Source: Candidatus Poribacteria bacterium
Lineage (GTDB): Bacteria > Poribacteria > WGA-4E > UBA9662
NCBI GenBank assembly: GCA_036339735.1
Contig: JAYZAL010000077.1
Location: forward strand, 32,001-96,000
Length of the DNA stretch: 64,000 bases
Reading direction: 5' to 3'
Within the stretch, counting starts at the first letter, position 1, and each line of letters begins with the position of its first letter. The position numbers were made by a program, and so were the translations under genes. Under the pieces are notes generated by a model, which ran no database searches, was not told the DNA's origin, and worked only from the letters and a program-made list of their open reading frames with translations. This document shows, piece after piece, positions 1-64,000 of the stretch.

Positions 1-1
1 A

Positions 2-478
2 AATTTCCCCTTTATTAGTAATCCGTAAATTTACAATTTGGCCCATTTGGATGGGCTGTTCATCAGGATCCAAAATCGGTTGTCCATTTTGTGTGACAAG
101 ATTCCCTTGATCGTCAAGGGTAAAAGAACCATTTCTCGTATAGGAAACTGTACCATCATGATTTAAAACCCCAAAAAAGCCCTTACCTTGGATGGCTAAA
201 TCCAGTGGTTGACTAGTTTCACGGATTGGCCCATCTGCTAAATTGAGACGGTAGTTAGCAACAGTCGCCGTTGATAACTTTGGGTTGTTGCTACTTGGAG
301 CCAAGCCAGTTTCTTTATCAGGAATAGATTGGTTAAGATAATCCTTGAAAGCGGTTAAATGCAGGTGGCTCTTTTTGAAACCGGCCGAATTTAAGTTAGC
401 TAGATTATTAGCTATCATGTCCATTCGCATTGATTCATAAACCATGCCTTGTGTTGCTAAATATGTTCCTTTGTTCAT
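2..478 (-). CDS. Flagellar basal-body rod protein FlgF/FlgG family, 5' part (runs off window start)
   Basis: Not in ORF track. Manual translation from ATG at 478 (GAGG upstream): MNKGTYLATQGM...MDMIANNLANLNSAGFKK...GPIRETSQPLDLAIQGKGFF...YTRNGSFTLDDQGNLVT. ANNLAN, LDLAIxGxGFF and YTRNG are rod/hook signatures. Confidence 0.9.
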   Translation of the reverse strand, partial: MNKGTYLATQGMVYESMRMDMIANNLANLNSAGFKKSHLHLTAFKDYLNQSIPDKETGLAPSSNNPKLSTATVANYRLNLADGPIRETSQPLDLAIQGKGFFGVLNHDGTVSYTRNGSFTLDDQGNLVTQNGQPILDPDEQPIQMGQIVNLRITNKGEI

Positions 479-547
479 ATTGTCTAGTACCTCGCTTTGA
501 TGAATCTCTTTGGTCTCACCTGATTGGGATCAGCTACTGTTTGAGAT

Positions 548-563
548 AGCAAACCCTATGCCA
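548..563 (-). promoter_or_regulatory. Sigma-54 (-24/-12) promoter for the flagellar rod gene
   Basis: Minus strand TGGCATAGGGTTTGCT has exact GG-N10-GC spacing and nearly matches TGGCAC-N5-TTGCW. It lies 70 nt upstream of the start codon. Confidence 0.8.
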
Positions 564-582
564 ATTATAAAAATGTCATCCT

Positions 583-611
583 TTGCAAAAATAATTCTGA
601 TTTGATAAAAT
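583..611 (+). promoter_or_regulatory. Sigma-70-type promoter, likely giving a leaderless mRNA for 619..3384
   Basis: TTGCAA-N17-TAAAAT with extended -10 TG. The -10 box ends 7 nt before the ATG. Confidence 0.55.
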
Positions 612-618
612 CGGAACC

Positions 619-3384
619 ATGATAAAATCTGAGCGTAGTTGTCTGCTATTAGTGATTTTATGCTCTTGTTTGGTTCTAGTGAATTGTTCTTGGTTGAATC
701 GCTCTGAGTCAGGCCCCTCTCCCCAACCTATCGATCCGTTTGTCTCGCGATACCAAACTTGGCAAAAACTTGTAGAACTCGGTAATCAAGCTTATCAAAA
801 CCAAGATTTAGTTTTGGCATTAGAGCAGTACAAGGAAGCAATTGAACTGAGACCGGATCAGTCTCCGCCGCTCTTACGTATAGCCCAAATCTACTATCAG
901 CTACAAGAATACGAAAAAGCAAAAACTTTTTTTCATAAGTACTTGGATTTAAACCCTAGAGACCGTAATGCTTACAACTATTTGGGGTATGTTTATGAAA
1001 TATTACAAGACTATAAATCAGCAGCTGAACAATTTGAAGCTAGCCTCAAGCTTTATGATCAAGATCTTTATGCTCTTAATCATCTTGGGCTAGCGTATAA
1101 ACAATTGGGTAGATATAAGGAGGCGGAAGGTGTGTTAAGACAAGCATTATTGATTGATCCGAACTGCCAACAGAGTGATAATCGCAACCTTCATAATTAT
1201 TTAGCCTTAATCTACCAGGAAACGAAGCAGGTAGGTTCTGCAATAGCTGAGTTAAGAGAATCGATTCGTCTTTTCCCGAATGATATATGGGCCAGAACAC
1301 AGGTGGCGAACCTTTACGAAGCTGCTTATCGTATTTACGAAGCCCAACTGCAATACACAGAAATTCTGAGAATTGAGCCTGATAACCTATTGGCAAAATC
1401 TCGCTTGCAAGCCTTGGACCAAGCCACACCGAAAAAGCCTTTAGCCATTGTTTCACCAGTTGACCTGATCGAAATTGATACTCAGTCTATAATTGAAAAT
1501 GCACCGACAGCTGAAGATTATCCAAACGATGATGCAATTATTCTACTAAATCAGTTTTGTCATGAAATCACAGCAGAAGGAAAGTCAAGATATACATCGC
1601 ATAAAATTATCAAGATTTTCAATCAACGAGGTATCCAAAAACACGATGATCTGGCAATTCCTTATAATCCTAACTCACAGCATATTACAGTTAATTCTGC
1701 ACGTACTATACTACCCAATGGCACAATAGTAGAACCTGCCGAAGATGCTTACAATGACGTGACTCCACCAGGGCAGCTAACCTTCAATCTCTACTCTGAT
1801 GGACTATGGAAGGTTATATCTATGCCTGCTTTGAAAGCTGGTGTTTGCATCGAGTATAAGGTTTCGTTGGAAGACATGGTACCCTCGGGAGCTGATCAGT
1901 GGTTTTGGGGTAGCTATACTTTCCAATCTACTGACCCAACTTTACAGACGAATTATGCACTTCGTCTGTATGGAGATAAACAGTTTCGTTGGAAGGCAGT
2001 TAATTGCGAACTAGACCCCGAAATTATGATTGAAGGTGAAACAAAAACCTACCTTTGGCATTACGGCGAGACACCCTCCATTCGTGAATCTATTGGTCAA
2101 TCTAATACCTCTGAATTAGCTGCTCAGTTTCGTTTTTCATCGGTCAATTCTTGGGATGCTATCAGTGCTTGGTATGCTGACTTAGCCCGGGATCGTTACA
2201 CCAGTAGTCAAGAAATGGATGAATTGGCTCGAGATTTAACCCAATCGGTAAATACTTCAACAGAAAAAATTCATCAGTTATACAATTTTGTGGCAAGCCA
2301 AATTCGTTATGTTAGTATCCAACTGGGACAAGGAGCATACCAACCGACGTCTGCTGACCAGGTTTTAATAAAAAGGTATGGGGACTGTAAAGATAAAAGT
2401 ACACTACTGATTTCGTTATTAGCGAGCATTGGTATTTCGGCCTTCCCTGCTCTGATGAGTCCATCTCCTTATGATCCTATTGACCTTGACCTTCCATCCG
2501 TTGGCCAGTTTAGCCATTTAATTGTTGCTATTCCCATTGCTGAAAATGGCTTGAACAAACGGCAAAATATGGACAGCGACTATTTGTGGTTGGATCCTAC
2601 AGCAAGCAGTTGCCCATTTGGAATCTTACCTACTAGTAACCAAGGCCGAACCGCGTTATTGGTCAAAAATAAAACAGCTACCTTTGTGAAAATTCCGAAT
2701 TCTCTTCCGGAAAACAACAGGCTGAAAATTGAAACTGACCTCCTTGTTCAAACTGATGGATCATTCAATGGTAAAATGTCTATTCAGCCTATCGGGCAAT
2801 ATGGCATAGACTATCGCCTTACATACCGTGACATTCAGGTTTCATCACTGGATGAGGCTTTTAGTCGTGAACTAAGTCGAAGTTTTTCTGGCATTATGAT
2901 AAAACAGCATCGAGTTTCTGACTTGAGAGATCTTGACCAACCAGTTAAAATTCACCTAGAGTTTCGGGCGGATTCAATGCTCCAGTCAATTGATAATCAA
3001 CACCAGTTACTCTATTTTGACGGAGCAGATTTTGCCGATTATGCTGATATTTTTGCTAGTCCAGAACGAATCTATGCATTGGATCTTAGCCACCCGATTC
3101 TTGTCGAAAAAACTACTCGCATCCAACTACCGACAGGTTGGGTACCATTGAAATTACCAGATGGGAAAGACACACATTCAGATGTCTTTTCATCCGAACA
3201 ATCTTTCGGCCAACTAAATGTGGAAGTTACTTACAATAAAACCGAAATTATCATCGATCTAACATTGGAAGTTGTTAATCCTATTATTGCTCCTGAGATC
3301 TACCCGATGGCACGCACGTTTTTTCGTTCCCTTATTGCCAGAGACCAGTTAGTTACCACGCTGAAAAAAGTCCCAGTTTCTTGA
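619..3384 (+). CDS. TPR-repeat, DUF3857 and transglutaminase-like domain (lipo)protein
   Basis: Signal peptide with candidate lipobox LVNC, about 6 TPR repeats, then transglutaminase-like triad motifs GDCKD, FSHLI and WLDPT. Confidence 0.85.
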   Translation: MIKSERSCLLLVILCSCLVLVNCSWLNRSESGPSPQPIDPFVSRYQTWQKLVELGNQAYQNQDLVLALEQYKEAIELRPDQSPPLLRIAQIYYQLQEYEKAKTFFHKYLDLNPRDRNAYNYLGYVYEILQDYKSAAEQFEASLKLYDQDLYALNHLGLAYKQLGRYKEAEGVLRQALLIDPNCQQSDNRNLHNYLALIYQETKQVGSAIAELRESIRLFPNDIWARTQVANLYEAAYRIYEAQLQYTEILRIEPDNLLAKSRLQALDQATPKKPLAIVSPVDLIEIDTQSIIENAPTAEDYPNDDAIILLNQFCHEITAEGKSRYTSHKIIKIFNQRGIQKHDDLAIPYNPNSQHITVNSARTILPNGTIVEPAEDAYNDVTPPGQLTFNLYSDGLWKVISMPALKAGVCIEYKVSLEDMVPSGADQWFWGSYTFQSTDPTLQTNYALRLYGDKQFRWKAVNCELDPEIMIEGETKTYLWHYGETPSIRESIGQSNTSELAAQFRFSSVNSWDAISAWYADLARDRYTSSQEMDELARDLTQSVNTSTEKIHQLYNFVASQIRYVSIQLGQGAYQPTSADQVLIKRYGDCKDKSTLLISLLASIGISAFPALMSPSPYDPIDLDLPSVGQFSHLIVAIPIAENGLNKRQNMDSDYLWLDPTASSCPFGILPTSNQGRTALLVKNKTATFVKIPNSLPENNRLKIETDLLVQTDGSFNGKMSIQPIGQYGIDYRLTYRDIQVSSLDEAFSRELSRSFSGIMIKQHRVSDLRDLDQPVKIHLEFRADSMLQSIDNQHQLLYFDGADFADYADIFASPERIYALDLSHPILVEKTTRIQLPTGWVPLKLPDGKDTHSDVFSSEQSFGQLNVEVTYNKTEIIIDLTLEVVNPIIAPEIYPMARTFFRSLIARDQLVTTLKKVPVS

Positions 3385-3428
3385 ATAAGTGATTTGTAGT
3401 TGATTTCTTATTATTTGAAAATTACGAA

Positions 3429-4223
3429 ATGACCCCTAAACAAAAATACCTTCTTGATCTTAACGGTTATCTGCATATTCCGGCTGTACTGACTAGCAAT
3501 CAGCTAAAAACAGCTCAACTGGCCGTTGATCGATGTATTAACACCCCTGAGGACAAACTGACTACTGGTCGAAATTTTGCCTTTGATAAGTCTTTAGAAA
3601 CTTTAGCCTTGCATCCGAAAACTTTCTCTATCATAAAGGCTTTGACTGATAATAAGCCTCGCCTAAACCGAGGAACTCTGGCTATTAATACTCACGAGCA
3701 AAATAAGATTACTCAGCTTCACTGTGCCCGTGAGGATTGTGGTTGGCAAACACGCCGATATCTAGTTAAAAATGGGCAAATCTTTTGTAACGATATTGTA
3801 GTTTTCTTTTATTTTACCGATGTTCTCCCGGGAGATGGTGGGCTAGTTGTATTGCCAGGTTCACACAAATCAGAATTTGAACGTCCGCCAGATCTATTTT
3901 TCCCGGATCTTAACGATACCAAGCCACAATTACATCCAGCTCTAAAAAATATCACACCCAAAGCGGGCGATGCTATTATTCTAACAGAACTAACAACTCA
4001 TGGCGTCCTAGTATGGCTACCAAAAGATCGAGATCGTCGATTTCTGATCCTGAGGTATAAAACCCAATATTTTCAAGATGAGCGAGGACACAAACAACCG
4101 TTTTCGGACGAAATTATAGCCAAATTGTCTGAGGAAACTAAAGAGTTGGTTGAATTTGCCGATTACGAACACACTAAAAAAATTGTTCAAAGAGAACAAA
4201 TTACCTTTTCGAGTACGACTTGA
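3429..4223 (+). CDS. Phytanoyl-CoA dioxygenase (PhyH)-family Fe(II)/2OG enzyme, HxA variant
   Basis: 'QKYLLDLNGYL', 'DGGLVVLPGSHK', 'KAGDAI...THG...RR'. Proximal motif is LHCA. Confidence 0.8.
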   Translation: MTPKQKYLLDLNGYLHIPAVLTSNQLKTAQLAVDRCINTPEDKLTTGRNFAFDKSLETLALHPKTFSIIKALTDNKPRLNRGTLAINTHEQNKITQLHCAREDCGWQTRRYLVKNGQIFCNDIVVFFYFTDVLPGDGGLVVLPGSHKSEFERPPDLFFPDLNDTKPQLHPALKNITPKAGDAIILTELTTHGVLVWLPKDRDRRFLILRYKTQYFQDERGHKQPFSDEIIAKLSEETKELVEFADYEHTKKIVQREQITFSSTT

Positions 4224-4253
4224 AAATAGAATTTCACCTTTCGAGTAAGGAGT

Positions 4254-5090
4254 TTGTCATTGCCAATCAGAAATGCTATGCCGGATCTTAATCGGAAATT
4301 ACAATTTTTTCCATCTCAGAATAAAACCCCCAAGAAATTGAGTGAAGAACAAGTTCAACAATACAATAGAGAGGGTTATATTTGTCCATTAGATGTTTTT
4401 TCTGCAGGAGAAATTAATCTACACCGAGCCTATTTCGATCAGTTGATCGACAAAGCTATGAAAGCTGGGTGGAATAGTTATTCAATCAATGGTTGGCAAG
4501 CTAAATGTGTAGGTATTTACGACTTGGTCAATGAGCCGCGGATTTTGGACTACGTTCAAGATCTAATAGGAGAGAATTTAATCTGTTGGGCAACCCATTA
4601 TTTTTGCAAATTACCTGGGGACACCAAGAGAGTTAGCTGGCATCAAGACGCATCTTACTGGCCTTTGAGTCCTAGTAAAACTGTCACTGTTTGGCTGGCC
4701 ATCGACGACACAGACGTCGAGAATGGTGCTATGCAGATCATTCCACGATCGCACAAGCATGGCCAGATTGACTTTGAAGAAAGCACAGCCGAAGAGCAGA
4801 ATGTCCTTAATCAAACCGTTAAAGAACCAACGAGTTATGGATTACCACCGGTCGCCTTAGAAATGAAAGCGGGGCAGATTTCTCTTCACTCTGATTTGCT
4901 TTTACATGGATCGGAACCTAATACTTCTGACCGTCGGCGATGTGGATTAACCATGCGGTTTATTCCACCAGAAGTCCGCGCCTTAAATCGACGGAACCAA
5001 AACTCAATAATCGCACGTGGGATAGACCCGGACAATCACTGGTTTGCAGCTTCTCGGCCCGAATTTGATCAAATTCCAAGTAAAAATTAA
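4254..5090 (+). CDS. PhyH-family Fe(II)/2OG dioxygenase (canonical HxD)
   Basis: WHQDASYW, VWLAIDD..ENGAM..IPRSH, LLHGSEPN..RR. The start may be TTG at 4260, given AAGGAG spacing. Confidence 0.9.
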   Translation: MSLPIRNAMPDLNRKLQFFPSQNKTPKKLSEEQVQQYNREGYICPLDVFSAGEINLHRAYFDQLIDKAMKAGWNSYSINGWQAKCVGIYDLVNEPRILDYVQDLIGENLICWATHYFCKLPGDTKRVSWHQDASYWPLSPSKTVTVWLAIDDTDVENGAMQIIPRSHKHGQIDFEESTAEEQNVLNQTVKEPTSYGLPPVALEMKAGQISLHSDLLLHGSEPNTSDRRRCGLTMRFIPPEVRALNRRNQNSIIARGIDPDNHWFAASRPEFDQIPSKN

Positions 5091-5118
5091 CTTATATTAA
5101 AGTTCCGGAGGAATCCTA

Positions 5119-6150
5119 ATGCCAAGAGAATTGATTGCTACTAGTCCAAGTCAAGCAGCTCTACAAATGTACAAGGAACAAGTCCTCGCTAACGATGAAA
5201 TCCGGGTTCGTACACTATTTTCATCTCCTAAACACGGTTCCGGATTACGGTCATTCCGTGCCAATACTAAGGACTATACTTCTCCTTTCGATCGCAAGCG
5301 GGGAATTCATCACGGGCCCCCTATGCAACCGACATATCCGCAGCCACTAGGTAACATGGCTGTGGGAGAAGTGATTGAGGTCGGGGTTGAAGTTGATCAG
5401 TGGGGAATCGGTGATCATGTCTTTTCCCATTTGCCAATTCGAGACACGCACACACTAAAAGCGAATCGTGTTCAACCTGTCCCTTCTAACATGTCCCCAC
5501 AAGCTATTGTTTATAGCGATCCAGCCGGGGTAGCTCTTTGTGCTATTCAAGCTAGCGAAATTATGTTAGGTAGTACAGTGGCAGTTTTTGGTTTAGGTGC
5601 AATTGGTCAGATGGCTGCGCAGCAAGCTAAATTACAGGGAGCCAGACAAGTTTTTGTTTCCGACCCAATTCTCATACGGAGAGAATTAGCCATCAAACAT
5701 GGGGCTGATATAGCCATTGATCCGATTTCCGACGACGCGGGAGAGTTGATTAGGGATCACACCAATAATGCAGGGGTTGATATCTCTATAGAAGCAAGTG
5801 CTAACTACGCTGGTATGAATGATGCCATTCGATCGACGGGGTACGCTGGTCGTATAGTATCTGCAGCCTACTATATTGGGGATTCAAGTATTCTTAGTTT
5901 TGAAGGTGAGTGGCATCGGAATCAACTAACAATACTAACTACTCGTGATGTTAATCCAACTTTGAGAAATGCACCCCGTTGGGATACCAAGCGCCTACAC
6001 AATGAAGCTTTTGAATTACTAAAAGAAGAACGTTTATCTGTCGATGGCCTAATACATCCAATCGTGTCCTTTGAAGATTGTGTCGAGGCCTATTTAGCCA
6101 CAGATCAACGGCCTTCAGAAAGTATTAAGCTGGGCATACAACATACTTAG
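5119..6150 (+). CDS. Medium-chain (MDR/zinc-binding family) dehydrogenase
   Basis: GroES-like N-terminus 'LGNMAVGEVIEVG', Rossmann motif VFGLGAIG, GGAGG RBS. Confidence 0.85.
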   Translation: MPRELIATSPSQAALQMYKEQVLANDEIRVRTLFSSPKHGSGLRSFRANTKDYTSPFDRKRGIHHGPPMQPTYPQPLGNMAVGEVIEVGVEVDQWGIGDHVFSHLPIRDTHTLKANRVQPVPSNMSPQAIVYSDPAGVALCAIQASEIMLGSTVAVFGLGAIGQMAAQQAKLQGARQVFVSDPILIRRELAIKHGADIAIDPISDDAGELIRDHTNNAGVDISIEASANYAGMNDAIRSTGYAGRIVSAAYYIGDSSILSFEGEWHRNQLTILTTRDVNPTLRNAPRWDTKRLHNEAFELLKEERLSVDGLIHPIVSFEDCVEAYLATDQRPSESIKLGIQHT

Positions 6151-6171
6151 GATTGACTTCAAATCCTATTT
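6148..6171 (+). terminator. Candidate intrinsic terminator between convergent genes
   Basis: TAGGATT/AATCCTA stem followed by TTT. Confidence 0.4.
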
Positions 6172-6197
6172 AAAAATTAATGATCCATCATCCAGTA

Positions 6198-6974
6198 CTA
6201 CTCGGCGAGCTTGATTTGACTCCAGAGAAGAGAGAGTTTGTTCAGAGGCTCTACCACCAAAGTGGATGCTGCTATTAACTCATCCCGACTGAGTGCACGA
6301 TTCCAGAGTTTGACTTCATCGATAAGCCCATCAAAATACCGCTCATTATCCACCCACCCGATTTCCAACATTCGATCTACTGATCTGATTTTTCCTTTTT
6401 TCCCAACTCTTTTTTCAGGTTTACCGTTGATATATAGGGTATGGTTTTTTCCGTCGTAAACTGTTGCTATATGAACCCACTTGCCAATAAACTTCTCCAT
6501 ATTCGTTTGTCCAACTAGCCATTCCTGCGGTTGAGCTCCATACAAATAACTAGCCAAATTTCCTTTCTCATTGATATCAAGATAATAAGCCGTTGGCTTA
6601 CCAAGTACACAGTTACGGTGTTTCCAATCGTTTCCGATATAGACAGATTTTGGATTAATCCACGCTTCGATTGTAATTGAATTAATGATATCAAGAGACT
6701 TATTGTCCGCAACTTGCACATGAGTTTTCTTTTTTTTGTCAAATTCTAATGCCTGCCCTTTGACACCAGCAACACGCTTTGGTGAACCGATAACTTTGCC
6801 CACGTTCTCATTGTTGCTATTGTCTTTGGCTTGATCACCATTTTCGTCAAAAGACCAATGGGCGACTAGTCCTTCCTCCGCATTAACAATAGAATAACAA
6901 ACAAAAAACAAGATCAGCACCGCGATGACATCAAGCTTCCCAAATTCTAGTTGATTCATATTGACCTCTAACAA
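6198..6974 (-). CDS. Secreted LamG/concanavalin-like domain protein
   Basis: Signal peptide, 'GLVAHWSFDE', 'WVHIATVYDG', 'FDGLIDEVKLWNRALS', C-terminal VEPLNKLSLLWSQIK. Start probably ATG at 6959. Confidence 0.9.
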   Translation of the reverse strand: MLEVNMNQLEFGKLDVIAVLILFFVCYSIVNAEEGLVAHWSFDENGDQAKDNSNNENVGKVIGSPKRVAGVKGQALEFDKKKKTHVQVADNKSLDIINSITIEAWINPKSVYIGNDWKHRNCVLGKPTAYYLDINEKGNLASYLYGAQPQEWLVGQTNMEKFIGKWVHIATVYDGKNHTLYINGKPEKRVGKKGKIRSVDRMLEIGWVDNERYFDGLIDEVKLWNRALSRDELIAASTLVVEPLNKLSLLWSQIKLAE

Positions 6975-7195
6975 AAATATTCTTACGAATCATTAATTTA
7001 AATTGACGACGTGTATTCTCTCAATTGTTGAAATTATTTGATGTTTTATCTTACCACTGGTCGAGAGGATCTGGTTTCATTTTATCATCCTCAACATTTA
7101 ATGTGAATAAAATGGGCCCTTATACTTAGTAATCGGCTTACCTGAAGTCCAAGTTACTTTTGCCTTTTATGGGTGTTAATAAAATCTGTTGCGAC

Positions 7196-7224
7196 TTGAC
7201 CGTCCATACAAGATTTGCTACAGT
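7196..7224 (+). promoter_or_regulatory. Sigma-70-type promoter upstream of 7279
   Basis: TTGACC-N17-TACAGT with extended -10 TG. Confidence 0.5.
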
Positions 7225-7278
7225 GTAGCCCAGAAAGTTAGTTATATCTAGCGATAAAAGTTAAATATAGAATTTGCC

Positions 7279-8208
7279 ATGTCAGAAGCAATTAAAAATC
7301 AAAAAATAGCTAGCCAAGAACCGTTCATTTTCGATAATAACTGGGGAACTTGGGGTAGACTCCCCCAAGATGCCAACCAGCTTACGACTACTAATGCTGA
7401 TGGTGAACCCGTTGTTCCACTAACAGAAGAACAGAAATTTATTTTTGATACTCAAGGGTGGTTAGTAATTCCTGGTTTATTGAATGAAATTGATCTGAAG
7501 GAGATGAGGGAATTTTGTTATCAATTGGTTAATGATCAAGATTCCTTGCCGGTGCACCAACGCACGCCTATTGCTGGCCCACTCGAAAAACTGGTAGATC
7601 ACCCAGTCGTAGTTGGGTTTTGTAACGAATTTTTAGCCTATCCTGCCTTGTCAAGCGAAGACTACTACGGATTTCGTTTCGAAACTAGTTTTTTATTATA
7701 TAGACAAAAAGGTATGGGGAATTTTGGACCACATAATGGAAATGGTATCTGGCGGTTGCCAGGTAATTCTCATATATACCGAAATATTCCAGGGAAAGGA
7801 TATTCGGGGCTAACTCGTGTTGTTTGGGAACTCAATCCTGTTAACAAGTTTGAAGGTGGAACGCTCTTCGTTAATGGAAGCCATAAAGCTGCTTACAAAT
7901 TACCTGAGTCTATCCGCCAAATGGATTCATCACTCTGGGATAGTTATGAATGTCCTGCTGGTTCGGTTGTCTTTTTTTCTGAGGCCACTACACACAGTGC
8001 ACAACCGTGGCAGAATGAATCCATAGACCGAATTCCTATCTTCAACCAATATAACTCAATTGGTAGTCGTTTTCACTGGTGGGAGCCCCCCTCAGAACTG
8101 CTTGATCAAATGCCACCTAAGCGCCAGTCATTATTTCGACAAGCTTATTCAGAAGGTGCTAATACTGACCTTAGTACTCAAAATCTGTTTCGAAGGCCAA
8201 TTGGCTAA
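7279..8208 (+). CDS. PhyH-family Fe(II)/2OG enzyme, HxG variant
   Basis: 'EQKFIFDTQGWL', 'GGTLFVNGSHKA', 'CPAGSVVFFSEATTH'. Proximal motif is PHNG. Confidence 0.8.
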   Translation: MSEAIKNQKIASQEPFIFDNNWGTWGRLPQDANQLTTTNADGEPVVPLTEEQKFIFDTQGWLVIPGLLNEIDLKEMREFCYQLVNDQDSLPVHQRTPIAGPLEKLVDHPVVVGFCNEFLAYPALSSEDYYGFRFETSFLLYRQKGMGNFGPHNGNGIWRLPGNSHIYRNIPGKGYSGLTRVVWELNPVNKFEGGTLFVNGSHKAAYKLPESIRQMDSSLWDSYECPAGSVVFFSEATTHSAQPWQNESIDRIPIFNQYNSIGSRFHWWEPPSELLDQMPPKRQSLFRQAYSEGANTDLSTQNLFRRPIG

Positions 8209-8370
8209 TGTTAGACGATAGGAAAATCTCAATTTGTAATCTTATCCAAGATATGGATATTGAAATTAAACGGTTGTTGCTCAGCACGTATGACTACCGA
8301 AGACGCCTAAAATGAAAATCTGGAAGAGTTTATCTCAGATAGAATTATACTTTTCGTAGGAATTTTAAAA

Positions 8371-9426
8371 ATGCCAAATATAAAGTACAGGGTGGGGTTC
8401 ATTGGTTGTGGTCGAATTGCGGCTGCACATGCTCTAGGTTATCAGGGGGTTAGTCAGATAGAAATGGTAGCTATCGCTGATCCTGTTAGGAGTGTTTTAG
8501 ATAGTTTTGGCGACCAGTTTGGAATTAGTAATCGTTATTTGGACGCTCGGCAAATGCTGGATAAGGAAGATCTAGATATCGTTAGTGTTGCGACTTGGCA
8601 CAAATTGCATGCACCAATGACAATAGCTGCTTGTGCCAGTGGAATTAAGGCAGTACTATGTGAAAAACCTATGGCTACAACGTTGGGTGAGTGCCACGAA
8701 ATGATCACAGTAGCACAGCGAAATAATGTAAAACTTGCTATCGCTCACCAACGGCGCTTCTATTCAGCATGGACGAAAGCACGTCAATTAATTGCGGCAG
8801 GTGCGATTGGTCAACCTCGCCAGATCGTTTGCCGAGGCGGGCAAGGTTTGCTCAACGATTGTTCTCACCTATTTGATCTGATGCGTTACGTTTTAGGGGA
8901 TCCACAAGCTGAATGGGTAATCGGTAACCTTGAGCGTAAAACTGACCGCTATGAAAGGGAAATTCCCATAGAAGATCGAAGTGCAGGCATTGTCGGTTTC
9001 GCTGGTGGTTGTATTGGCTTACTCCTTCAAGAAATTGCTGGACCTAACTATCAAGGTGGAGTCGTTTATGGCTCAGATGGGATAATTGACTTAAACGAAC
9101 AAAGAGCTAGAATCCTTGACACTCAAAGTGCCAGCTGGACTGATTATCCTATGGACGGTGCTAGTACACATGTGGCCCAAGCTCAAGAATTAATCGACTG
9201 GATCGAAGATAAAACAATTCATCGCGGTAACGCCCAAAACGGGTTAGCCGCGGTAGAAATAATTATGGCAATCTACGAATCAGCCCGAATGCACGAAGTA
9301 GTAAAGCTACCCCTTCGCACGTATTGCTCACCGCTGGAACTGATGATAGAAAGTGGAGACCTGCCTGTTGAAAGACCTGGTCGTTACGATATTCGTTCAT
9401 TCTTGCTCCACGGTGAGGAGTTATAA
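8371..9426 (+). CDS. Gfo/Idh/MocA family oxidoreductase
   Basis: IGCGRIA, CEKPMA, DCSHLFD. Confidence 0.9.
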   Translation: MPNIKYRVGFIGCGRIAAAHALGYQGVSQIEMVAIADPVRSVLDSFGDQFGISNRYLDARQMLDKEDLDIVSVATWHKLHAPMTIAACASGIKAVLCEKPMATTLGECHEMITVAQRNNVKLAIAHQRRFYSAWTKARQLIAAGAIGQPRQIVCRGGQGLLNDCSHLFDLMRYVLGDPQAEWVIGNLERKTDRYEREIPIEDRSAGIVGFAGGCIGLLLQEIAGPNYQGGVVYGSDGIIDLNEQRARILDTQSASWTDYPMDGASTHVAQAQELIDWIEDKTIHRGNAQNGLAAVEIIMAIYESARMHEVVKLPLRTYCSPLELMIESGDLPVERPGRYDIRSFLLHGEEL

Positions 9427-9532
9427 TGACTACCGCACGCGGAAGTATAAAAAATCTAGGCGCGGGTAGGTAGATTATTATTTAGTGTTTTCGGTCAGTA
9501 TGCAGAGCCAGAAAATCAGGATCGTCTGTTTT

Positions 9533-10564
9533 CTAGCGATTTCGAACTTTGGTAGAATTCCAATAGTTTTTCAGCTTGATATATTGTTTGAGGTTTTCTT
9601 CACGTTTGGAAATCTCTAGTAATTGTTCGTTTTTCTGATTTTCTTTTAAACGTGGGTGATTTTTTATGATCACTCGCTCCTTTGCCATTTGAAGTTCTCG
9701 GATTGGAATCAGTTGATCGTTATTTGAATCCATAAACACTCCCCAACCACTGCCAACCTCACTTAGAATTTTTATTTCCTTGTCAGCTTCTGGTCCGTAT
9801 CGACCAAAAGCTAAAAAAACAGCCTTGATTCTCGCTTTCCACTCCGGAGATAAGTCTTTATGCCAAACCATCGGGTCGCTTGGAATGGGTGGACTAGTCC
9901 AAATAGTACGAATCGTATCAGTTTTGTCAGGATGATTCTTGTAGAATAGTCGCAACGATTCATCGTTGTTAGTCGCAAAGTCAACCTGTTTAGTTGCAAC
10001 CGAAATACAGTTCATCTCGTGACTAGCGTTCCGCATCCGTTTGAAGTATTTTTTGGGATTGATACCTTTTGGACCCCACAAATGGTAGCTTGGCATGAGA
10101 TAGCCAGATGTACTATTGGGATCGCCGTTTCCGAAGATCAGATCTTTCCCATTCTGAATAATTTCATCGATAGTCTGATAAGGACTATCTTTAGGAACAA
10201 TTATGACTGAATGGTAGCCGGAGGTCCCGTCATGATCAGTTACTTCAGCGAAGACTTCACCGTTTGCTCGATCAACTGCTTCCATTCCAGACTTATTACC
10301 GAACCAAGCGACATGTATTTTACCGAAACGTAAGGCTTCAATTACTCCAGCATAATCCGGTGAAAAGAACGACTTAATTGGTACACCCAAGTTTTTTTCT
10401 AGCTGTTTCAATAATGGATCAAATCCTTTTTTTAAATTACTACGGGACTCTGTAGCGATAATGCCAAACCTTAGTTCATCAATGTTTTCTATGGCTTCGC
10501 CCCAACTTGCCCAGCAACTGATACACAGTAAGAAAATAATTATATTTTTATATGAGTGACGCAT
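9533..10564 (-). CDS. phnD: Phosphonate ABC transporter substrate-binding protein
   Basis: Signal peptide, 'DYAGVIEALRFGK', 'WFGNKS', 'GDPNSTSGYL', 'IWTSPPIPSDP'. Confidence 0.9.
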   Translation of the reverse strand: MRHSYKNIIIFLLCISCWASWGEAIENIDELRFGIIATESRSNLKKGFDPLLKQLEKNLGVPIKSFFSPDYAGVIEALRFGKIHVAWFGNKSGMEAVDRANGEVFAEVTDHDGTSGYHSVIIVPKDSPYQTIDEIIQNGKDLIFGNGDPNSTSGYLMPSYHLWGPKGINPKKYFKRMRNASHEMNCISVATKQVDFATNNDESLRLFYKNHPDKTDTIRTIWTSPPIPSDPMVWHKDLSPEWKARIKAVFLAFGRYGPEADKEIKILSEVGSGWGVFMDSNNDQLIPIRELQMAKERVIIKNHPRLKENQKNEQLLEISKREENLKQYIKLKNYWNSTKVRNR

Positions 10565-10809
10565 GGAAACCTTATTTTTTTGCTTGCATTTGTAATCTTT
10601 TATATTTTGATTTGTTACCTGGAGGAGTCAAAAAATATGTTGACCAGTTATTATAACACAATTCCAAAAATCTGATTCATTTGGCTCGACGTTCTACCCG
10701 AGGTTTAATGTTATTCTTATTAGTCTGCTCTCTTGATAGTATTTTAATTAATTTAGTGTTACATTTGAGGCTGCAAACCTAGGTAATCCTCACCCATAGG
10801 AGTAATCAG

Positions 10810-11661
10810 GTGACATATCAATTTGAAAAAGGCAAGATTTATCGAATGCCAACCCACTTTGGCCCGAGTCTTGGACCAAGGCAAGGGCCAGACGGTCGGA
10901 CTTTTGAGTGCAAAGACAATCCTAAAACTACATCGATCTCAGTTAGTTTTTTAACTAATTCCGACCAGATAAAATCAATATTGCCAGAAAATTTTGTACT
11001 GCTAGGTGAGCCTGTCGTAACAGTTTCTGCAACCTATATGAAAGAAATTGAGTGGTTAGCTGGGCGTGGCTACAACACGCTAGGTGTCAGTTTCTCTGTC
11101 CAATTTAATGGTGAAAGGGATCAAGCCAAAGGAAACTTCTTATCAGTCTTATGGGAAAACTTAACTGATCCTATCCTGACAGGGCGAGAGGAAATTGGAT
11201 TTTCAAAAATTTATTGTGAATTGCCTGAGCCTAGAGTTTTACAAGGCACAACAACTTGTCAAGCCAGTTGGATGGGCTTCAACTTCATGGATATGAGTGT
11301 CTACAACTTGAACCAGGTGGAATTACAAAAACCTCTCTCATCGACAACTAAAAACGAAGAGTTAACTGGTACATTACACTACAAGTATATTCCCCATACT
11401 GGTGGGTTTCCTAGTAGTTGGGGGAAGGCGGATATTGCTTATGTCGTATTGACCCCGGAAAAAACTCCGAATCGAATTGTAACCGAGATGTGGCGAGGAG
11501 AAGGCAAAGTCTTATTCCATCACGCTCGGTGGGAGGATTTACCAACTCAATATACCATAGTTAATACTTTGAGCCAACTTGAAATAATAGAACCACGTGG
11601 TGCTAGTATAGTTAAGTCGATTGGTGGGAAAGATCTCAGCGATCAGCGAATTCTGAAATAG
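10810..11661 (+). CDS. Acetoacetate decarboxylase-like family protein
   Basis: 'YRMPTHFGP', 'WLAGRGYN', 'LWENLTDPILTGREEIGFSK'. AGGAG RBS. Confidence 0.8.
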   Translation: MTYQFEKGKIYRMPTHFGPSLGPRQGPDGRTFECKDNPKTTSISVSFLTNSDQIKSILPENFVLLGEPVVTVSATYMKEIEWLAGRGYNTLGVSFSVQFNGERDQAKGNFLSVLWENLTDPILTGREEIGFSKIYCELPEPRVLQGTTTCQASWMGFNFMDMSVYNLNQVELQKPLSSTTKNEELTGTLHYKYIPHTGGFPSSWGKADIAYVVLTPEKTPNRIVTEMWRGEGKVLFHHARWEDLPTQYTIVNTLSQLEIIEPRGASIVKSIGGKDLSDQRILK

Positions 11662-11672
11662 AGGAAAGTCGA

Positions 11673-12494
11673 ATGTATAATCTCAGTGGAAAAGTAGCGT
11701 TAGTAACTGGGTCTGGCGGGCAACATGGTATAGGCCGAGCTATTGCCACCCGGCTGGCTAAAGAAGGTGCAGATATTGTACTTAATGATGTTCAAAAAAC
11801 TCCGTACCAAGACAATAGATGGAATGGGATAATGTCCGTTGCGGAGGAAATTAGCAAGCTAGGGCGTACAGCTCTACCTGTTGTTGCCGACGTTAGTAAA
11901 GCTGACCAAGTACAAAACATGGTTCATCAGACGATAGAGACTTTTGGGCGTCTGGATATTCTAGTCAATAACGCTGGTGCTAAGGCTGGTAGTGATCGTG
12001 TACCTCTTATAAACCTAGAGGAGGACGATTGGGATCGAGTGCAAGAAGTCAATGTCAAAGGTGTATTCCTCTGTTGTAAGGTAGTTGCCAAACACTTGCT
12101 TGCCCAAGGCCAAGGTGGAAAAATTATCAATATTTCGTCTATGGCCGGTACAAAGGGTATTGCTCAATACGCATCCTATTGTGCTTCCAAATTTGCTGTC
12201 ATTGGTTTAACAGAATCGTTAGCATTGGAATTAGCCAGCCACAAAATTAATGTCAATGCTATATGCCCGGGATTAGTAGATACAGAAAGAGTGGGACATA
12301 TTGCTACAGCTACTATTGCGGGTGAATTATCCGACCAAGAAAAGAGAACTTTACTTGTCGATAAAACTACAGCCTCTGTACCGATGGGTCGTATTGCAAA
12401 TGTAGATGATGTAGCCAAAACGGCTGCTTTTTTGTCATCATCAGAAGCTGATTATTTGACAGGTTTATCGGTCCGTGTTTCCGGTGGAGTTTAG
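11673..12494 (+). CDS. Short-chain dehydrogenase/reductase (SDR)
   Basis: TGSGGQHGIG, NNAG, YCASK, NAICPG. Confidence 0.92.
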   Translation: MYNLSGKVALVTGSGGQHGIGRAIATRLAKEGADIVLNDVQKTPYQDNRWNGIMSVAEEISKLGRTALPVVADVSKADQVQNMVHQTIETFGRLDILVNNAGAKAGSDRVPLINLEEDDWDRVQEVNVKGVFLCCKVVAKHLLAQGQGGKIINISSMAGTKGIAQYASYCASKFAVIGLTESLALELASHKINVNAICPGLVDTERVGHIATATIAGELSDQEKRTLLVDKTTASVPMGRIANVDDVAKTAAFLSSSEADYLTGLSVRVSGGV

Positions 12495-12513
12495 AAAATG
12501 ACTCTTCCACCAA

Positions 12514-12554
12514 TTTAAACCCTTCCATTTTTCCTGATACAGTAAGGGTTTAAA
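12514..12554. repeat. 11-bp inverted repeat just after TCCACCA at the island left end
   Basis: TTTAAACCCTT (12514-12524) and AAGGGTTTAAA (12544-12554). Confidence 0.7.
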
Positions 12555-12599
12555 CGGTATTGAACACAATATAGATGACTCCATTGTGTATCCTCAAGT

Positions 12600-13385
12600 G
12601 TGTCCTTTTCCGGTTTCAATGTTTCTGTTGACCTACAACCACAGTTTCAAAGAAAACAATTTCAGTTATCTTTGCGTTGTGGTATTCTGACTTCATCCAA
12701 ATTTTTTGCTTCCAATCTCTATTTGGTGACTCAGTCTATTTATCGTTCCATCCGAGAAAATGCTGACATGAAGAAAAGAAGCACTTCACTCGAGATGAAC
12801 TGGAACAAATACTGGGTAATAATTTGGAGCAGCAATTTTTTGACAAAAACGGACCCGAGAGATTTTGGGTAACACAAATTGCCGCATATTCGGATGCCCG
12901 TCTAAATGAAGTTTGCCAATTGAATATAATCTGATATCAGGCAAGAAGATGAAATTTGGATGATGAGTCTACTGAATGATGCCGAAGACAAAAGTTTAAA
13001 GACTCAATCTAGTAATCGGATAGTGCCACTGCATCCTCATTTGGTTGAAATTGGACTGATAGATTATGTGGAGGATGTCAAGAACTCAGGAACAGTGAAA
13101 TTATTTCCCAATTTAAAATCAGAAACAAATACCAAATACGGTTCTGCGGTGGGTCGTTGGTTTGCTAGGTACCTGAAGAATCTTGAAATCAAGAAGAAAG
13201 GGAAGAATTTCCATAGTTTTCGACATACCGAGTTAATCATCTGACTTCCAAACAAATCTATCAACCCTTCATCAAAGAATTAATCGGACACTCACATGGA
13301 ACCATGACCATGGATGTCTATGGTGGTAGGAAACCACTGGAAGTTTTACTCCATGAATGTTGGTTAAAATAGACTATGGGATTGA
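12600..13385 (+). pseudogene. Tyrosine recombinase/integrase pseudogene (DUF6538-like N-terminus), frameshifted and internally deleted
   Basis: Fragments in shifting frames: 'VDLQPQFQRKQFQLSLRCG', 'FWVTQIAAYSDARLNEVCQL', 'KSLKTQSSNRIVPLH...FHSFRHT', 'KELIGHSHGTMTMDVYG'. The R-K-HxxR-H-Y residues are all recognisable. Confidence 0.88.
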
Positions 13386-13485
13386 AAAGAAGAACTAGAC
13401 CCTGAGACCAACTAACTTACTCTTACAAACATAAAGTTTCATATTTTCTACAATAAACTATTTAGTTAGGTAAATAGGTCGATTT

Positions 13486-13953
13486 ATGGATACAAAACAA
13501 TTGGGTCTTATACCTCCAATTTTACTGATTGTTGTTTTCCTATTTTCTTGTGGTGATTCAGTCGAAACAAAACTAATTGGTGAGTGGAAAGGAACGGATG
13601 GATCTATTATTCTCCATAAGGATGGTTCATGGGTATTTACCATAGGTGATTTTGTTTTACCTACACCAGAAGAAGGAATTATTGTTGAGAATATGATTTG
13701 GGCAGTTAATGACACTCAAGATCCGGTTCATCTTGATTGTATGGTGTATTTAAGACAAATAGAATCAGGGATGAAACGGAGACTAATTCTCCCTCTAATC
13801 CTTCGTTTTTTAGGTCAGAACAAAATACAAATTAGGACAATTTTTGAACCCTCTAATGAAAGTACAACTTCTCCTCCTACATTGTATATGGGGAAAAGAC
13901 CAACAGGTTTTGAAATAGAATCAGATGACCAAATGACACTCACTAGACAGTGA
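13486..13953 (+). CDS. Hypothetical lipoprotein
   Basis: Hydrophobic signal ending in LFSC, followed by 'LIGEW'. Confidence 0.7.
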   Translation: MDTKQLGLIPPILLIVVFLFSCGDSVETKLIGEWKGTDGSIILHKDGSWVFTIGDFVLPTPEEGIIVENMIWAVNDTQDPVHLDCMVYLRQIESGMKRRLILPLILRFLGQNKIQIRTIFEPSNESTTSPPTLYMGKRPTGFEIESDDQMTLTRQ

Positions 13954-14358
13954 ATTTTACATAAGAGGGAAAAAACTATAGAAATTCCAAAAAAGTTAAC
14001 AGAGAACATTATGAGATAGTGAAAATAGGAGATTACGTTGAAAAAGAACCTAAGACATTCGGATTTCAAATCACTCCTACCTCTGACGCGACTGACAACA
14101 CCTGGTGATTTGTGCAGGGATTATTTCTATCCTTTTTAACTAATCTGACCTTTTACTATACTGAAAGACTCCTGCGAATCCCTTCTCTCTAATTGTTATT
14201 TTTTCCATTTTTCCTTCTATTTTTGATAATATCAGTAATTAATGTTCCTTTTTACTAGTCTTTGTCTAACATACAATTAACAGATTATGATCCAAACATC
14301 AGTTCCCTTGGGTGATTTGGATCTTCTAAACTTCAGATTCTATTGTAATATTTAAATT

Positions 14359-16590
14359 GTGCTAATCCATACGGACTTATCGGAAGCATTCAAAAGACCA
14401 GATCAGGTAAGGATTCTGGATTTAAAACATCAAGGTCTGACTGAAATTCCTATTGAGATTTTTCAACTCAGTAATCTGACTGAACTCCGTTTGGGATACA
14501 ACCAGATCAAGGTGATATCACCTGAAATTGGACAATTAACCAATCTAACTAGACTCCGTTTGGGAAACAATCAAGTTTCCGTGATTCCTGCTGAAATCGA
14601 GCAATTAACTAATTTGACCATACTTAGTTTGGTAAATAACCAAGTTAAGGTGGTTCCCAGTCAACTGTCTCAATTGACTAATTTGACTAAACTTCGTTTG
14701 TCAGGTAATCAAATCGAGGTCGTACCTGCTGCATTATCTCAACTAACCAAGTTAGAGATACTTGATTTGGCAGATAACCAGATCAAACTAATTCCTACTG
14801 AGATCGGACAATTGACTAGTCTGACTGAACTCAAATTGGCAGGCAATCAATTCCTAGTGGTTCCAACCGAAATCGGACAACTGACCAATCTAAAATTATT
14901 GGATTTGTCATTTAATTTAATTGACCGAATACCTATCCATATAGGAAATCTGTCCAATCTAATTTCTTTGAGTTTGAAGAGTAACCGGCTGACCAATTTG
15001 CCCAACCAGATCAATCGACTATCCAAATTACAGTACCTTAATTTATATCAAAACCGATTCGCACAATTCCCCGAAATAATCACCCACTTATCCAACTTAA
15101 AACAACTTCATTTGGACAATAATCAAATTTGGTTTCTTCCACCAAGTCTCAAAAATCTAGTTCAGTTGGAGCAATTATGGTTAGGTAGTAACTTTCTGCA
15201 AGAATTACCTAGTGAGTTAGGTCAGCTAAAATCTCTGACCCATTTACATCTCGGTAGAAACAGAATTTCACAATTACCAACAGCAATAGAAAATCTGAAG
15301 GATTTGGTTACACTCAACTTGAACAATAACCGTTTAACTGAAATCCCGACCCAGATTCTGGATTTACCACAACTAATAACCCTTGATCTGAGTAAAAATA
15401 GAAATAGTGGTATAGAATCAGATTTCGGTACATTACTGACCTATCAACAACGGATGATGCAAACGGCAGAACAGGCAGAAAAAATAAAGATCAAAGATCA
15501 GTTTCTATCTCAAATGAGCCATGAACTTAAAACTCCAATCCATGGTGTCATAGGTTCCATCAACTTAATCGATGAACTTAAACTGGACGGTCAACAACTG
15601 CAGCATCTTCAACGTGCCAAGACTTCTGCTCAATACCTATTAAACATGGTCAATGAAATTTTGCAGTTTGCTGAGTTAGAAAAAGGACAAATAACCTATC
15701 AAAAATTACCATTTAACTTGATTGAGATTTGTCAGCAAGTTTTAGAAATTGTTCTGCCTTTGTCTCAACAGAAAAATTTGGACCTGAATCTCAATTACCG
15801 ATCAACATTCCCGGTGGGATGGGTTGGGGATCAGCACAAGATCCGGCAAGTATTAATTAATCTCCTAGGCAATGCGATCAAGTTCACTCACCAGGGAGAA
15901 ATCAGTTTAGGACTACAACAAACCAGTCAGGGGGTTCGAATCGAAGTTGCTGATAGTGGGATTGGTATTGAGGAAGATCAGACCAAACTAATTTTTGAAC
16001 CCTTTACTCAGGGAAGTTCAGGAATCAATCGTCGGTTTAGTGGTACGGGGCTGGGTTTAACCATCAGTCAACAGTTTATAGTGGGCATGGAGGGAGAGAT
16101 AGGAGTAGAAAGTCAGACCGGACAAGGATCGATATTTTGGGTGGAACTGCCTCTACCGACGGTAAACCTGAAACCGGAAACAGAAGTCAAAGATGCAGAA
16201 CTAGACGACTACGTTAGAAAAATCGTGTTAGTGGTAGATGATGAAATAATCAACCGGGAAATAGTAAGTGCATATTTCCAGTGCTGGGGTTTCGAAGTCC
16301 ATCAGGCAGAAAACGGTCAGGATTGTCTTAACCAGTTTGAAATCAGCAAATATGATCTAATCATTATGGATTTACAGATGCCAGAACTAGATGGGTTTGA
16401 GACAACGGAACAAATTAGGCAACGGGAGAGAGAATCTACTCATCAGTGCATTCCGATACTAGGGTTATCGGCAAGTGTGATAGGTGATGTCTGGTCAAAG
16501 TGTGAATCGGTTGGGATGAGTGGATACTTGAGCAAACCATTTGAAACAGATGAATTAAAACAAAAAGTCAGACAATTACTAACTGATTAA
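14359..16590 (+). CDS. Leucine-rich-repeat hybrid sensor histidine kinase (LRR-HisKA-HATPase-REC)
   Basis: 14 full 23-aa LRRs plus a partial one, then H-box FLSQMSHELKTP, N-box NLLGNAIKF, DSGIG, GTGLGL, and receiver VDDE...IMDLQMP...KP. No transmembrane segment. Confidence 0.93.
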   Translation: MLIHTDLSEAFKRPDQVRILDLKHQGLTEIPIEIFQLSNLTELRLGYNQIKVISPEIGQLTNLTRLRLGNNQVSVIPAEIEQLTNLTILSLVNNQVKVVPSQLSQLTNLTKLRLSGNQIEVVPAALSQLTKLEILDLADNQIKLIPTEIGQLTSLTELKLAGNQFLVVPTEIGQLTNLKLLDLSFNLIDRIPIHIGNLSNLISLSLKSNRLTNLPNQINRLSKLQYLNLYQNRFAQFPEIITHLSNLKQLHLDNNQIWFLPPSLKNLVQLEQLWLGSNFLQELPSELGQLKSLTHLHLGRNRISQLPTAIENLKDLVTLNLNNNRLTEIPTQILDLPQLITLDLSKNRNSGIESDFGTLLTYQQRMMQTAEQAEKIKIKDQFLSQMSHELKTPIHGVIGSINLIDELKLDGQQLQHLQRAKTSAQYLLNMVNEILQFAELEKGQITYQKLPFNLIEICQQVLEIVLPLSQQKNLDLNLNYRSTFPVGWVGDQHKIRQVLINLLGNAIKFTHQGEISLGLQQTSQGVRIEVADSGIGIEEDQTKLIFEPFTQGSSGINRRFSGTGLGLTISQQFIVGMEGEIGVESQTGQGSIFWVELPLPTVNLKPETEVKDAELDDYVRKIVLVVDDEIINREIVSAYFQCWGFEVHQAENGQDCLNQFEISKYDLIIMDLQMPELDGFETTEQIRQRERESTHQCIPILGLSASVIGDVWSKCESVGMSGYLSKPFETDELKQKVRQLLTD

Positions 16591-16820
16591 TACTGGTCTG
16601 ATTTAGTGCACTAACACATTTTCCTTTTTCCTTCCAGAACAGTAAAATTACAAATGCTGCATCCCAGTAGCACCTGCAAGATTAATATCACAGTTACCCA
16701 ACCCTGCCTTATTTAGAATTCAATACTGACGACAGAATTTCAGACTAAGACTATTGGTACATCTGATGCTGTAATCTCATCTTTCTGTGCAATCATAGAT
16801 TTATAGTTAGAGAGGTAATA

Positions 16821-17195
16821 ATGCAAAAAACAGTAATTCTAGTCTTAAGTGTTTTGGTTCTATTGTTATTTCCTACCAATACACCCGCAAAAACCAAGAT
16901 GGTTGACGTAGTCCATCTCAAAAATGGTAATGTCATCAAAGGGGAGATTATGCAAATGACACCTAATGAGACTATCAAGATTGAGACTGCTGATGGCAGT
17001 ATCTTTGTCTACGAAATGAGTGAAGTTGAGAAAATGACCAAAGTTAGGAAACAGAAAACACAGAGAAAAGGATTTCAAAAGTATAGGATAAAGGAAATCA
17101 GAATGCAAAGAATGCAAAAATTCGAGAAAACTTTTGTTGCTGGAGTTGGTCTCGTTGTTATAGTGGTTCTTGCTATTATGAACTCAAATAAATGA
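16821..17195 (+). CDS. Hypothetical exported protein with C-terminal membrane anchor
   Basis: GAGG RBS, signal peptide, 'DVVHLKNGNVIKGEI...IKIETADGSIFVY', hydrophobic C-terminus. Confidence 0.7.
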   Translation: MQKTVILVLSVLVLLLFPTNTPAKTKMVDVVHLKNGNVIKGEIMQMTPNETIKIETADGSIFVYEMSEVEKMTKVRKQKTQRKGFQKYRIKEIRMQRMQKFEKTFVAGVGLVVIVVLAIMNSNK

Positions 17196-17397
17196 AGGGT
17201 TATAGGTTATTCTCATATGATGCTAATGTATCTGCCAAAAAGATAAATGAAAAACGACTTCAAAGATATCACACCCACGAACAGAGTAATGCTTCACCCT
17301 TAATTCGGTATCTTCCACATGCAGGTCTAATGGCATCTTACGGTATCATGTTTTAATTCTACTACTAAAGGTTGTGCTAACAACAGAAAGTCAAATA

Positions 17398-18347
17398 ATG
17401 AACATTCGTAATACAGTCTGGTTGATTGTTTTTATTGGTTTGGGGTGTTTGCTGTTTGCGGATGGAGCAAATGCAAATCCGTTTGATGCCTTGCGAAAAG
17501 TAAATAAAGATTTAAATGTAAAGATACATTACCGTCTGGGAAGGATTTATCAAACACAAGGCAAACTTGATGATGCCATTACTGAATTCCAAAAGGTTAT
17601 TGAGATAGATCCTAAGAATGCAGACGCATACGGTTATCTAGGAGGAGTTTTTCAAGAACAAGGTAAACTGGAAAAAGCAATCAAAAAACAGTCGAGATCG
17701 ATCCTAACAATCTGTCAGGGCATTGCTGTTTAGGTTCGGTTTATATAATACAAGGCAAACTTAATGATGCTATTACCTCCTACCAAAAGGCAATTGATCT
17801 TAATCCTAACCATTCAATCGCACATCATGATTTGGGATATATTTATCGTGTGCGAGGTAAATATGAACAGGTAACTGCTAAACTTCGACAGGTTATTGAT
17901 ATTCCCCCTGACGAAGAAAAGATATTGAATTTCGGAAGTGATTTGCGTCCGTTTGCATACATCAATCTAGGAGATATTTATAGACAACAGGGTAAAGTGG
18001 AAGAGGCACTGGCAAAATTCCAACAGGAAATGCAGGTTGAGATTGCCCTTAGTATCGCACCTACATGGGTGAACGAGTGCCAGGGAATGATTTACCTTAC
18101 ACAAGGCAAACTAAATGATGCTGGCACCGAATTCCGACAGGTAATTGAGCTCGACCCCAACAATACAATGGTACATTACAACCTTGCCTGTGTGTATTCC
18201 CTGAAAAATGAACTCAAACTGGCAGTAGAATCCCTGCAGAAAGCAATTAAGTTGGATAAAAGTTATATTGAGTTGTCTAAAAAAGACCCTGATTTAGACA
18301 ACATTCGACAAACACCAGAATTCCAGAAGTTAATCGATTCCTACTAA
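17398..18347 (+). pseudogene. Exported TPR-repeat protein split by a -1 frameshift near 17685
   Basis: After 'GKLEKAIKK' the -1 frame continues 'TVEIDPNNLSGHCCLGSVYIIQGKLNDAITSYQKAIDLNP' without stops into ORF 17832..18347, ending 'YNLACVYSL...DPDLDNIR'. Confidence 0.8.
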
Positions 18348-19034
18348 CTACTCTAGTTTCTTACTCTGTCGGAAAAAATCAGTGATCTGTGCACAATGGT
18401 ATGCTTTCCCTTTAGAGTTGGTATATCCCATCTTAAATAAAATGTTAGAGATCTCTTGGTTGGTATAAGCACCTGATTTGAGTTCTTTAACATGTTTTAT
18501 CAGTTCGGGTTTGGTTTCCAGTACCGATTTACGGCCACCGGCTTTACCCCGACCTTTCAAGTCAACAATACCTTTTTGCTGGTTTTGGGTTTTTCTCTGT
18601 AACTTAGCTAACTGGTTCCCTAGTTTTTCGTACTCAACCACCACCTCAAACAATTGGTCGTCATCAGGGGTAGAATGTTGGTAACTCAGACTATCAAAGG
18701 TTCCAGTAATCGAAACCAGTGGCATATTCAGTTTCTCCATCATTTTCATTATTAACCTCTGTTGGAACCGACTGGTTTGACCGATACTGAGAAAGAAGTT
18801 AGGTTCGACAATGATGCAATTAACTCCCCGTTCGACACCTTTAGTGAATGCCAACCGGTCCTCATATCTTCGAAATGCCCAATTCCCATCTCCTGGTCTC
18901 CAATCATAGAACCATTCACCTAGAACCTCGATTTGGTTCTGGTTAATGAAATGTTGGATAGGATCGGGGTTGTGATCGTCAGGGTTTCCTCGGACTAATA
19001 CTACTACTTTTTTACCTGTTATATCTTGGTTCAT
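18348..19034 (-). CDS. Serine-recombinase (resolvase)-like protein with degenerate catalytic motif
   Basis: C-terminus 'GKAGGRKSVLETKPELIKHVKEL...EISNILFKMGYTNSKGKAY' is paralogous to the recombinase relic at 20878-21350. N-terminal 'VVVLVRGN' stands in place of Y-x-R-V/T-S. Confidence 0.7.
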   Translation of the reverse strand: MNQDITGKKVVVLVRGNPDDHNPDPIQHFINQNQIEVLGEWFYDWRPGDGNWAFRRYEDRLAFTKGVERGVNCIIVEPNFFLSIGQTSRFQQRLIMKMMEKLNMPLVSITGTFDSLSYQHSTPDDDQLFEVVVEYEKLGNQLAKLQRKTQNQQKGIVDLKGRGKAGGRKSVLETKPELIKHVKELKSGAYTNQEISNILFKMGYTNSKGKAYHCAQITDFFRQSKKLE

Positions 19035-19045
19035 ATTGTTTCATA
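19007..19045 (-). repeat. Cassette-boundary repeat, type R2 copy A (overlaps start of 18348..19034)
   Basis: 31/39 identical to 19404-19442. Minus-strand core TGAAACAATATGAACCAA. Confidence 0.75.
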
Positions 19046-19061
19046 ATATTGCAGTACGTTA

Positions 19062-19388
19062 TCAGAAGCAACATCGGCATTCACCTTCCTTACCGTCAAT
19101 TATTGAAACTCCATCACAATAAGTTTTTTCACCCAACATAGAAGTCTTTACCCCAGTTTCATTATAAAACGAGATTTTGCAACCTTTATTATTATCAATA
19201 TGTATTTCACCTCTCTTTTTCCCATTTTCATCTTCGATTATGATTTCTCGACAGGTTATCTTTCCAAACTTCGTATCTATTGACCCCTTATCTGCATTAG
19301 CATCAGTAACCAAAACCGAGTTCAACACCATTCCAGAAATAACTAGTAATCCCCCGATAACCAGAAAGACTAAATCTCTAATTTTCAT
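19062..19388 (-). CDS. Hypothetical N-terminally membrane-anchored protein (paralog of 19622..20128)
   Basis: MKIRDLVFLVIGGLLVISGMVLNS...FGKITCREIII aligns with MKLRDKILYMSFGAVLVVLGIVLNS...FGVITCKAIII. ATG at 19388 preferred over the track start. Confidence 0.75.
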   Translation of the reverse strand: MKIRDLVFLVIGGLLVISGMVLNSVLVTDANADKGSIDTKFGKITCREIIIEDENGKKRGEIHIDNNKGCKISFYNETGVKTSMLGEKTYCDGVSIIDGKEGECRCCF

Positions 19389-19403
19389 TTCTTGCGTCTC
19401 ATT

Positions 19404-19442
19404 CCTTTTTACCAACTATGTATTGGTTCATATTATTTCCTA
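19404..19442 (-). repeat. Cassette-boundary repeat, type R2 copy B
   Basis: Encodes a dead-end copy (MNQYIVGKKE*) of the start of the recombinase-like gene (MNQDITGKKV). Confidence 0.75.
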
Positions 19443-19621
19443 CTTTCCACTTTTTTCGTTTTTTTATGAAAGTAACTGAAATAAATAACTCTATAGAAAA
19501 GGGTTGCTAAAACAGTAAAAATCATTCCAACTACAATTTCTATTCCGTGATTACTAAAAATTTCAGATGTTACTATTTGACCATATCCTTGGGCTAACCA
19601 CCGTTTTTGTTTATTGATACC

Positions 19622-20128
19622 TTAATTTTCTTTGATCAAATCCGTAGGAGGAATTACTGAATCCGAAGTGTCTTCATTATTTAGGATTCTTTCTATTACA
19701 CCACTACCATCAAGACCCACTGTCAGACTAATAGCATTTTCTCCTGTTTTGTTAATACAATCAATACCTCCACCATTTTCGTTTATATACATTCTTACTT
19801 TTCTTTTATCAGTTTTAGGTTTTGAGTCGAGAACAAGCAGCATTTCATTGTTTTCTCCCTGATTGCTACCTAAATATACAACTTGTTGACTTAGGTCATC
19901 ACCAAACATTGTCAGCATACTACTATTCCCACTTTCATCTAATCCAAAATATGCTTTTCTCTCATTTTCACCTTGAATTATAATTGCCTTACAAGTAATG
20001 ACCCCGAAGTTCGCATCCTCTAAACCCACTTGTGCAACAGCATTAGTAACCAAAGAGTTTAAAACTATCCCTAGAACTACCAACACAGCACCAAATGACA
20101 TATATAAAATCTTGTCTCTAAGTTTCAT
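19622..20128 (-). CDS. Hypothetical membrane-anchored protein; frame stays open past TAA to 19433
   Basis: AAGGAG RBS adjoins repeat R1 copy 3. An in-frame continuation 'GINKQKRWLAQGYGQ...IVVGMIFTVLATLFYRVIY...SRK*' ends inside R2 copy B. Confidence 0.75.
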   Translation of the reverse strand: MKLRDKILYMSFGAVLVVLGIVLNSLVTNAVAQVGLEDANFGVITCKAIIIQGENERKAYFGLDESGNSSMLTMFGDDLSQQVVYLGSNQGENNEMLLVLDSKPKTDKRKVRMYINENGGGIDCINKTGENAISLTVGLDGSGVIERILNNEDTSDSVIPPTDLIKEN

Positions 20129-20138
20129 TTCTAACTCC

Positions 20139-20172
20139 TTATTGTTTCAACATATCACCGATCGAGGGTGTA
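20139..20172 (-). repeat. Cassette-boundary repeat, type R1 copy 3
   Basis: Minus strand TACACCCTCGATCGGTGATATGTTGAAACAATAA, 29/34 identical to 20878-20911. Confidence 0.85.
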
Positions 20173-20191
20173 TTGTTTGATTCTAACTTTT

Positions 20192-20639
20192 CTACATGTA
20201 TTTACTCTGATAACTAACAACATTAGCCTTGCTGGAAGTTACTTGACCTGTATCCGCATCAAATCCGGGTAGAAAACCTGTTACTGTCTAACGTTCTTTT
20301 TTGTCTACTCGCAGTATCAGTGCACCAGTAGTTCCAATGCCCACCTTCTCACGAGAAATATCGGTAAACATTCGATTGATACCATCATAAATCGGTTCTG
20401 ATCTCCTTCTTTGACCATCTTCACCACAATAATAAATTAGAACAAAATACATTAGTCTTACTGATGTTCCTTTATAATATTCCCGACCTTCTTCTATTAA
20501 GATAATCTTACCGTTTATATATTTCTTTTCACCTTTGGAAAGCAACTTTTTGTTCAAAAGGGATAACAAACGACCCCAAATTAACTTTAAACCCAAATAA
20601 AGGAACAATTAATTGTTTTACGACTTCAAATAATCTCAT
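20192..20639 (-). pseudogene. Hypothetical cassette gene with a frameshift and an internal stop
   Basis: GGAGG-ATG at 20639 (MRLFEVVKQLIVP...FEQKVAF) shifts into ORF 20288..20608. That frame continues past TAG to a stop at 20192. Confidence 0.5.
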
Positions 20640-20655
20640 CAACCCTCCATAGACA

Positions 20656-20689
20656 TTATTGCTTCACCATATCACTAATCGATTGTTTG
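20656..20689 (-). repeat. Cassette-boundary repeat, type R1 copy 2
   Basis: Minus strand ACAATCGATTAGTGATATGGTGAAGCAAT; the 29-nt core (20658-20686) is 27/29 identical to 20880-20908. Confidence 0.88.
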
Positions 20690-20881
20690 TTGCTGAGTTG
20701 TTTCTTCTTCAGCATTGTCCCAGAATTTTCTCTTCACCACGAGAAACATTATTGAACCAATAAATGAAATAACAAATATTATCAAACAGATTCGGATAAG
20801 TCTCTTGCGTTTCTCTTTTCTGATAAAACCAAAAAACAGTAGAATCAGACAAATCAGAAGAGGAATTATCAGTTTTATCAT
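20675..20881 (-). CDS. Small two-helix membrane protein (68 aa)
   Basis: Two hydrophobic segments separated by a basic loop. ATG overlaps the recombinase stop (ATGA); the stop lies inside R1 copy 2. Confidence 0.65.
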   Translation of the reverse strand: MIKLIIPLLICLILLFFGFIRKEKRKRLIRICLIIFVISFIGSIMFLVVKRKFWDNAEEETTQQQTID

Positions 20882-20911
20882 TGTTTCACCATATCACTGA
20901 TCGATTGTGTA
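20878..20911 (-). repeat. Cassette-boundary repeat, type R1 copy 1 (equals 3' end of serine recombinase gene)
   Basis: Minus strand TACACAATCGATCAGTGATATGGTGAAACAATGA, encoding TQSISDMVKQ*. Confidence 0.88.
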
Positions 20912-21350
20912 CTATATGGGTTGCCACGTTCGTTGAGGTAACCCATATCTGATAAATGTTTGGAGGTCTGACGCAAACTCATCCGTCTTTTGGTTTTCCA
21001 GTTCCGTTTTCGTAACCTCTTGACCACAACCTCACTAATTCTGGTTGCAGTTCCTTGTTCAATTTCCGACCTTCGCATTTACCCTCATCTTTCAGGGTAA
21101 CATGGTTGCGTGTTGATTCTGTTTCTTCTTTCTTTCCCTACTTGACCGACAAGTTAAAAACAATTTCTTCTCTCTGGTATTCTGAAATGGCAGACAGGAT
21201 TTGCCGGTTCCGTTAAGAGGTCTGATTATCTTCAAACCTACCATCAGTTACTGAAATCAGAGTAAAACCATCTTGTTTTAACCTTCGATATCCAAGTTCT
21301 AACTCAAATGAATTAGGACTTAACCGAGAAATGCTTTCAAAACGCAGTAT
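20878..21350 (-). pseudogene. Serine recombinase/resolvase pseudogene, 5'-truncated
   Basis: Fragments 'ESISRLS..ELELGYRRLKQDGFTLISV...TS*RNRQILSAISEYQREEIV', 'VTLKDEGKCEGRKLNKELQPELV', 'VKRLR...SLRQTSKHLSDMGYLNERGNPY'. Stops at 21213 and 21138, plus frameshifts. Confidence 0.82.
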
Positions 21351-21372
21351 AAGCCCAATATACAATTGAGTT

Positions 21373-21426
21373 ATTACGTAGATTACGTAGTGTTTTTAAA
21401 TTGCACATGTAGAAAATATGTAGAAA
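21373..21426. repeat. Two pairs of 9-bp direct repeats at the island right end
   Basis: ATTACGTAG x2 (21373-21390) and ATGTAGAAA x2 (21407-21415, 21418-21426). Confidence 0.7.
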
Positions 21427-21681
21427 GTAGAGAAGAGATGATTTTGAATGAAGTTTAAGACACTATTGCAGACACGGTAAGAATAAGTTAGTATTAGCAT
21501 ACCGATGTAAAAAACCAGACAGTTACTGGAAAAAATACATCAAAAAAGGTTCGGTGTAAAGTCGTATTCTTCTAGAAAAAACTCTTGCTCAACTAACGAG
21601 ACTTGGGTAGAGTCTGATTTGGTTGGATGAGTTGAGAACTACACTAATAATTAATTATCAATTCGATATGAGGGTAGACGA

Positions 21682-21912
21682 ATGAATCTAAGGATCGAAT
21701 ACTGTACAGCTTGAAATTATTTGCCACGCGCCGTCAGTTTGGCGGACAAATTACTTGGCCATTATAAAACACAAATAGCTTCTCTTACACTGGTTCCTGG
21801 GGGTGGTGGTTGCTTTGAGGTTTCACGTGATAGTGAAATTTTATACTCGAAACTTTCTACCAAGGAATTCCCCAGCCTGACTCAAATTACCGACGCTCTT
21901 GGTAGTTCTTAG
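21682..21912 (+). CDS. SelW/SelT/SelH (Rdx family) selenoprotein with CxxU motif
   Basis: GAGGG RBS, ATG at 21682, MNLRIEYCTA-TGA(21712)-NYLPRAVSLA...LVPGGGGCFEV...SKLSTKEFP. The ORF track shows only the part after TGA. Confidence 0.92.
21720..21750 (+). promoter_or_regulatory. Candidate bacterial SECIS hairpin
   Basis: CCGTCA-GTT-TGGCGG stem-loop, with G as first loop base 22 nt after the UGA. Lower stem TTTG/CAAA. Confidence 0.65.
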
Positions 21913-21930
21913 TTTGTCTTTTGACAAACT
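21911..21930. terminator. Hairpin between convergent genes (candidate bidirectional terminator)
   Basis: AGTTTGTC-TTTT-GACAAACT. Confidence 0.5.
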
Positions 21931-21932
21931 TC

Positions 21933-23105
21933 CTATTCGAATGCGGCAGGTTCAACTACCTGTCGCATATCCCAGATTAGGATCTGTCCATTGGTTGTTC
22001 CAGTCGCCAAATAAAACAAATCATCTTGCTGACTAAATCTGAGAGAAAATGAACAGTAGAGGTCGAACAAGCCTAATTTTCGTGTAGATCCAAATCGTCG
22101 AAACGTTTTTTCTTCCATCGACCAGACGTAAATCTTGTCTGAAGTCTGACACAAGAAAAAAGCTTTGTTCGGGCCAAAAGACAGATTCCCACCTCGGCTA
22201 GAAACTTGGTTTTTAATTGGTGATACTTTTGATAAATCCCAACTTAATATGGATTGCTCTGCTCCAGAAGCGATCAGATAATTATCCGCTAATGATATTG
22301 AACCAATCTTCTCTTGGCCAGCCAATAACGTTTTCTCTAATTGTCCATTAGCTAAGCTCCAAAATCGGACAGTACCATCCCAAGAACCAGAGACCAACTG
22401 CTCTCCATTTTGAAAAAAATCTAGTGCGGTTACATTATCGGTATGCCCTCGAAAAGTATAGACTAATTTTCCCGTAATAATGTTCCAAAGAAAGATATTT
22501 CCATTTAGGGTAGCAATAGCTAGTAAAATAGGTTGATTAGGACAGAAAGCGAGAGTGGTTACCCACTCTCCCCGAGGTGAAGTTGTAAAAAAATCATCTT
22601 CATCATCCTCAAAATCTGTCTCTTTGTCGTCCGTCGATGGTTCAAAAGCAACTAAAGTACGTTCTATAATCCCGCTCTGTGGGTCTAAAATTTGAACTTG
22701 GCCATTGTAAGTACCATAAGCTACAGCTGCAGAATCAGGGCTCGCTACGACGGCAGTTATTAAATCTTCATTATTATCTTGAGTTGACCAACTAACTGTC
22801 CATTCCGAATTATTTATGGAGCCAGGTGGTAGAGGGTTATCTATATCATTTTGGCTAACATTTCCTTCTTCCCAAAGACTAATTTGGTACCCCGTTGCAA
22901 TTAACAAATAAGCGCAGTCGTGTGAAAATGCTAAATCCGTTATCGGTGTACCGCTCGGAATATTCAAAATTTGTACGGGATCAGATGGAAGTTGGGGGAA
23001 ATTAGTTTCAGCAACCACTCTCGTGGGTAAATAGCTGATAGCAAGATAAACCATTACATAATAGAATAAATTCAACAGCTGAAGACACTTAGTTTTTTCC
23101 GTCAT
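21933..23105 (-). CDS. WD40-repeat protein
   Basis: 'FRGHTDNVTALDF...LVSGSWDGTVRFW', 'LATGTTNGQILIWD'. Hydrophobic N-terminus; overlaps lpxI. Confidence 0.88.
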   Translation of the reverse strand: MTEKTKCLQLLNLFYYVMVYLAISYLPTRVVAETNFPQLPSDPVQILNIPSGTPITDLAFSHDCAYLLIATGYQISLWEEGNVSQNDIDNPLPPGSINNSEWTVSWSTQDNNEDLITAVVASPDSAAVAYGTYNGQVQILDPQSGIIERTLVAFEPSTDDKETDFEDDEDDFFTTSPRGEWVTTLAFCPNQPILLAIATLNGNIFLWNIITGKLVYTFRGHTDNVTALDFFQNGEQLVSGSWDGTVRFWSLANGQLEKTLLAGQEKIGSISLADNYLIASGAEQSILSWDLSKVSPIKNQVSSRGGNLSFGPNKAFFLCQTSDKIYVWSMEEKTFRRFGSTRKLGLFDLYCSFSLRFSQQDDLFYLATGTTNGQILIWDMRQVVEPAAFE

Positions 23106-23967
23106 TGACTTTTTTTGATGTCTGTTCGGCTACAATAATTCGGATACGATATTCGTTAGCCAATTGAACCAGTTCTGATGGTCGAATTAGCAAGACGCGT
23201 TTGGCTTCAACAGCCAACACCTTTGCTCCTGATGTTTTCATGATTTCTAATGTTTGTCGTCCAATAGTTGGAGTATCTATCCGAAAATCGTGGTTTGTGG
23301 CCGCAGTTTTGATTACTGTGAATCCCTTACCTGCTAAATTACCAGCCCGAATAATAGCAGAGTCTGTTCCTTCGATTGCTTCAACAGCTAATACCATCCT
23401 ATTTTTTATTACTACTGTTTGACCGATATCTAAATCAGCTATTGACCGAGCAAGGGACAAACCATAGGTAATATCTAACCATTCTAATTGAGTCGGTTGT
23501 CTTTTTGTCAAAACACCAGCTGTTGGCAAAAAATCATCTAGATATTGTATTTGAGGTAGTACTCGAATACCTTCTGCTTCAAAATGATTGAGAACACTAG
23601 CCAAAATTGCTTGATCTCCACCGTGCCGGCTGCGAGCGAGAATTTTCAAAGCTGTCGTATCAAAGTGTAGTGGTTTCAATAATCTTTTTTTTTCTACTTT
23701 GCCGATAATTGAAATTTCTTTTACATTTCGCTTTTGAAATGTTTTTGTGACTTTTTCGACTTGACCTACTCCAAGAGGGAAAACAGAGATTGTTGTAGGC
23801 AACCTCTGTTGTGCTAAGCGCGCTGAAGATTTAGTGATGGGAATGAACACAACGGGTCGTTCTGGAAAGTGTTTGAGTACTGATTCAACCAATAAAAAAG
23901 GGAGTTCACCATCCCCAGCAACAATACCGAAAGGACTATTCGTTGGTTGATGGCATTGAGTGGCCAT
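23089..23967 (-). CDS. lpxI: UDP-2,3-diacylglucosamine diphosphatase LpxI
   Basis: GIVAGDGELP, DIGQTVV, AVEAIEGTD, DFRIDTPTIG. Downstream of lpxA. Confidence 0.9.
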   Translation of the reverse strand: MATQCHQPTNSPFGIVAGDGELPFLLVESVLKHFPERPVVFIPITKSSARLAQQRLPTTISVFPLGVGQVEKVTKTFQKRNVKEISIIGKVEKKRLLKPLHFDTTALKILARSRHGGDQAILASVLNHFEAEGIRVLPQIQYLDDFLPTAGVLTKRQPTQLEWLDITYGLSLARSIADLDIGQTVVIKNRMVLAVEAIEGTDSAIIRAGNLAGKGFTVIKTAATNHDFRIDTPTIGRQTLEIMKTSGAKVLAVEAKRVLLIRPSELVQLANEYRIRIIVAEQTSKKVNDGKN

Positions 23968-24043
23968 GGCAGCTAACTGTCCAGAATCAACCCGATTTCT
24001 TACACAAAACTTTCACTGTTCTGACAAACAATTAAAAACAAAA

Positions 24044-24835
24044 TTAAAGTGCAATACCCCTATCAGATGACTGAAGGAAATTTAGGAGATAGTTAACTTC
24101 ATCATTGGGGGGACAGTCTTCTTTAACTTTTTCTATGGCCTGTGATAGCGAATTTTGAGATCGGAACAATATAGAAAAAACTTTTTTTAGTAAGCTAATA
24201 GTGTCGGGAGATATCTCGGCCATCGGATGATTGCTGGCTGTCTGCCGGCCTATCAAATTCAACCCTCGTATACGAGCCGGATGTCCATCCGCGACAGTAA
24301 ATGGAGGTATGTCTTTAACGAATTTGGAGCAAGCACCAGCCATAGCACACTTACCAATTCGTACGAAAGGGTGAATTGCCGCATGTGCTCCCAACCGAAC
24401 CTGATCCTCTACTACAACATGTCCTCCCAAAGTAGCAAAATTAGCCATGATAGTTCGATTTCCAACCGATGCATCATGGGCAATGTTGACCCAGTTCATC
24501 AATAAATTATCGTCCCCAATAACTGTAGCCGAATTTTCACTGGTAGCGCGTGAAACCGATACATACTCACGCAATATATTACGATTACCGATCAAGGTAT
24601 AACTACGTTCATTTTGAGATTTCAGGTCTTTAGAGGGATTACCCAGCGTACAACCAAAAAAAATTTGACACCCTTCACCAATATGGGTGTATTGGCATAC
24701 CTGAACGTGTGGCCCAATGATCGTCTCGCGACCAACCTGGACATCCGATTCTATAATAGAAAACGGTCCAACCTCAACACAATTATCGAGCTCAGCTTTT
24801 GGAGAAACAATAGCGGTCGGGTGAATTTTTGTCAT
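24044..24835 (-). CDS. lpxA: UDP-N-acetylglucosamine O-acyltransferase
   Basis: IHPTAIV, hexapeptide repeats, IAHD, KDIPPF. Confidence 0.93.
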   Translation of the reverse strand: MTKIHPTAIVSPKAELDNCVEVGPFSIIESDVQVGRETIIGPHVQVCQYTHIGEGCQIFFGCTLGNPSKDLKSQNERSYTLIGNRNILREYVSVSRATSENSATVIGDDNLLMNWVNIAHDASVGNRTIMANFATLGGHVVVEDQVRLGAHAAIHPFVRIGKCAMAGACSKFVKDIPPFTVADGHPARIRGLNLIGRQTASNHPMAEISPDTISLLKKVFSILFRSQNSLSQAIEKVKEDCPPNDEVNYLLNFLQSSDRGIAL

Positions 24836-24893
24836 TACCTACTCTTAGTCGTAAGTTAAGTCTTTTTTCTTCAGGTGATATCCACTTAATTTT

Positions 24894-26159
24894 TTATTCG
24901 GGTGGTGAACCAATCATAATTGACAAGATACCTTCACTAGCGATAGAGTCCCCTACGTAGGCTTTACCTGCGAGTTTCACAAAGTTCCGGCGTTTGCGAA
25001 CAACTTCTACTTCTAGTCTCAACTGATCACCAGGAAGAACCGGGCGGCGAAATTTTGCCTCATCAATGGAAGCGAAGAACCCAATCTGGTTTTCGGTGTT
25101 TGTCTCTTGTAAGACTAGCCAAGCACCTAGTTGAGCTAATGCCTCCATCTGTAATACTCCAGGCATAACTGGTTCTTGTGGGAAATGTCCTTGGAAAAAC
25201 TGTTCATTATAAGAGAGATTCTTAATACCAGTCGCCGATTTACCTGTCTGGAAGCTTACAACTCTATCTACCATACACATTGGGAATCGGTGTGGTAGTT
25301 GTTGATAAATTTCCTTGGCTTCCACAGGTTTCTGTTTGTTAATCAAGCCTTGGTCATCCAATAACTTGACCAATTCAGCATGTAACTGATGGCCTGATTT
25401 AACGGCTATAACATGAGCCAGTAATGGTTGACCGATCACCGATAAATCGCCGATCAAATCTAAAATCTTATGCCGGGCAAACTCATCAGAAAAACGTAAA
25501 TCACACTTTGGTACACCATCCTCTTTGACTACAACTACATTACTCTCGCTTGCCCCTTTGCCAATACCCAGCTGCAATAACGCCTCGATTTCGCTGGACA
25601 AACAAAAGCTTCTGGCTGGTGCAAGCTGTTCCAAATAAAGTTCTGGTGTGATATCAAATGTCGCAATTTGGGTCTGGATCTTTGGATGATCGTAGACAAA
25701 TGTGACACGGAAGTTATCGGCAGGCAGTAACATCAACTGCTTGTCCCCTTGGTCAATAGCAAGCGGAGAATTAATCTTAACAACCGATCGGGGTATATCT
25801 TGTTTCAACACTCCAACTTGGGCGATCTGAATCGCATACGCTGAAGCACTACCATCCAGTGCGGGTGGCTCTGGAGCATCAAGTTGCAATAGCGCATTAT
25901 CAATATGCATACCAGCTAGAGCAGACAAGATATGCTCTACACTATTAACAGTAATAGATCCATCACCAATACTCGTACAACGTGGTAGGTCGTCCACCGC
26001 GTTTTCAGCGCAAACGGCGACGGACTGGTTGCCTAAGTCGATTCTTTGAAAGACTATTCCGTGGTTGACTGGTGCTGGACATATTTTGAGATTGACGGCC
26101 AAACCTCGCATGAGGCCTTTACCACTAATGGTTATTTCATCTTTAATTGTCTGTTGCAA
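24894..26159 (-). CDS. lpxC: Bifunctional LpxC deacetylase / FabZ dehydratase
   Basis: VEHILSAL and RHKILDLIGD (LpxC); LPHRFP and FFQGHFP..PVMPGVL (FabZ). Confidence 0.95.
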   Translation of the reverse strand: MQQTIKDEITISGKGLMRGLAVNLKICPAPVNHGIVFQRIDLGNQSVAVCAENAVDDLPRCTSIGDGSITVNSVEHILSALAGMHIDNALLQLDAPEPPALDGSASAYAIQIAQVGVLKQDIPRSVVKINSPLAIDQGDKQLMLLPADNFRVTFVYDHPKIQTQIATFDITPELYLEQLAPARSFCLSSEIEALLQLGIGKGASESNVVVVKEDGVPKCDLRFSDEFARHKILDLIGDLSVIGQPLLAHVIAVKSGHQLHAELVKLLDDQGLINKQKPVEAKEIYQQLPHRFPMCMVDRVVSFQTGKSATGIKNLSYNEQFFQGHFPQEPVMPGVLQMEALAQLGAWLVLQETNTENQIGFFASIDEAKFRRPVLPGDQLRLEVEVVRKRRNFVKLAGKAYVGDSIASEGILSIMIGSPPE

Positions 26160-26233
26160 ACTACGCTCCGTTGTGATTTTATTTGTCCAATCGTCGATTT
26201 TGCTGTGTACTAAGGTATTCTCGCCAATGCTAG

Positions 26234-27301
26234 TTATCGGACCATTCTTCGGTAGCGACGGACCATTCGTTGATGTTGAGCTAAAGTCTGAGAAAAATTA
26301 TGGCTACCATCACCTGCTGCAACAAAATAAAAAAAGTCCGTCTGTACTGGCTGAAGTGCAGCCATGATTGATGCGTGGCCAGGATTACAGATGGGTCCCA
26401 AAGGCAAGCCTTTTTTAAGATAGGTATTGTATGGAGTGTCAGTACGAAGATCCAACCGAGTTAGTGAGCGAGATGGGTTGCCCAAACCGTATAGGACAGT
26501 CGGGTCAGCATCTAATTTCCACCCCTTCCTTAATCGGTTATGATACACACTAGAAATAATCTCCCGCTCTTTATCAACCTGAGCTTCTTTTTCGATAATC
26601 GAGGCCAATGTTATGATTTCTGCTGGAGACATTCCCAAATTTTCTGCCTTTTTTGTCATTTCTGGAGACCATCGTTCAACAAAGTATTCTAACATGGTTT
26701 CGATTATCGTGGCTGCTGAACTACCATCGGCTAGCCAATAGGTTTCGGGAAACAGGTAACCTTCTAATGAGTCTCCGGATAAATCGTAAGCTCGTCTCCA
26801 GTGAATACGGTTGGCTTCGCTCAAAAAATCATCAGCAGAACCAAACTCTGATCTTTCCCATAACTGGGCAATCTGTTTAACTGTCAAGCCTTCTGGTATT
26901 ACTAACTGGCGCAATACTACCTGACCCTTTTCCAGTTGATCGATAATTTCTCCCAATGTCATCGATGGATCAAACTCGTATCGACCAGCTTTTAGTTGGG
27001 TGCCGGTACCTCGCCAATGAACATAGAATTTGAATAGAATTGAACTACGAATGACACCCGAATCTAACAGTTTTTGGCAAATAATCTGAGATGTAGAACC
27101 TTTTGGTATCTCGACAAGTGCAGGCTGATATCCTTTCTGAACGGGAAGCACATTGTAAATATAAAAAGCAATAATGACCAGTAGCATCAGACAAAATAAT
27201 GTGCCTGCAACCCGCCGGTTATGGCTCACAATCCTGCGCCAATTCAATTGGTCAGATCCAAGCCAATTTTTAATCAACTGGTTAAACTTAGTTGGCTCCA
27301 T
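26234..27301 (-). CDS. mltG: Endolytic transglycosylase MltG
   Basis: LEGYLFPETY, ASIIEKE, PYNTY..GLPLGPICNPG. Confidence 0.95.
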   Translation of the reverse strand: MEPTKFNQLIKNWLGSDQLNWRRIVSHNRRVAGTLFCLMLLVIIAFYIYNVLPVQKGYQPALVEIPKGSTSQIICQKLLDSGVIRSSILFKFYVHWRGTGTQLKAGRYEFDPSMTLGEIIDQLEKGQVVLRQLVIPEGLTVKQIAQLWERSEFGSADDFLSEANRIHWRRAYDLSGDSLEGYLFPETYWLADGSSAATIIETMLEYFVERWSPEMTKKAENLGMSPAEIITLASIIEKEAQVDKEREIISSVYHNRLRKGWKLDADPTVLYGLGNPSRSLTRLDLRTDTPYNTYLKKGLPLGPICNPGHASIMAALQPVQTDFFYFVAAGDGSHNFSQTLAQHQRMVRRYRRMVR

Positions 27302-27749
27302 TCATCTGTAAATGTTGTAGGTAGTCTTCCAAAATTAGTGCAGCAGCTATTTGATCGACTTTCTGCTTCTTTCTTTTACGCCGGGTTTTATTAGTTATCA
27401 TTATTTCTTGAGCCTGAATTGTTGTACGACGTTCGTCCCAAAACACGATTTCGGCTTGTGCTTCCACGGCTAGTATACTTGAAAAGTCTTTGATTTTTTG
27501 GGCTTGAATGCTTATTTGATCATCCCATGTTAAGGGTAAACCCACCACAATTTGGATTGGCTTATATTCGTCGATTAGTTCCATAATGGCTGATATATCA
27601 GCTGGAGTTGTTCGACGTTGGATGGTACACAATGGGGTCGCCATAATCTGATTTTGGCTGATTGCTGTGCCTATACGGACGTCTCCAATATCTAGCGCAA
27701 GCAATGATCGCTGCTCCTCTGATTGATTGCTAATAGTTTGACTTTCCAT
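27288..27749 (-). CDS. ruvX: Holliday junction resolvase-like / pre-16S rRNA nuclease RuvX (YqgF)
   Basis: LALDIGDVRIG, VVGLP, WDERRTT, DQIAAALIL. Start re-assigned to ATG 27749. Confidence 0.9.
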   Translation of the reverse strand: MESQTISNQSEEQRSLLALDIGDVRIGTAISQNQIMATPLCTIQRRTTPADISAIMELIDEYKPIQIVVGLPLTWDDQISIQAQKIKDFSSILAVEAQAEIVFWDERRTTIQAQEIMITNKTRRKRKKQKVDQIAAALILEDYLQHLQMNGAN

Positions 27750-27838
27750 ATCAGTTAGCTTCCCTTCCATCGGGATCATAACACCGGCAGCCAGTGGTGT
27801 CAAGTTCCCAGCAAGAACCAATGAATCGCAAAAGCCGT

Positions 27839-27866
27839 TTGTCAATATTACCGACTGTGATATAAT
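27839..27866 (+). promoter_or_regulatory. Sigma-70-type promoter upstream of 27929
   Basis: TTGTCA-N16-TATAAT with extended -10 TG. Confidence 0.6.
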
Positions 27867-27928
27867 TAAAAAACTAATAGTTAGGCGAAAATTGAATCTA
27901 GAAGTATCTGGTTGAGCAGAGGGTAGTC

Positions 27929-29566
27929 ATGAAAGGTGTTGATGTTGTTGCGCATATTCTCAAAGAAGAAAAAGTAGATTATCTTTTTTGTTTCCCGGCT
28001 AATAAACTTATAGACTCGGCTGCCAAAGTCGGTATTCGACCAATTATGACGCGTACTGAACGAACATTAGTCAACATGGCTGATGGATTTAGCCGTATTT
28101 CTAATGGAAATCAGATCGGTGTAGCTGTTGTTCAGTCTGGTCCTGGAAGCGAGAATGCTTTTGCAGGTGTAGCACAGGCATTCGCTGACTCAATTCCGAT
28201 TTTGATGTTGCCAGGTGGTGTAAGCCGAAGATCAGGTGACATTCCCACTCATTTTTCATCCGTCAAAAACTACGCTCATGTTACTAAGTGGGTAGCTCAA
28301 GCTAACTTCGCTGATCGCTTACCTAATATGCTAAGAAGAGCGTATAGCTTATTACGATCGGGCCACCCAGCTCCGGTTATGATCGAAATACCAACCGATG
28401 TTGGCGAAGAGGACGTCTCTGATTATGCCTATACTCCACCCAAACCGATTAAATCTATAGCTGATCCTGTTAATGTCAAGAACGCCGTAGATTCTCTACT
28501 AATGGCAAAAAGACCTATACTATTTATCGGTCAAGGCTCTTTATTCGCTGAGGCATCATCTAGCTTAATCAGATTGGCTGAAATGCTTCAAATTCCAGTG
28601 ATGACTACCATGGGTGGGAAAGGGGCGTTTCCTGAAAATCATCCGCTATCGGTTGGTGCTAGTGGCCTGACTGGTTCTAGGGTAGTCAAGCACTTTCTAT
28701 CGAAAGCTGACTTGATATTAGGTGTCGGATCTAGTATGTCCAAGAATACCTTTGCTCCACAAGTGCCATCCAATATACCAATTATTCACAATACAGCTTC
28801 CGAAACTGATATTAATAAAGATTGTGTGGCGACAGTTGCTTTACTCGGTGATGCTCGATTGGTGACCGATCAACTGATCGATGAGATTGTATCTCGAATC
28901 GGCGTAGATGGTAGAGCTGAAAATGTTACCCTACTACAAGAGATCGCTGAAGTCAAAGCTGATTGGCTCTCAGAATGGATGCCTAGATTAACTTCAAATG
29001 AAATTCCGATCAACCCATATCGCGTTATCTGGGATTTGCAAAAGGCAATTGATCGAACCAATGCGATTGTGACACATGATTCTGGTAATCCACGAGACCA
29101 AATGGTTCCCTTCTACGAGACATTAATCCCCAATGGTTATATTGGTTGGGGAAAATCTACACAGTTAGGTTATTCTCTCGGTCTGATGATGGGAGCCAAG
29201 CTAGCAGCCCCTGATCGTCTAGCAATTAATGTAATGGGTGATGCAGCTTTTGGTATGTCAGGCCTAGATTTGGAAACTGCGGTTCGCGAAAAAATACCAA
29301 TTTTAACGATTGTCCTCAATAATTCAGCACTTGGCGGATATGAAAAACATATGCCAATTGCAACTGAGCGTTATAGGACTAAATTTTTAACTGGAGATTA
29401 CACTAAAATAGCTGAAGGTTTAGGTGTTTACAGTCAAAGGGTAGAGAAACCGGAGAGTATCATTTCCTCGATTCAGCAAGCATGTGAAATCATGAAACAA
29501 GAGCAGAGACCCGCTTTGATCGAATTCATTACTTGTGAGGATGCCGTTTTTTCCTACGGTCATTAG
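27929..29566 (+). CDS. Thiamine pyrophosphate-requiring enzyme (acetolactate synthase-like family)
   Basis: MADGFSR, QSGPG, TPP motif GDAAFGM...LNN. Confidence 0.9.
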   Translation: MKGVDVVAHILKEEKVDYLFCFPANKLIDSAAKVGIRPIMTRTERTLVNMADGFSRISNGNQIGVAVVQSGPGSENAFAGVAQAFADSIPILMLPGGVSRRSGDIPTHFSSVKNYAHVTKWVAQANFADRLPNMLRRAYSLLRSGHPAPVMIEIPTDVGEEDVSDYAYTPPKPIKSIADPVNVKNAVDSLLMAKRPILFIGQGSLFAEASSSLIRLAEMLQIPVMTTMGGKGAFPENHPLSVGASGLTGSRVVKHFLSKADLILGVGSSMSKNTFAPQVPSNIPIIHNTASETDINKDCVATVALLGDARLVTDQLIDEIVSRIGVDGRAENVTLLQEIAEVKADWLSEWMPRLTSNEIPINPYRVIWDLQKAIDRTNAIVTHDSGNPRDQMVPFYETLIPNGYIGWGKSTQLGYSLGLMMGAKLAAPDRLAINVMGDAAFGMSGLDLETAVREKIPILTIVLNNSALGGYEKHMPIATERYRTKFLTGDYTKIAEGLGVYSQRVEKPESIISSIQQACEIMKQEQRPALIEFITCEDAVFSYGH

Positions 29567-29573
29567 AGCAAAG

Positions 29574-30368
29574 ATGAGCCTGAAAAAAACAATATCGTCT
29601 GCAAAGCCAAAAATTTTGATAACGGGTGCTGCTGGTAGGATTGGTTCTACTCTCCGCTCAGCTTGGGTAAGTGAAGGTCGGTACGACCTAACCTTGTTGG
29701 ATTTAAACAAAATCGACTCAGAAATTATACAAGCGGATATTCGGCAGGCTGACCAGATGAAGATAGTTTGTCAGAACCAAGACGTTTTGGTTCACTTAGC
29801 CAATATTCGTTACCAAGACATTCTAGAAGATCCAGCTCAAATGACAGATATTACCGCTTCTATGCTATTGTTTGAGACTGCTAGACAAGCAGGAATAAGT
29901 AAGATAATTTATGCAAGTACCAATCACGTTACTGGTTGGAACGAAAAATTGGCACAACCATCAGATGGCAGTTGGACTGGAGTTCCACCTGTGGTTTCTA
30001 CTGCTGATCAATTTCGACCTGACGGTTGGTATGGTGCAATGAAGGGTATGGCGGAGTTAGCTGGCCGCTATCTAGTTGATGCGTACCAAATACAGTTTAC
30101 CAGCCTTCGAATTGGTAGTTTTAATGGAACTAGTCAGCCAAAGAACATCCGGCATTGTTCAACTTTATTGACCCCCCGTGATTGTGTCCAGTTGTTTACT
30201 CTAGCTGTCGATTACGATGGACCTGTAAAATACATAGTTACCTATGGAACCTCGGGTAATACGGATGGTTATCAAGTCGGTTTTATGGACATTAGGCCAG
30301 CTGTGGAAATTCTTGGTTATCGTCCTCAAGACAACCTGATAAAAACCCATCGTCATTTGTTTGATTAA
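29574..30368 (+). CDS. NAD-dependent epimerase/dehydratase (uronate dehydrogenase-like)
   Basis: ITGAAGRIG, ASTNHVTG, RPDGWYGAMK, LRIGS. Start re-assigned to ATG 29574. Confidence 0.82.
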   Translation: MSLKKTISSAKPKILITGAAGRIGSTLRSAWVSEGRYDLTLLDLNKIDSEIIQADIRQADQMKIVCQNQDVLVHLANIRYQDILEDPAQMTDITASMLLFETARQAGISKIIYASTNHVTGWNEKLAQPSDGSWTGVPPVVSTADQFRPDGWYGAMKGMAELAGRYLVDAYQIQFTSLRIGSFNGTSQPKNIRHCSTLLTPRDCVQLFTLAVDYDGPVKYIVTYGTSGNTDGYQVGFMDIRPAVEILGYRPQDNLIKTHRHLFD

Positions 30369-30748
30369 TTTGATTTCCTAAGACTGTAGGCGTATCTCCC
30401 TATACCTAGATTTAGAGTAGGTATGGCCTCTTGGGATTACTAAGTTCTGAGGTGGAGTTTTTCCGACTTCACAGTGTCAGATACTGGTTCGACTGGTATG
30501 AAATAATAACATTTCAATTAATCTGACAGGTCAACTCCAAAAGACGTCTGCACCTTAAATTGTCTGATTTTTGAACAACTGTCGTCATATAAAATTAGAT
30601 GGCATGTCTAACTCCTTTGTTAAAATAACAAAAAATTGCCAGCGTAAGACTTCCTATGCTTACTTCTTGGTTAGATTAATTGATCGTAGTATGATGGGCC
30701 TCTGACCCTTTGGAACCTTTTCTCTAGAGAAAAAAGGACTCTGATGTA

Positions 30749-31858
30749 GTGCAAAAAGAAATTTCTCCGCAAATTAACAATCGCCCTGAGGTAACAGCTA
30801 ACTATACTCTACCTACAATAGATTTAGCTGGCCAGATTCACCGACAAACTATTGTAGACCGAGAGAATGGTCAATACTTAGGCCACGTATCTACCATTTT
30901 ACTAGCGGACCAGCAAACTATCATTGGAGTTTACCCCAAAGGCCATGGGGGAGGGGCCATCGTGATGAAAAAAAGTTTTGATGGTGGGATAACATGGACA
31001 GACAGACTGAAAGTACCAGAAAATTGGAAGACCTCTAAGGAAGTACCAACCTTACATCGTGTAACGGATAAGTGGGGCGTTGAGAGAATTATTATGTTTT
31101 CTGGCCTCTATCCAATTCGAATGGCAATATCCGAAGATAACGGTTTAAGTTGGAGTAAACTAGAACCGATTGGCAAATACGGTGGTATTGTGGCAATGAG
31201 TGATGTCATCCGCCTCAAAAACGGGAATTACATGGCTTTTTTTCATGATGATGGGCGGTTTCTCAATCTGACAAGCAAAAAGTCCTATCCTTGTTTCGAA
31301 GTTTTTCAAACGATTTCAGCCGACGGCGGTTTAACTTGGGGACAACCAACAGTAGTTACACATCATTCATCTGCACACCTCTGCGAACCGGGGTTAGTTC
31401 GATCTCCAGATGGCAATCAGCTAGCGATGTTATTAAGAGAAAACAGCCGTCAATTTAATTCGTTTGTGACATTTTCTGATGACGAAGGCCAAAGTTGGTC
31501 TACACCAGTTGAACTCCCTGCTTCTTTAACTGGCGATCGGCATACTTGTCGTTACACGTCAGATGGGCGTTTAGTAGTAGTGTTTCGCGATACGACTCGC
31601 CAAAGCCCAACTAGAGGGGACTGGGTAGCTTGGATCGGGTATTATCAAAATATTGCTGATGGAAGTCAAGGACAGTATCGAGTACGGTTGATGAAAAATA
31701 ACAAAGGGGACGACTGCTGTTACCCTGGAGTTGAAGTGCTGCCGGATGACACAGTAGTTTCTACAACGTACGGGCACTGGATAGCGGATGAATCACCTTT
31801 CATTGTCAGTGTTCGGTTCAAATTATCCGAAATTGACCAATTAGCTAGTCATAACTAA
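30749..31858 (+). CDS. BNR/Asp-box sialidase-family protein
   Basis: Asp boxes SFDGGITW, SEDNGLSW, SADGGLTW and SDDEGQSW. Confidence 0.88.
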   Translation: MQKEISPQINNRPEVTANYTLPTIDLAGQIHRQTIVDRENGQYLGHVSTILLADQQTIIGVYPKGHGGGAIVMKKSFDGGITWTDRLKVPENWKTSKEVPTLHRVTDKWGVERIIMFSGLYPIRMAISEDNGLSWSKLEPIGKYGGIVAMSDVIRLKNGNYMAFFHDDGRFLNLTSKKSYPCFEVFQTISADGGLTWGQPTVVTHHSSAHLCEPGLVRSPDGNQLAMLLRENSRQFNSFVTFSDDEGQSWSTPVELPASLTGDRHTCRYTSDGRLVVVFRDTTRQSPTRGDWVAWIGYYQNIADGSQGQYRVRLMKNNKGDDCCYPGVEVLPDDTVVSTTYGHWIADESPFIVSVRFKLSEIDQLASHN

Positions 31859-31873
31859 GCAGACTTTCGACAA

Positions 31874-34800
31874 TTGAGCGGTTTCCCAAAGCTAAGTCCA
31901 TTTTTAGAGCGTGCCGGCTTAAAACATTCAGACGTTTTTTTTAAGAGCGATGATGGTAATTTCGCTTGTTGGGTTGAACATGTTGATGGCCTAATTTTCA
32001 GACATTATTTCGAGGGTATTCATAATATTGATAGTGGTCATCCTCACTTTCTGATTATTGAAAAATTACTATCGGTACTTGAACAGCAATACCCAAAGCA
32101 AAAGTGTCATTTCGTTTTGGATCTGACCAATTGGAATGGAGCTTTTGCCAACCCATATAAATTCGATCTCAGAAGACACCGTCAGTGGCTAAATCGTAAC
32201 TACGGTTCTGTAGCGATTATCAATGCTCCACTATTGACAAAATTGAACATTCGACTTCTAAAAACAGCTTGTCCTGGCCTAAAGTTTAGCTTTCATAAAA
32301 GTGACCAAGAAGCTCTTTGCTACTTTAAAGATACTACACTGCAATTTGAATCAGATTGCTCACCAGACAGGAGTGATACTGATCCAACAAAACTTACCCA
32401 CGGATCACCTCAGAAACAACAGCTCAACGGAGATTCATTTCTGGCTAGTATTGGTATAAGAAACGGTGAATTACATTTTGAAATGCCTGATAGAAGCCAT
32501 TGTTTTGGCATAGAACACATTGAGGGTTTTATCTTTCGCCACTATTCTTCAGGGGCTGCACAAAATCAGGACGCTGATACTCCCTATTTAGAACAGTTTG
32601 AACGGTTATTAGATCAGATGGATTTACACTATCCAGATCAGGATTGCCACTTTATCTATGATATGACCGGTTGGAAAGGAGTTAGCTCAAAATCACGAAA
32701 GGTTGGAATGAAGAAACATGGTGAATGGCTTGATCGAAATTATGGATCAGTAGCATTGGTCAATGCTCCATTTATGGCGCGTGTTTTTGCCAGGTTAGCG
32801 GCCTCTTTTCAACCGAATTTACAGGTTAGTTTTCATACTTCTCAAACGTCTGCTCTTTCTCACTTGCGTAAGTATTCTGAACAAATACCAAATCTGGCCT
32901 CCTCTTTAGAGTTGGGTGGCTCTTACCAACCAAATTGGCAACAAGAGTTAGGGGTAGAACAAGATCACCAGACAACTTCATCCTCCAACTTATTCGATCA
33001 AAGATCCTCGGATCAAATAAGATTAAATTTTCATTCAGCCACAAAAGAGGCTCTCGTCTCTCAAGTGCAAGACTTGACACGCCAACTCGAACTTAATCGG
33101 CATCATTTAGCACATCTTTTTTTTGCTATGGGGCAGATTTCGTGGGATGAAGATTATATCTTTGAACAACCTGATCTACCAAATAATAGTCCGTTCAAAG
33201 ATCTTTTCAATGCATTACAACTTATGCATCATGATATTCGGTCTTTATTAGCGGAACGAGACGAACAAAATGACACCTTATTAGCTTACCGTGACCAGTT
33301 GGAAGAGCGTGTTCAGAAAAGAACCAAAGAACTGTTCCTGGCTAAAGAATCAGCAGAAGTAGCAACCCAAGCAAAAAGTCAGTTTTTAGCTAATATGAGT
33401 CACGAAATTCGAACACCAATAAATACAATTACTGGTATGACCCGTTTGTTAAGACGAATGGATTTATCGCCTCGACAAAGAGATTATGCTGATACGATAC
33501 AAGGAGCTGCTAATGGTTTACTCACCATTATCAATGATATTCTGGATTTTTCTAAAGTTGAAGCTGGAAAATTGAACCTAGAGGTGGTCAACTTCGATCT
33601 ATATCGACTAACTGAAGATGTTGTTCGGTTGCTCCAACCACAAGCAGAAGAGAAATTGATTCAATTGACCTTTGACATCAGTCAGAATGTACCACGTTAT
33701 TTAAAAGGCGACCCGATTCGTATTCGGCAAATTTTATTAAATTTAGTCGATAATGCGGTTAAGTTCACTTGGGAAGGAAATGTGAGATTACTGATTCAGC
33801 AAGGATCACTAAGTACAAATACTAATGACGTAGAGATCATTAGGTTTGAGGTACACGACACGGGTATTGGTATTTCCGAAAACAAACAGAATCAATTGTT
33901 CGATAGCTTTTTTCAAGTCGATACCGGGCTGACACGCCAGAATAGCGGTACAGGTCTGGGGTTGACAATTTGCAAGCAATTAGTTGATATGATGAAGGGT
34001 GAAATTGGATTAGAGAGTATACAAAAAGAAGGCTCAATTTTTTGGTTTACAATTCCTCTTATCATAGGTGAATGTAGTCAAATTGATGAGATCCACCAGA
34101 GCCAACTAGCTAAACTTCCAAAATTTGAGGGGAAAAGTATACTTTTAGTCGAAGACAATTTTACCAATCAGAAAGTTGCTCTAGAGTATTTATCATTGAT
34201 GCAGGTTACGGTTGATACGGCTTCAAACGGAAAAGTAGCAGTTGAAATGGTAACGAAATACGATTATGATTTAATTCTAATGGATTGCCGTATGCCGGTT
34301 ATGAACGGTCTGGAAGCTACCCAGAAAATCCGGAAACTAGATAAAAAAAATAGGGTGCCAATTATTGCTATGACTGCTAGTATTTTGGATGATGCTCGTC
34401 AGGAATGCTTAGCTGCCGGTATGGACGATTATTTGCCTAAGCCATTTCAGGAGGAAGAACTGATTTTAACTCTCAACCGATGGCTGTACGATAAAGATAA
34501 ACAATTAGTCACCGCAAGAGAAAATGGGAATTTATCAGTCAGACCATTGGTTGCCAAATCTAATTTAATTGACCTCAGCTTGATCAAAGGATATTGTGTC
34601 GGAAATCCAACGTTCATAGTTGACATGTTGGAAACCTACCTTAGTCATATTCCTCAAGAGATCCAGAAGCTACAAACAGCATGGTTCAAAAAGGACGACG
34701 AATTGGCTGGCGTTCATGCTCACTCTATCGGTGGTTCCTCCACAATGCTAGGAGCGAGTATTTTATCCGGTCTGGCCCATCAAATTGAACAAGACATCAA

Positions 34801-34906
34801 AGAAAAGAAATGGGCTTTGGTAAAACCTAAACTGGAAGAGTTAAAATCAGCATGGTCCGACTTGGCATCAGAAATAGAAGATCTACTAAAGTCCTCAGAT
34901 TTTTGA
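31874..34906 (+). CDS. Hybrid histidine kinase (two Sec14/STAS-like input domains-HisKA-HATPase-REC-Hpt)
   Basis: [35 protein letters not shown], Hpt AHSIGG. Two ~150-aa N-terminal repeats. Confidence 0.92.
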
Positions 34907-35106
34907 ACTTAATGGACTGTATATAGGCTATCACTTCCCATTTTGGTTTTTGAATCTTCATTCTCTTCTTGAATGTCGCACAAGAACACCTATTTCTGAT
35001 CAATCAAGTGTTCTAATTATTAGAAACTCGATCATAATCTTTTTGGACTCGTCTTTTGAAGACATATCCTTATTTTGTCCACAGACACAAAAGGATAATA
35101 GAAAGA

Positions 35107-36741
35107 TCAATAGTGCCGCCACTTTTGATCGTGATAATAGTACTGTAAAATTGGTCGAGTCAGGGTATTGGGTTTTGTGTTAATTGGACTGATATCCTTG
35201 CCGAATTGGAACATAGATGCTGCAACAGTCGGAGTTAAAAATTCGGTTGGTACAGTTAAGGTAATATCTTCGATGACTAGGTGGGATTTTGCTGACAAGT
35301 TAAATCCCCAGTCTCCCATTGATGGAACGTCTACGTGGTACGCATAGGTATGCAAATTTGCTTTCTGCATTGTGTGGTGAATACACCAAAAAGCATACCG
35401 AGAGAAAAAGGGCGAAGTGCTTTGGCTGACCAAAATCCCACCATCAGTCAACTTTTTCTCTAACAATACATAAAAAGTCACGCTGTATAATTTTGACAAA
35501 GAAGCATAGTTTGGATCCGGGAGATCAATAATTGCCACATCATAAGATCGATCGAATGCCAACCGCTCAACATATTGATAAGCATCTTGATTCAATATCT
35601 TCACTCTTTTATCGGACAAAGAACCTTGGTTAAGGCTAACGATTTCTGGGTGTTTAGCACATAATTCGGTGATTTCGGGATCAATATCGATTAGTGTCAC
35701 GTGCTCAACTGATGGATACTTCAATACTTCTCGCAAAGCTAATCCATCTCCACCACCTAAAATTAAAACCCGTTTTTGGTTTTTGGCTAAACCCATAGCG
35801 GGATGCACTAATGCTTCGTGGTATCGATACTCGTCGACCGAGCTAAATTGGAGGTTTCCATCAATAAATAACCTTACGTCATTTCGTCGTTTTTGCACGG
35901 AGATTTTAGGTGGCTTTGGCTCAATGGATCCAGGCTCTTCTACTTTGGTTTTCTGGTGTTCCGATGAGTTAGTGAATGGTTTCGTTAAAACGATTTTTTG
36001 GTAAGGACTTTGTTCAGATAGAATGATAGTATGTCGGTACAACTGATCTTCTAACCACTTTTCAATTTGGGGGGATAGGTAAGCAGATACGAATAAACCA
36101 ATACCAATTAAGGCTAACATTGCCCCCCATAATAATAATCTCTCAATCTCTGACCGATAGTTTATCAGTGTTACCATTGCAACTAGGATATTAAGTAACG
36201 CTACAATAAAGTTAGTTTGAATAATCCCTGTATATTTTAAGAGAATAAGGGGAAAAGCAATTGAGCCTATTAGAGACCCCCCGTAATCAAAAGCCAGTAC
36301 ATTAGCTACGGTCACTCTTAAGTTATCTTTTTGTTCAATAATTCGCATCAGAATAGGAATTTCTAGCCCTACCATTCCACCAATCATAATGCTAATTATG
36401 ATCATTACTATCAAATAGGCTTCTACTGACTCGAATGCAAGATAGGCCATAAACAGAGATACGGTCGAAATCCCACCTATTAAACCAATCAAGATTTCAA
36501 TTTGAATAAACCGTGTAATTAAAGAATGGTTAAAGTACTTAGACAGGAAAGACCCAAAGCCCATGGAACTCATGAAAAGACCGACGGTAATCGAGAACTG
36601 GTGAATGCTATTTCCGAGTAAATAGGATGATAGGGTTGCGATGACCAGTTCATAGACGATTGCGCAAGCAGCAATCATGCAAACTGATATTAATAATAAG
36701 GAATCTGAAGGTCGTTTAAGTTTCGATAAATTCTCTGGCAT
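35107..36741 (-). CDS. speE: Polyamine aminopropyltransferase with N-terminal membrane domain
   Basis: About 7 TM helices, then LQFSSVDEYRYHEALVHP, LGGGDG, DLPDP. Confidence 0.9.
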   Translation of the reverse strand: MPENLSKLKRPSDSLLLISVCMIAACAIVYELVIATLSSYLLGNSIHQFSITVGLFMSSMGFGSFLSKYFNHSLITRFIQIEILIGLIGGISTVSLFMAYLAFESVEAYLIVMIIISIMIGGMVGLEIPILMRIIEQKDNLRVTVANVLAFDYGGSLIGSIAFPLILLKYTGIIQTNFIVALLNILVAMVTLINYRSEIERLLLWGAMLALIGIGLFVSAYLSPQIEKWLEDQLYRHTIILSEQSPYQKIVLTKPFTNSSEHQKTKVEEPGSIEPKPPKISVQKRRNDVRLFIDGNLQFSSVDEYRYHEALVHPAMGLAKNQKRVLILGGGDGLALREVLKYPSVEHVTLIDIDPEITELCAKHPEIVSLNQGSLSDKRVKILNQDAYQYVERLAFDRSYDVAIIDLPDPNYASLSKLYSVTFYVLLEKKLTDGGILVSQSTSPFFSRYAFWCIHHTMQKANLHTYAYHVDVPSMGDWGFNLSAKSHLVIEDITLTVPTEFLTPTVAASMFQFGKDISPINTKPNTLTRPILQYYYHDQKWRHY

Positions 36742-36806
36742 TGGTCAGGGTCAGAATCTTACATTGGTCGTACCAAAACTCAGATCGGAAAGCAAAAAAC
36801 ACAAAT

Positions 36807-38594
36807 TCAGCTAGTTTTTTGACTAAGATCACCAGCCCACAATTTCTGCATCTCAGAACTAGATTGCAATAAATCTTCTAAAGTACCCATTGCTTCGGCT
36901 TTTCCATCTTTCAGAACAAGGATTTTGTCAGCCCGCCGCAAGGCTGGTCGTCTGTGAGAAACAACCAAACAAGTAGCCGGCCGCTGATTTTTGTTTTTTG
37001 TATTAGCAAAGAGTCGCTCCCAGAGTTTTTGCTCTGTTTCGACATCTAAAGCCGAGGATAAGTCATCAAATATATAAAGCTCCGTTTGGCGCATGAACAT
37101 ACGAGCAGCTGCACTACGCTGCATTTGCCCACCCGACAGGATTACACCTCTAGGACCAACGATTGTATCCAATCCATTATGTAGGGTAGGCAAGTCATCT
37201 TCCATAACACCTAATTGGATTGCTCTTTCTATGTCTGGAAGAGAATCGGGCATTCCCATCAATATGTTATCTTTTAAGGATTCACTAAACAGGCGTGGAC
37301 TCTGAGGAGTATAGGCACATCGTGGTGGTATGAAAAAATCTTTGGGTTGAGTTATTACTTTTTGGTTCCAACTAATTTGACCAGCTTGAGTGGGTAGCAT
37401 TCCTAATAATGTTTTGAGCAGTGTGCTTTTGCCCGAACCAATTTGTCCTGTAATTACGGTAAAGGATCCGGCGGGTAGCTCCAAGTCTACATCTCTAATT
37501 CCATTAGATGTGTTTGGGTATTGATAGGTTAAACCTTGAATACTCAGCAGTTCTAGGCGATCTGAAGGCTTCAGTTTGGAAACAGAAATTGCTGGCAAAT
37601 CACCTGTGAGATAAATTGGTCCGTGCTCCACTAATTTGCTCGGAGTTAACTCCTCAGTGGTATTGACCATTCGTTCGAAGGACACCTCAGCTCGTTTATG
37701 TTGGGCTATCAGTGAGCCAATCAAAGAACCACTTCGTGCGACAGAACCAACATAGGATATGAAGAGGTAAAAATCACCCACTGAGAACGATGATGAACGC
37801 ATCTTTTCCACTACCAAGACTAGAATTACACCAGTAAAAACTTGGCCGATATTGATATTGATAGACCTTAGTAAAGTATCGAACATATTGTCGATGATAG
37901 TCGATTTTCGTCGAGCCTCGTTCAATTCGGCATACGCATCGATCACATCTTGCTCAGCATTGTTAACTTTAATCGCCAATATAGATTGAAAAACTTCATT
38001 AATAAAATTGGTTGACCGTTCCGTTGCTTCTCTTTGTCTCCGACGATACTTTCCAATAAAACGCCGCGTTACATTGACAATTGTCACGATCATAATACCC
38101 GGTAGTACTGTAGCTAACATAATTTTCAGGTCAATCTTTGCCATCCAGTAGACAGCTAGGCCAACAAAAATCATGTTTCCCCATAGATGTATGTATTGCT
38201 CAAGGTAAAAAACAATCGTACGAGCATCGTCTCGAATACGATTTGTTACTTCCCCCGAAGAACTAGCTACCTGTTGTGGGTTAGGTATCTCCAAAACGGC
38301 CTGTATCAAATTCTTTCGTAATAAGGTAAAAATCGAAAAAGCCCAACGAGTCCAAGGTAACATAGAAGATATTAAAATGCCTTGATTACCTAATTGGATG
38401 GCACAATAGAAGACAACGACAGTCCAAGCATTCAAACCTGTCCCACTGCTTTCTGATAACGCATCGAAAAATTGCTTCATCAATAAGCCAGTAATAAAAG
38501 GAACCAAGTCATCAATACCTCGAAGCAAAACGGTCAGTAAAAATAGCCCCGGTCGATATAAGAAAAGTTGCCAAGAAAGTTGTCTCGTGGTCAT
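36807..38594 (-). CDS. ABC exporter, fused permease/ATPase subunit
   Basis: TM domain, GQIGSGKS, LSGGQ, degenerate Walker B IFDD. Confidence 0.92.
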   Translation of the reverse strand: MTTRQLSWQLFLYRPGLFLLTVLLRGIDDLVPFITGLLMKQFFDALSESSGTGLNAWTVVVFYCAIQLGNQGILISSMLPWTRWAFSIFTLLRKNLIQAVLEIPNPQQVASSSGEVTNRIRDDARTIVFYLEQYIHLWGNMIFVGLAVYWMAKIDLKIMLATVLPGIMIVTIVNVTRRFIGKYRRRQREATERSTNFINEVFQSILAIKVNNAEQDVIDAYAELNEARRKSTIIDNMFDTLLRSININIGQVFTGVILVLVVEKMRSSSFSVGDFYLFISYVGSVARSGSLIGSLIAQHKRAEVSFERMVNTTEELTPSKLVEHGPIYLTGDLPAISVSKLKPSDRLELLSIQGLTYQYPNTSNGIRDVDLELPAGSFTVITGQIGSGKSTLLKTLLGMLPTQAGQISWNQKVITQPKDFFIPPRCAYTPQSPRLFSESLKDNILMGMPDSLPDIERAIQLGVMEDDLPTLHNGLDTIVGPRGVILSGGQMQRSAAARMFMRQTELYIFDDLSSALDVETEQKLWERLFANTKNKNQRPATCLVVSHRRPALRRADKILVLKDGKAEAMGTLEDLLQSSSEMQKLWAGDLSQKTS

Positions 38595-40468
38595 GTCAAG
38601 ACTTCTCCTTGAGTTTCATTTATCGAACGAAAAAGGCTATTTTCAGTTTCTAATCCTGTTGCTAGGAGTTGCGAGAAGCGAGAGTTTGGATCATTAGCTA
38701 GTATTTGTCTTTGACCATGTTCTTGAATACGACCATCTTCTAAGATCATAATGTCATCGACTCTCTGGAGAGTACCCAATCGATGGGCTATTATAATACC
38801 TGTTCGATTAGCCAGCAGGCGTTGAACCGCAAAATCAACTCTCGCTTCTGTAGCTGGATCAAGCCGAGAAGACGGTTCATCTAAAACGACAATCGCTGGG
38901 TTTTTTAAGAAAATTCGGGTAAAAGCTAACAATTGGGCTTCACCCGCGGACAGACCTCCTCCACCAGCAGCCAAAACTGAATCAAGTCCGTTAGGTAATG
39001 ATTTATACCACTCTGTTAGACCAAGTTCTTCTATCACTGCTAGTAACTTACGGTCTTCAATTTGGTCATTGAATAAAGTCAGATTTTGACGAACTGTAGC
39101 ATTAAATAACTGTACGTTTTGTGTCACTAGACCGATATATCGACGCAAATCAGATACTTCTAACTGTTGAATAGATTTACCCGCGAGCCGAATTTGCCCC
39201 GAGTTAATATCATATAGACGGAATAAGAGCCTGCTAATAGTCGTTTTTCCACTACCAGTTCGACCTAGCAAACCTAAAATTTTGCCTTCTTCCAACTCAA
39301 ATGAAATATTATCCAAAACAATTTCGTCGGGTACGTAGCGGAATGTAACTTGTTCAAAAGAAATTGCTGGTCTAGTATCATGAGAAACATTACGAGACAA
39401 AGATTGAGAACCACTGATTAAACTAGACTTGGTTTGGAATAGCTCTTCGATTCGCTTCATACCTGCAGTAGCTCTTTGGAGTTCGTTAATTTGCTGACTA
39501 ATCATATAAAGTGGAAATTCAAGCTGTCGCATATAATCGAGAATTAGTACAACTGCCCCCAAAGTAAAAGTTCCTCTTGTAAAAAGCCAAATGCAAACAG
39601 CCATTGCTAGGGTTTGTCCCAGGGCGAAGAGTCCTCGAGTTAGAGAGCGAAGGCATTCACCAATTACATCAGAACGAACATTTAGCTGAAAAACCTCTTG
39701 CACCACTCGGAAGAAACGGTTCATAGTATAAGACACACCACCGTTGGTGCGAATATCTTCAATTCCGCTGAGCCGCTCCTCGATAAACCCAAACATCTTT
39801 GCATATCCCTCTCGTTCTGCTGCATAGATTGGTACGGCGACCGAACGGGTTAAATGAAAAACGAACATGGCAACAACGGTAAAAGTAATCATTGCAAGAC
39901 CGATTCTCCAATCTTCTCTCACAACGATCAACAAAATAAGTGTTAGCCGGAGGAGTCCACCAGCTACTTGTAGAATAAGGGCGGAAAAAAAACTGGCTAA
40001 AGTACTGGTATCTCCATCCACACGTTCGACCATCTCACCAGGCGTTTTTTGATTGTGAAAGCTCATATCCAGTGACAGGCAATGCTGCGCTAAATCACCT
40101 CGCATCTGGTTGGTAGTTTTCCAGGCTACGTCCTGGGCTAAGTAATTGTGGATTAGTCGAACCAGTTGCCCCAAAATACTAACAGCAATAAACAAAGAGG
40201 CTGCTATTATCAGTGGATCTTGTCCTAACACATTTGAGAGTGGAATTAAAAGTGGGCCTAAGGCATCTTTACTTTGATCTAGCTTGTTAGTAGCTGAGTC
40301 TATGAAAAATCGAATAATCTGGGGTGAGAGTAAAGGTAAGGTATTGCTTAGCCCCATAAAAAAGGCCAAACCAACTAGGTGCCATTTAAGTGGCCGGAGA
40401 TACTGTCTCAGTAGAGATGCGTATTCGCTGAAAGAAACACGTGCAATTTTTTGATCAGGAAGGTCCAA
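38591..40468 (-). CDS. ABC exporter, fused permease/ATPase subunit (heterodimer partner)
   Basis: GRTGSGKT, LSAGE, VLDE, IAHR. 4-nt overlap with the partner gene. Confidence 0.92.
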   Translation of the reverse strand: MDLPDQKIARVSFSEYASLLRQYLRPLKWHLVGLAFFMGLSNTLPLLSPQIIRFFIDSATNKLDQSKDALGPLLIPLSNVLGQDPLIIAASLFIAVSILGQLVRLIHNYLAQDVAWKTTNQMRGDLAQHCLSLDMSFHNQKTPGEMVERVDGDTSTLASFFSALILQVAGGLLRLTLILLIVVREDWRIGLAMITFTVVAMFVFHLTRSVAVPIYAAEREGYAKMFGFIEERLSGIEDIRTNGGVSYTMNRFFRVVQEVFQLNVRSDVIGECLRSLTRGLFALGQTLAMAVCIWLFTRGTFTLGAVVLILDYMRQLEFPLYMISQQINELQRATAGMKRIEELFQTKSSLISGSQSLSRNVSHDTRPAISFEQVTFRYVPDEIVLDNISFELEEGKILGLLGRTGSGKTTISRLLFRLYDINSGQIRLAGKSIQQLEVSDLRRYIGLVTQNVQLFNATVRQNLTLFNDQIEDRKLLAVIEELGLTEWYKSLPNGLDSVLAAGGGGLSAGEAQLLAFTRIFLKNPAIVVLDEPSSRLDPATEARVDFAVQRLLANRTGIIIAHRLGTLQRVDDIMILEDGRIQEHGQRQILANDPNSRFSQLLATGLETENSLFRSINETQGEVLT

Positions 40469-40472
40469 AATT

Positions 40473-41234
40473 TTAGTATAAAGTTATAAGGTTTTTTAGT
40501 GGGCTGGTAGGGTCTAAGAGTTGTTTTTTTTCATATTCGGGGCTGATCCATCTAGCACCAGATGGTCTGCCTGGATTTCGATAAGCATAAACCACAGTCC
40601 AACGAGTGATACTTGATTCTCGCCTAGGTGTTACGGCATGTGCGGCATGTGTCCAAACTAGGATCACAGTGCCTGGCAACACCGATAGCTGCTCAATAGA
40701 TAAGGGCTGACCGGTTATCGGGTGATGTTTATCTTCCATCCATCCGGTTTTGAGTTCTGAATCAGACCGTGCCTGAATTCGAGCATCACGAAAAAGATGG
40801 CTACCCGGCACAACTTTCAGTCCACCATCATCCACCTTAAATCCATTAACGTAAAAAAAAATGCGAACAAATCCCAAATTGGGATTATCTTCGGCGTAGC
40901 CGTGACTATGCCAACCGATGCCACTATTTCCGCCAGGGCGGTTGAGGCTAACACAATGATCATAACGAATTTCTTCACCTAAGACTTTCACTACTAAATC
41001 AAGCATTTGAGGATGCGTTATGATTCCTTCCAGATAGGAATCATATTCAGCTGAAAAACGGTTAGGCTCATGCCCCTTTATAGCATCTAAAGAGTGAATG
41101 TGTTCTAGGGATTGGGTTAATTTCTCTTGTGCTGAACTGGTCAGTAAGCCTGGATAAACTAAGTGGCCGTCGTTATCCATTTGCTCGCGCTCAGCTTCGG
41201 TAAATTGATAGGTGCGAAATAACTGGTGAGTCAA
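40473..41234 (-). CDS. PhyH-family Fe(II)/2OG enzyme, HxH variant
   Basis: DGGLKVVPGSH, proximal WHSH, distal HAV..R. Confidence 0.8.
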   Translation of the reverse strand: MTHQLFRTYQFTEAEREQMDNDGHLVYPGLLTSSAQEKLTQSLEHIHSLDAIKGHEPNRFSAEYDSYLEGIITHPQMLDLVVKVLGEEIRYDHCVSLNRPGGNSGIGWHSHGYAEDNPNLGFVRIFFYVNGFKVDDGGLKVVPGSHLFRDARIQARSDSELKTGWMEDKHHPITGQPLSIEQLSVLPGTVILVWTHAAHAVTPRRESSITRWTVVYAYRNPGRPSGARWISPEYEKKQLLDPTSPLKNLITLY

Positions 41235-41261
41235 AAATCTGCGCTGCCAAATAACCCGACT

Positions 41262-41289
41262 ATCATAACATGCTATCTGATTGTGTCAA
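41262..41289 (-). promoter_or_regulatory. Sigma-70-type promoter for the PhyH-ABC-ABC-speE run
   Basis: TTGACA-N16-TATGAT with extended -10 TG. Confidence 0.6.
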
Positions 41290-41323
41290 GTCAAAACCTA
41301 TGGTGTGCTCTTACCGTTCGTAT

Positions 41324-41833
41324 CTATTGTTCTTTTAAATCCTTGTGATAGCGTTCATCTTGAGCTTTAAGTCTTCGCTTGAAGGCTGTCATGTTTGTCC
41401 CTCGTTCTCCGGACCAACCGTCAGATATAGACCAAACCCAAATCAAAACCACCTGCAAAAAACCTGTAATCTTAATTATCCAATTAGGTTTATACATTAG
41501 TTTTTGCTCTTCGTGTTCAAATAGTTCTTGGTGTGGTTTTTGCTCAATGCCTTCGGCCGTCTGCTTCAATTTATCTAGATCAATGTTGAAACCTTCTTCG
41601 TTTTTTTGTGATTCTATTATTGTTTGAGCTTCGTCAAATCTTATTAAATCTCGCCAACTAGTCAATGGTAACGAATTCAGATACACTAATAGAGCTCCCA
41701 AACTCACACCCAAAAAATATAGAAACCCTTTGGCTGGTGTCCTAAGATAGACTTGGCCCAATCCAGGCAACAAAAGAGATAGGAAAGCCGCTAAAAAAGA
41801 ATTTGTTGGTTGTTTTTTTTTATGTAAAGCCAT
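41324..41833 (-). CDS. Hypothetical membrane protein
   Basis: 'AAFLSLLLPGLGQVY' and three hydrophobic segments. Confidence 0.7.
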   Translation of the reverse strand: MALHKKKQPTNSFLAAFLSLLLPGLGQVYLRTPAKGFLYFLGVSLGALLVYLNSLPLTSWRDLIRFDEAQTIIESQKNEEGFNIDLDKLKQTAEGIEQKPHQELFEHEEQKLMYKPNWIIKITGFLQVVLIWVWSISDGWSGERGTNMTAFKRRLKAQDERYHKDLKEQ

Positions 41834-41840
41834 ATTTTAA

Positions 41841-42218
41841 CTAATCTCCAAACTCTCCCCTCGAAACGAGGTAGACACCAATACAGATTACAAAGCCGCC
41901 CAAGACACGAAGTTTGGGTACATTTTCTTTGAAAATCAGCCAAGAAAACAATATTGTAAAAACGTAGCCCAAGCTTATCATTGGATAAGCTACACTCAAC
42001 TTAACACGAGATAGAATGACCAGCCAAATCAGTGTTGTTGAGCCATAGACACCGATACCACCAATAACGAATGGATTACTCAAGGCGTGAAATACCTTGG
42101 TAACGACTTCTGATAAGTCTCCTTCGATTTTTCCGACCTGATTCATTCCTTGTTTTAGTAGAAGTTGGCCAATTACCGAAAGGATAACATTACAAAATAT
42201 GAGAAAGAAATTCTTCAT
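41841..42218 (-). CDS. EamA/SMR-type small transporter (ArnE/ArnF-like flippase subunit)
   Basis: GQLLLKQG, LSRVKLSVAYP. Four TM helices; follows a GT2 gene. Confidence 0.8.
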   Translation of the reverse strand: MKNFFLIFCNVILSVIGQLLLKQGMNQVGKIEGDLSEVVTKVFHALSNPFVIGGIGVYGSTTLIWLVILSRVKLSVAYPMISLGYVFTILFSWLIFKENVPKLRVLGGFVICIGVYLVSRGEFGD

Positions 42219-42224
42219 TTTTAT

Positions 42225-43247
42225 CTAATCCTGACATTTGATAATTTCTTTAATGACATAGATTGGTTTGTTTTGCGATTCATAGTATGTTCGAACGAGT
42301 AATTCACCAATCAGACCAACAGATATAAGTTGGACACCTGTCAGTAGTAACAATACACCTAATACCAACATCGGCATTCGTTCGACCAAACTTGTTTCAG
42401 AAAATAAGAACGATAGCCACCCATGGCTAACTCCAGATGGAAATAGAAGTTTGCCAATTGATAAATATCCACATACGAAGAAGCCTACCAAAAAAGACAG
42501 CAAGCCTATCAAACCAAAACTTTGTATTGGCCGAGTAGAGTAGTTCATCAAAAACTTAATCATAATTAGGTCTAAGAGCACACGTATTGTACGAGAAATA
42601 CCGTATTTTGATTGACCTCTGGTACGTGGGTGGTGTTCGACTTGTATTTCAGTAATTTTAGCTCCAATCTGATGACCTAAAACTGGAATAAATCGATGCA
42701 GTTCACCATATAGATTGATATTTTCAATTACTTCACGTCGATAGGCTTTGAGAGTACAGCCCAAATCATGTAATTTGACACCTGTCATTTTTGCAATCAG
42801 CCGATTGGCTAAAATAGAGGGGAGTCTTCGTAAAATGAAACCATCTCTTCGTTTAGATCGCCAACCACTGACTATATCGTAGCCTTCATCTAGTTTGTCT
42901 AGTAAACGGCCGATGTCATTTGGGTCATTTTGTAGATCAGCATCGATCGGGATAATCACAGCGCCTTCAGCCAAATCGAAACCAGCACTCATAGCCGCAG
43001 TTTGACCGAAATTACGACGAAACCGTACTACTTGAACTTTGGGGTCATTTAACGATATCTGCTTCAGGATATCAAAACTTTGATCTGTGCTACCATCATC
43101 GACGAAAATAATCTGGTAGCTCTTTTTTAGTTTCTCTAAAGACCTGTCAAGCTTTTGGTAAAGTTCAGGCAGGTTCTCAGCTTCGTTTAATAAAGGAACA
43201 ACAATTGAAATTTCCAGTTTAGCTGTTTGTGTGATCTCAGTTGACAT
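42225..43247 (-). CDS. GT2 glycosyltransferase (ArnC/GtrB-like polyprenol-phosphate transferase)
   Basis: VDDGSTD, RNFGQTAA, DADLQNDP, two C-terminal TM helices. Confidence 0.9.
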   Translation of the reverse strand: MSTEITQTAKLEISIVVPLLNEAENLPELYQKLDRSLEKLKKSYQIIFVDDGSTDQSFDILKQISLNDPKVQVVRFRRNFGQTAAMSAGFDLAEGAVIIPIDADLQNDPNDIGRLLDKLDEGYDIVSGWRSKRRDGFILRRLPSILANRLIAKMTGVKLHDLGCTLKAYRREVIENINLYGELHRFIPVLGHQIGAKITEIQVEHHPRTRGQSKYGISRTIRVLLDLIMIKFLMNYSTRPIQSFGLIGLLSFLVGFFVCGYLSIGKLLFPSGVSHGWLSFLFSETSLVERMPMLVLGVLLLLTGVQLISVGLIGELLVRTYYESQNKPIYVIKEIIKCQD

Positions 43248-43294
43248 TAGTGTTTTGCATATTATAGAATAAAAAAAATAGCGGAGCGTGAAAT

Positions 43295-43624
43295 ATGGTC
43301 GTGGTTACAGAATCAGCGGCTAAGAAAGCTGTAATTTTAATGGAAAATGAACGGCCCGAATCAGATAAAGAATTTGGGTTGCGTATGAAAGTAATCGGCG
43401 GTGGATGTTCCGGTTTTCAATACGAACTCGGTTTTGATGAACAACGCAATGGCGACCGTGTAATCGATAAAGACGGATTAAAAGTATTTGTCGATCCACG
43501 AAGCATCCTGTACTTGGCCGGATCGACATTAGACTACAAGGACGGTTTGATGGAATCTGGATTCAAAATTGAAAATCCCAATGCCAACTCCACTTGTGGT
43601 TGTGGCGAATCTTTTAGCGTTTAA
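43295..43624 (+). CDS. A-type Fe-S cluster carrier (IscA/ErpA/HesB family)
   Basis: GGGCSGFQY, TCGCGESF. Confidence 0.95.
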   Translation: MVVVTESAAKKAVILMENERPESDKEFGLRMKVIGGGCSGFQYELGFDEQRNGDRVIDKDGLKVFVDPRSILYLAGSTLDYKDGLMESGFKIENPNANSTCGCGESFSV

Positions 43625-43941
43625 CCTACATTTTCTCTAACCCAGTTTAGGTAATCCACATTTCCACTGATTATTGGTAATACCGTTACCTCGCAAACAT
43701 CGTAGCTGTGTAACCGGCGGATGGTCTCTGTCAAGGACCCGACCATTTGCCGGGTGGTTTTTATGATCAGCTTGGACTCAGTTGCTGATTCGATGGCCTC
43801 CTGCCATCGATAAACCGAGTGTACCGTTGGTATAATGTTGACGCAGGCGGCCAACTTCTCTTCTACGACTTTTTCGGCAATCTTTTTGGCCTCTGCTAGG
43901 TCACTAGTGGCCACGAAGGCGACCACGCAGTCTGATACCAT
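43621..43941 (-). CDS. cutA: Divalent-cation tolerance protein CutA
   Basis: EKLAACVNI, SVYRWQ, HSYDV. Confidence 0.93.
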   Translation of the reverse strand: MVSDCVVAFVATSDLAEAKKIAEKVVEEKLAACVNIIPTVHSVYRWQEAIESATESKLIIKTTRQMVGSLTETIRRLHSYDVCEVTVLPIISGNVDYLNWVRENVG

Positions 43942-43964
43942 TCTCTTTTTCCTTTCTGCTGTTT

Positions 43965-45164
43965 TTAAATGGTTAATCGAATATAAAACTTATTTTGCCC
44001 ATAGCACAAATCAACTCGGACTAATAGTAATTGTCGATCAATCCATGTCACCGACAAAGCATCTGTCTCCATGAGTCTCAAACCAATATGATCTCCCCAA
44101 ATTGCAAAACCGAATGGCATATTTTTGGCCGACTCAATTTCAATACTCATCCTCAATTCTAATCGACTACGCGAAGATTTGAAATCAATAATTGGTGGGA
44201 TTTCGGATTCTTTTCCATCAAGTGAGCCAATTGGCGGTGAAATATAGTTATAGATTTCAACTGGCTCGGTTTGGCTAGAATCAAAGACTAACTGACAATT
44301 ATCATCGTAGTAAAATAATCTAGATTGGTCTAAAAAGCAAGTCGGTGGAGTAACAGTGGGGTTGGTAGTTCGAAAATCATCGACTAAATGCCCTAGGGGT
44401 TGGATATTGATAATTTCTTTCTGACTCAGACGAGCCAGAAATTCAGTCAAGAGATCCAACTGAGTGCCAACGCAATTGGCTAATCGTGTTACATCAGCTG
44501 TAAAAATCAGACTTGGGTTGGTATTAAGTTGATGATGAAAATTGAGATTATACAAGTGACGATCTAAATATTCATGGCAACGACCTTCGAGAACCATTTC
44601 TACTAAGCAGTCAGTGGTTGGTATGCCGACTACTGATCGATGAGGTTGATTCGCAAAATTGTGTCGTTCTTCTGAAGGATAAAAAAAGTCAAATGGACAG
44701 CCCATGTCCTTTCCACCTGCGTGATAGCCAGCGAGAGCATAAAACCCTGTACTTTCTAGTGCTTCAACTAAAATATGATTAATCGTTCCAGTTGTACTAG
44801 CGGTGTGAAGATTACCATCAGGAAAAACTTTTTGCAGTCGGTCCTTCTCTTTGGAAATATGGGTGAGTAGTTTGTTCCTAGAGGTAACAATCTGGTCTGC
44901 TCGGTTTAGATCAACTTTATCCAAGTGGTTTGTATCAATAGCCAACACAATATCATCATTGAACTCAGTACGATAATTTGTTAGTTCTTTTTTGTAGGAA
45001 TTAGCCAAAGTAGGCAAAAGTGCCCAGGATATCGGCAACTCACATTGATGGGCTATACTAGCCAGTAAATGTATTCCTTCCCGTGCTGATTTTTTATCAT
45101 TTGCTGTTTCTTGATTCAAATGTACAATCAAGGCACAATTTAGCCGAGGTGTAGTTTCAGACAT
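43965..45164 (-). CDS. Hypothetical protein (possibly polysaccharide deacetylase-like/DUF3863-like)
   Basis: Long ORF in operon context. 'PISWAL' and 'GCPFDFFYPS' give only a weak family resemblance. Confidence 0.55.
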   Translation of the reverse strand: MSETTPRLNCALIVHLNQETANDKKSAREGIHLLASIAHQCELPISWALLPTLANSYKKELTNYRTEFNDDIVLAIDTNHLDKVDLNRADQIVTSRNKLLTHISKEKDRLQKVFPDGNLHTASTTGTINHILVEALESTGFYALAGYHAGGKDMGCPFDFFYPSEERHNFANQPHRSVVGIPTTDCLVEMVLEGRCHEYLDRHLYNLNFHHQLNTNPSLIFTADVTRLANCVGTQLDLLTEFLARLSQKEIINIQPLGHLVDDFRTTNPTVTPPTCFLDQSRLFYYDDNCQLVFDSSQTEPVEIYNYISPPIGSLDGKESEIPPIIDFKSSRSRLELRMSIEIESAKNMPFGFAIWGDHIGLRLMETDALSVTWIDRQLLLVRVDLCYGQNKFYIRLTI

Positions 45165-45178
45165 CTATTTCTGTACCT

Positions 45179-46189
45179 TCAGGATTGACTGCTTAGGTAC
45201 TGAGACAAGTGGATTGTAGTGCCATTCTGCCGAGCTGATTCCCATCCGGCCAAAACAGGAGCAAGAGAAAGGATTCCATCAGAGTAGTCGCTCATCAATT
45301 TTTGGGGCTGTTCAGTAGCAACCGCTGAAATAAAGGCTTGATCTTGAGCCAACCAAGGGTCAAAATCGCTTGCAGTATAAATGGTTTCCCGGTTTACTTC
45401 AATTCGATCATAACCATAAACTGATAGATACCCCCCCTCGAAAAAGATACGGAATCTGGGAACATCAGCCGGTGATTGTGGTGTAGTTGATAGAAATGTT
45501 GATGTCATGGTAGCACCAGTAGAAAATAGGTAATGGAATGAGCAAGATAGAGGCGTTTGGTACTTATTATCCATATGATAAAACGCTTGAGCTGAAACTA
45601 TATCCAAGTCAGTCATAAACCTCATATAGTCAACGGCATGACATCCCCAGTCGAAGGCAGAAAATCCACCTTTTTCATAATTGGCCTGCCAACTATCGTT
45701 ATTATGATGTTGTAAGCGAGGTAAACCACCAAAACTACTAAATTGAGAATGTACAATCTTCTTGTCGGACAAAAAGGACCTAGCGTGCTGATAGATCGGA
45801 CGATAACGTTCCCGAAAACCAACAGTACTAATTACGCCTGACTCAATGATTGCGTGATCAATTCGTTGCGCTAAACTGAGGTCTATAGCTTGTGGTTTTT
45901 CACTAAAAAGGTGCTTCCCTTGTTTTGCGGCGGTAATTTCGACATCTGTACGTGCATATGCAGGCACAATAGAATACAGCGCATCGAAGTCTACTTCCGT
46001 TAACATTCGATGACCATCGGTGAAAACATGGGGAATTTGAAAGGTTTCAGCCGTTGATTTAGCTAATGTCAAGTTGATATCACAGACAGCTACTACTTCA
46101 GCCAACTCAATTTGCATTAAGTTGGGCAAATGCGTTTTGTTAGCGAAATCACCGGTTCCATAAATGGCTACTTTGACTTTTCGACTCAT
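45179..46189 (-). CDS. Gfo/Idh/MocA family oxidoreductase
   Basis: YGTGDFA, SEKP, DWGCHAVD. Confidence 0.9.
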   Translation of the reverse strand: MSRKVKVAIYGTGDFANKTHLPNLMQIELAEVVAVCDINLTLAKSTAETFQIPHVFTDGHRMLTEVDFDALYSIVPAYARTDVEITAAKQGKHLFSEKPQAIDLSLAQRIDHAIIESGVISTVGFRERYRPIYQHARSFLSDKKIVHSQFSSFGGLPRLQHHNNDSWQANYEKGGFSAFDWGCHAVDYMRFMTDLDIVSAQAFYHMDNKYQTPLSCSFHYLFSTGATMTSTFLSTTPQSPADVPRFRIFFEGGYLSVYGYDRIEVNRETIYTASDFDPWLAQDQAFISAVATEQPQKLMSDYSDGILSLAPVLAGWESARQNGTTIHLSQYLSSQS

Positions 46190-46201
46190 TAGTCTTAAAA
46201 C

Positions 46202-48622
46202 TCACCAATCAAATGTTTTTTGCCAGCTGTTTTTGAGATCAATAATTTCTGATTTCAGAATGGTTCTACCTGTAATACCTTTAATTATCAAAGTCGGTTG
46301 CTCAGTCGTATGTCCAATTAAACCATTAGGAATTCCCTCAAGCAAACGCTCGAACTGGTCCTTTTTGTCAGGGGTAATCTCAATCACAAACCGACTATTA
46401 GATTCAGAAAATAGAATATTATCGTCTCGGTTAAGATCTGCTGAGCGTGGCAGTGAAGACATATCCAAATTCATACCGAAGCCACCTGAAAATGCCATTT
46501 CAGCAACAGTCACACCTATACCACCTTCGGAGCAATCGTGGCAAGCCACGACCATCCCTTGGTTAATAGCGTGACAAACAGACTCCATCACTGACTTACC
46601 TTCCGCTGTCCTAACAATAGGAACATTTTCTCCCAGTAATTCTTGTAAACTAAGATAGTGAGACCCACCCATTTCATCATAAGTTTTCCCGACGACATAG
46701 ATCAAATTCCCGGCGGATTTAGCATCCATTGTCACTGCTTTGCGAATATCGTCGATAACTGTAATGGCACTGATCAATAGTGTTCCTGGAATTGCCATTT
46801 GTTCGCCAGTTTCATTGTTACGATACTCATTATAAAGGCTATCTTTACCGGAAATAAAAGGAGTGCGGTAAGCTATGGCGATATCGTGACAAGCCTGAGC
46901 AGCTCGCACTAAACCGCCCAGCCGATCTGGTTTATCCGGGTTACCCCAGCTAAAGTTATCCAGGAGGGCGATTCTGTCGAAATTTCCACCAACAGCCACT
47001 GCATTCCGTATAGCTTCATCAATAGCAGAGGCTGCCATGTGGTAGGGGTCAAGGTCACCATATTTGGGATTAATACCATTTGCGACTACTACACCTTTTG
47101 ATTGACCTAGTACAGGAACAGTTATACAGGCGTCGCTGGGACCATCGTTAGTTTTTCCAACTAGTGGCTTGACAATCAATCCACCTTGAACTTCGTGGTC
47201 ATACTGCCGAATAACCCACTCTTTACTTGCAACATTGGGACTGGATAAAATTTTGTGTAAGCTGTTAGTCAGATCAATGGGTTCGTTAAGTTGGGGCGTC
47301 TGAAGATTATCAGGCCGTCGCCAAATTGCTTTCTTAGTAATTCTTGGAACACCATTATGAAGAAAATCCATTTCTAGGTCTGCCACCAATTGGTCGTCAT
47401 AGTAGACCTGCAGTTTTTTGCTGTCTGTGAATGTACCAAGGACAGTAGCCTCAACAGATTCCGAATCACAAATCGCTAAAAGTGAAGGTAAATTTGGGGG
47501 GGGGACAGCAATAACCATCCTTTCTTGCGCTTCCGACAACCATATTTCCCAGGGCTCTAGACCATCATATTTAAGAGGGACCTTTTCTAAATGAACTTCA
47601 GCCCCGGTATCTTGCCCCATTTCTCCGACAGCTGAAGAAAATCCCCCAGCTCCACAATCGGTAATAAAGCTGTATAAATCTGCATCGCGCGCTTTCATCA
47701 AAGCATCAGTAATTTTTTTCTCCACTATCGGATTACCGATTTGCACCACGCTACCCAAATTTTCTGAGGTCTCATCTAATTCTAGTGACGAAAAAGTTGC
47801 ACCATGAATTCCATCACGGCCAGTGCGTCCTCCAAGAGCAACAATCAAGTCTCCCGGTGAAATCTGTTTTTCGCAACGATTCTTGGGAATAAGACCAACA
47901 TTACCACAATATACTAGGGGGTTACTGCTATAACGAGTGTCAAATAAAATAGCCCCGTTAGCTGTGGGAATACCCATCCGATTACCGTAATCCCGGACCC
48001 CAGCCACGACGCCTTTAAAGACACGTTTGGGGTGTAAAGTACCTTTTGGTAAGCTTTCTGGATCAGCTGACGGGAAGCCAAAACAGAAAACATTGGTATT
48101 GAGGATTGGCTTGGCCCCCAATCCAGTACCTAGAGAATCACGAATTACCCCGCCAATGCCAGTACCAGCGCCACCATACGGTTCGATAGCTGATGGGTGG
48201 TTATGAGTTTCAACCTTAAAAACAATATTGTAATTATCATCAAAAGCAATAATGCCAGCATTATCGACAAACACAGAAACACACCAGTCTCGGTCGAGTT
48301 TATTGGTTGCTTCGGCAATGGTGGTTTTGAGAAGGCCATCGATTATTACTGGTGCTTGGTCGTTTTCAATGTACTCTATAATGCCACGGAAGGTTTTATG
48401 TACACAGTGCTCTGACCAAGTCTGGGCTAATGTTTCTAATTCTACATCGGTCGGATCTCTGTCTTGACGCCGAAAATAATCTTGGATTGCCTGCATTTCG
48501 GTTAAATTGAGAGATAATAAGCCTTGTCGGCTAATTTCTTCCAATTCAGTGTCGCTAGCGAGGCAAATAGGTACAGTTTCTAAGTTCATACGGTTTTCTA
48601 ATAACTTTTGGATATAGGCCAT
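46202..48622 (-). CDS. purL: Phosphoribosylformylglycinamidine synthase subunit PurL
   Basis: QTWSEHCVHK, KVETHNHPSAIEP, DCGAGG, WLSEAQERM, ISGKDS. Confidence 0.96.
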   Translation of the reverse strand: MAYIQKLLENRMNLETVPICLASDTELEEISRQGLLSLNLTEMQAIQDYFRRQDRDPTDVELETLAQTWSEHCVHKTFRGIIEYIENDQAPVIIDGLLKTTIAEATNKLDRDWCVSVFVDNAGIIAFDDNYNIVFKVETHNHPSAIEPYGGAGTGIGGVIRDSLGTGLGAKPILNTNVFCFGFPSADPESLPKGTLHPKRVFKGVVAGVRDYGNRMGIPTANGAILFDTRYSSNPLVYCGNVGLIPKNRCEKQISPGDLIVALGGRTGRDGIHGATFSSLELDETSENLGSVVQIGNPIVEKKITDALMKARDADLYSFITDCGAGGFSSAVGEMGQDTGAEVHLEKVPLKYDGLEPWEIWLSEAQERMVIAVPPPNLPSLLAICDSESVEATVLGTFTDSKKLQVYYDDQLVADLEMDFLHNGVPRITKKAIWRRPDNLQTPQLNEPIDLTNSLHKILSSPNVASKEWVIRQYDHEVQGGLIVKPLVGKTNDGPSDACITVPVLGQSKGVVVANGINPKYGDLDPYHMAASAIDEAIRNAVAVGGNFDRIALLDNFSWGNPDKPDRLGGLVRAAQACHDIAIAYRTPFISGKDSLYNEYRNNETGEQMAIPGTLLISAITVIDDIRKAVTMDAKSAGNLIYVVGKTYDEMGGSHYLSLQELLGENVPIVRTAEGKSVMESVCHAINQGMVVACHDCSEGGIGVTVAEMAFSGGFGMNLDMSSLPRSADLNRDDNILFSESNSRFVIEITPDKKDQFERLLEGIPNGLIGHTTEQPTLIIKGITGRTILKSEIIDLKNSWQKTFDW

Positions 48623-48716
48623 GCATTGGGGTTAACCCCAACAACGATGTAACAAACTGAAGGGCAACAAGTATACCATACAGAGTTGATGTCTACATGT
48701 TGAACCCGACAAAACT

Positions 48717-51700
48717 TTATTTTAAAATCACCATTTTTCTTGTTTCTCTGTAATCGCCAGCCTGTAACTGATAAAAGTAAGTACCGCTGGCAACCGATTC
48801 TCCGTTTTCAGTTTGACCGTCCCAGTATATCGCCTGGTCGGGCTGGGCGTAGTTTCCAGCTGTCAAGCGACCCAAGTCTATTTTTCGAACCAATTGCCCC
48901 TCAACATCATAGATATTTAGGGTTACTAATTCAACGTGGCCTAGTTGAAATGGTATCCAAGTTGACGGGTTAAATGGGTTTGGGTAATTGGCCAGCAATC
49001 TTGTTTTGGTTGGTTGTTTTTTTTCTTGTTGTATTTGCCTCAAGTTCAGTATACCAGAGCGGAACATTATTCTTTCTGTTTCCGAAACAAGAGGTAATTT
49101 GGCATTTGCCGATTGAATCCACTGTTCAATTAGCAAATCAGTATTAAAAATCGCAGGCGCAGATGATGACTGACCGAATTTTTGGCCGATCAGTATTAGA
49201 TCAGTTAAGTTAATTAAGCTATCTTTGTTTACATCCAGACGATTTTCTCCAATTGATGAATGTTCTAATTTTTCGGCGACCATTATGAGATCAAAGATAT
49301 TAATCTCTCCGTCTAAGTTCACGTCACACTCATCTGCAACCATGATCTTTATATGCTGCTCTATGAGTGTAGAACTAGTAATGCGCTGATCATTATTATT
49401 GATAATAATCAATTGGCTTACTTGAATGGTTGTTGTTTCTGTTTTCTGACTTGTTATAAGAGAACGGAAAGTAACAGTTGCTAGTGTCCCGCTGCCACTA
49501 CTAGCAATTGGATCAAGAGATGTTGCACCCAAACCAATAATTTGATTACTCTTGACTCGACCCGCCTGAAATAAAGATTGTGTTTTCTTTAGAAAGTCTC
49601 CTTCTTCAACACTGACAACTGCTAATTTGTCAGCATCATACTCAAGATCTAGTTTCCAACTGACCAAACCCGAACAATTACTAAGCTGAATATGTGTTTC
49701 AAATATCTGATTCTGATAAACATTATCATTTGATTGACTTAGAAAAAGATGGTTCGGCTGATCGGCCGGCGATTCTAATCTTAAGGTTTCAGTTGCTGAT
49801 TGTCCATTGTCTGTAGTAGCAGTAATTTGAATTTTTCCAGCCTGCAAACCGGATTTGTAAGTCGTGTAATAGTTACCATCAAAACTATCTTGTACTGGAT
49901 TCAGTTGACCAAATTTGTCTTTGTGAGTAGATGCTATTGGTTGACAGCTAAACAAGTCTTTAAAAACAGATGACGGTTTGTGTTCATTACAACTACCTAA
50001 GATCAGTTGTAGTGACTGATTGGGCAATCCTCGGCCATTGCCGTCTAAAACGGTGATTTTGATGTCGACTACTGAAGTACCATCGGCCCAAGTGGTTGAT
50101 TTAGAAAGTTCTATCGTTACTTTTTCTGCAGAACCCACTACAGGCTTCTTAATTTCTTCGCCTGTTACATTGATATGAACTTCAGACTCCAGTTGCACCT
50201 TATCACAAAAGGCTCGAATGATCTTTTTTCCGGGTGTTAATGGTGTCAAAAGAATTGTTGTCCGTCCATATTTATCTGTCGGCGTGTATCCATTTACTGA
50301 TATGCCCTCTGACGGAAACGCTGTCAGGCGCACTTCCCGATTAGGCAAAGACATTCCATCTGAGCTAGTTAGTTTGATAAATAACCGAACAACTTCTCCG
50401 GTTTTTGCTGTATCTGAACGACTAGCCTTAAAAATCGATTTTTGACTAGAGGCGGAAACAGGACTTAAAACAAGCGAAGTATGTCCAACTTTTGATCTTG
50501 TACTTGGTGGTAAGTTACCAATTTCTACCGTCAGATGGGCTAGCCCAGGATCATTGAGTCCGTAAAAATGGGTGACATAGTTGCCACCCCCAACATTAGT
50601 TGCTGGTGAGTCCACACGACCTCGGTCTGATTTAACAAGAACTAAAGCCGTATTTATGGGTTGTCCGTTTTTATCCTTTACGGTAATAGCCACGGATGTT
50701 TGTGCCTGAGGGTGTGCCAGAATATTTGTTTCACTGGCTTGAACAAAGATGTCCCCAATTTCCTTAATACCAAAATCGACTGTTACACCTAACTTTTCTA
50801 GTTCACTGACTTGTGTTTGAATAGTTGTGTGGCTCAATGGATTTCCTGATAGTTTAAGCGATTTTAGGGAAAGAAAGTTTTTCAGAAAATTAACATCAAC
50901 TTCGACCAATCCTAGAGCAGAAAAATCTAAATCGGTTATCGAAACCACATTTGATGGTGTGAGCCTCTCTATCTGAGATGATTCAGGTAAAGCGGCACGT
51001 ACTCGGGATTCGACGGCAGGTAGTGCGATAGGTATGACATCGTCTGGAATACGATCCAAATAAATCACTTGTAACCCTTCTGACTGGAGTTGTTTAAGGT
51101 CATGAGTAATTGAAACATTGTTGAGCGGGTTTTGAGTTAGCCAAATTTGACCTGTTGACTTTTGTATCTGATTGTTTGTCGAAAGTAAGCTGTCTCGTAA
51201 AGGTCTGATGTGACGAATAGAATTATTGGATAAGTCAAGCCATTTGGTGACTTGGGGTAAATGCGACAGTGGCCTGATATCGGAAATATAATTATGGGAT
51301 AGATTAAGTTGACGTATCTGGTTCAGAGGCGTCAAGGGAACAATATCGGTCAGATAATTACGAGAAAGATCCAGCTCGACTAATTGTATTAGTTTTTCTA
51401 ATGGTGTCAGGTCTGAGATGGTATTGGCACCCAATTTTAGCCTCTTGAGATTGGTAAGTTGAGTTAGTGGGTTGATATCGGATAGATGAAGTTGAATTTT
51501 TTGATTGTAGTTACCTGTCAGGGTTAGCGTTGTCAATTGTTTCAAATTAACCAACGCTGATAGATCAGTTATTTGATTGTGGCTACAATAAAGATTCTCT
51601 AATTGGTTCATTTGTTGAAGAGGAAGTAGATTGCCGATTTGATTTCCATTGAGAGATAGAAATACGAGATTAGTCAATTTAGACAAAGGTGTTAAATCTT

Positions 51701-52742
51701 TGACTTGATTGTTGTCTAAAGATAAATGCGTAAGTGTTGGAATTTTGCCAATAATGGATAGATCAGTTATTTGATTCAGAGATAAATTGAGTCGTTGTAA
51801 GTTAGTACAATTGGATAAGCCGGCTAAATCGAAAATGCTCAGGTCTATAGCTCTGAGTTCAGTCAATTGGGCTAAATGGTATTCTGTTAAGCGAGATCCA
51901 GGAATTCTATTACCCTGAGTCATTGCATTAGCAGTAATTTGGTTTCTCAAGGCTCTTTCTAAATTTGGATCTTTAAAAGCAACTACAGGAGAAACAATTG
52001 GCTGTATCGAGTTGTTCTCTGTCAGAATTAATTCAACCGGTTGCCGCAATTGAGTGGTTATATGCAAATCATCTAAACGACCATTTGCCACTTCGGTCGA
52101 GGATAAAGTGTGAGGCGCTGTTACTGTTTCGTTTTGATAGGGTTCGGTGTATGCTAGAATCGTATCTCCTGTAGAAACTAAAAAGCCTATTTGGTTGGTT
52201 ATTACAACAGAGTAATATCCATCATGATTGGTGGTTGTTTCTTGTACTAGATTGTTAATTTTAACGAAGACCTTCAGGCCTTGACCAACACCTGAAACAC
52301 CGTCACTCAGGTAAATTTTACCGCTGACCTGTAAACGATTCGCGCGAGCCAATAAGGCTGTTTTTAGGTCGACTGAAACTCGGCCACTCTTGATATGCGA
52401 CAGATTTAAAACCAGATTCGTTTCTTCAATTCCTCCAGCTGAATCATCAATTGTGATCTTTAACTCGTCTCCCAACTGAGCCACTGGCTGTAATGGATCA
52501 AAAAAGGTGATATTGTACCTACTATTTTCATCAGTCTCGACTGTTTGACTGAGATTTAATCGTTCGTTGTCTATAGTTGCCTTTAGGCCAGCAGGAGCAT
52601 CAACGCTTCCATTCTCTAAAAAGACTTTGCCTTCTATGACCAGCACCGTAGTCAGAAGGGGTGGGTCGGCTGGCGCTTCTTCCCCTGAACCTTCAAAAGC
52701 AATGAATAGGAGATAGGCAAAAAACAGAAAATAGATTCTCAT
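48717..52742 (-). CDS. Large secreted protein: Ig-like, internalin-type LRRs, invasin-like Big domains, cohesin, dockerin, C-terminal FlgD-Ig domain
   Basis: Signal peptide, 'FKDPNLERALR', 22-aa LRRs, 'ADGTSVVDIKITVLD', 'VEEGDFL...GSGTLATVTF', 'DVNLDGEINIFDL', 'NYPNPFNPSTWIP...WDG..GESVASGTYFY'. Confidence 0.9.
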   Translation of the reverse strand: MRIYFLFFAYLLFIAFEGSGEEAPADPPLLTTVLVIEGKVFLENGSVDAPAGLKATIDNERLNLSQTVETDENSRYNITFFDPLQPVAQLGDELKITIDDSAGGIEETNLVLNLSHIKSGRVSVDLKTALLARANRLQVSGKIYLSDGVSGVGQGLKVFVKINNLVQETTTNHDGYYSVVITNQIGFLVSTGDTILAYTEPYQNETVTAPHTLSSTEVANGRLDDLHITTQLRQPVELILTENNSIQPIVSPVVAFKDPNLERALRNQITANAMTQGNRIPGSRLTEYHLAQLTELRAIDLSIFDLAGLSNCTNLQRLNLSLNQITDLSIIGKIPTLTHLSLDNNQVKDLTPLSKLTNLVFLSLNGNQIGNLLPLQQMNQLENLYCSHNQITDLSALVNLKQLTTLTLTGNYNQKIQLHLSDINPLTQLTNLKRLKLGANTISDLTPLEKLIQLVELDLSRNYLTDIVPLTPLNQIRQLNLSHNYISDIRPLSHLPQVTKWLDLSNNSIRHIRPLRDSLLSTNNQIQKSTGQIWLTQNPLNNVSITHDLKQLQSEGLQVIYLDRIPDDVIPIALPAVESRVRAALPESSQIERLTPSNVVSITDLDFSALGLVEVDVNFLKNFLSLKSLKLSGNPLSHTTIQTQVSELEKLGVTVDFGIKEIGDIFVQASETNILAHPQAQTSVAITVKDKNGQPINTALVLVKSDRGRVDSPATNVGGGNYVTHFYGLNDPGLAHLTVEIGNLPPSTRSKVGHTSLVLSPVSASSQKSIFKASRSDTAKTGEVVRLFIKLTSSDGMSLPNREVRLTAFPSEGISVNGYTPTDKYGRTTILLTPLTPGKKIIRAFCDKVQLESEVHINVTGEEIKKPVVGSAEKVTIELSKSTTWADGTSVVDIKITVLDGNGRGLPNQSLQLILGSCNEHKPSSVFKDLFSCQPIASTHKDKFGQLNPVQDSFDGNYYTTYKSGLQAGKIQITATTDNGQSATETLRLESPADQPNHLFLSQSNDNVYQNQIFETHIQLSNCSGLVSWKLDLEYDADKLAVVSVEEGDFLKKTQSLFQAGRVKSNQIIGLGATSLDPIASSGSGTLATVTFRSLITSQKTETTTIQVSQLIIINNNDQRITSSTLIEQHIKIMVADECDVNLDGEINIFDLIMVAEKLEHSSIGENRLDVNKDSLINLTDLILIGQKFGQSSSAPAIFNTDLLIEQWIQSANAKLPLVSETERIMFRSGILNLRQIQQEKKQPTKTRLLANYPNPFNPSTWIPFQLGHVELVTLNIYDVEGQLVRKIDLGRLTAGNYAQPDQAIYWDGQTENGESVASGTYFYQLQAGDYRETRKMVILK

Positions 52743-52748
52743 TTCGAC

Positions 52749-55529
52749 TTATTTTATTATAACCATTGGCGAGTTCGCAGTAACTTCTTTGCAGTTGCCA
52801 ACTACCAGAGTGCAGAAATAAACACCACTCGGAACCAATTCTCCACTGTTGGTTCTACCATCCCAGTATGCTGATTGGGCGGGAGATAAATAGGCTCCGC
52901 TCGCCAGCGGTCCCAAATCAAGAGACCGTATTAATCTTCCACTAGAGTCGTAAATAGTAATTGTCCCATCCTGACCGTTATTCTCGGGACTGATAGTAAA
53001 GGGTATCCATGTTTCAGGATTAAATGGGTTAGGGTAATTAAGTAGAATTCGTGTAGAATTTACTTGATTCAGATGAGTTGAACATTTTAGTAAGCTAATT
53101 ACGGTTTGAATGTTTTTATCGGTATCAGTCCAGCTTTCTAATTGCTCAAGTAAGTGAATTAGTAACAGGTTTTGGTCATGGTCTAAATTGATTAATGAAG
53201 GTGCGGTAGTGGCTTCTTCGATTTTCCCATAGTACTTAGCAACCATCACCAAATCCAAAATATTAACTTGGCCATCTGCATTAACATCGCCGGGTAATTT
53301 GTCGCCTTCTTGAGAGAAATGACGGCCCACCGTAACTAAGTCGAGCACATCGACTTGTCCATCTCTATTAGCGTCTCCTGGCAGAATGCCAATGACTGTG
53401 ATAACTGAGTTAGAAATTTGAGCTGGTAGGATTTGACCGTTTGGGGCACCCAATTGTGCATTTTTCAGCTCGAAATCACTTTTTCCAATACCAATCGTTT
53501 TGAAAGATAATTCCACCAGTTGGCCTGTTCCTTTCGATCCGCCAGGAAACAAGCACGTTGCTAGCAGACGCCGAATAAGCCCCCGATCGTTATCCGGAAT
53601 TCCCGGCTCGAAGTATATTTTATCACTATCAGCTCCCAAAAAATCGCGAATCGTAGCCGCCTGAAAGCTTAAAATTTTCGGATTATAGGAAACATCAAAA
53701 GACCAGCCAGCCGTTGAGGTTTCAGTTTCGATTGTAACCTCAACGGTCAGATTTTGTCCGAGATATACCATTTGAGGATGCACCAAATCAATTTTTGATT
53801 TAGGTAGATTAGGCACACTAGGTGGAATTATCTTGTCTAGTACGGTCACCGTTGTTGATATTGGTCGAGCACTCTGGTTTTCGGATTCTGCCTGAAATAG
53901 TATGGTGTAAATGCCAATTTTCTCGAAGTTACTATAGACTAGCTCGTAGGTGTTCGTTTTGTCTTGATTTGTCTCGGTTTGAACTAAATCTTGGTTAGTA
54001 AAAAAATGATCTATTTTATCGTAATTATCCTCTACGGATTCTATATCGGAACGCGGTGAAAAAATGGTAGCAAACACACGATCGGCTGACTGACCTGACA
54101 CTTGAATGGGTATGATAGTATCATTGGTTTCGCCAGACCGAATCATAACCGGGTCGGGTGGATTTTCAAAAAATAAAGTTGGAGCAAGCGTCTGCGGGCT
54201 TAGAGATATACGTTGTTGTCCCAATTGACTGAAATCAGTCCATTCATTAGATTGACTATCCCCATCACTTGCCAACTGTGGTGATTGGCTTCTGTAGGGT
54301 GCTGGTAAATGGCGTATGGTTTCAACTACATACTTGAAAGATTGAGCTATAGTATGGTTTTTCTTCAAATGTTGGCAAAATAAGGAAGTGAAGCCAAAAG
54401 ACGAAAATGTATAACTCGGCTGGTCTGCTTGGCTACTAGTGATTATAGTACCGTTAGATACAGTAAGTAGTGGTTGTAAAAAACGCCCACTGTAGCTGGC
54501 ATCGATAATAACTGTCGTTGATTTTAAAGGGGAGATCCAAGAAGATAAATGCGATGGAGATAACTCGACTAATTCATTATTGTTATTAGTCAGTAAAATT
54601 TGCCCGCTCTCGTTACCTGATAACAAATACAAATAGAGAGGCTTATTTGTAGAAGGGTCAGACCATTCAGTAAGGGTTGATTTCAAGGTCTCGATCGTGG
54701 CTTCGGTCTCTGAAAGATCTGTTGGTATTGCAGATAAGAAACGAATGTCTTGATTTGAATTAAAACCACTCTCGAAAAAGGTTTGATATACAGTCTGACT
54801 TAGTTCGTTAAAAAACGGCTCATTCTTTTTTTCTAACAGGTGTCCTAACACAATAATTACTTGCCCAGCTTGGTTAACCACCATAAAATCAAATGTTTCT
54901 TGGACTGATTGATAATTGGCGTCTCCAGACCAAGTCAATTTCATTTGCCATTGGCCGATTTGGTTAGGTGTGAGATTATAAGTGTAGGACCCGTTTGGTT
55001 GAGTCGTAATCCTTTTTTGAATGTAGGCTCCATCAGGTGGCGTAACGACTAAATTAATTGGGCATGGTTCAGATATACTAGCTTGTAGGTACCCCCGAAG
55101 AATGGTGTCTTGACCAAGCTTAGTCACAGATTGACTGAGATTCAAAAAATGAGCCTGCCCTTTTTTCACTAACATCGAACTTTCTCTTTGTAGAAGTTTT
55201 AGGTTTCCTTTATTCCTAACTTCCACATCAATTAGCCAGACACCAACAGCATCCACTTGGTATTGTTTGCCAAGACTGAATTGGCCATCTGCACTTGCCG
55301 CTATCTCAAAGTTATCAAAATGGCCACTCGGACGGACCAGAGTAATGATAATAGTTTGATCAGTTAAATTGCTGTCTACCATACCTTCAATCTCCAAAGA
55401 TTGACCGTAAGTAACAACCTCCTGTTCAAAGAGTGAGAAATAGATCTGAGCAGGCATTTCTACTAATTGTGCTGCAGCATAGTTAAGAAAAATAAAAGGG
55501 AGGATGAAGCGAAGTAAGCGCGAATTCAT
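52749..55529 (-). CDS. Secreted protein: Ig-like, C13/caspase-like (clan CD) pseudo-peptidase, cohesin, dockerin, FlgD-Ig
   Basis: 'WSGDANY', 'LYLYLLSGN', 'IIDASYSGRF', 'GDANRDGQVDVLDL', 'NYPNPFNPETWIP'. Confidence 0.85.
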   Translation of the reverse strand: MNSRLLRFILPFIFLNYAAAQLVEMPAQIYFSLFEQEVVTYGQSLEIEGMVDSNLTDQTIIITLVRPSGHFDNFEIAASADGQFSLGKQYQVDAVGVWLIDVEVRNKGNLKLLQRESSMLVKKGQAHFLNLSQSVTKLGQDTILRGYLQASISEPCPINLVVTPPDGAYIQKRITTQPNGSYTYNLTPNQIGQWQMKLTWSGDANYQSVQETFDFMVVNQAGQVIIVLGHLLEKKNEPFFNELSQTVYQTFFESGFNSNQDIRFLSAIPTDLSETEATIETLKSTLTEWSDPSTNKPLYLYLLSGNESGQILLTNNNNELVELSPSHLSSWISPLKSTTVIIDASYSGRFLQPLLTVSNGTIITSSQADQPSYTFSSFGFTSLFCQHLKKNHTIAQSFKYVVETIRHLPAPYRSQSPQLASDGDSQSNEWTDFSQLGQQRISLSPQTLAPTLFFENPPDPVMIRSGETNDTIIPIQVSGQSADRVFATIFSPRSDIESVEDNYDKIDHFFTNQDLVQTETNQDKTNTYELVYSNFEKIGIYTILFQAESENQSARPISTTVTVLDKIIPPSVPNLPKSKIDLVHPQMVYLGQNLTVEVTIETETSTAGWSFDVSYNPKILSFQAATIRDFLGADSDKIYFEPGIPDNDRGLIRRLLATCLFPGGSKGTGQLVELSFKTIGIGKSDFELKNAQLGAPNGQILPAQISNSVITVIGILPGDANRDGQVDVLDLVTVGRHFSQEGDKLPGDVNADGQVNILDLVMVAKYYGKIEEATTAPSLINLDHDQNLLLIHLLEQLESWTDTDKNIQTVISLLKCSTHLNQVNSTRILLNYPNPFNPETWIPFTISPENNGQDGTITIYDSSGRLIRSLDLGPLASGAYLSPAQSAYWDGRTNSGELVPSGVYFCTLVVGNCKEVTANSPMVIIK

Positions 55530-55555
55530 TAGATAAATATGTTTGGGTATTTTGA

Positions 55556-56002
55556 CTACTGGAATAAGGTATGTAAATACATACTATGTGGAAAAACAAA
55601 GATATGAATTATCAGCCAAACGCAGGATGCTAAGCGTGCATAATTGACCAAAAAGGGGAAGTGTTGTCCAAGATAATATCCAATAACCAAGACAAAAGGG
55701 TCAGTAATTAGGCGATTCCCCCAAAACTCGATTCCTTGAAACCAGTTAGACACGGCAGAACCCATTAAGCCTGTTTCTAAGTAATGCTCAGTGGTTTCCC
55801 AGAAGTACGCTAAAAACAATACACCAATCAGATCAAAGTAATTAGTTCGAATTAATGATCGGTCTGATCCTAAAAGATTTGCGTAGATACGTTGGTGCAA
55901 GCTATTGACAATTTTGCCAACTGAGATTCCACTGAGCAGATGTTCAATTGACCACACGTCTAAAAAGGCAACGGTTTTCAATCCCCACAAACATTCGATC
56001 AT
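55556..56002 (-). CDS. Hypothetical membrane protein
   Basis: Hydrophobic segments, 'DVWSIEH', 'WETTEHYLE'. Confidence 0.7.
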   Translation of the reverse strand: MIECLWGLKTVAFLDVWSIEHLLSGISVGKIVNSLHQRIYANLLGSDRSLIRTNYFDLIGVLFLAYFWETTEHYLETGLMGSAVSNWFQGIEFWGNRLITDPFVLVIGYYLGQHFPFLVNYARLASCVWLIIHIFVFPHSMYLHTLFQ

Positions 56003-56024
56003 TAGGCTATGGTATATTTTTAGA

Positions 56025-56642
56025 TCACAGCTTTTTTAAGCGGGCGAAAAGCTCTTTCCCGACACGTTTTTCAATCGAGTGTGGCGATACCTTCATCTCT
56101 ATAACTTCAAACTTGTCCGAAAACAGAGATCGAACTTCATCCTCTGTAGTACCGAAGGGAGGACCTTGGTCGGGTGGTAGTAGATAAAAGACGGCCAGTA
56201 ATATTCCCTTAGGCTTTAAGATTTTATGAACCATATTGACGTACTCTGGCCTTCGTGCTGGGTCAATCGCACAAAAACACGTATATTCGACGATGTAATC
56301 AAAAGTGAGAGCGTGTGACTGTGGCAAATCAAAAATATCAGCCTGTTGTAGATCTACCTGAAACTTCGTTGTTTGGATTTTTTCCTTAACCGCTTGAATA
56401 GCCGGGGCTGAGAAGTCGACTGCAGTTACTTCAAATCCCTTCTCAGCAAATAGCAGAACATCATTACCGCGTCCACAACCAATTACTGCGACCTGACCTG
56501 ATTCTGGTGCATCTGATCGATCTAAGTAGGCAACGAAAGGTGGCGCTGGCTGACCAATGTCCCAACCGGGAATAACTTCTTCATCGTAAATCTGTTCCCA
56601 AAAACCAACTTGATTGACATCATTTGCCTTTGTTTCTGTCAT
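56025..56642 (-). CDS. TPMT/thiol (halide) methyltransferase-family SAM-dependent methyltransferase
   Basis: WDIGQPAP, GCGRGND, EYTCFCAI, GPPF. Confidence 0.88.
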   Translation of the reverse strand: MTETKANDVNQVGFWEQIYDEEVIPGWDIGQPAPPFVAYLDRSDAPESGQVAVIGCGRGNDVLLFAEKGFEVTAVDFSAPAIQAVKEKIQTTKFQVDLQQADIFDLPQSHALTFDYIVEYTCFCAIDPARRPEYVNMVHKILKPKGILLAVFYLLPPDQGPPFGTTEDEVRSLFSDKFEVIEMKVSPHSIEKRVGKELFARLKKL

Positions 56643-56654
56643 AATTCAATTTTT

Positions 56655-57512
56655 TTAAAGCCGATAAAATTGGCCAGCATTTTCTCTATAAAGCTGTTTT
56701 TTTTGTTGATTCGAAGCACCGTCGACAATTTCGTCCAAGGCATTGATCCACTGAGGGTATGTTGCGGCTAAAGTTGACACAGGCCAATCACCACCATAAA
56801 CTAATCGGTCCCAACCAAAAGCCGATATAACGTCATCAACGTAGGGTGTCAAATCATCAGTGGACCAATTTTGATGATCGGCAGTTGTGACTATTCCTGA
56901 TACTTTGCAGTAGACGTTATCAAACTGTGCTAATTTTTGTATTTGGACCGACCACGATTTTCGGTAATTATTAGCAATAAGGTCAGGTGATCCACCAATA
57001 TGATCCAACATAAAACTAACTCTTGGGCATTGATCAACCAGCTGTACAATTTCCTCTAGTTGGTCATGCCGACAACAGATATCAAAGCTCAATCCGAAAT
57101 CAGCCAACATGTTGATTCCATTGACAAAATTAGAGCTCAAGCAGAAACCAGTTTCATTAATTACTTGCAATAATCTTCGAACGCCTTTGACCAATGGTAC
57201 TTTCACTAGCTGATTTAGGTAAGATGGTAGTTGTTCCTGTTTTTCAATTGGAGCAAAAGCCACAATACCTTGAATGCGTGGATCCTTTTGAGCTAAATCT
57301 GCCACCCAGCGAGCTTCTTCAATTCCCTGCTCATCGTCACAATCGCATTGTACAAAGACCATTCGGTCGACATCTACTGGCTGACAATGTTGATCATAAT
57401 CAGAAAGGAAAAATGAACGATTCAGTGATTCAATACTCTTTATCCAATTATAGTTGAGTTTCTCTGTATCCCAAAGGTGTAGGTGTGTATCAGTGATGGA
57501 AAAATTAGGCAT
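56655..57512 (-). CDS. Amidohydrolase-2 family protein (sugar lactonase-like)
   Basis: DTHLHLW, KGVRR, LDHIG, GGDWPV. Confidence 0.88.
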   Translation of the reverse strand: MPNFSITDTHLHLWDTEKLNYNWIKSIESLNRSFFLSDYDQHCQPVDVDRMVFVQCDCDDEQGIEEARWVADLAQKDPRIQGIVAFAPIEKQEQLPSYLNQLVKVPLVKGVRRLLQVINETGFCLSSNFVNGINMLADFGLSFDICCRHDQLEEIVQLVDQCPRVSFMLDHIGGSPDLIANNYRKSWSVQIQKLAQFDNVYCKVSGIVTTADHQNWSTDDLTPYVDDVISAFGWDRLVYGGDWPVSTLAATYPQWINALDEIVDGASNQQKKQLYRENAGQFYRL

Positions 57513-57537
57513 CTATTGTTACCTCACTATTTAAAAT

Positions 57538-58824
57538 CTAAAATGCAGTACCACTAGTAAAATTGAAATTGTTGACCATTATCGGTGGTATATAGGTTGA
57601 ACCGCTGGCACGTTGAGGTTGTCCCATCATTTCAATATTGGCTAGTACATTAAGTGGGCTTTCGTTAAAACGAAGATTTTTAACACCATACTGGATTTGA
57701 CCATTCTCAATCCAAAACAGACCATCTCTGGTCATACCGGTCAACAACAATGTCATCGGATCTACGAATCGAACATACCAAAACCGAGTTACTAGCAGTC
57801 CTCGTTCTACATCAGTAATCATTTGCTCAAGTGTATTGTGATCGCCATCCATAATCATATTCGTTGGCGACCCGGTATGCCTATGGCTAGTTTGATTGGC
57901 CCAAAAACGGTTATAGGCTAGATTTTCTAGTATGCCAGCCTTGATCCAGTGGGTTTTTTCAATGGGTAAACCGTTGAAAAAGAAGGGCGCATTTGGACAA
58001 GCAGGATGATTGGACTGGCTATACAAGTCAACAGCTGATTGACCAATTTGTGTGCCTTCTTTGTCGGAGAAAGCACTCCTCCCTTCGTGTGCCGACCGGG
58101 CGTCTAGACTGTAAAACATTGGTCCTAGAATACTTGCTACTGCGGACGGCTCTAGTATTACCTTATATTTACCGGGCGTAATATCCTTCGGAGACTGGGA
58201 GGCCGTAGCCTTTTGGCTAGCAATTTCGACAGCTCTCAATGGGTGGATCAAATCAAGGTTTTCTCCAACAGTCTCGGCCCACCCCGAACTTGTGTTACTC
58301 ATTACTGTATTAGTGTAGCTTGCATAGCTCTGACGGTGGTAAGCCAACAATCCATTAGAGTTAGCAATCGACCGAAAGTTCCAACCAGTTGAATAGTGTC
58401 CGGCTAATTTTAACCCCTTAGGCTCGCACTGTTGAATTGCCAATTGTACTTTCTCGGCTCTTGCTTGAGGGCTAGTCATGGCTGTTTGGTGATCATAAGC
58501 TGACACTTTGGCGTAGGTTTGGGTCGAAACAGGTGGAAGGTATTCACTATCTTCTGCTGCTGACTGGGCTATTTTTTCGGCACGAGAAACTACCTCTTTT
58601 AGCCCATCCGCTTGCAGTCGGTTGGTACTAGCCTGACCCACCTTTTGTCCAAAAGAGGCTATAACACTCAAGCCGCTATCCTTTTGGACTGTATTTTGAG
58701 TAATAGTATTGTTAGCAAACCGAGTATTAGCTAATTCGGTACCCGTCAAAGATAATTGGAGGTGGTCGGAGTTTTGGTAAGATAGTACCTGCTCAAAAAT
58801 CTGCTCGACTTCTGTTTGTCTCAT
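57538..58824 (-). CDS. tldE: TldE/PmbA family protein
   Basis: TRFANN, PGKYKVILEP, LTGMTRDG. No HExxxH; adjacent to tldD. Confidence 0.88.
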   Translation of the reverse strand: MRQTEVEQIFEQVLSYQNSDHLQLSLTGTELANTRFANNTITQNTVQKDSGLSVIASFGQKVGQASTNRLQADGLKEVVSRAEKIAQSAAEDSEYLPPVSTQTYAKVSAYDHQTAMTSPQARAEKVQLAIQQCEPKGLKLAGHYSTGWNFRSIANSNGLLAYHRQSYASYTNTVMSNTSSGWAETVGENLDLIHPLRAVEIASQKATASQSPKDITPGKYKVILEPSAVASILGPMFYSLDARSAHEGRSAFSDKEGTQIGQSAVDLYSQSNHPACPNAPFFFNGLPIEKTHWIKAGILENLAYNRFWANQTSHRHTGSPTNMIMDGDHNTLEQMITDVERGLLVTRFWYVRFVDPMTLLLTGMTRDGLFWIENGQIQYGVKNLRFNESPLNVLANIEMMGQPQRASGSTYIPPIMVNNFNFTSGTAF

Positions 58825-58850
58825 TAATTTATCTCCGTTTATTTGGCAAA

Positions 58851-60287
58851 TTAACTCTGGCCGACATTAATTTGTCGAAAACGGGCTGGTGCAGCACCAT
58901 GTGTCATTTGCGAAATTTGCATTGGGTCTCCCTTACCACAGTTAAGAATACCGTTTGGCACCCAAAATCTTTGGTCGCAAATCGCATCGCAAGCATTCCA
59001 GAAATCAGTAGTAATGGATTGGTAAGTGACATCCTTTAGCATACCAGTGATTTTACCATTTTTGATCTGCCAAAACGCATCTCCACCAAACTGAAAGTTA
59101 CAACGCATTTGGTCAATACTAAAACTGCCCATACCTTCGATGTAAATCCCATCTTTAGTGTCACTAATCAATTCATCTAGAGTGAGATGCTTTGGGCCAG
59201 GTTGTAGGCTCAGATTAGGAATCCGCACAATTGGTGTATTACTCCAGTGTGAAGCTCGACAAGTTCCATTACTTCTTTCCAGATTAATTTCACTAGCTAC
59301 CTCCCGGCTTGTGCCGTAACCAACAAACAATCCATCCTTAACAATATCCCATTTCTGTCCAGTTACACCGTCATCATCGAAACCATGCGTCGCTAAACCA
59401 TGCCTGAGTGTATTATCGGCCACAAAATTGACCAATGGTGATCCATATTCTAAGTTATTTAATAGTTCTGGAACTGCAAAACTCCGACCTGCTAGGCTCT
59501 CCTCGTAACCTAAAACACGATCCAACTCTGTTGCGTGTCCAACTGACTCATGAATAGTGAGAGCTAAATTGAGAGGATCTAGAATTAGATCTTTTTTACC
59601 TGTTGGGCAGGGGGCGGCCGTTAGATGCTCAACTGCTTGGTCGGCAACCCGCTCAGTATTTGACAATAAATCACCGGTATCGATGTTTTCATAGCCCATA
59701 CTGCGAGGCGGTGGAGCATAAATTCTAGTTTTGGCCATCCCATCACCAACGGCGGTTGCCTGATAGCGAGCAGAGGTGGTGACAACCAAACTTTCTAACT
59801 GTGTACCTTCGGTATTGGCAAAGAAACGTTTCGTTTTACGTAAGTCCATCAAAGCATTAGCTTTCTGGACTTGCCTATTCCGTTTTAAAGCATTTGTAAT
59901 CTCGAGCAAAAGTCCGATTTTCTGCTCAATATCAACGTCGAACGGATCGATACTGTAAGGTGTAGTGAATATGTCTTGATGTGATTGTTCAGGTACTAGT
60001 TCTATGGGTTGACGTAAAGTAGTAGCACTAGCCTGAGCAATGGATTTGGCTAAATGAGTAACCCGCTGAATTTCTTCAGCACTAAGGTCATTACTACTAG
60101 CGAATCCCCAAGCTCCATTAACTAAGACACGAACACCAAATCCGATGTCGTCTTTATCACTAATTTGGCTGACACGGTGATCTTCGGTGGCCAATATCTG
60201 CTGACGGTAGTTGGCAATTCGAACATCGGCATATTGAACACCGATTTTTTGCGCTGTATCAATAGCTAAATTTGTCAGCTCGTACAT
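58851..60287 (-). CDS. tldD: TldD metalloprotease
   Basis: HESVGH, DDDGV, CGKG. Confidence 0.92.
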   Translation of the reverse strand: MYELTNLAIDTAQKIGVQYADVRIANYRQQILATEDHRVSQISDKDDIGFGVRVLVNGAWGFASSNDLSAEEIQRVTHLAKSIAQASATTLRQPIELVPEQSHQDIFTTPYSIDPFDVDIEQKIGLLLEITNALKRNRQVQKANALMDLRKTKRFFANTEGTQLESLVVTTSARYQATAVGDGMAKTRIYAPPPRSMGYENIDTGDLLSNTERVADQAVEHLTAAPCPTGKKDLILDPLNLALTIHESVGHATELDRVLGYEESLAGRSFAVPELLNNLEYGSPLVNFVADNTLRHGLATHGFDDDGVTGQKWDIVKDGLFVGYGTSREVASEINLERSNGTCRASHWSNTPIVRIPNLSLQPGPKHLTLDELISDTKDGIYIEGMGSFSIDQMRCNFQFGGDAFWQIKNGKITGMLKDVTYQSITTDFWNACDAICDQRFWVPNGILNCGKGDPMQISQMTHGAAPARFRQINVGQS

Positions 60288-60671
60288 TTGGTTTGCTCCT
60301 GAACAGTGAAACGAGTACTTGGTTTCTTTGGGAAATTTTATAGACGTAGCCTAATCTAACAGAAATTGGGTTTGCAGGCAAGTATCAGTTACCAAGTCAC
60401 AATCGCCTCCAAAAGCAGTAAACTTTTGTTAGAAGAATTGATTTACTCTCGGTATTACAAAGAGAATGATCGCACAAAAGCTGATGTTCAATAATCTTCA
60501 GATCATTGCTCAATTCAAACGCAAGAGGATGTGGTAAAATTTTCGAGTAATTTCACCGAAAAAAGAAGATTACTTGGATAGAAGTTCCGCCAACGACCAC
60601 CTCGAGATCAACGAGATAGGGAAAAATCGTTCGAAATAGATCTGTAATTAAGAGGCGAAAATAGTCATCAA

Positions 60672-61481
60672 ATGCTGCTCATCGTATTTTTATTAGCTTC
60701 GATTTGGGGTAGTTTCCTCAATGTGTGCATCTATCGCATTCCACGAAATGACTTATCAGTTTTTTTCCCCTACCGTTCATTTTGTCCTAATTGCAAAAAG
60801 GTCATCAGTTTCTACGACAATATCCCTTTATTTAGCTATTTGTTGTTGGGTGGAAAATGTCGTTACTGTCGGCAGGCAATTTCCGCTCAGTACTTTTTAG
60901 TTGAACTCGGCACTGCCTTAAGTCTAGTTTTTCTGTTTACTTATTACCAACCTTTGTTGGAATTAAGCCAGATTACAACACTGTTAAGAGTTATTATTCT
61001 TTTAAGTCTACTTATTCCGGTTAGTCTGATCGATTTCGAGAAATACATTGTACCTAACGATTTGATTATAGTTGGATTGATTGTAGGTTTTTTTGTTAAT
61101 TTTGCTGATTCGATTATTAAAGGAAATTTTTTGGTTTTAGGTCAACATGTTTTATGTGGCCTATCAGCAGGTTTAGGGCTGCAGAGTATTGCGATCGCTG
61201 GCAAACTAACACTTGGCCGAACAGCCATGGGGTTTGGAGACGTTAAACTAGCAGTTGTTTTAGGATTGTTTTTGGGGCAATGGCAAAGTCTAATTTTAGT
61301 ATTAATGATTGCGTCTATCAGCGGAGCAATTATCGGAACTATAGCTCTAATTTGGCGACGAGGAAACGACCGTAATCGAATTCCCTTTGCTCCCTTCTTA
61401 TCTTTTTCTGCTATGATAGACCTAGTCTGGCATGAGCAGATCTGGTCGACCTATATTGGATTAATTAGTTGGACTGTATGA
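60672..61481 (+). CDS. pilD: Prepilin peptidase (A24)
   Basis: GSFLNVCIYRIP, two CxxC, MGFGDVKL, IPFAPFL. Confidence 0.95.
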   Translation: MLLIVFLLASIWGSFLNVCIYRIPRNDLSVFFPYRSFCPNCKKVISFYDNIPLFSYLLLGGKCRYCRQAISAQYFLVELGTALSLVFLFTYYQPLLELSQITTLLRVIILLSLLIPVSLIDFEKYIVPNDLIIVGLIVGFFVNFADSIIKGNFLVLGQHVLCGLSAGLGLQSIAIAGKLTLGRTAMGFGDVKLAVVLGLFLGQWQSLILVLMIASISGAIIGTIALIWRRGNDRNRIPFAPFLSFSAMIDLVWHEQIWSTYIGLISWTV

Positions 61482-61515
61482 TATAATTTTAAAGAGAAAT
61501 TGAGGAGTCTTATTC

Positions 61516-62526
61516 TTGAACAGCATGAATAAATCAAAGAACCGTAGAGAGTTCATACAAATTGTCAGCTTAACCGCCGCTGGCATGACTATTCCTGTCC
61601 ATTATTTAGGGGCGGAAAATGAAGCCAATACTGTTGTTGAGCCTGACACATTTATCACTGATAATGACGAATTTTATATTTTACAAATTGGAGAACCAAG
61701 AGAAATTGATGTTAACCACTGGCAGTTGAGTATTACAGGTCTGGTAGAAAAACCGACCTTCTATCGGTACGATCAGATTCGAAAGATGCAATCAGTGACA
61801 ACGAAGCGTACACTCAAATGTATTGGAGATCCAATTGGCGTGGAGCAGATGTCTAATGCGGAATGGACTGGTGTACCTTTACGAAATTTGGTTGAACCAG
61901 CCAAAATCAAAAGTCAAGCTAAACAGTTCGTGTTTCAGTGTGCAGACGGGTATCATGCCAGAGTTCCTGTTGAGCGAGCCTTGCGGGAAACGGTCTTACT
62001 AGCCTACCAAATGAATGGCGAAGACTTACCTATGGAACACGGATACCCAGTTCGGTTGCTTAACCCAGGTCATTATGGAGTTAAAAATCCGAAATGGATT
62101 CTCAATATCATGCTAGTGGAAAAGCATGTCGATTATTGGGAAAAGCAGGGATGGGACCCAATTGCCCGTGTAAAATTAGCGACGGTAATACGTTTGCCGG
62201 ATGGTGAATTGCCATTAGATGGTGGTCAAAAAATTACGATTAGTGGTGCTGCGTTCGATAGTGGCAACTATGGTGGCGTTCAATCTGTTGAGGTAAGCAC
62301 AGATGGCGGGAAGAATTGGCAGCCTGCTGATATCTGGGCTAAAGAATCACCATTAACCTGGTATTTGTGGCGATTTGACTATCAAGTCCCGAAAGGTATA
62401 GAACAGTTAGAAATTTGCGCCCGAGCCATCGCGAATGACGGTACGGTACAAGGTGTCAATGGGATTGACGATGACCAGAAAGGTGGCATGATCGGTTACC
62501 ATGTCATCAATACACCAGTGAGTTAG
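61516..62526 (+). CDS. Tat-exported sulfite-oxidase-family molybdoenzyme
   Basis: NRREFI twin-arginine motif, TLKCIG, NAEWTGV, HGYPVRL..PG.YG.K..KW, VEVSTDGG. Confidence 0.9.
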   Translation: MNSMNKSKNRREFIQIVSLTAAGMTIPVHYLGAENEANTVVEPDTFITDNDEFYILQIGEPREIDVNHWQLSITGLVEKPTFYRYDQIRKMQSVTTKRTLKCIGDPIGVEQMSNAEWTGVPLRNLVEPAKIKSQAKQFVFQCADGYHARVPVERALRETVLLAYQMNGEDLPMEHGYPVRLLNPGHYGVKNPKWILNIMLVEKHVDYWEKQGWDPIARVKLATVIRLPDGELPLDGGQKITISGAAFDSGNYGGVQSVEVSTDGGKNWQPADIWAKESPLTWYLWRFDYQVPKGIEQLEICARAIANDGTVQGVNGIDDDQKGGMIGYHVINTPVS

Positions 62527-63152
62527 TCCTCATCGGAACTAGATTGTTCCAAAATTTCTTGGATCTCTTCTACCGATGGTAAATCGGCTAAATTTCTCAG
62601 ACCAAACTGCTCTAAGAACCGATTGCTGGTGGAAAAAAGTAGAGCTCGTCCCGCTTCTGGTTTGCGACCAGAGATTCTAACCAGTCCCTTTTCTATGAGC
62701 GAATTGAGAACACTGTCGCTATTGACACCACGAATTTCTTCAATTTCGGTGCGAGTTACTGGCTGCTTATAGGCTACAATTGCTAAGGCTTCCAAAGCCG
62801 AAGGAGACAGCCGGACTCGAACTTGGCGGGTATGAAATTTTTCTATTTGACCAGCGTACTTAGCTCTTGTGTTTATTTGCCACCCATTAGCGATTTCCGT
62901 AAGTTGAAAACTCCGTCCGTGTTGATCGTAAAACTGCCGTAGTTTGTTCAGTTGTTGACGGATGATGTGTCCCGACACTTCTTGGTCGAATATACGTCTT
63001 AGCTGCGACACAGAAATTGGCTCATTAACCGAAAACAGTACCGCTTCTAAAGCCAACTGGATTTCTGTTTCAGGTAAGTCAGTATGAATTGTATTTTCGC
63101 CCGCAGACTCTGGTGCAATTACTTCATCTAAAAGACTCTCTTGATTATCCAT
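62523..63152 (-). CDS. scpB: SMC-Scp complex subunit ScpB
   Basis: LEAVLF, ALEALAIVAYKQPVTRTEIEEIRGV, FLEQFGL. Confidence 0.95.
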   Translation of the reverse strand: MDNQESLLDEVIAPESAGENTIHTDLPETEIQLALEAVLFSVNEPISVSQLRRIFDQEVSGHIIRQQLNKLRQFYDQHGRSFQLTEIANGWQINTRAKYAGQIEKFHTRQVRVRLSPSALEALAIVAYKQPVTRTEIEEIRGVNSDSVLNSLIEKGLVRISGRKPEAGRALLFSTSNRFLEQFGLRNLADLPSVEEIQEILEQSSSDED

Positions 63153-63165
63153 TCTAATTTTCGAA

Positions 63166-63918
63166 CTAAGCTACTTGTCGTTGCAGGTAAATTTCGGCCA
63201 AATGATCCGACTGAACAGTCGTTATTTCTTTCAGTCGGACCAGCTCCAAAATCGCTAAAAAGGTAGCGATTTTTTCTGTTTTAGAACTAAACTCCGAAAA
63301 CAGTTCTGTGAAACGAAGAGTGTCATTATCAATTAGCATACGTTGTACAAATTCCATCTGCATTTCAACTGTGATGGGGTCTTCCTGAATTTCTTCGTAG
63401 TAGTCGTCTTCGTAATCCTGGTTGTTTGAGCGTACTGTAACCGACTCGAAAGCTGACATTAGGTCGAATAGTGTAGCAGAGATTTCATATTCTCGTTGAC
63501 CACTGACAGCTTCTGGTCGACTGTAGGTTAAACACTTTTGGTCAGCGTACTGATCGAGTACTTGACCAGCTTCTTTAAACTGTTTGTACTCTAATAGGTG
63601 TTTGACAAGTTCTTGACGGTCTTTAAATTGTTGATTTTCACTAGTTTTAGGATGAATGGTTGGCAAAATTGACTGTGATTTAAGTTGAAGAAGAGTAGCA
63701 GCCATCACTACAAATTCGGATGCCAGGTCCAAGTCCAACATTTCCATTAAATTGATATATTCTAAATACTGATCAGTAATGGCCGAAATGGAAACTTCAG
63801 TGATATCCATTTCATTCTGCTGAATCAAGTGTAATAGTAGGTCTAATGGCCCTTCAAAAATATCAAGCTTGATTGCATAAGTAGAAGTGGTCGTTTCAGT
63901 CTGATTCAACTGTTGCAT
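63166..63918 (-). CDS. scpA: Segregation and condensation protein ScpA
   Basis: FEGPLDLLLHLI, EFVVMAATLL, TFLAILEL. Confidence 0.95.
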   Translation of the reverse strand: MQQLNQTETTTSTYAIKLDIFEGPLDLLLHLIQQNEMDITEVSISAITDQYLEYINLMEMLDLDLASEFVVMAATLLQLKSQSILPTIHPKTSENQQFKDRQELVKHLLEYKQFKEAGQVLDQYADQKCLTYSRPEAVSGQREYEISATLFDLMSAFESVTVRSNNQDYEDDYYEEIQEDPITVEMQMEFVQRMLIDNDTLRFTELFSEFSSKTEKIATFLAILELVRLKEITTVQSDHLAEIYLQRQVA

Positions 63919-63938
63919 AATATTCCCTATTACAAATC

Positions 63939-63998
63939 TTAGGCCAAGCCCATCGCAATTCTGGCGGATTCTAGTGTTGGAGTGATTTTCTCTTTGGC
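63939..63998 (-). CDS. trpS: 3' end of an upstream gene, probably tryptophanyl-tRNA synthetase
   Basis: AKEKITPTLESARIAMGLA* resembles TrpS C-termini, and trpS-scpA-scpB is a common gene order. Only 19 codons are visible. Confidence 0.5.
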   Translation of the reverse strand, partial: AKEKITPTLESARIAMGLA

Positions 63999-64000
63999 TC

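Follow-up and report, generated by a model that had tools for sequence, protein, structure and literature searches.

How does a row of small genes come to stand between a recombinase gene and its partner, each set off from the next by a short copy of the end of the one or the start of the other? The question is raised by a locus in the window, by which we mean the whole analysed stretch of 64,000 nucleotides from a contig of Candidatus Poribacteria. A sequence-only reading had likened the locus to an integron and proposed that the junction of the two genes is an attachment site that repeatedly captures single-gene cassettes. Our analysis leads to a tentative answer, to which we give slightly less than an even chance: the locus would be the decayed cargo slot of a mobile element, in which insertions duplicated short stretches of the junctions and whose gene array is now reshaped by homologous recombination.

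Layout of the array and its repeats

On the minus strand, the sequence and its list of open reading frames give the order rec1 relic, R1a, tm68, R1b, B, R1c, A168, tm30, R2a, A117 and R2b with gene2 (Table 1), and all six array ORFs lie on this strand. The three R1 and two R2 repeats stand where the sequence-only reading had placed them, the identities between copies that it had given were reproduced (Table 1), and R1 and R2 are indeed the end of the recombinase gene and the start of the partner gene. These repeats are far above chance: an 18-nt R1 pattern with up to three mismatches has four matches in the 64-kb window, three of which are the R1 copies, against 0.09 expected, and none of 100 shuffles contained four or more. 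With up to two mismatches, the pattern matches only the three array sites across the 4.3-Mb genome, so that the repeats are specific to the locus and not genome-wide. Of the motif GAARYAAT, proposed as a core common to all five junctions, the window has 30 copies where 17.05 ± 3.67 are expected; the five that fall on the minus strand from 19035 to 20887 coincide exactly with the five junctions.

Table 1 Features of the array, listed in the order of the minus strand
Feature	Positions	Strand	Description	Basis
rec1 relic	20878..21365	-	small serine recombinase (resolvase type) pseudogene	three-frame translation, identity to L037 recombinase, PF00239 23.3 bits
R1a	20878..20911	-	final 34 nt of the rec1 relic including the stop codon	sequence, pattern search, alignment
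tm68	20675..20881	-	68-aa two-helix membrane ORF	ORF list; marine metagenome homologues
R1b	20656..20689	-	copy of R1	29/34 identity to R1a, 27/29 in core
B	20195..20608	-	membrane-anchored protein gene, 138 aa where intact	82% identity to L014 B138
R1c	20139..20172	-	copy of R1, 11 nt upstream of A168 start	29/34 identity to R1a
A168	19622..20128	-	N-terminally anchored, beta-rich ectodomain	ORF list, family search
tm30	19433..19525	-	30-aa membrane ORF between A168 and R2a	73-82% identity in L012, L015, L017, L019
R2a	19404..19442	-	relic copy of gene2 ribosome-binding region and first 12 codons	31/39 identity to R2b
A117	19062..19388	-	A168 paralogue, 108 aa from ATG	ORF list, alignment to L012
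R2b	19007..19045	-	gene2 ribosome-binding region and first codons	sequence, alignment
gene2	18348..19034	-	228-aa resolvase paralogue with C-terminal helix-turn-helix	hhalign, alignment of 17 sequences

Compared upstream of R1, the three units showed no likeness (scores 22, 25 and 25 against shuffle maxima of 26, 28 and 31). R1 is thus an element in its own right, some 31-42 nt long. The last residues and the stop of the relic are still readable in the frame of R1b itself, and R2a can be read as a 10-codon ORF whose stop precedes the ATG of A117 by 14 nt. From repeat to start codon, the distance ranges from overlap to ~80 nt. An age gradient among the R1 copies proved too weak to be used, both later copies being 29/34 identical to R1a with 27/29 versus 25/29 in the core.

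Misassembly at the repeats was checked with contigs from other runs. Contig X15 record 21 spans 20637-21008 and X1 record 5 spans 19412-20223, both without a differing letter, while X2 record 27 spans 19008-20221 with two. As these contigs from three other runs, one of which may be the source sample, bridge the repeats, the array is no misassembly. The stretch is present in 20 runs from 10 studies; contigs from four runs were compared with it, and parts of the window without contig cover in single runs were left out of the evidence. Elsewhere, a 20-mer of R1 matched two genome contigs, one in the Poribacteria MAG G004 and one in Hoylesella that we take as chance, as well as one viral contig, where homologues of the locus genes are absent nearby.

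A search of 17500-22500 against Rfam (E 0.1) gave no match. The array contains six promoter-like sites (11.5 ± 3.1 expected), none of them at the minus-strand repeats, and no terminator-like sites. Its flanks in the window are host-type genes (WD40, SelW-like and TPR).

Recombinase relic and gene2

The rec1 relic has lost the N-terminal catalytic part, its start corresponding to residue 78 or so of the intact protein, and is split over three frames; identity to the intact recombinase of L037 is 60% over residues 78-186, with two stops, and 54% over residues 183-232. Of the 12 loci with both flanking genes, 11 lack the catalytic N-terminus, rec1 being intact only in L037 (Resolvase domain, E 3.6e-20; DNA invertase phrog_125, E 8.1e-18). 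Intact relatives of rec1 were found in this mobile element and on 25 viral contigs. The 92%-complete genome contains no intact resolvase-domain gene, and its only two PF00239 matches are weak and non-catalytic. A second copy of the last 30 nt of rec1 was present in 0 of 31 loci with rec1 relatives at up to eight mismatches, a threshold that also misses the diverged copy in L117.

The partner, previously read as a recombinase-like gene, turns out to be a paralogue of resolvases (99.25% probability by hhalign against the intact recombinase, E 5.9e-20, 184 columns), but one without the catalytic serine. Both the nucleophile serine and the arginines of the catalytic motif are absent: R-G stands where relatives have R-T-S-S, and in 17 sequences R15 and G16 are invariant with no serine at that place. 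No Pfam family matched gene2, and of 80 pattern matches of its profile on viral contigs none was confirmed. Its structure model (pLDDT 82.7) had no fold match in the PDB at E ≤0.001; the best matches are weak (lowest E 2.7e-3, Bxb1) and include serine recombinases amid generic alpha/beta folds, and we count the fold as compatible, no more. gene2 is intact in most loci while rec1 decays, and it probably encodes a DNA-binding protein.

Site symmetry and integron hallmarks

The best arm match in a search for dyad symmetry in R1 was 7/12, a value reached by 1066-1909 of 2000 shuffles. Inverted half-sites, sought in R1a, R1b, R1c and both natural R1/R2 junctions, gave the same best value (551-1909 of 2000 shuffles). 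The sequence-only reading had seen neither an IntI-type integrase nor attC hairpins, and our searches agree with it. There is no IntI-type gene beside the array, the two PF00589 matches of the genome lying on contigs C49 and C29 and none on the window's own contig, C77, and the five junctions, folded as single-stranded DNA, formed no attC-like hairpin (z-scores 0.47, 0.84, -0.34, -2.00 and 1.40).

Cargo genes

The ATG of tm68 overlaps the TGA of the relic, and its final codons lie inside R1b. Homologues in marine metagenomes (64% identity, 71 aa, and 69% identity) likewise have C-termini that run into an R1-like stretch. The idea that tm68 derives by divergence from a copy of B's 5' part was rejected as unproven: of 300 shuffles, 57, 34 and 9 attained the nucleotide scores, while the protein scores (22-25) lay below the shuffle mean (23-26). 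B, for which no Pfam family was found, had been described as a broken ORF. It is defective in the window, where the ATG is lost and one in-frame TAG occurs, but most related contigs have C at position 20290 and read GAG instead of TAG. In the protein atlas, the best score for B138 was 0.84, under the usable level.

The anchored-protein (A) genes have leader and anchor in common. The A168 family is widespread: of 176 genomes in the phylum, 47 have matches. The nearest protein-atlas clusters of A168 hold only unnamed Poribacteria proteins, and its orthologue in genome G006 is solitary and without repeats; the anchored-protein family is an ordinary host family. No PHROGs family was found for tm68, B138, B167, A168, A117, A132 or A93. 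The repeats bound co-oriented single genes, as had been described, but the 30-aa ORF tm30 (19525..19433) was missing from that description; it is kept in the closest loci and terminates at the R2a junction.

Comparison with related loci

The 12 loci holding both flanking genes fall into seven architectures (gene contents), which bears out the expectation that cassette number and content vary between relatives. Two further signs that the sequence-only reading had named as support were not seen: an empty junction with R1, core and R2 fused was found in 0 of 12 loci, and cassette order never varied among them, the common genes always following the same sequence. Insertions or deletions of tm68 and B are bounded exactly by R1, each comprising one unit plus one R1, as predicted by deletion between direct repeats. 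Across populations, R1a has at least three right-hand neighbours, namely tm68 and two other continuations (loose ends at 20880). Between the window and L014, the R1 after B agrees at 26/32 positions, about the same divergence as that of the B cassette (81.5%), and thus gives no sign of constraint on R1.

The anchored-protein genes differ in another manner. A117 is a chimera that joins the 5' part of the relatives' A157 to the rest of A108, with the breakpoint inside the conserved anchor; in the alignment to L012, 20165..19210 of the window corresponds to 4371-5328 and 19410..17701 to 5625-7322. L014 and L032 have in common a block of 92-100% identity that reaches from inside the A132 anchor to ~150 nt into gene2, whereas its flanks are 63-87% identical. 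The gene2 tree is in conflict with array type. Together, the chimera and the block trace the differences among anchored genes to homologous crossovers in conserved coding sequence and not to the repeats. R2 relics in the window, L012 and L014 have an ATG and a short frame ending 14 nt before, or overlapping, the start of the next gene; one R2 copy in L012 has lost the ATG.

Mobile-element genes adjoin the array in L037 and in G004 (= L014), but not in the window. L037 comprises a DUF5906/VapE-like primase-helicase, intact rec1, four other small ORFs and gene2; it has cargo between rec1 and gene2, yet copies of R1 and R2 are absent. In G004, phage-like genes, namely Sipho_Gp157, a cI-like HTH gene and one for a large serine integrase of 524 aa, lie directly against the final 25 codons of rec1. 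The same MAG has 30-nt repeats around B167; compared with R1, their best pair was reached by 14 of 2000 shuffles and eight others by 51-1852 of 2000, which we note as a lead only.

Origin of the array

An ancestral small mobile element may have carried rec1, its serine-less paralogue gene2 and a cargo slot between them, like the intact L037. In a pelagic lineage of Poribacteria its remnant would have stayed next to a TPR gene, at a single place in the chromosome, and the slot would have expanded to hold small membrane-protein genes in an operon-like row. Genes could have entered at both slot ends through a crossover within a short stretch common to incoming DNA and target, that is, R1 (the last 31-42 nt of rec1) or R2 (the first 12 codons of gene2 together with its ribosome-binding region). 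A single Campbell-type crossover would duplicate this stretch on both sides of the insert, giving R1-gene-R1 and R2-gene-R2. The array may then have been reshaped by deletions running from one R1 copy to another, by unequal crossover at the conserved 5' anchors of anchored-protein genes and by whole-block exchange between lineages. As the agent, we favour homologous recombination by host or phage over a site-specific recombinase. In favour of the decayed cargo slot are the loss of the rec1 N-terminus and of the catalytic motif of gene2, the lack of any catalytic PF00239 match in the genome, the gene content of L037 and of G004, the A117 chimera, the exchanged block with the conflicting gene2 tree, the R1-bounded indels, an R1 without dyad symmetry, hairpin or sign of constraint, and the ordinary host character of the anchored-protein family. 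Several points stand against it. A discrete R1 with its right-hand limit always at the rec1 stop precedes each of the unrelated tm68, B and A168, which have nothing else in common, while homologous insertion requires R1 to be already present on every incoming DNA. The 64%-identity homologue of tm68 also ends in an R1-like stretch, suggesting that tm68 and R1 travel, or persist, as a unit. Moreover, 34-nt repeats at 85% identity are poor RecA substrates, no phage genes adjoin the array in the window, and a recombinase of an infecting element might still have acted in trans.

Capture by site-specific recombination, which we regard as rather unlikely, would make R1 or the R1/R2 junction a crossover site of the rec1 family, at which circular single-gene cassettes with R1 integrate and excise at the end of rec1, formerly in cis and now, if at all, through an intact rec1 in trans; the window would then be a platform without integrase, comparable to an attC cluster. 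In its favour, three unrelated units each carry a discrete R1 at the 3' end, with the stop codon as its limit in every case; the R1-bounded indels, the varying neighbours of R1a, the R1-like end of the tm68 homologue, the intact relatives of rec1 in L037 and on viral contigs and the lack of terminator-like sites speak for it as well. The capture claim of the sequence-only reading is supported in part, as far as these indels and the varying gene content go. It is weakened by a rec1 that is dead in all but one of the 12 loci, including loci of different content, by a genome in which no intact resolvase-domain gene was found, by a non-catalytic gene2, by an R1 without hairpin or the inverted half-sites of known serine-recombinase crossover sites, by the rec1-relative loci that do not repeat the 3' end within the threshold (which misses the L117 copy), by L037 with its cargo and no R1 or R2, by the lack of an empty junction or a change of order, and by anchored-gene changes that break away from the repeats. 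We also consider unlikely a cassette platform of a small serine recombinase in which the last 31-42 nt of rec1 would be the attachment site, each cassette would bring its own copy as a functional counterpart of attC, and integration would occur at the stop codon, the enzyme having been lost in pelagic Poribacteria and its place taken occasionally by the rec1 of infecting elements.

Pure tandem duplication and divergence without foreign DNA seems quite improbable to us. An illegitimate duplication of an A gene with the first 36 nt of gene2, followed by unequal crossover, would yield the R2 series, and a like event at the rec1 end the R1 series, the interiors then diverging past recognition. The R2 series fits: an R2 follows the anchored-protein paralogue in each unit, and none stands at the first junction, as predicted; the common leader and anchor and the unequal crossover directly seen in A117 agree with it. 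The likeness of units and the chimeric gene at the breakpoint are, however, confined to the R2/A part. Outside R1, tm68, B and A168 are unlike (scores within those of shuffles), yet the R1 copies are 85% identical, so that duplication would need very different rates for interiors and boundaries; similarly, anchored-protein paralogues are 38-52% identical as proteins against 79-90% for the R2 relics as nucleotides. Very unlikely, in our view, is selection of R1 and R2 as cis elements, either binding sites for the helix-turn-helix of gene2 (compare a resolvase repressing at res) or leaders for translational coupling. It could explain why gene2 outlasts rec1, why R2 relics keep an ATG and short frame near the next start, and the overlap of the relic's stop with the tm68 start; against it are the neutral rate at which the R1 after B diverges with its surroundings, the L012 R2 copy without ATG, the lack of promoter-like sites at the repeats and the variable distance from repeat to start.

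Relation to known systems

Integrons and integrase-less attC clusters (CALINs) are the subject of Cury et al. 2016 (PMC4889954). In integron arrays, mostly promoterless single genes stand in one orientation beside a recombinase gene, with a repeated element after each; their content varies between relatives, and arrays can persist without a working integrase. The locus resembles integrons and CALINs in its co-oriented, apparently promoterless single-gene units with a repeated element beside a recombinase gene, in its varying content and in the lack of a working integrase. Unlike integrons, it has no tyrosine IntI, no attC-like hairpin and no reshuffled order, and its repeat closely matches the 3' end of the recombinase gene itself.

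Small serine recombinases act in multi-site systems such as Tn3/gamma-delta res, the Gin/Hin/Cin invertases and multiple-inversion systems. rec1 is of the same family and has repeated sites beside or inside its gene, but the copies are all direct, bound different genes and, in the case of R1, have no dyad symmetry; the local recombinase is a relic and its partner non-catalytic. Neither an enzyme with catalytic domain and nucleophile serine nor a crossover site with inverted half-sites flanking a 2-bp centre was found for the locus. Where integrative elements accrete in tandem, as in islands at tRNA genes, they leave direct repeats of the 3' end of the target gene. Here, too, each insert is flanked by a copy of the target 3' end, the gene end is restored and successive inserts form an array, but an insert measures 190-480 bp, holds a single gene and brings no integrase, and the target is the end of a recombinase gene.

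Phages become mosaic through relaxed homologous recombination at short conserved stretches (De Paepe et al. 2014, PMC3945230). Likewise, blocks at this locus are swapped between diverged relatives with breakpoints in short conserved sequence, and phage-type genes lie beside the array in G004; unlike in phage mosaicism, no single-strand annealing recombinase was identified at the locus, and the window copy lies among host genes. In those portions of the literature on serine recombinases with gene cassettes or integron-like systems that a limited search covered, no serine-recombinase cassette array was found.

Significance

If the repeats mark site-directed capture, the locus would be the first cassette array based on a serine recombinase and the end of its own gene and, should the cassette-platform reading be true, a second, independent invention of the integron principle. 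The intact homologues of rec1 make the capture idea directly testable. Even if its origin is ordinary, the locus shows how small membrane-protein genes can make a hot spot of a dead mobile-element slot, here in an uncultured marine lineage of global distribution, how short junction duplications can seed later gene gain and loss, and how a resolvase paralogue can persist without its catalytic residues.

Layout of the array and its repeats

Between rec1, a small serine recombinase (resolvase type) gene, and its 228-aa paralogue gene2 lies a series of small genes separated by two kinds of short repeat. R1 is the last ~34 nt of rec1, while R2 comprises the ribosome-binding region and first codons of gene2. 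We reproduced the repeat identities given by the sequence-only reading (29/34, with 27/29 in the core, and 29/34 for R1; 31/39 for R2), and GAARYAAT, described there as common to all five repeats, sits at exactly the five junctions. An 18-nt R1 pattern matched four times in the window against 0.09 expected, three of the matches being the R1 copies. The R1 and R2 repeats are far beyond chance. Two reservations attached to that reading concerned repeats scattered genome-wide and misassembly. In the whole 4.3-Mb genome, the R1 pattern matched at these three R1 places only. The repeats are spanned, with 0-2 differences, by contigs from three further runs, each of a different study (one run may be the source of the MAG), making misassembly unlikely. 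Outside R1, the three R1-ended units have no common sequence, so that R1 is a discrete element and not the leftover of a longer duplication.

Features of the array on the minus strand (21365..18348), in order, from the sequence and the list of open reading frames
Feature	Position	Strand	Description
rec1		-	resolvase relic, first in array, broken across three frames (translation)
R1a	20911-20878	-	after rec1 relic
tm68	between R1a and R1b	-	68-aa membrane ORF; ATG overlaps TGA of rec1 relic
R1b	20689-20656	-
B	between R1b and R1c	-	damaged ORF
R1c	20172-20139	-
A168	after R1c	-	168-aa anchored protein
tm30	between A168 and R2a	-	30-aa membrane ORF
R2a	19442-19404	-
A117	between R2a and R2b	-	anchored protein paralogous to A168
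R2b	19045-19007	-	ribosome-binding region and start of 228-aa gene2

In B, the in-frame TAG is the rarer state: GAG stands at 20290 in most related contigs. The R2 relics (window 19404-19442; L012 5103-5136; L014 3632-3676) still have an ATG and a short ORF (10-14 codons), which stops 12-14 nt ahead of the next gene's start codon or overlaps it. Near the array, at 21682-21912 (+), lies a putative 76-codon SelW/Rdx-like gene with an in-frame TGA (U at 21712-21714, motif C-T-A-U). Under Table 11 the listing is confined to the 63 aa that follow the TGA; the gene is conserved in the related loci L012, L015, L017 and L019 (94-95% identity).

Flanking recombinase genes

The array had been placed between two serine-recombinase genes. 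Both are of recombinase descent, but the upstream one is a relic and the downstream one serine-less. The rec1 relic aligns, with stops, to residues 78-232 of an intact 232-aa relative, its catalytic N-terminus wholly missing. A Pfam search assigned gene2 to no family; by profile comparison with the intact recombinase (probability 99.25%, E 5.9e-20, 184 columns), it is a clear paralogue of resolvase-type recombinases. Its structure model (pLDDT 82.7) gave weak PDB matches, serine recombinases among them. Where recombinases have R-T-S-S in the N-terminal motif, 17 gene2 family members have an invariant R-G, and the catalytic domain has likewise lost its arginine-bearing motif. From the established behaviour of serine recombinases, a relative without these residues can bind DNA but cannot cut it. 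The 92%-complete genome held no other resolvase-domain gene save one further serine-less paralogue on contig C19; its two tyrosine recombinase matches are both on contigs other than the window's.

In L021 (1008-1991), the relic's stop codon is lost, giving a single 327-codon open frame from the relic into an anchored-protein gene. L038 (1363-1485) and L039 (1011-1169) belong to a clade of 226-aa gene2 relatives (~40% identity) in which an A168-like gene is found on the downstream instead of the upstream side, with a hairpin-like stretch in between; resolvase-like and anchored-protein genes thus adjoin in more than one arrangement.

Related loci

Among named records, a Candidatus Poribacteria MAG is the nearest, and the array stretch is present in 20 marine runs of 10 studies. 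Among 41 sequences compared (the window, L007, L008 and L012-L049), 12 carried a rec1 match together with gene2, in seven architectures. Besides that of the window (tm68, B, A168, tm30, A117), these were A168, tm, A157, A108 (L012, L015, L017, L019); B, A132 with a BamE-like domain, A93 with a DUF4177-like domain (L014); A124, A93 (L032); B, A92 (L007); a single A gene of ~186 aa (L021, L034, L043); and four unrelated small ORFs (L037). Of the expectation that number, order or content of cassettes differ between relatives, number and content were borne out, but order was constant, with no reordering of common genes among the 12 loci. The predicted empty locus, with rec1 and gene2 fused at an R1-core-R2 junction, was found in 0/12.

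Only in L037 is rec1 intact, and there it follows a 1029-aa DUF5906/VapE-like primase-helicase; no R1 or R2 copy bounds the cargo. The four ORFs (4856-5993) have a common internal repeat encoding an acidic D-F-P-N-N-L-T-E-E-Q-like motif, and a 377-nt non-coding stretch lies 3' of rec1. In every poribacterial locus, those of differing content included, rec1 is dead.

In G004, the genome of L014, phage-type genes (Sipho_Gp157, a cI-like HTH and a 524-aa large serine integrase) adjoin the last 25 codons of rec1. On contig C38 of that genome (L099), three direct copies of a 30-nt stretch (8751-8780, 8910-8939, 9418-9447; 70-90% identity) adjoin the 5' end of the integrase gene (7109-8683, minus strand). 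Their likeness to R1 is weak, and no further match of the pattern exists in that genome at up to two mismatches. Between the last two copies lies B167, a paralogue of B and thus a second gene bracketed by short direct repeats beside a serine recombinase gene. Also on L099, an inverted duplication of ~220 nt (9661-9884 and 11640-11864; 72-83% complementary) of a cI-like HTH gene, the second copy broken, flanks 1.75 kb with SWIM-finger, 185-aa and Gp157-like genes.

Origin of the array

R1 does mark unit boundaries: differences in tm68 and B between relatives end exactly at R1. The window exceeds the array of L012 by tm68-R1-B-R1; between L014 and L032 the difference amounts to B and a single R1. 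In run X12, one 299-nt contig (14 ambiguous letters) joins 20662 to 20885 and lacks the 222 nt in between, which make up tm68 and one R1. Its likeness to the window is only ~92%, which places it in a related lineage rather than in the same strain. Loose contig ends at 20880 reveal two more right-hand neighbours of R1a. The C-termini of tm68 homologues (64% and 69% identity) again run into an R1-like stretch, so that tm68 and its R1 persist or travel together. Contigs of runs X12 and X15 match the relic from 21020 downwards and continue, on the other side of that position, into letters resembling the R2 start of gene2, suggesting variants with an R2 copy upstream of the relic's last 140 nt.

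These boundaries, the varying content and three unrelated genes that each have a discrete R1 with its end at the stop codon (which our favoured reading leaves unaccounted for) speak for integron-like, recombinase-driven capture of single-gene cassettes, as originally proposed. We nevertheless consider such capture unlikely, given the dead rec1, the constant order and the lack of an empty locus. R1 and the natural R1/R2 junctions showed no hairpin and no dyad symmetry better than shuffles (best 7/12). None of 31 loci with rec1 relatives (25 viral, 5 genomic, L037) held a second copy of the gene's last 30 nt at ≤8 mismatches, a threshold also too strict to pick up the old and diverged copy that L117 is known to carry. 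When the window is compared with L014, the R1 copy that follows B (26/32) is as diverged as the B cassette (81.5%), so no constraint on that copy is seen. Moreover, the anchored proteins form a common host family, with matches in 47/176 genomes of the phylum, and in G006 a 77%-identical orthologue stands alone among host genes, without repeats.

Homologous recombination is observed directly at the array. The 5' part of A117 aligns to A157 of L012 and the remainder to A108, which marks A117 as the outcome of unequal crossing-over within the conserved anchor. L014 and L032 have a common block of 92-100% identity, starting within the A132 anchor, spanning R2 and A93 and ending ~150 nt into gene2, between flanks only 63-87% identical; the gene2 tree, which does not follow array type, agrees with this exchange. 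Duplication of a unit composed of an A gene and the initial 36 nt of gene2, with unequal crossover afterwards, is likewise compatible with the R2 series. Pure duplication is still quite improbable as the whole explanation, since the R2 relics are 79-90% identical, against only 38-52% for the A proteins, which counts against a simple old duplication. A cis-regulatory role of the repeats we regard as very unlikely.

We therefore tentatively favour, at somewhat less than even confidence, a decayed cargo slot of a mobile element. A few insertion events would have duplicated both junction stretches, R1 and R2, and homologous recombination may now delete, duplicate and exchange the units of the array.
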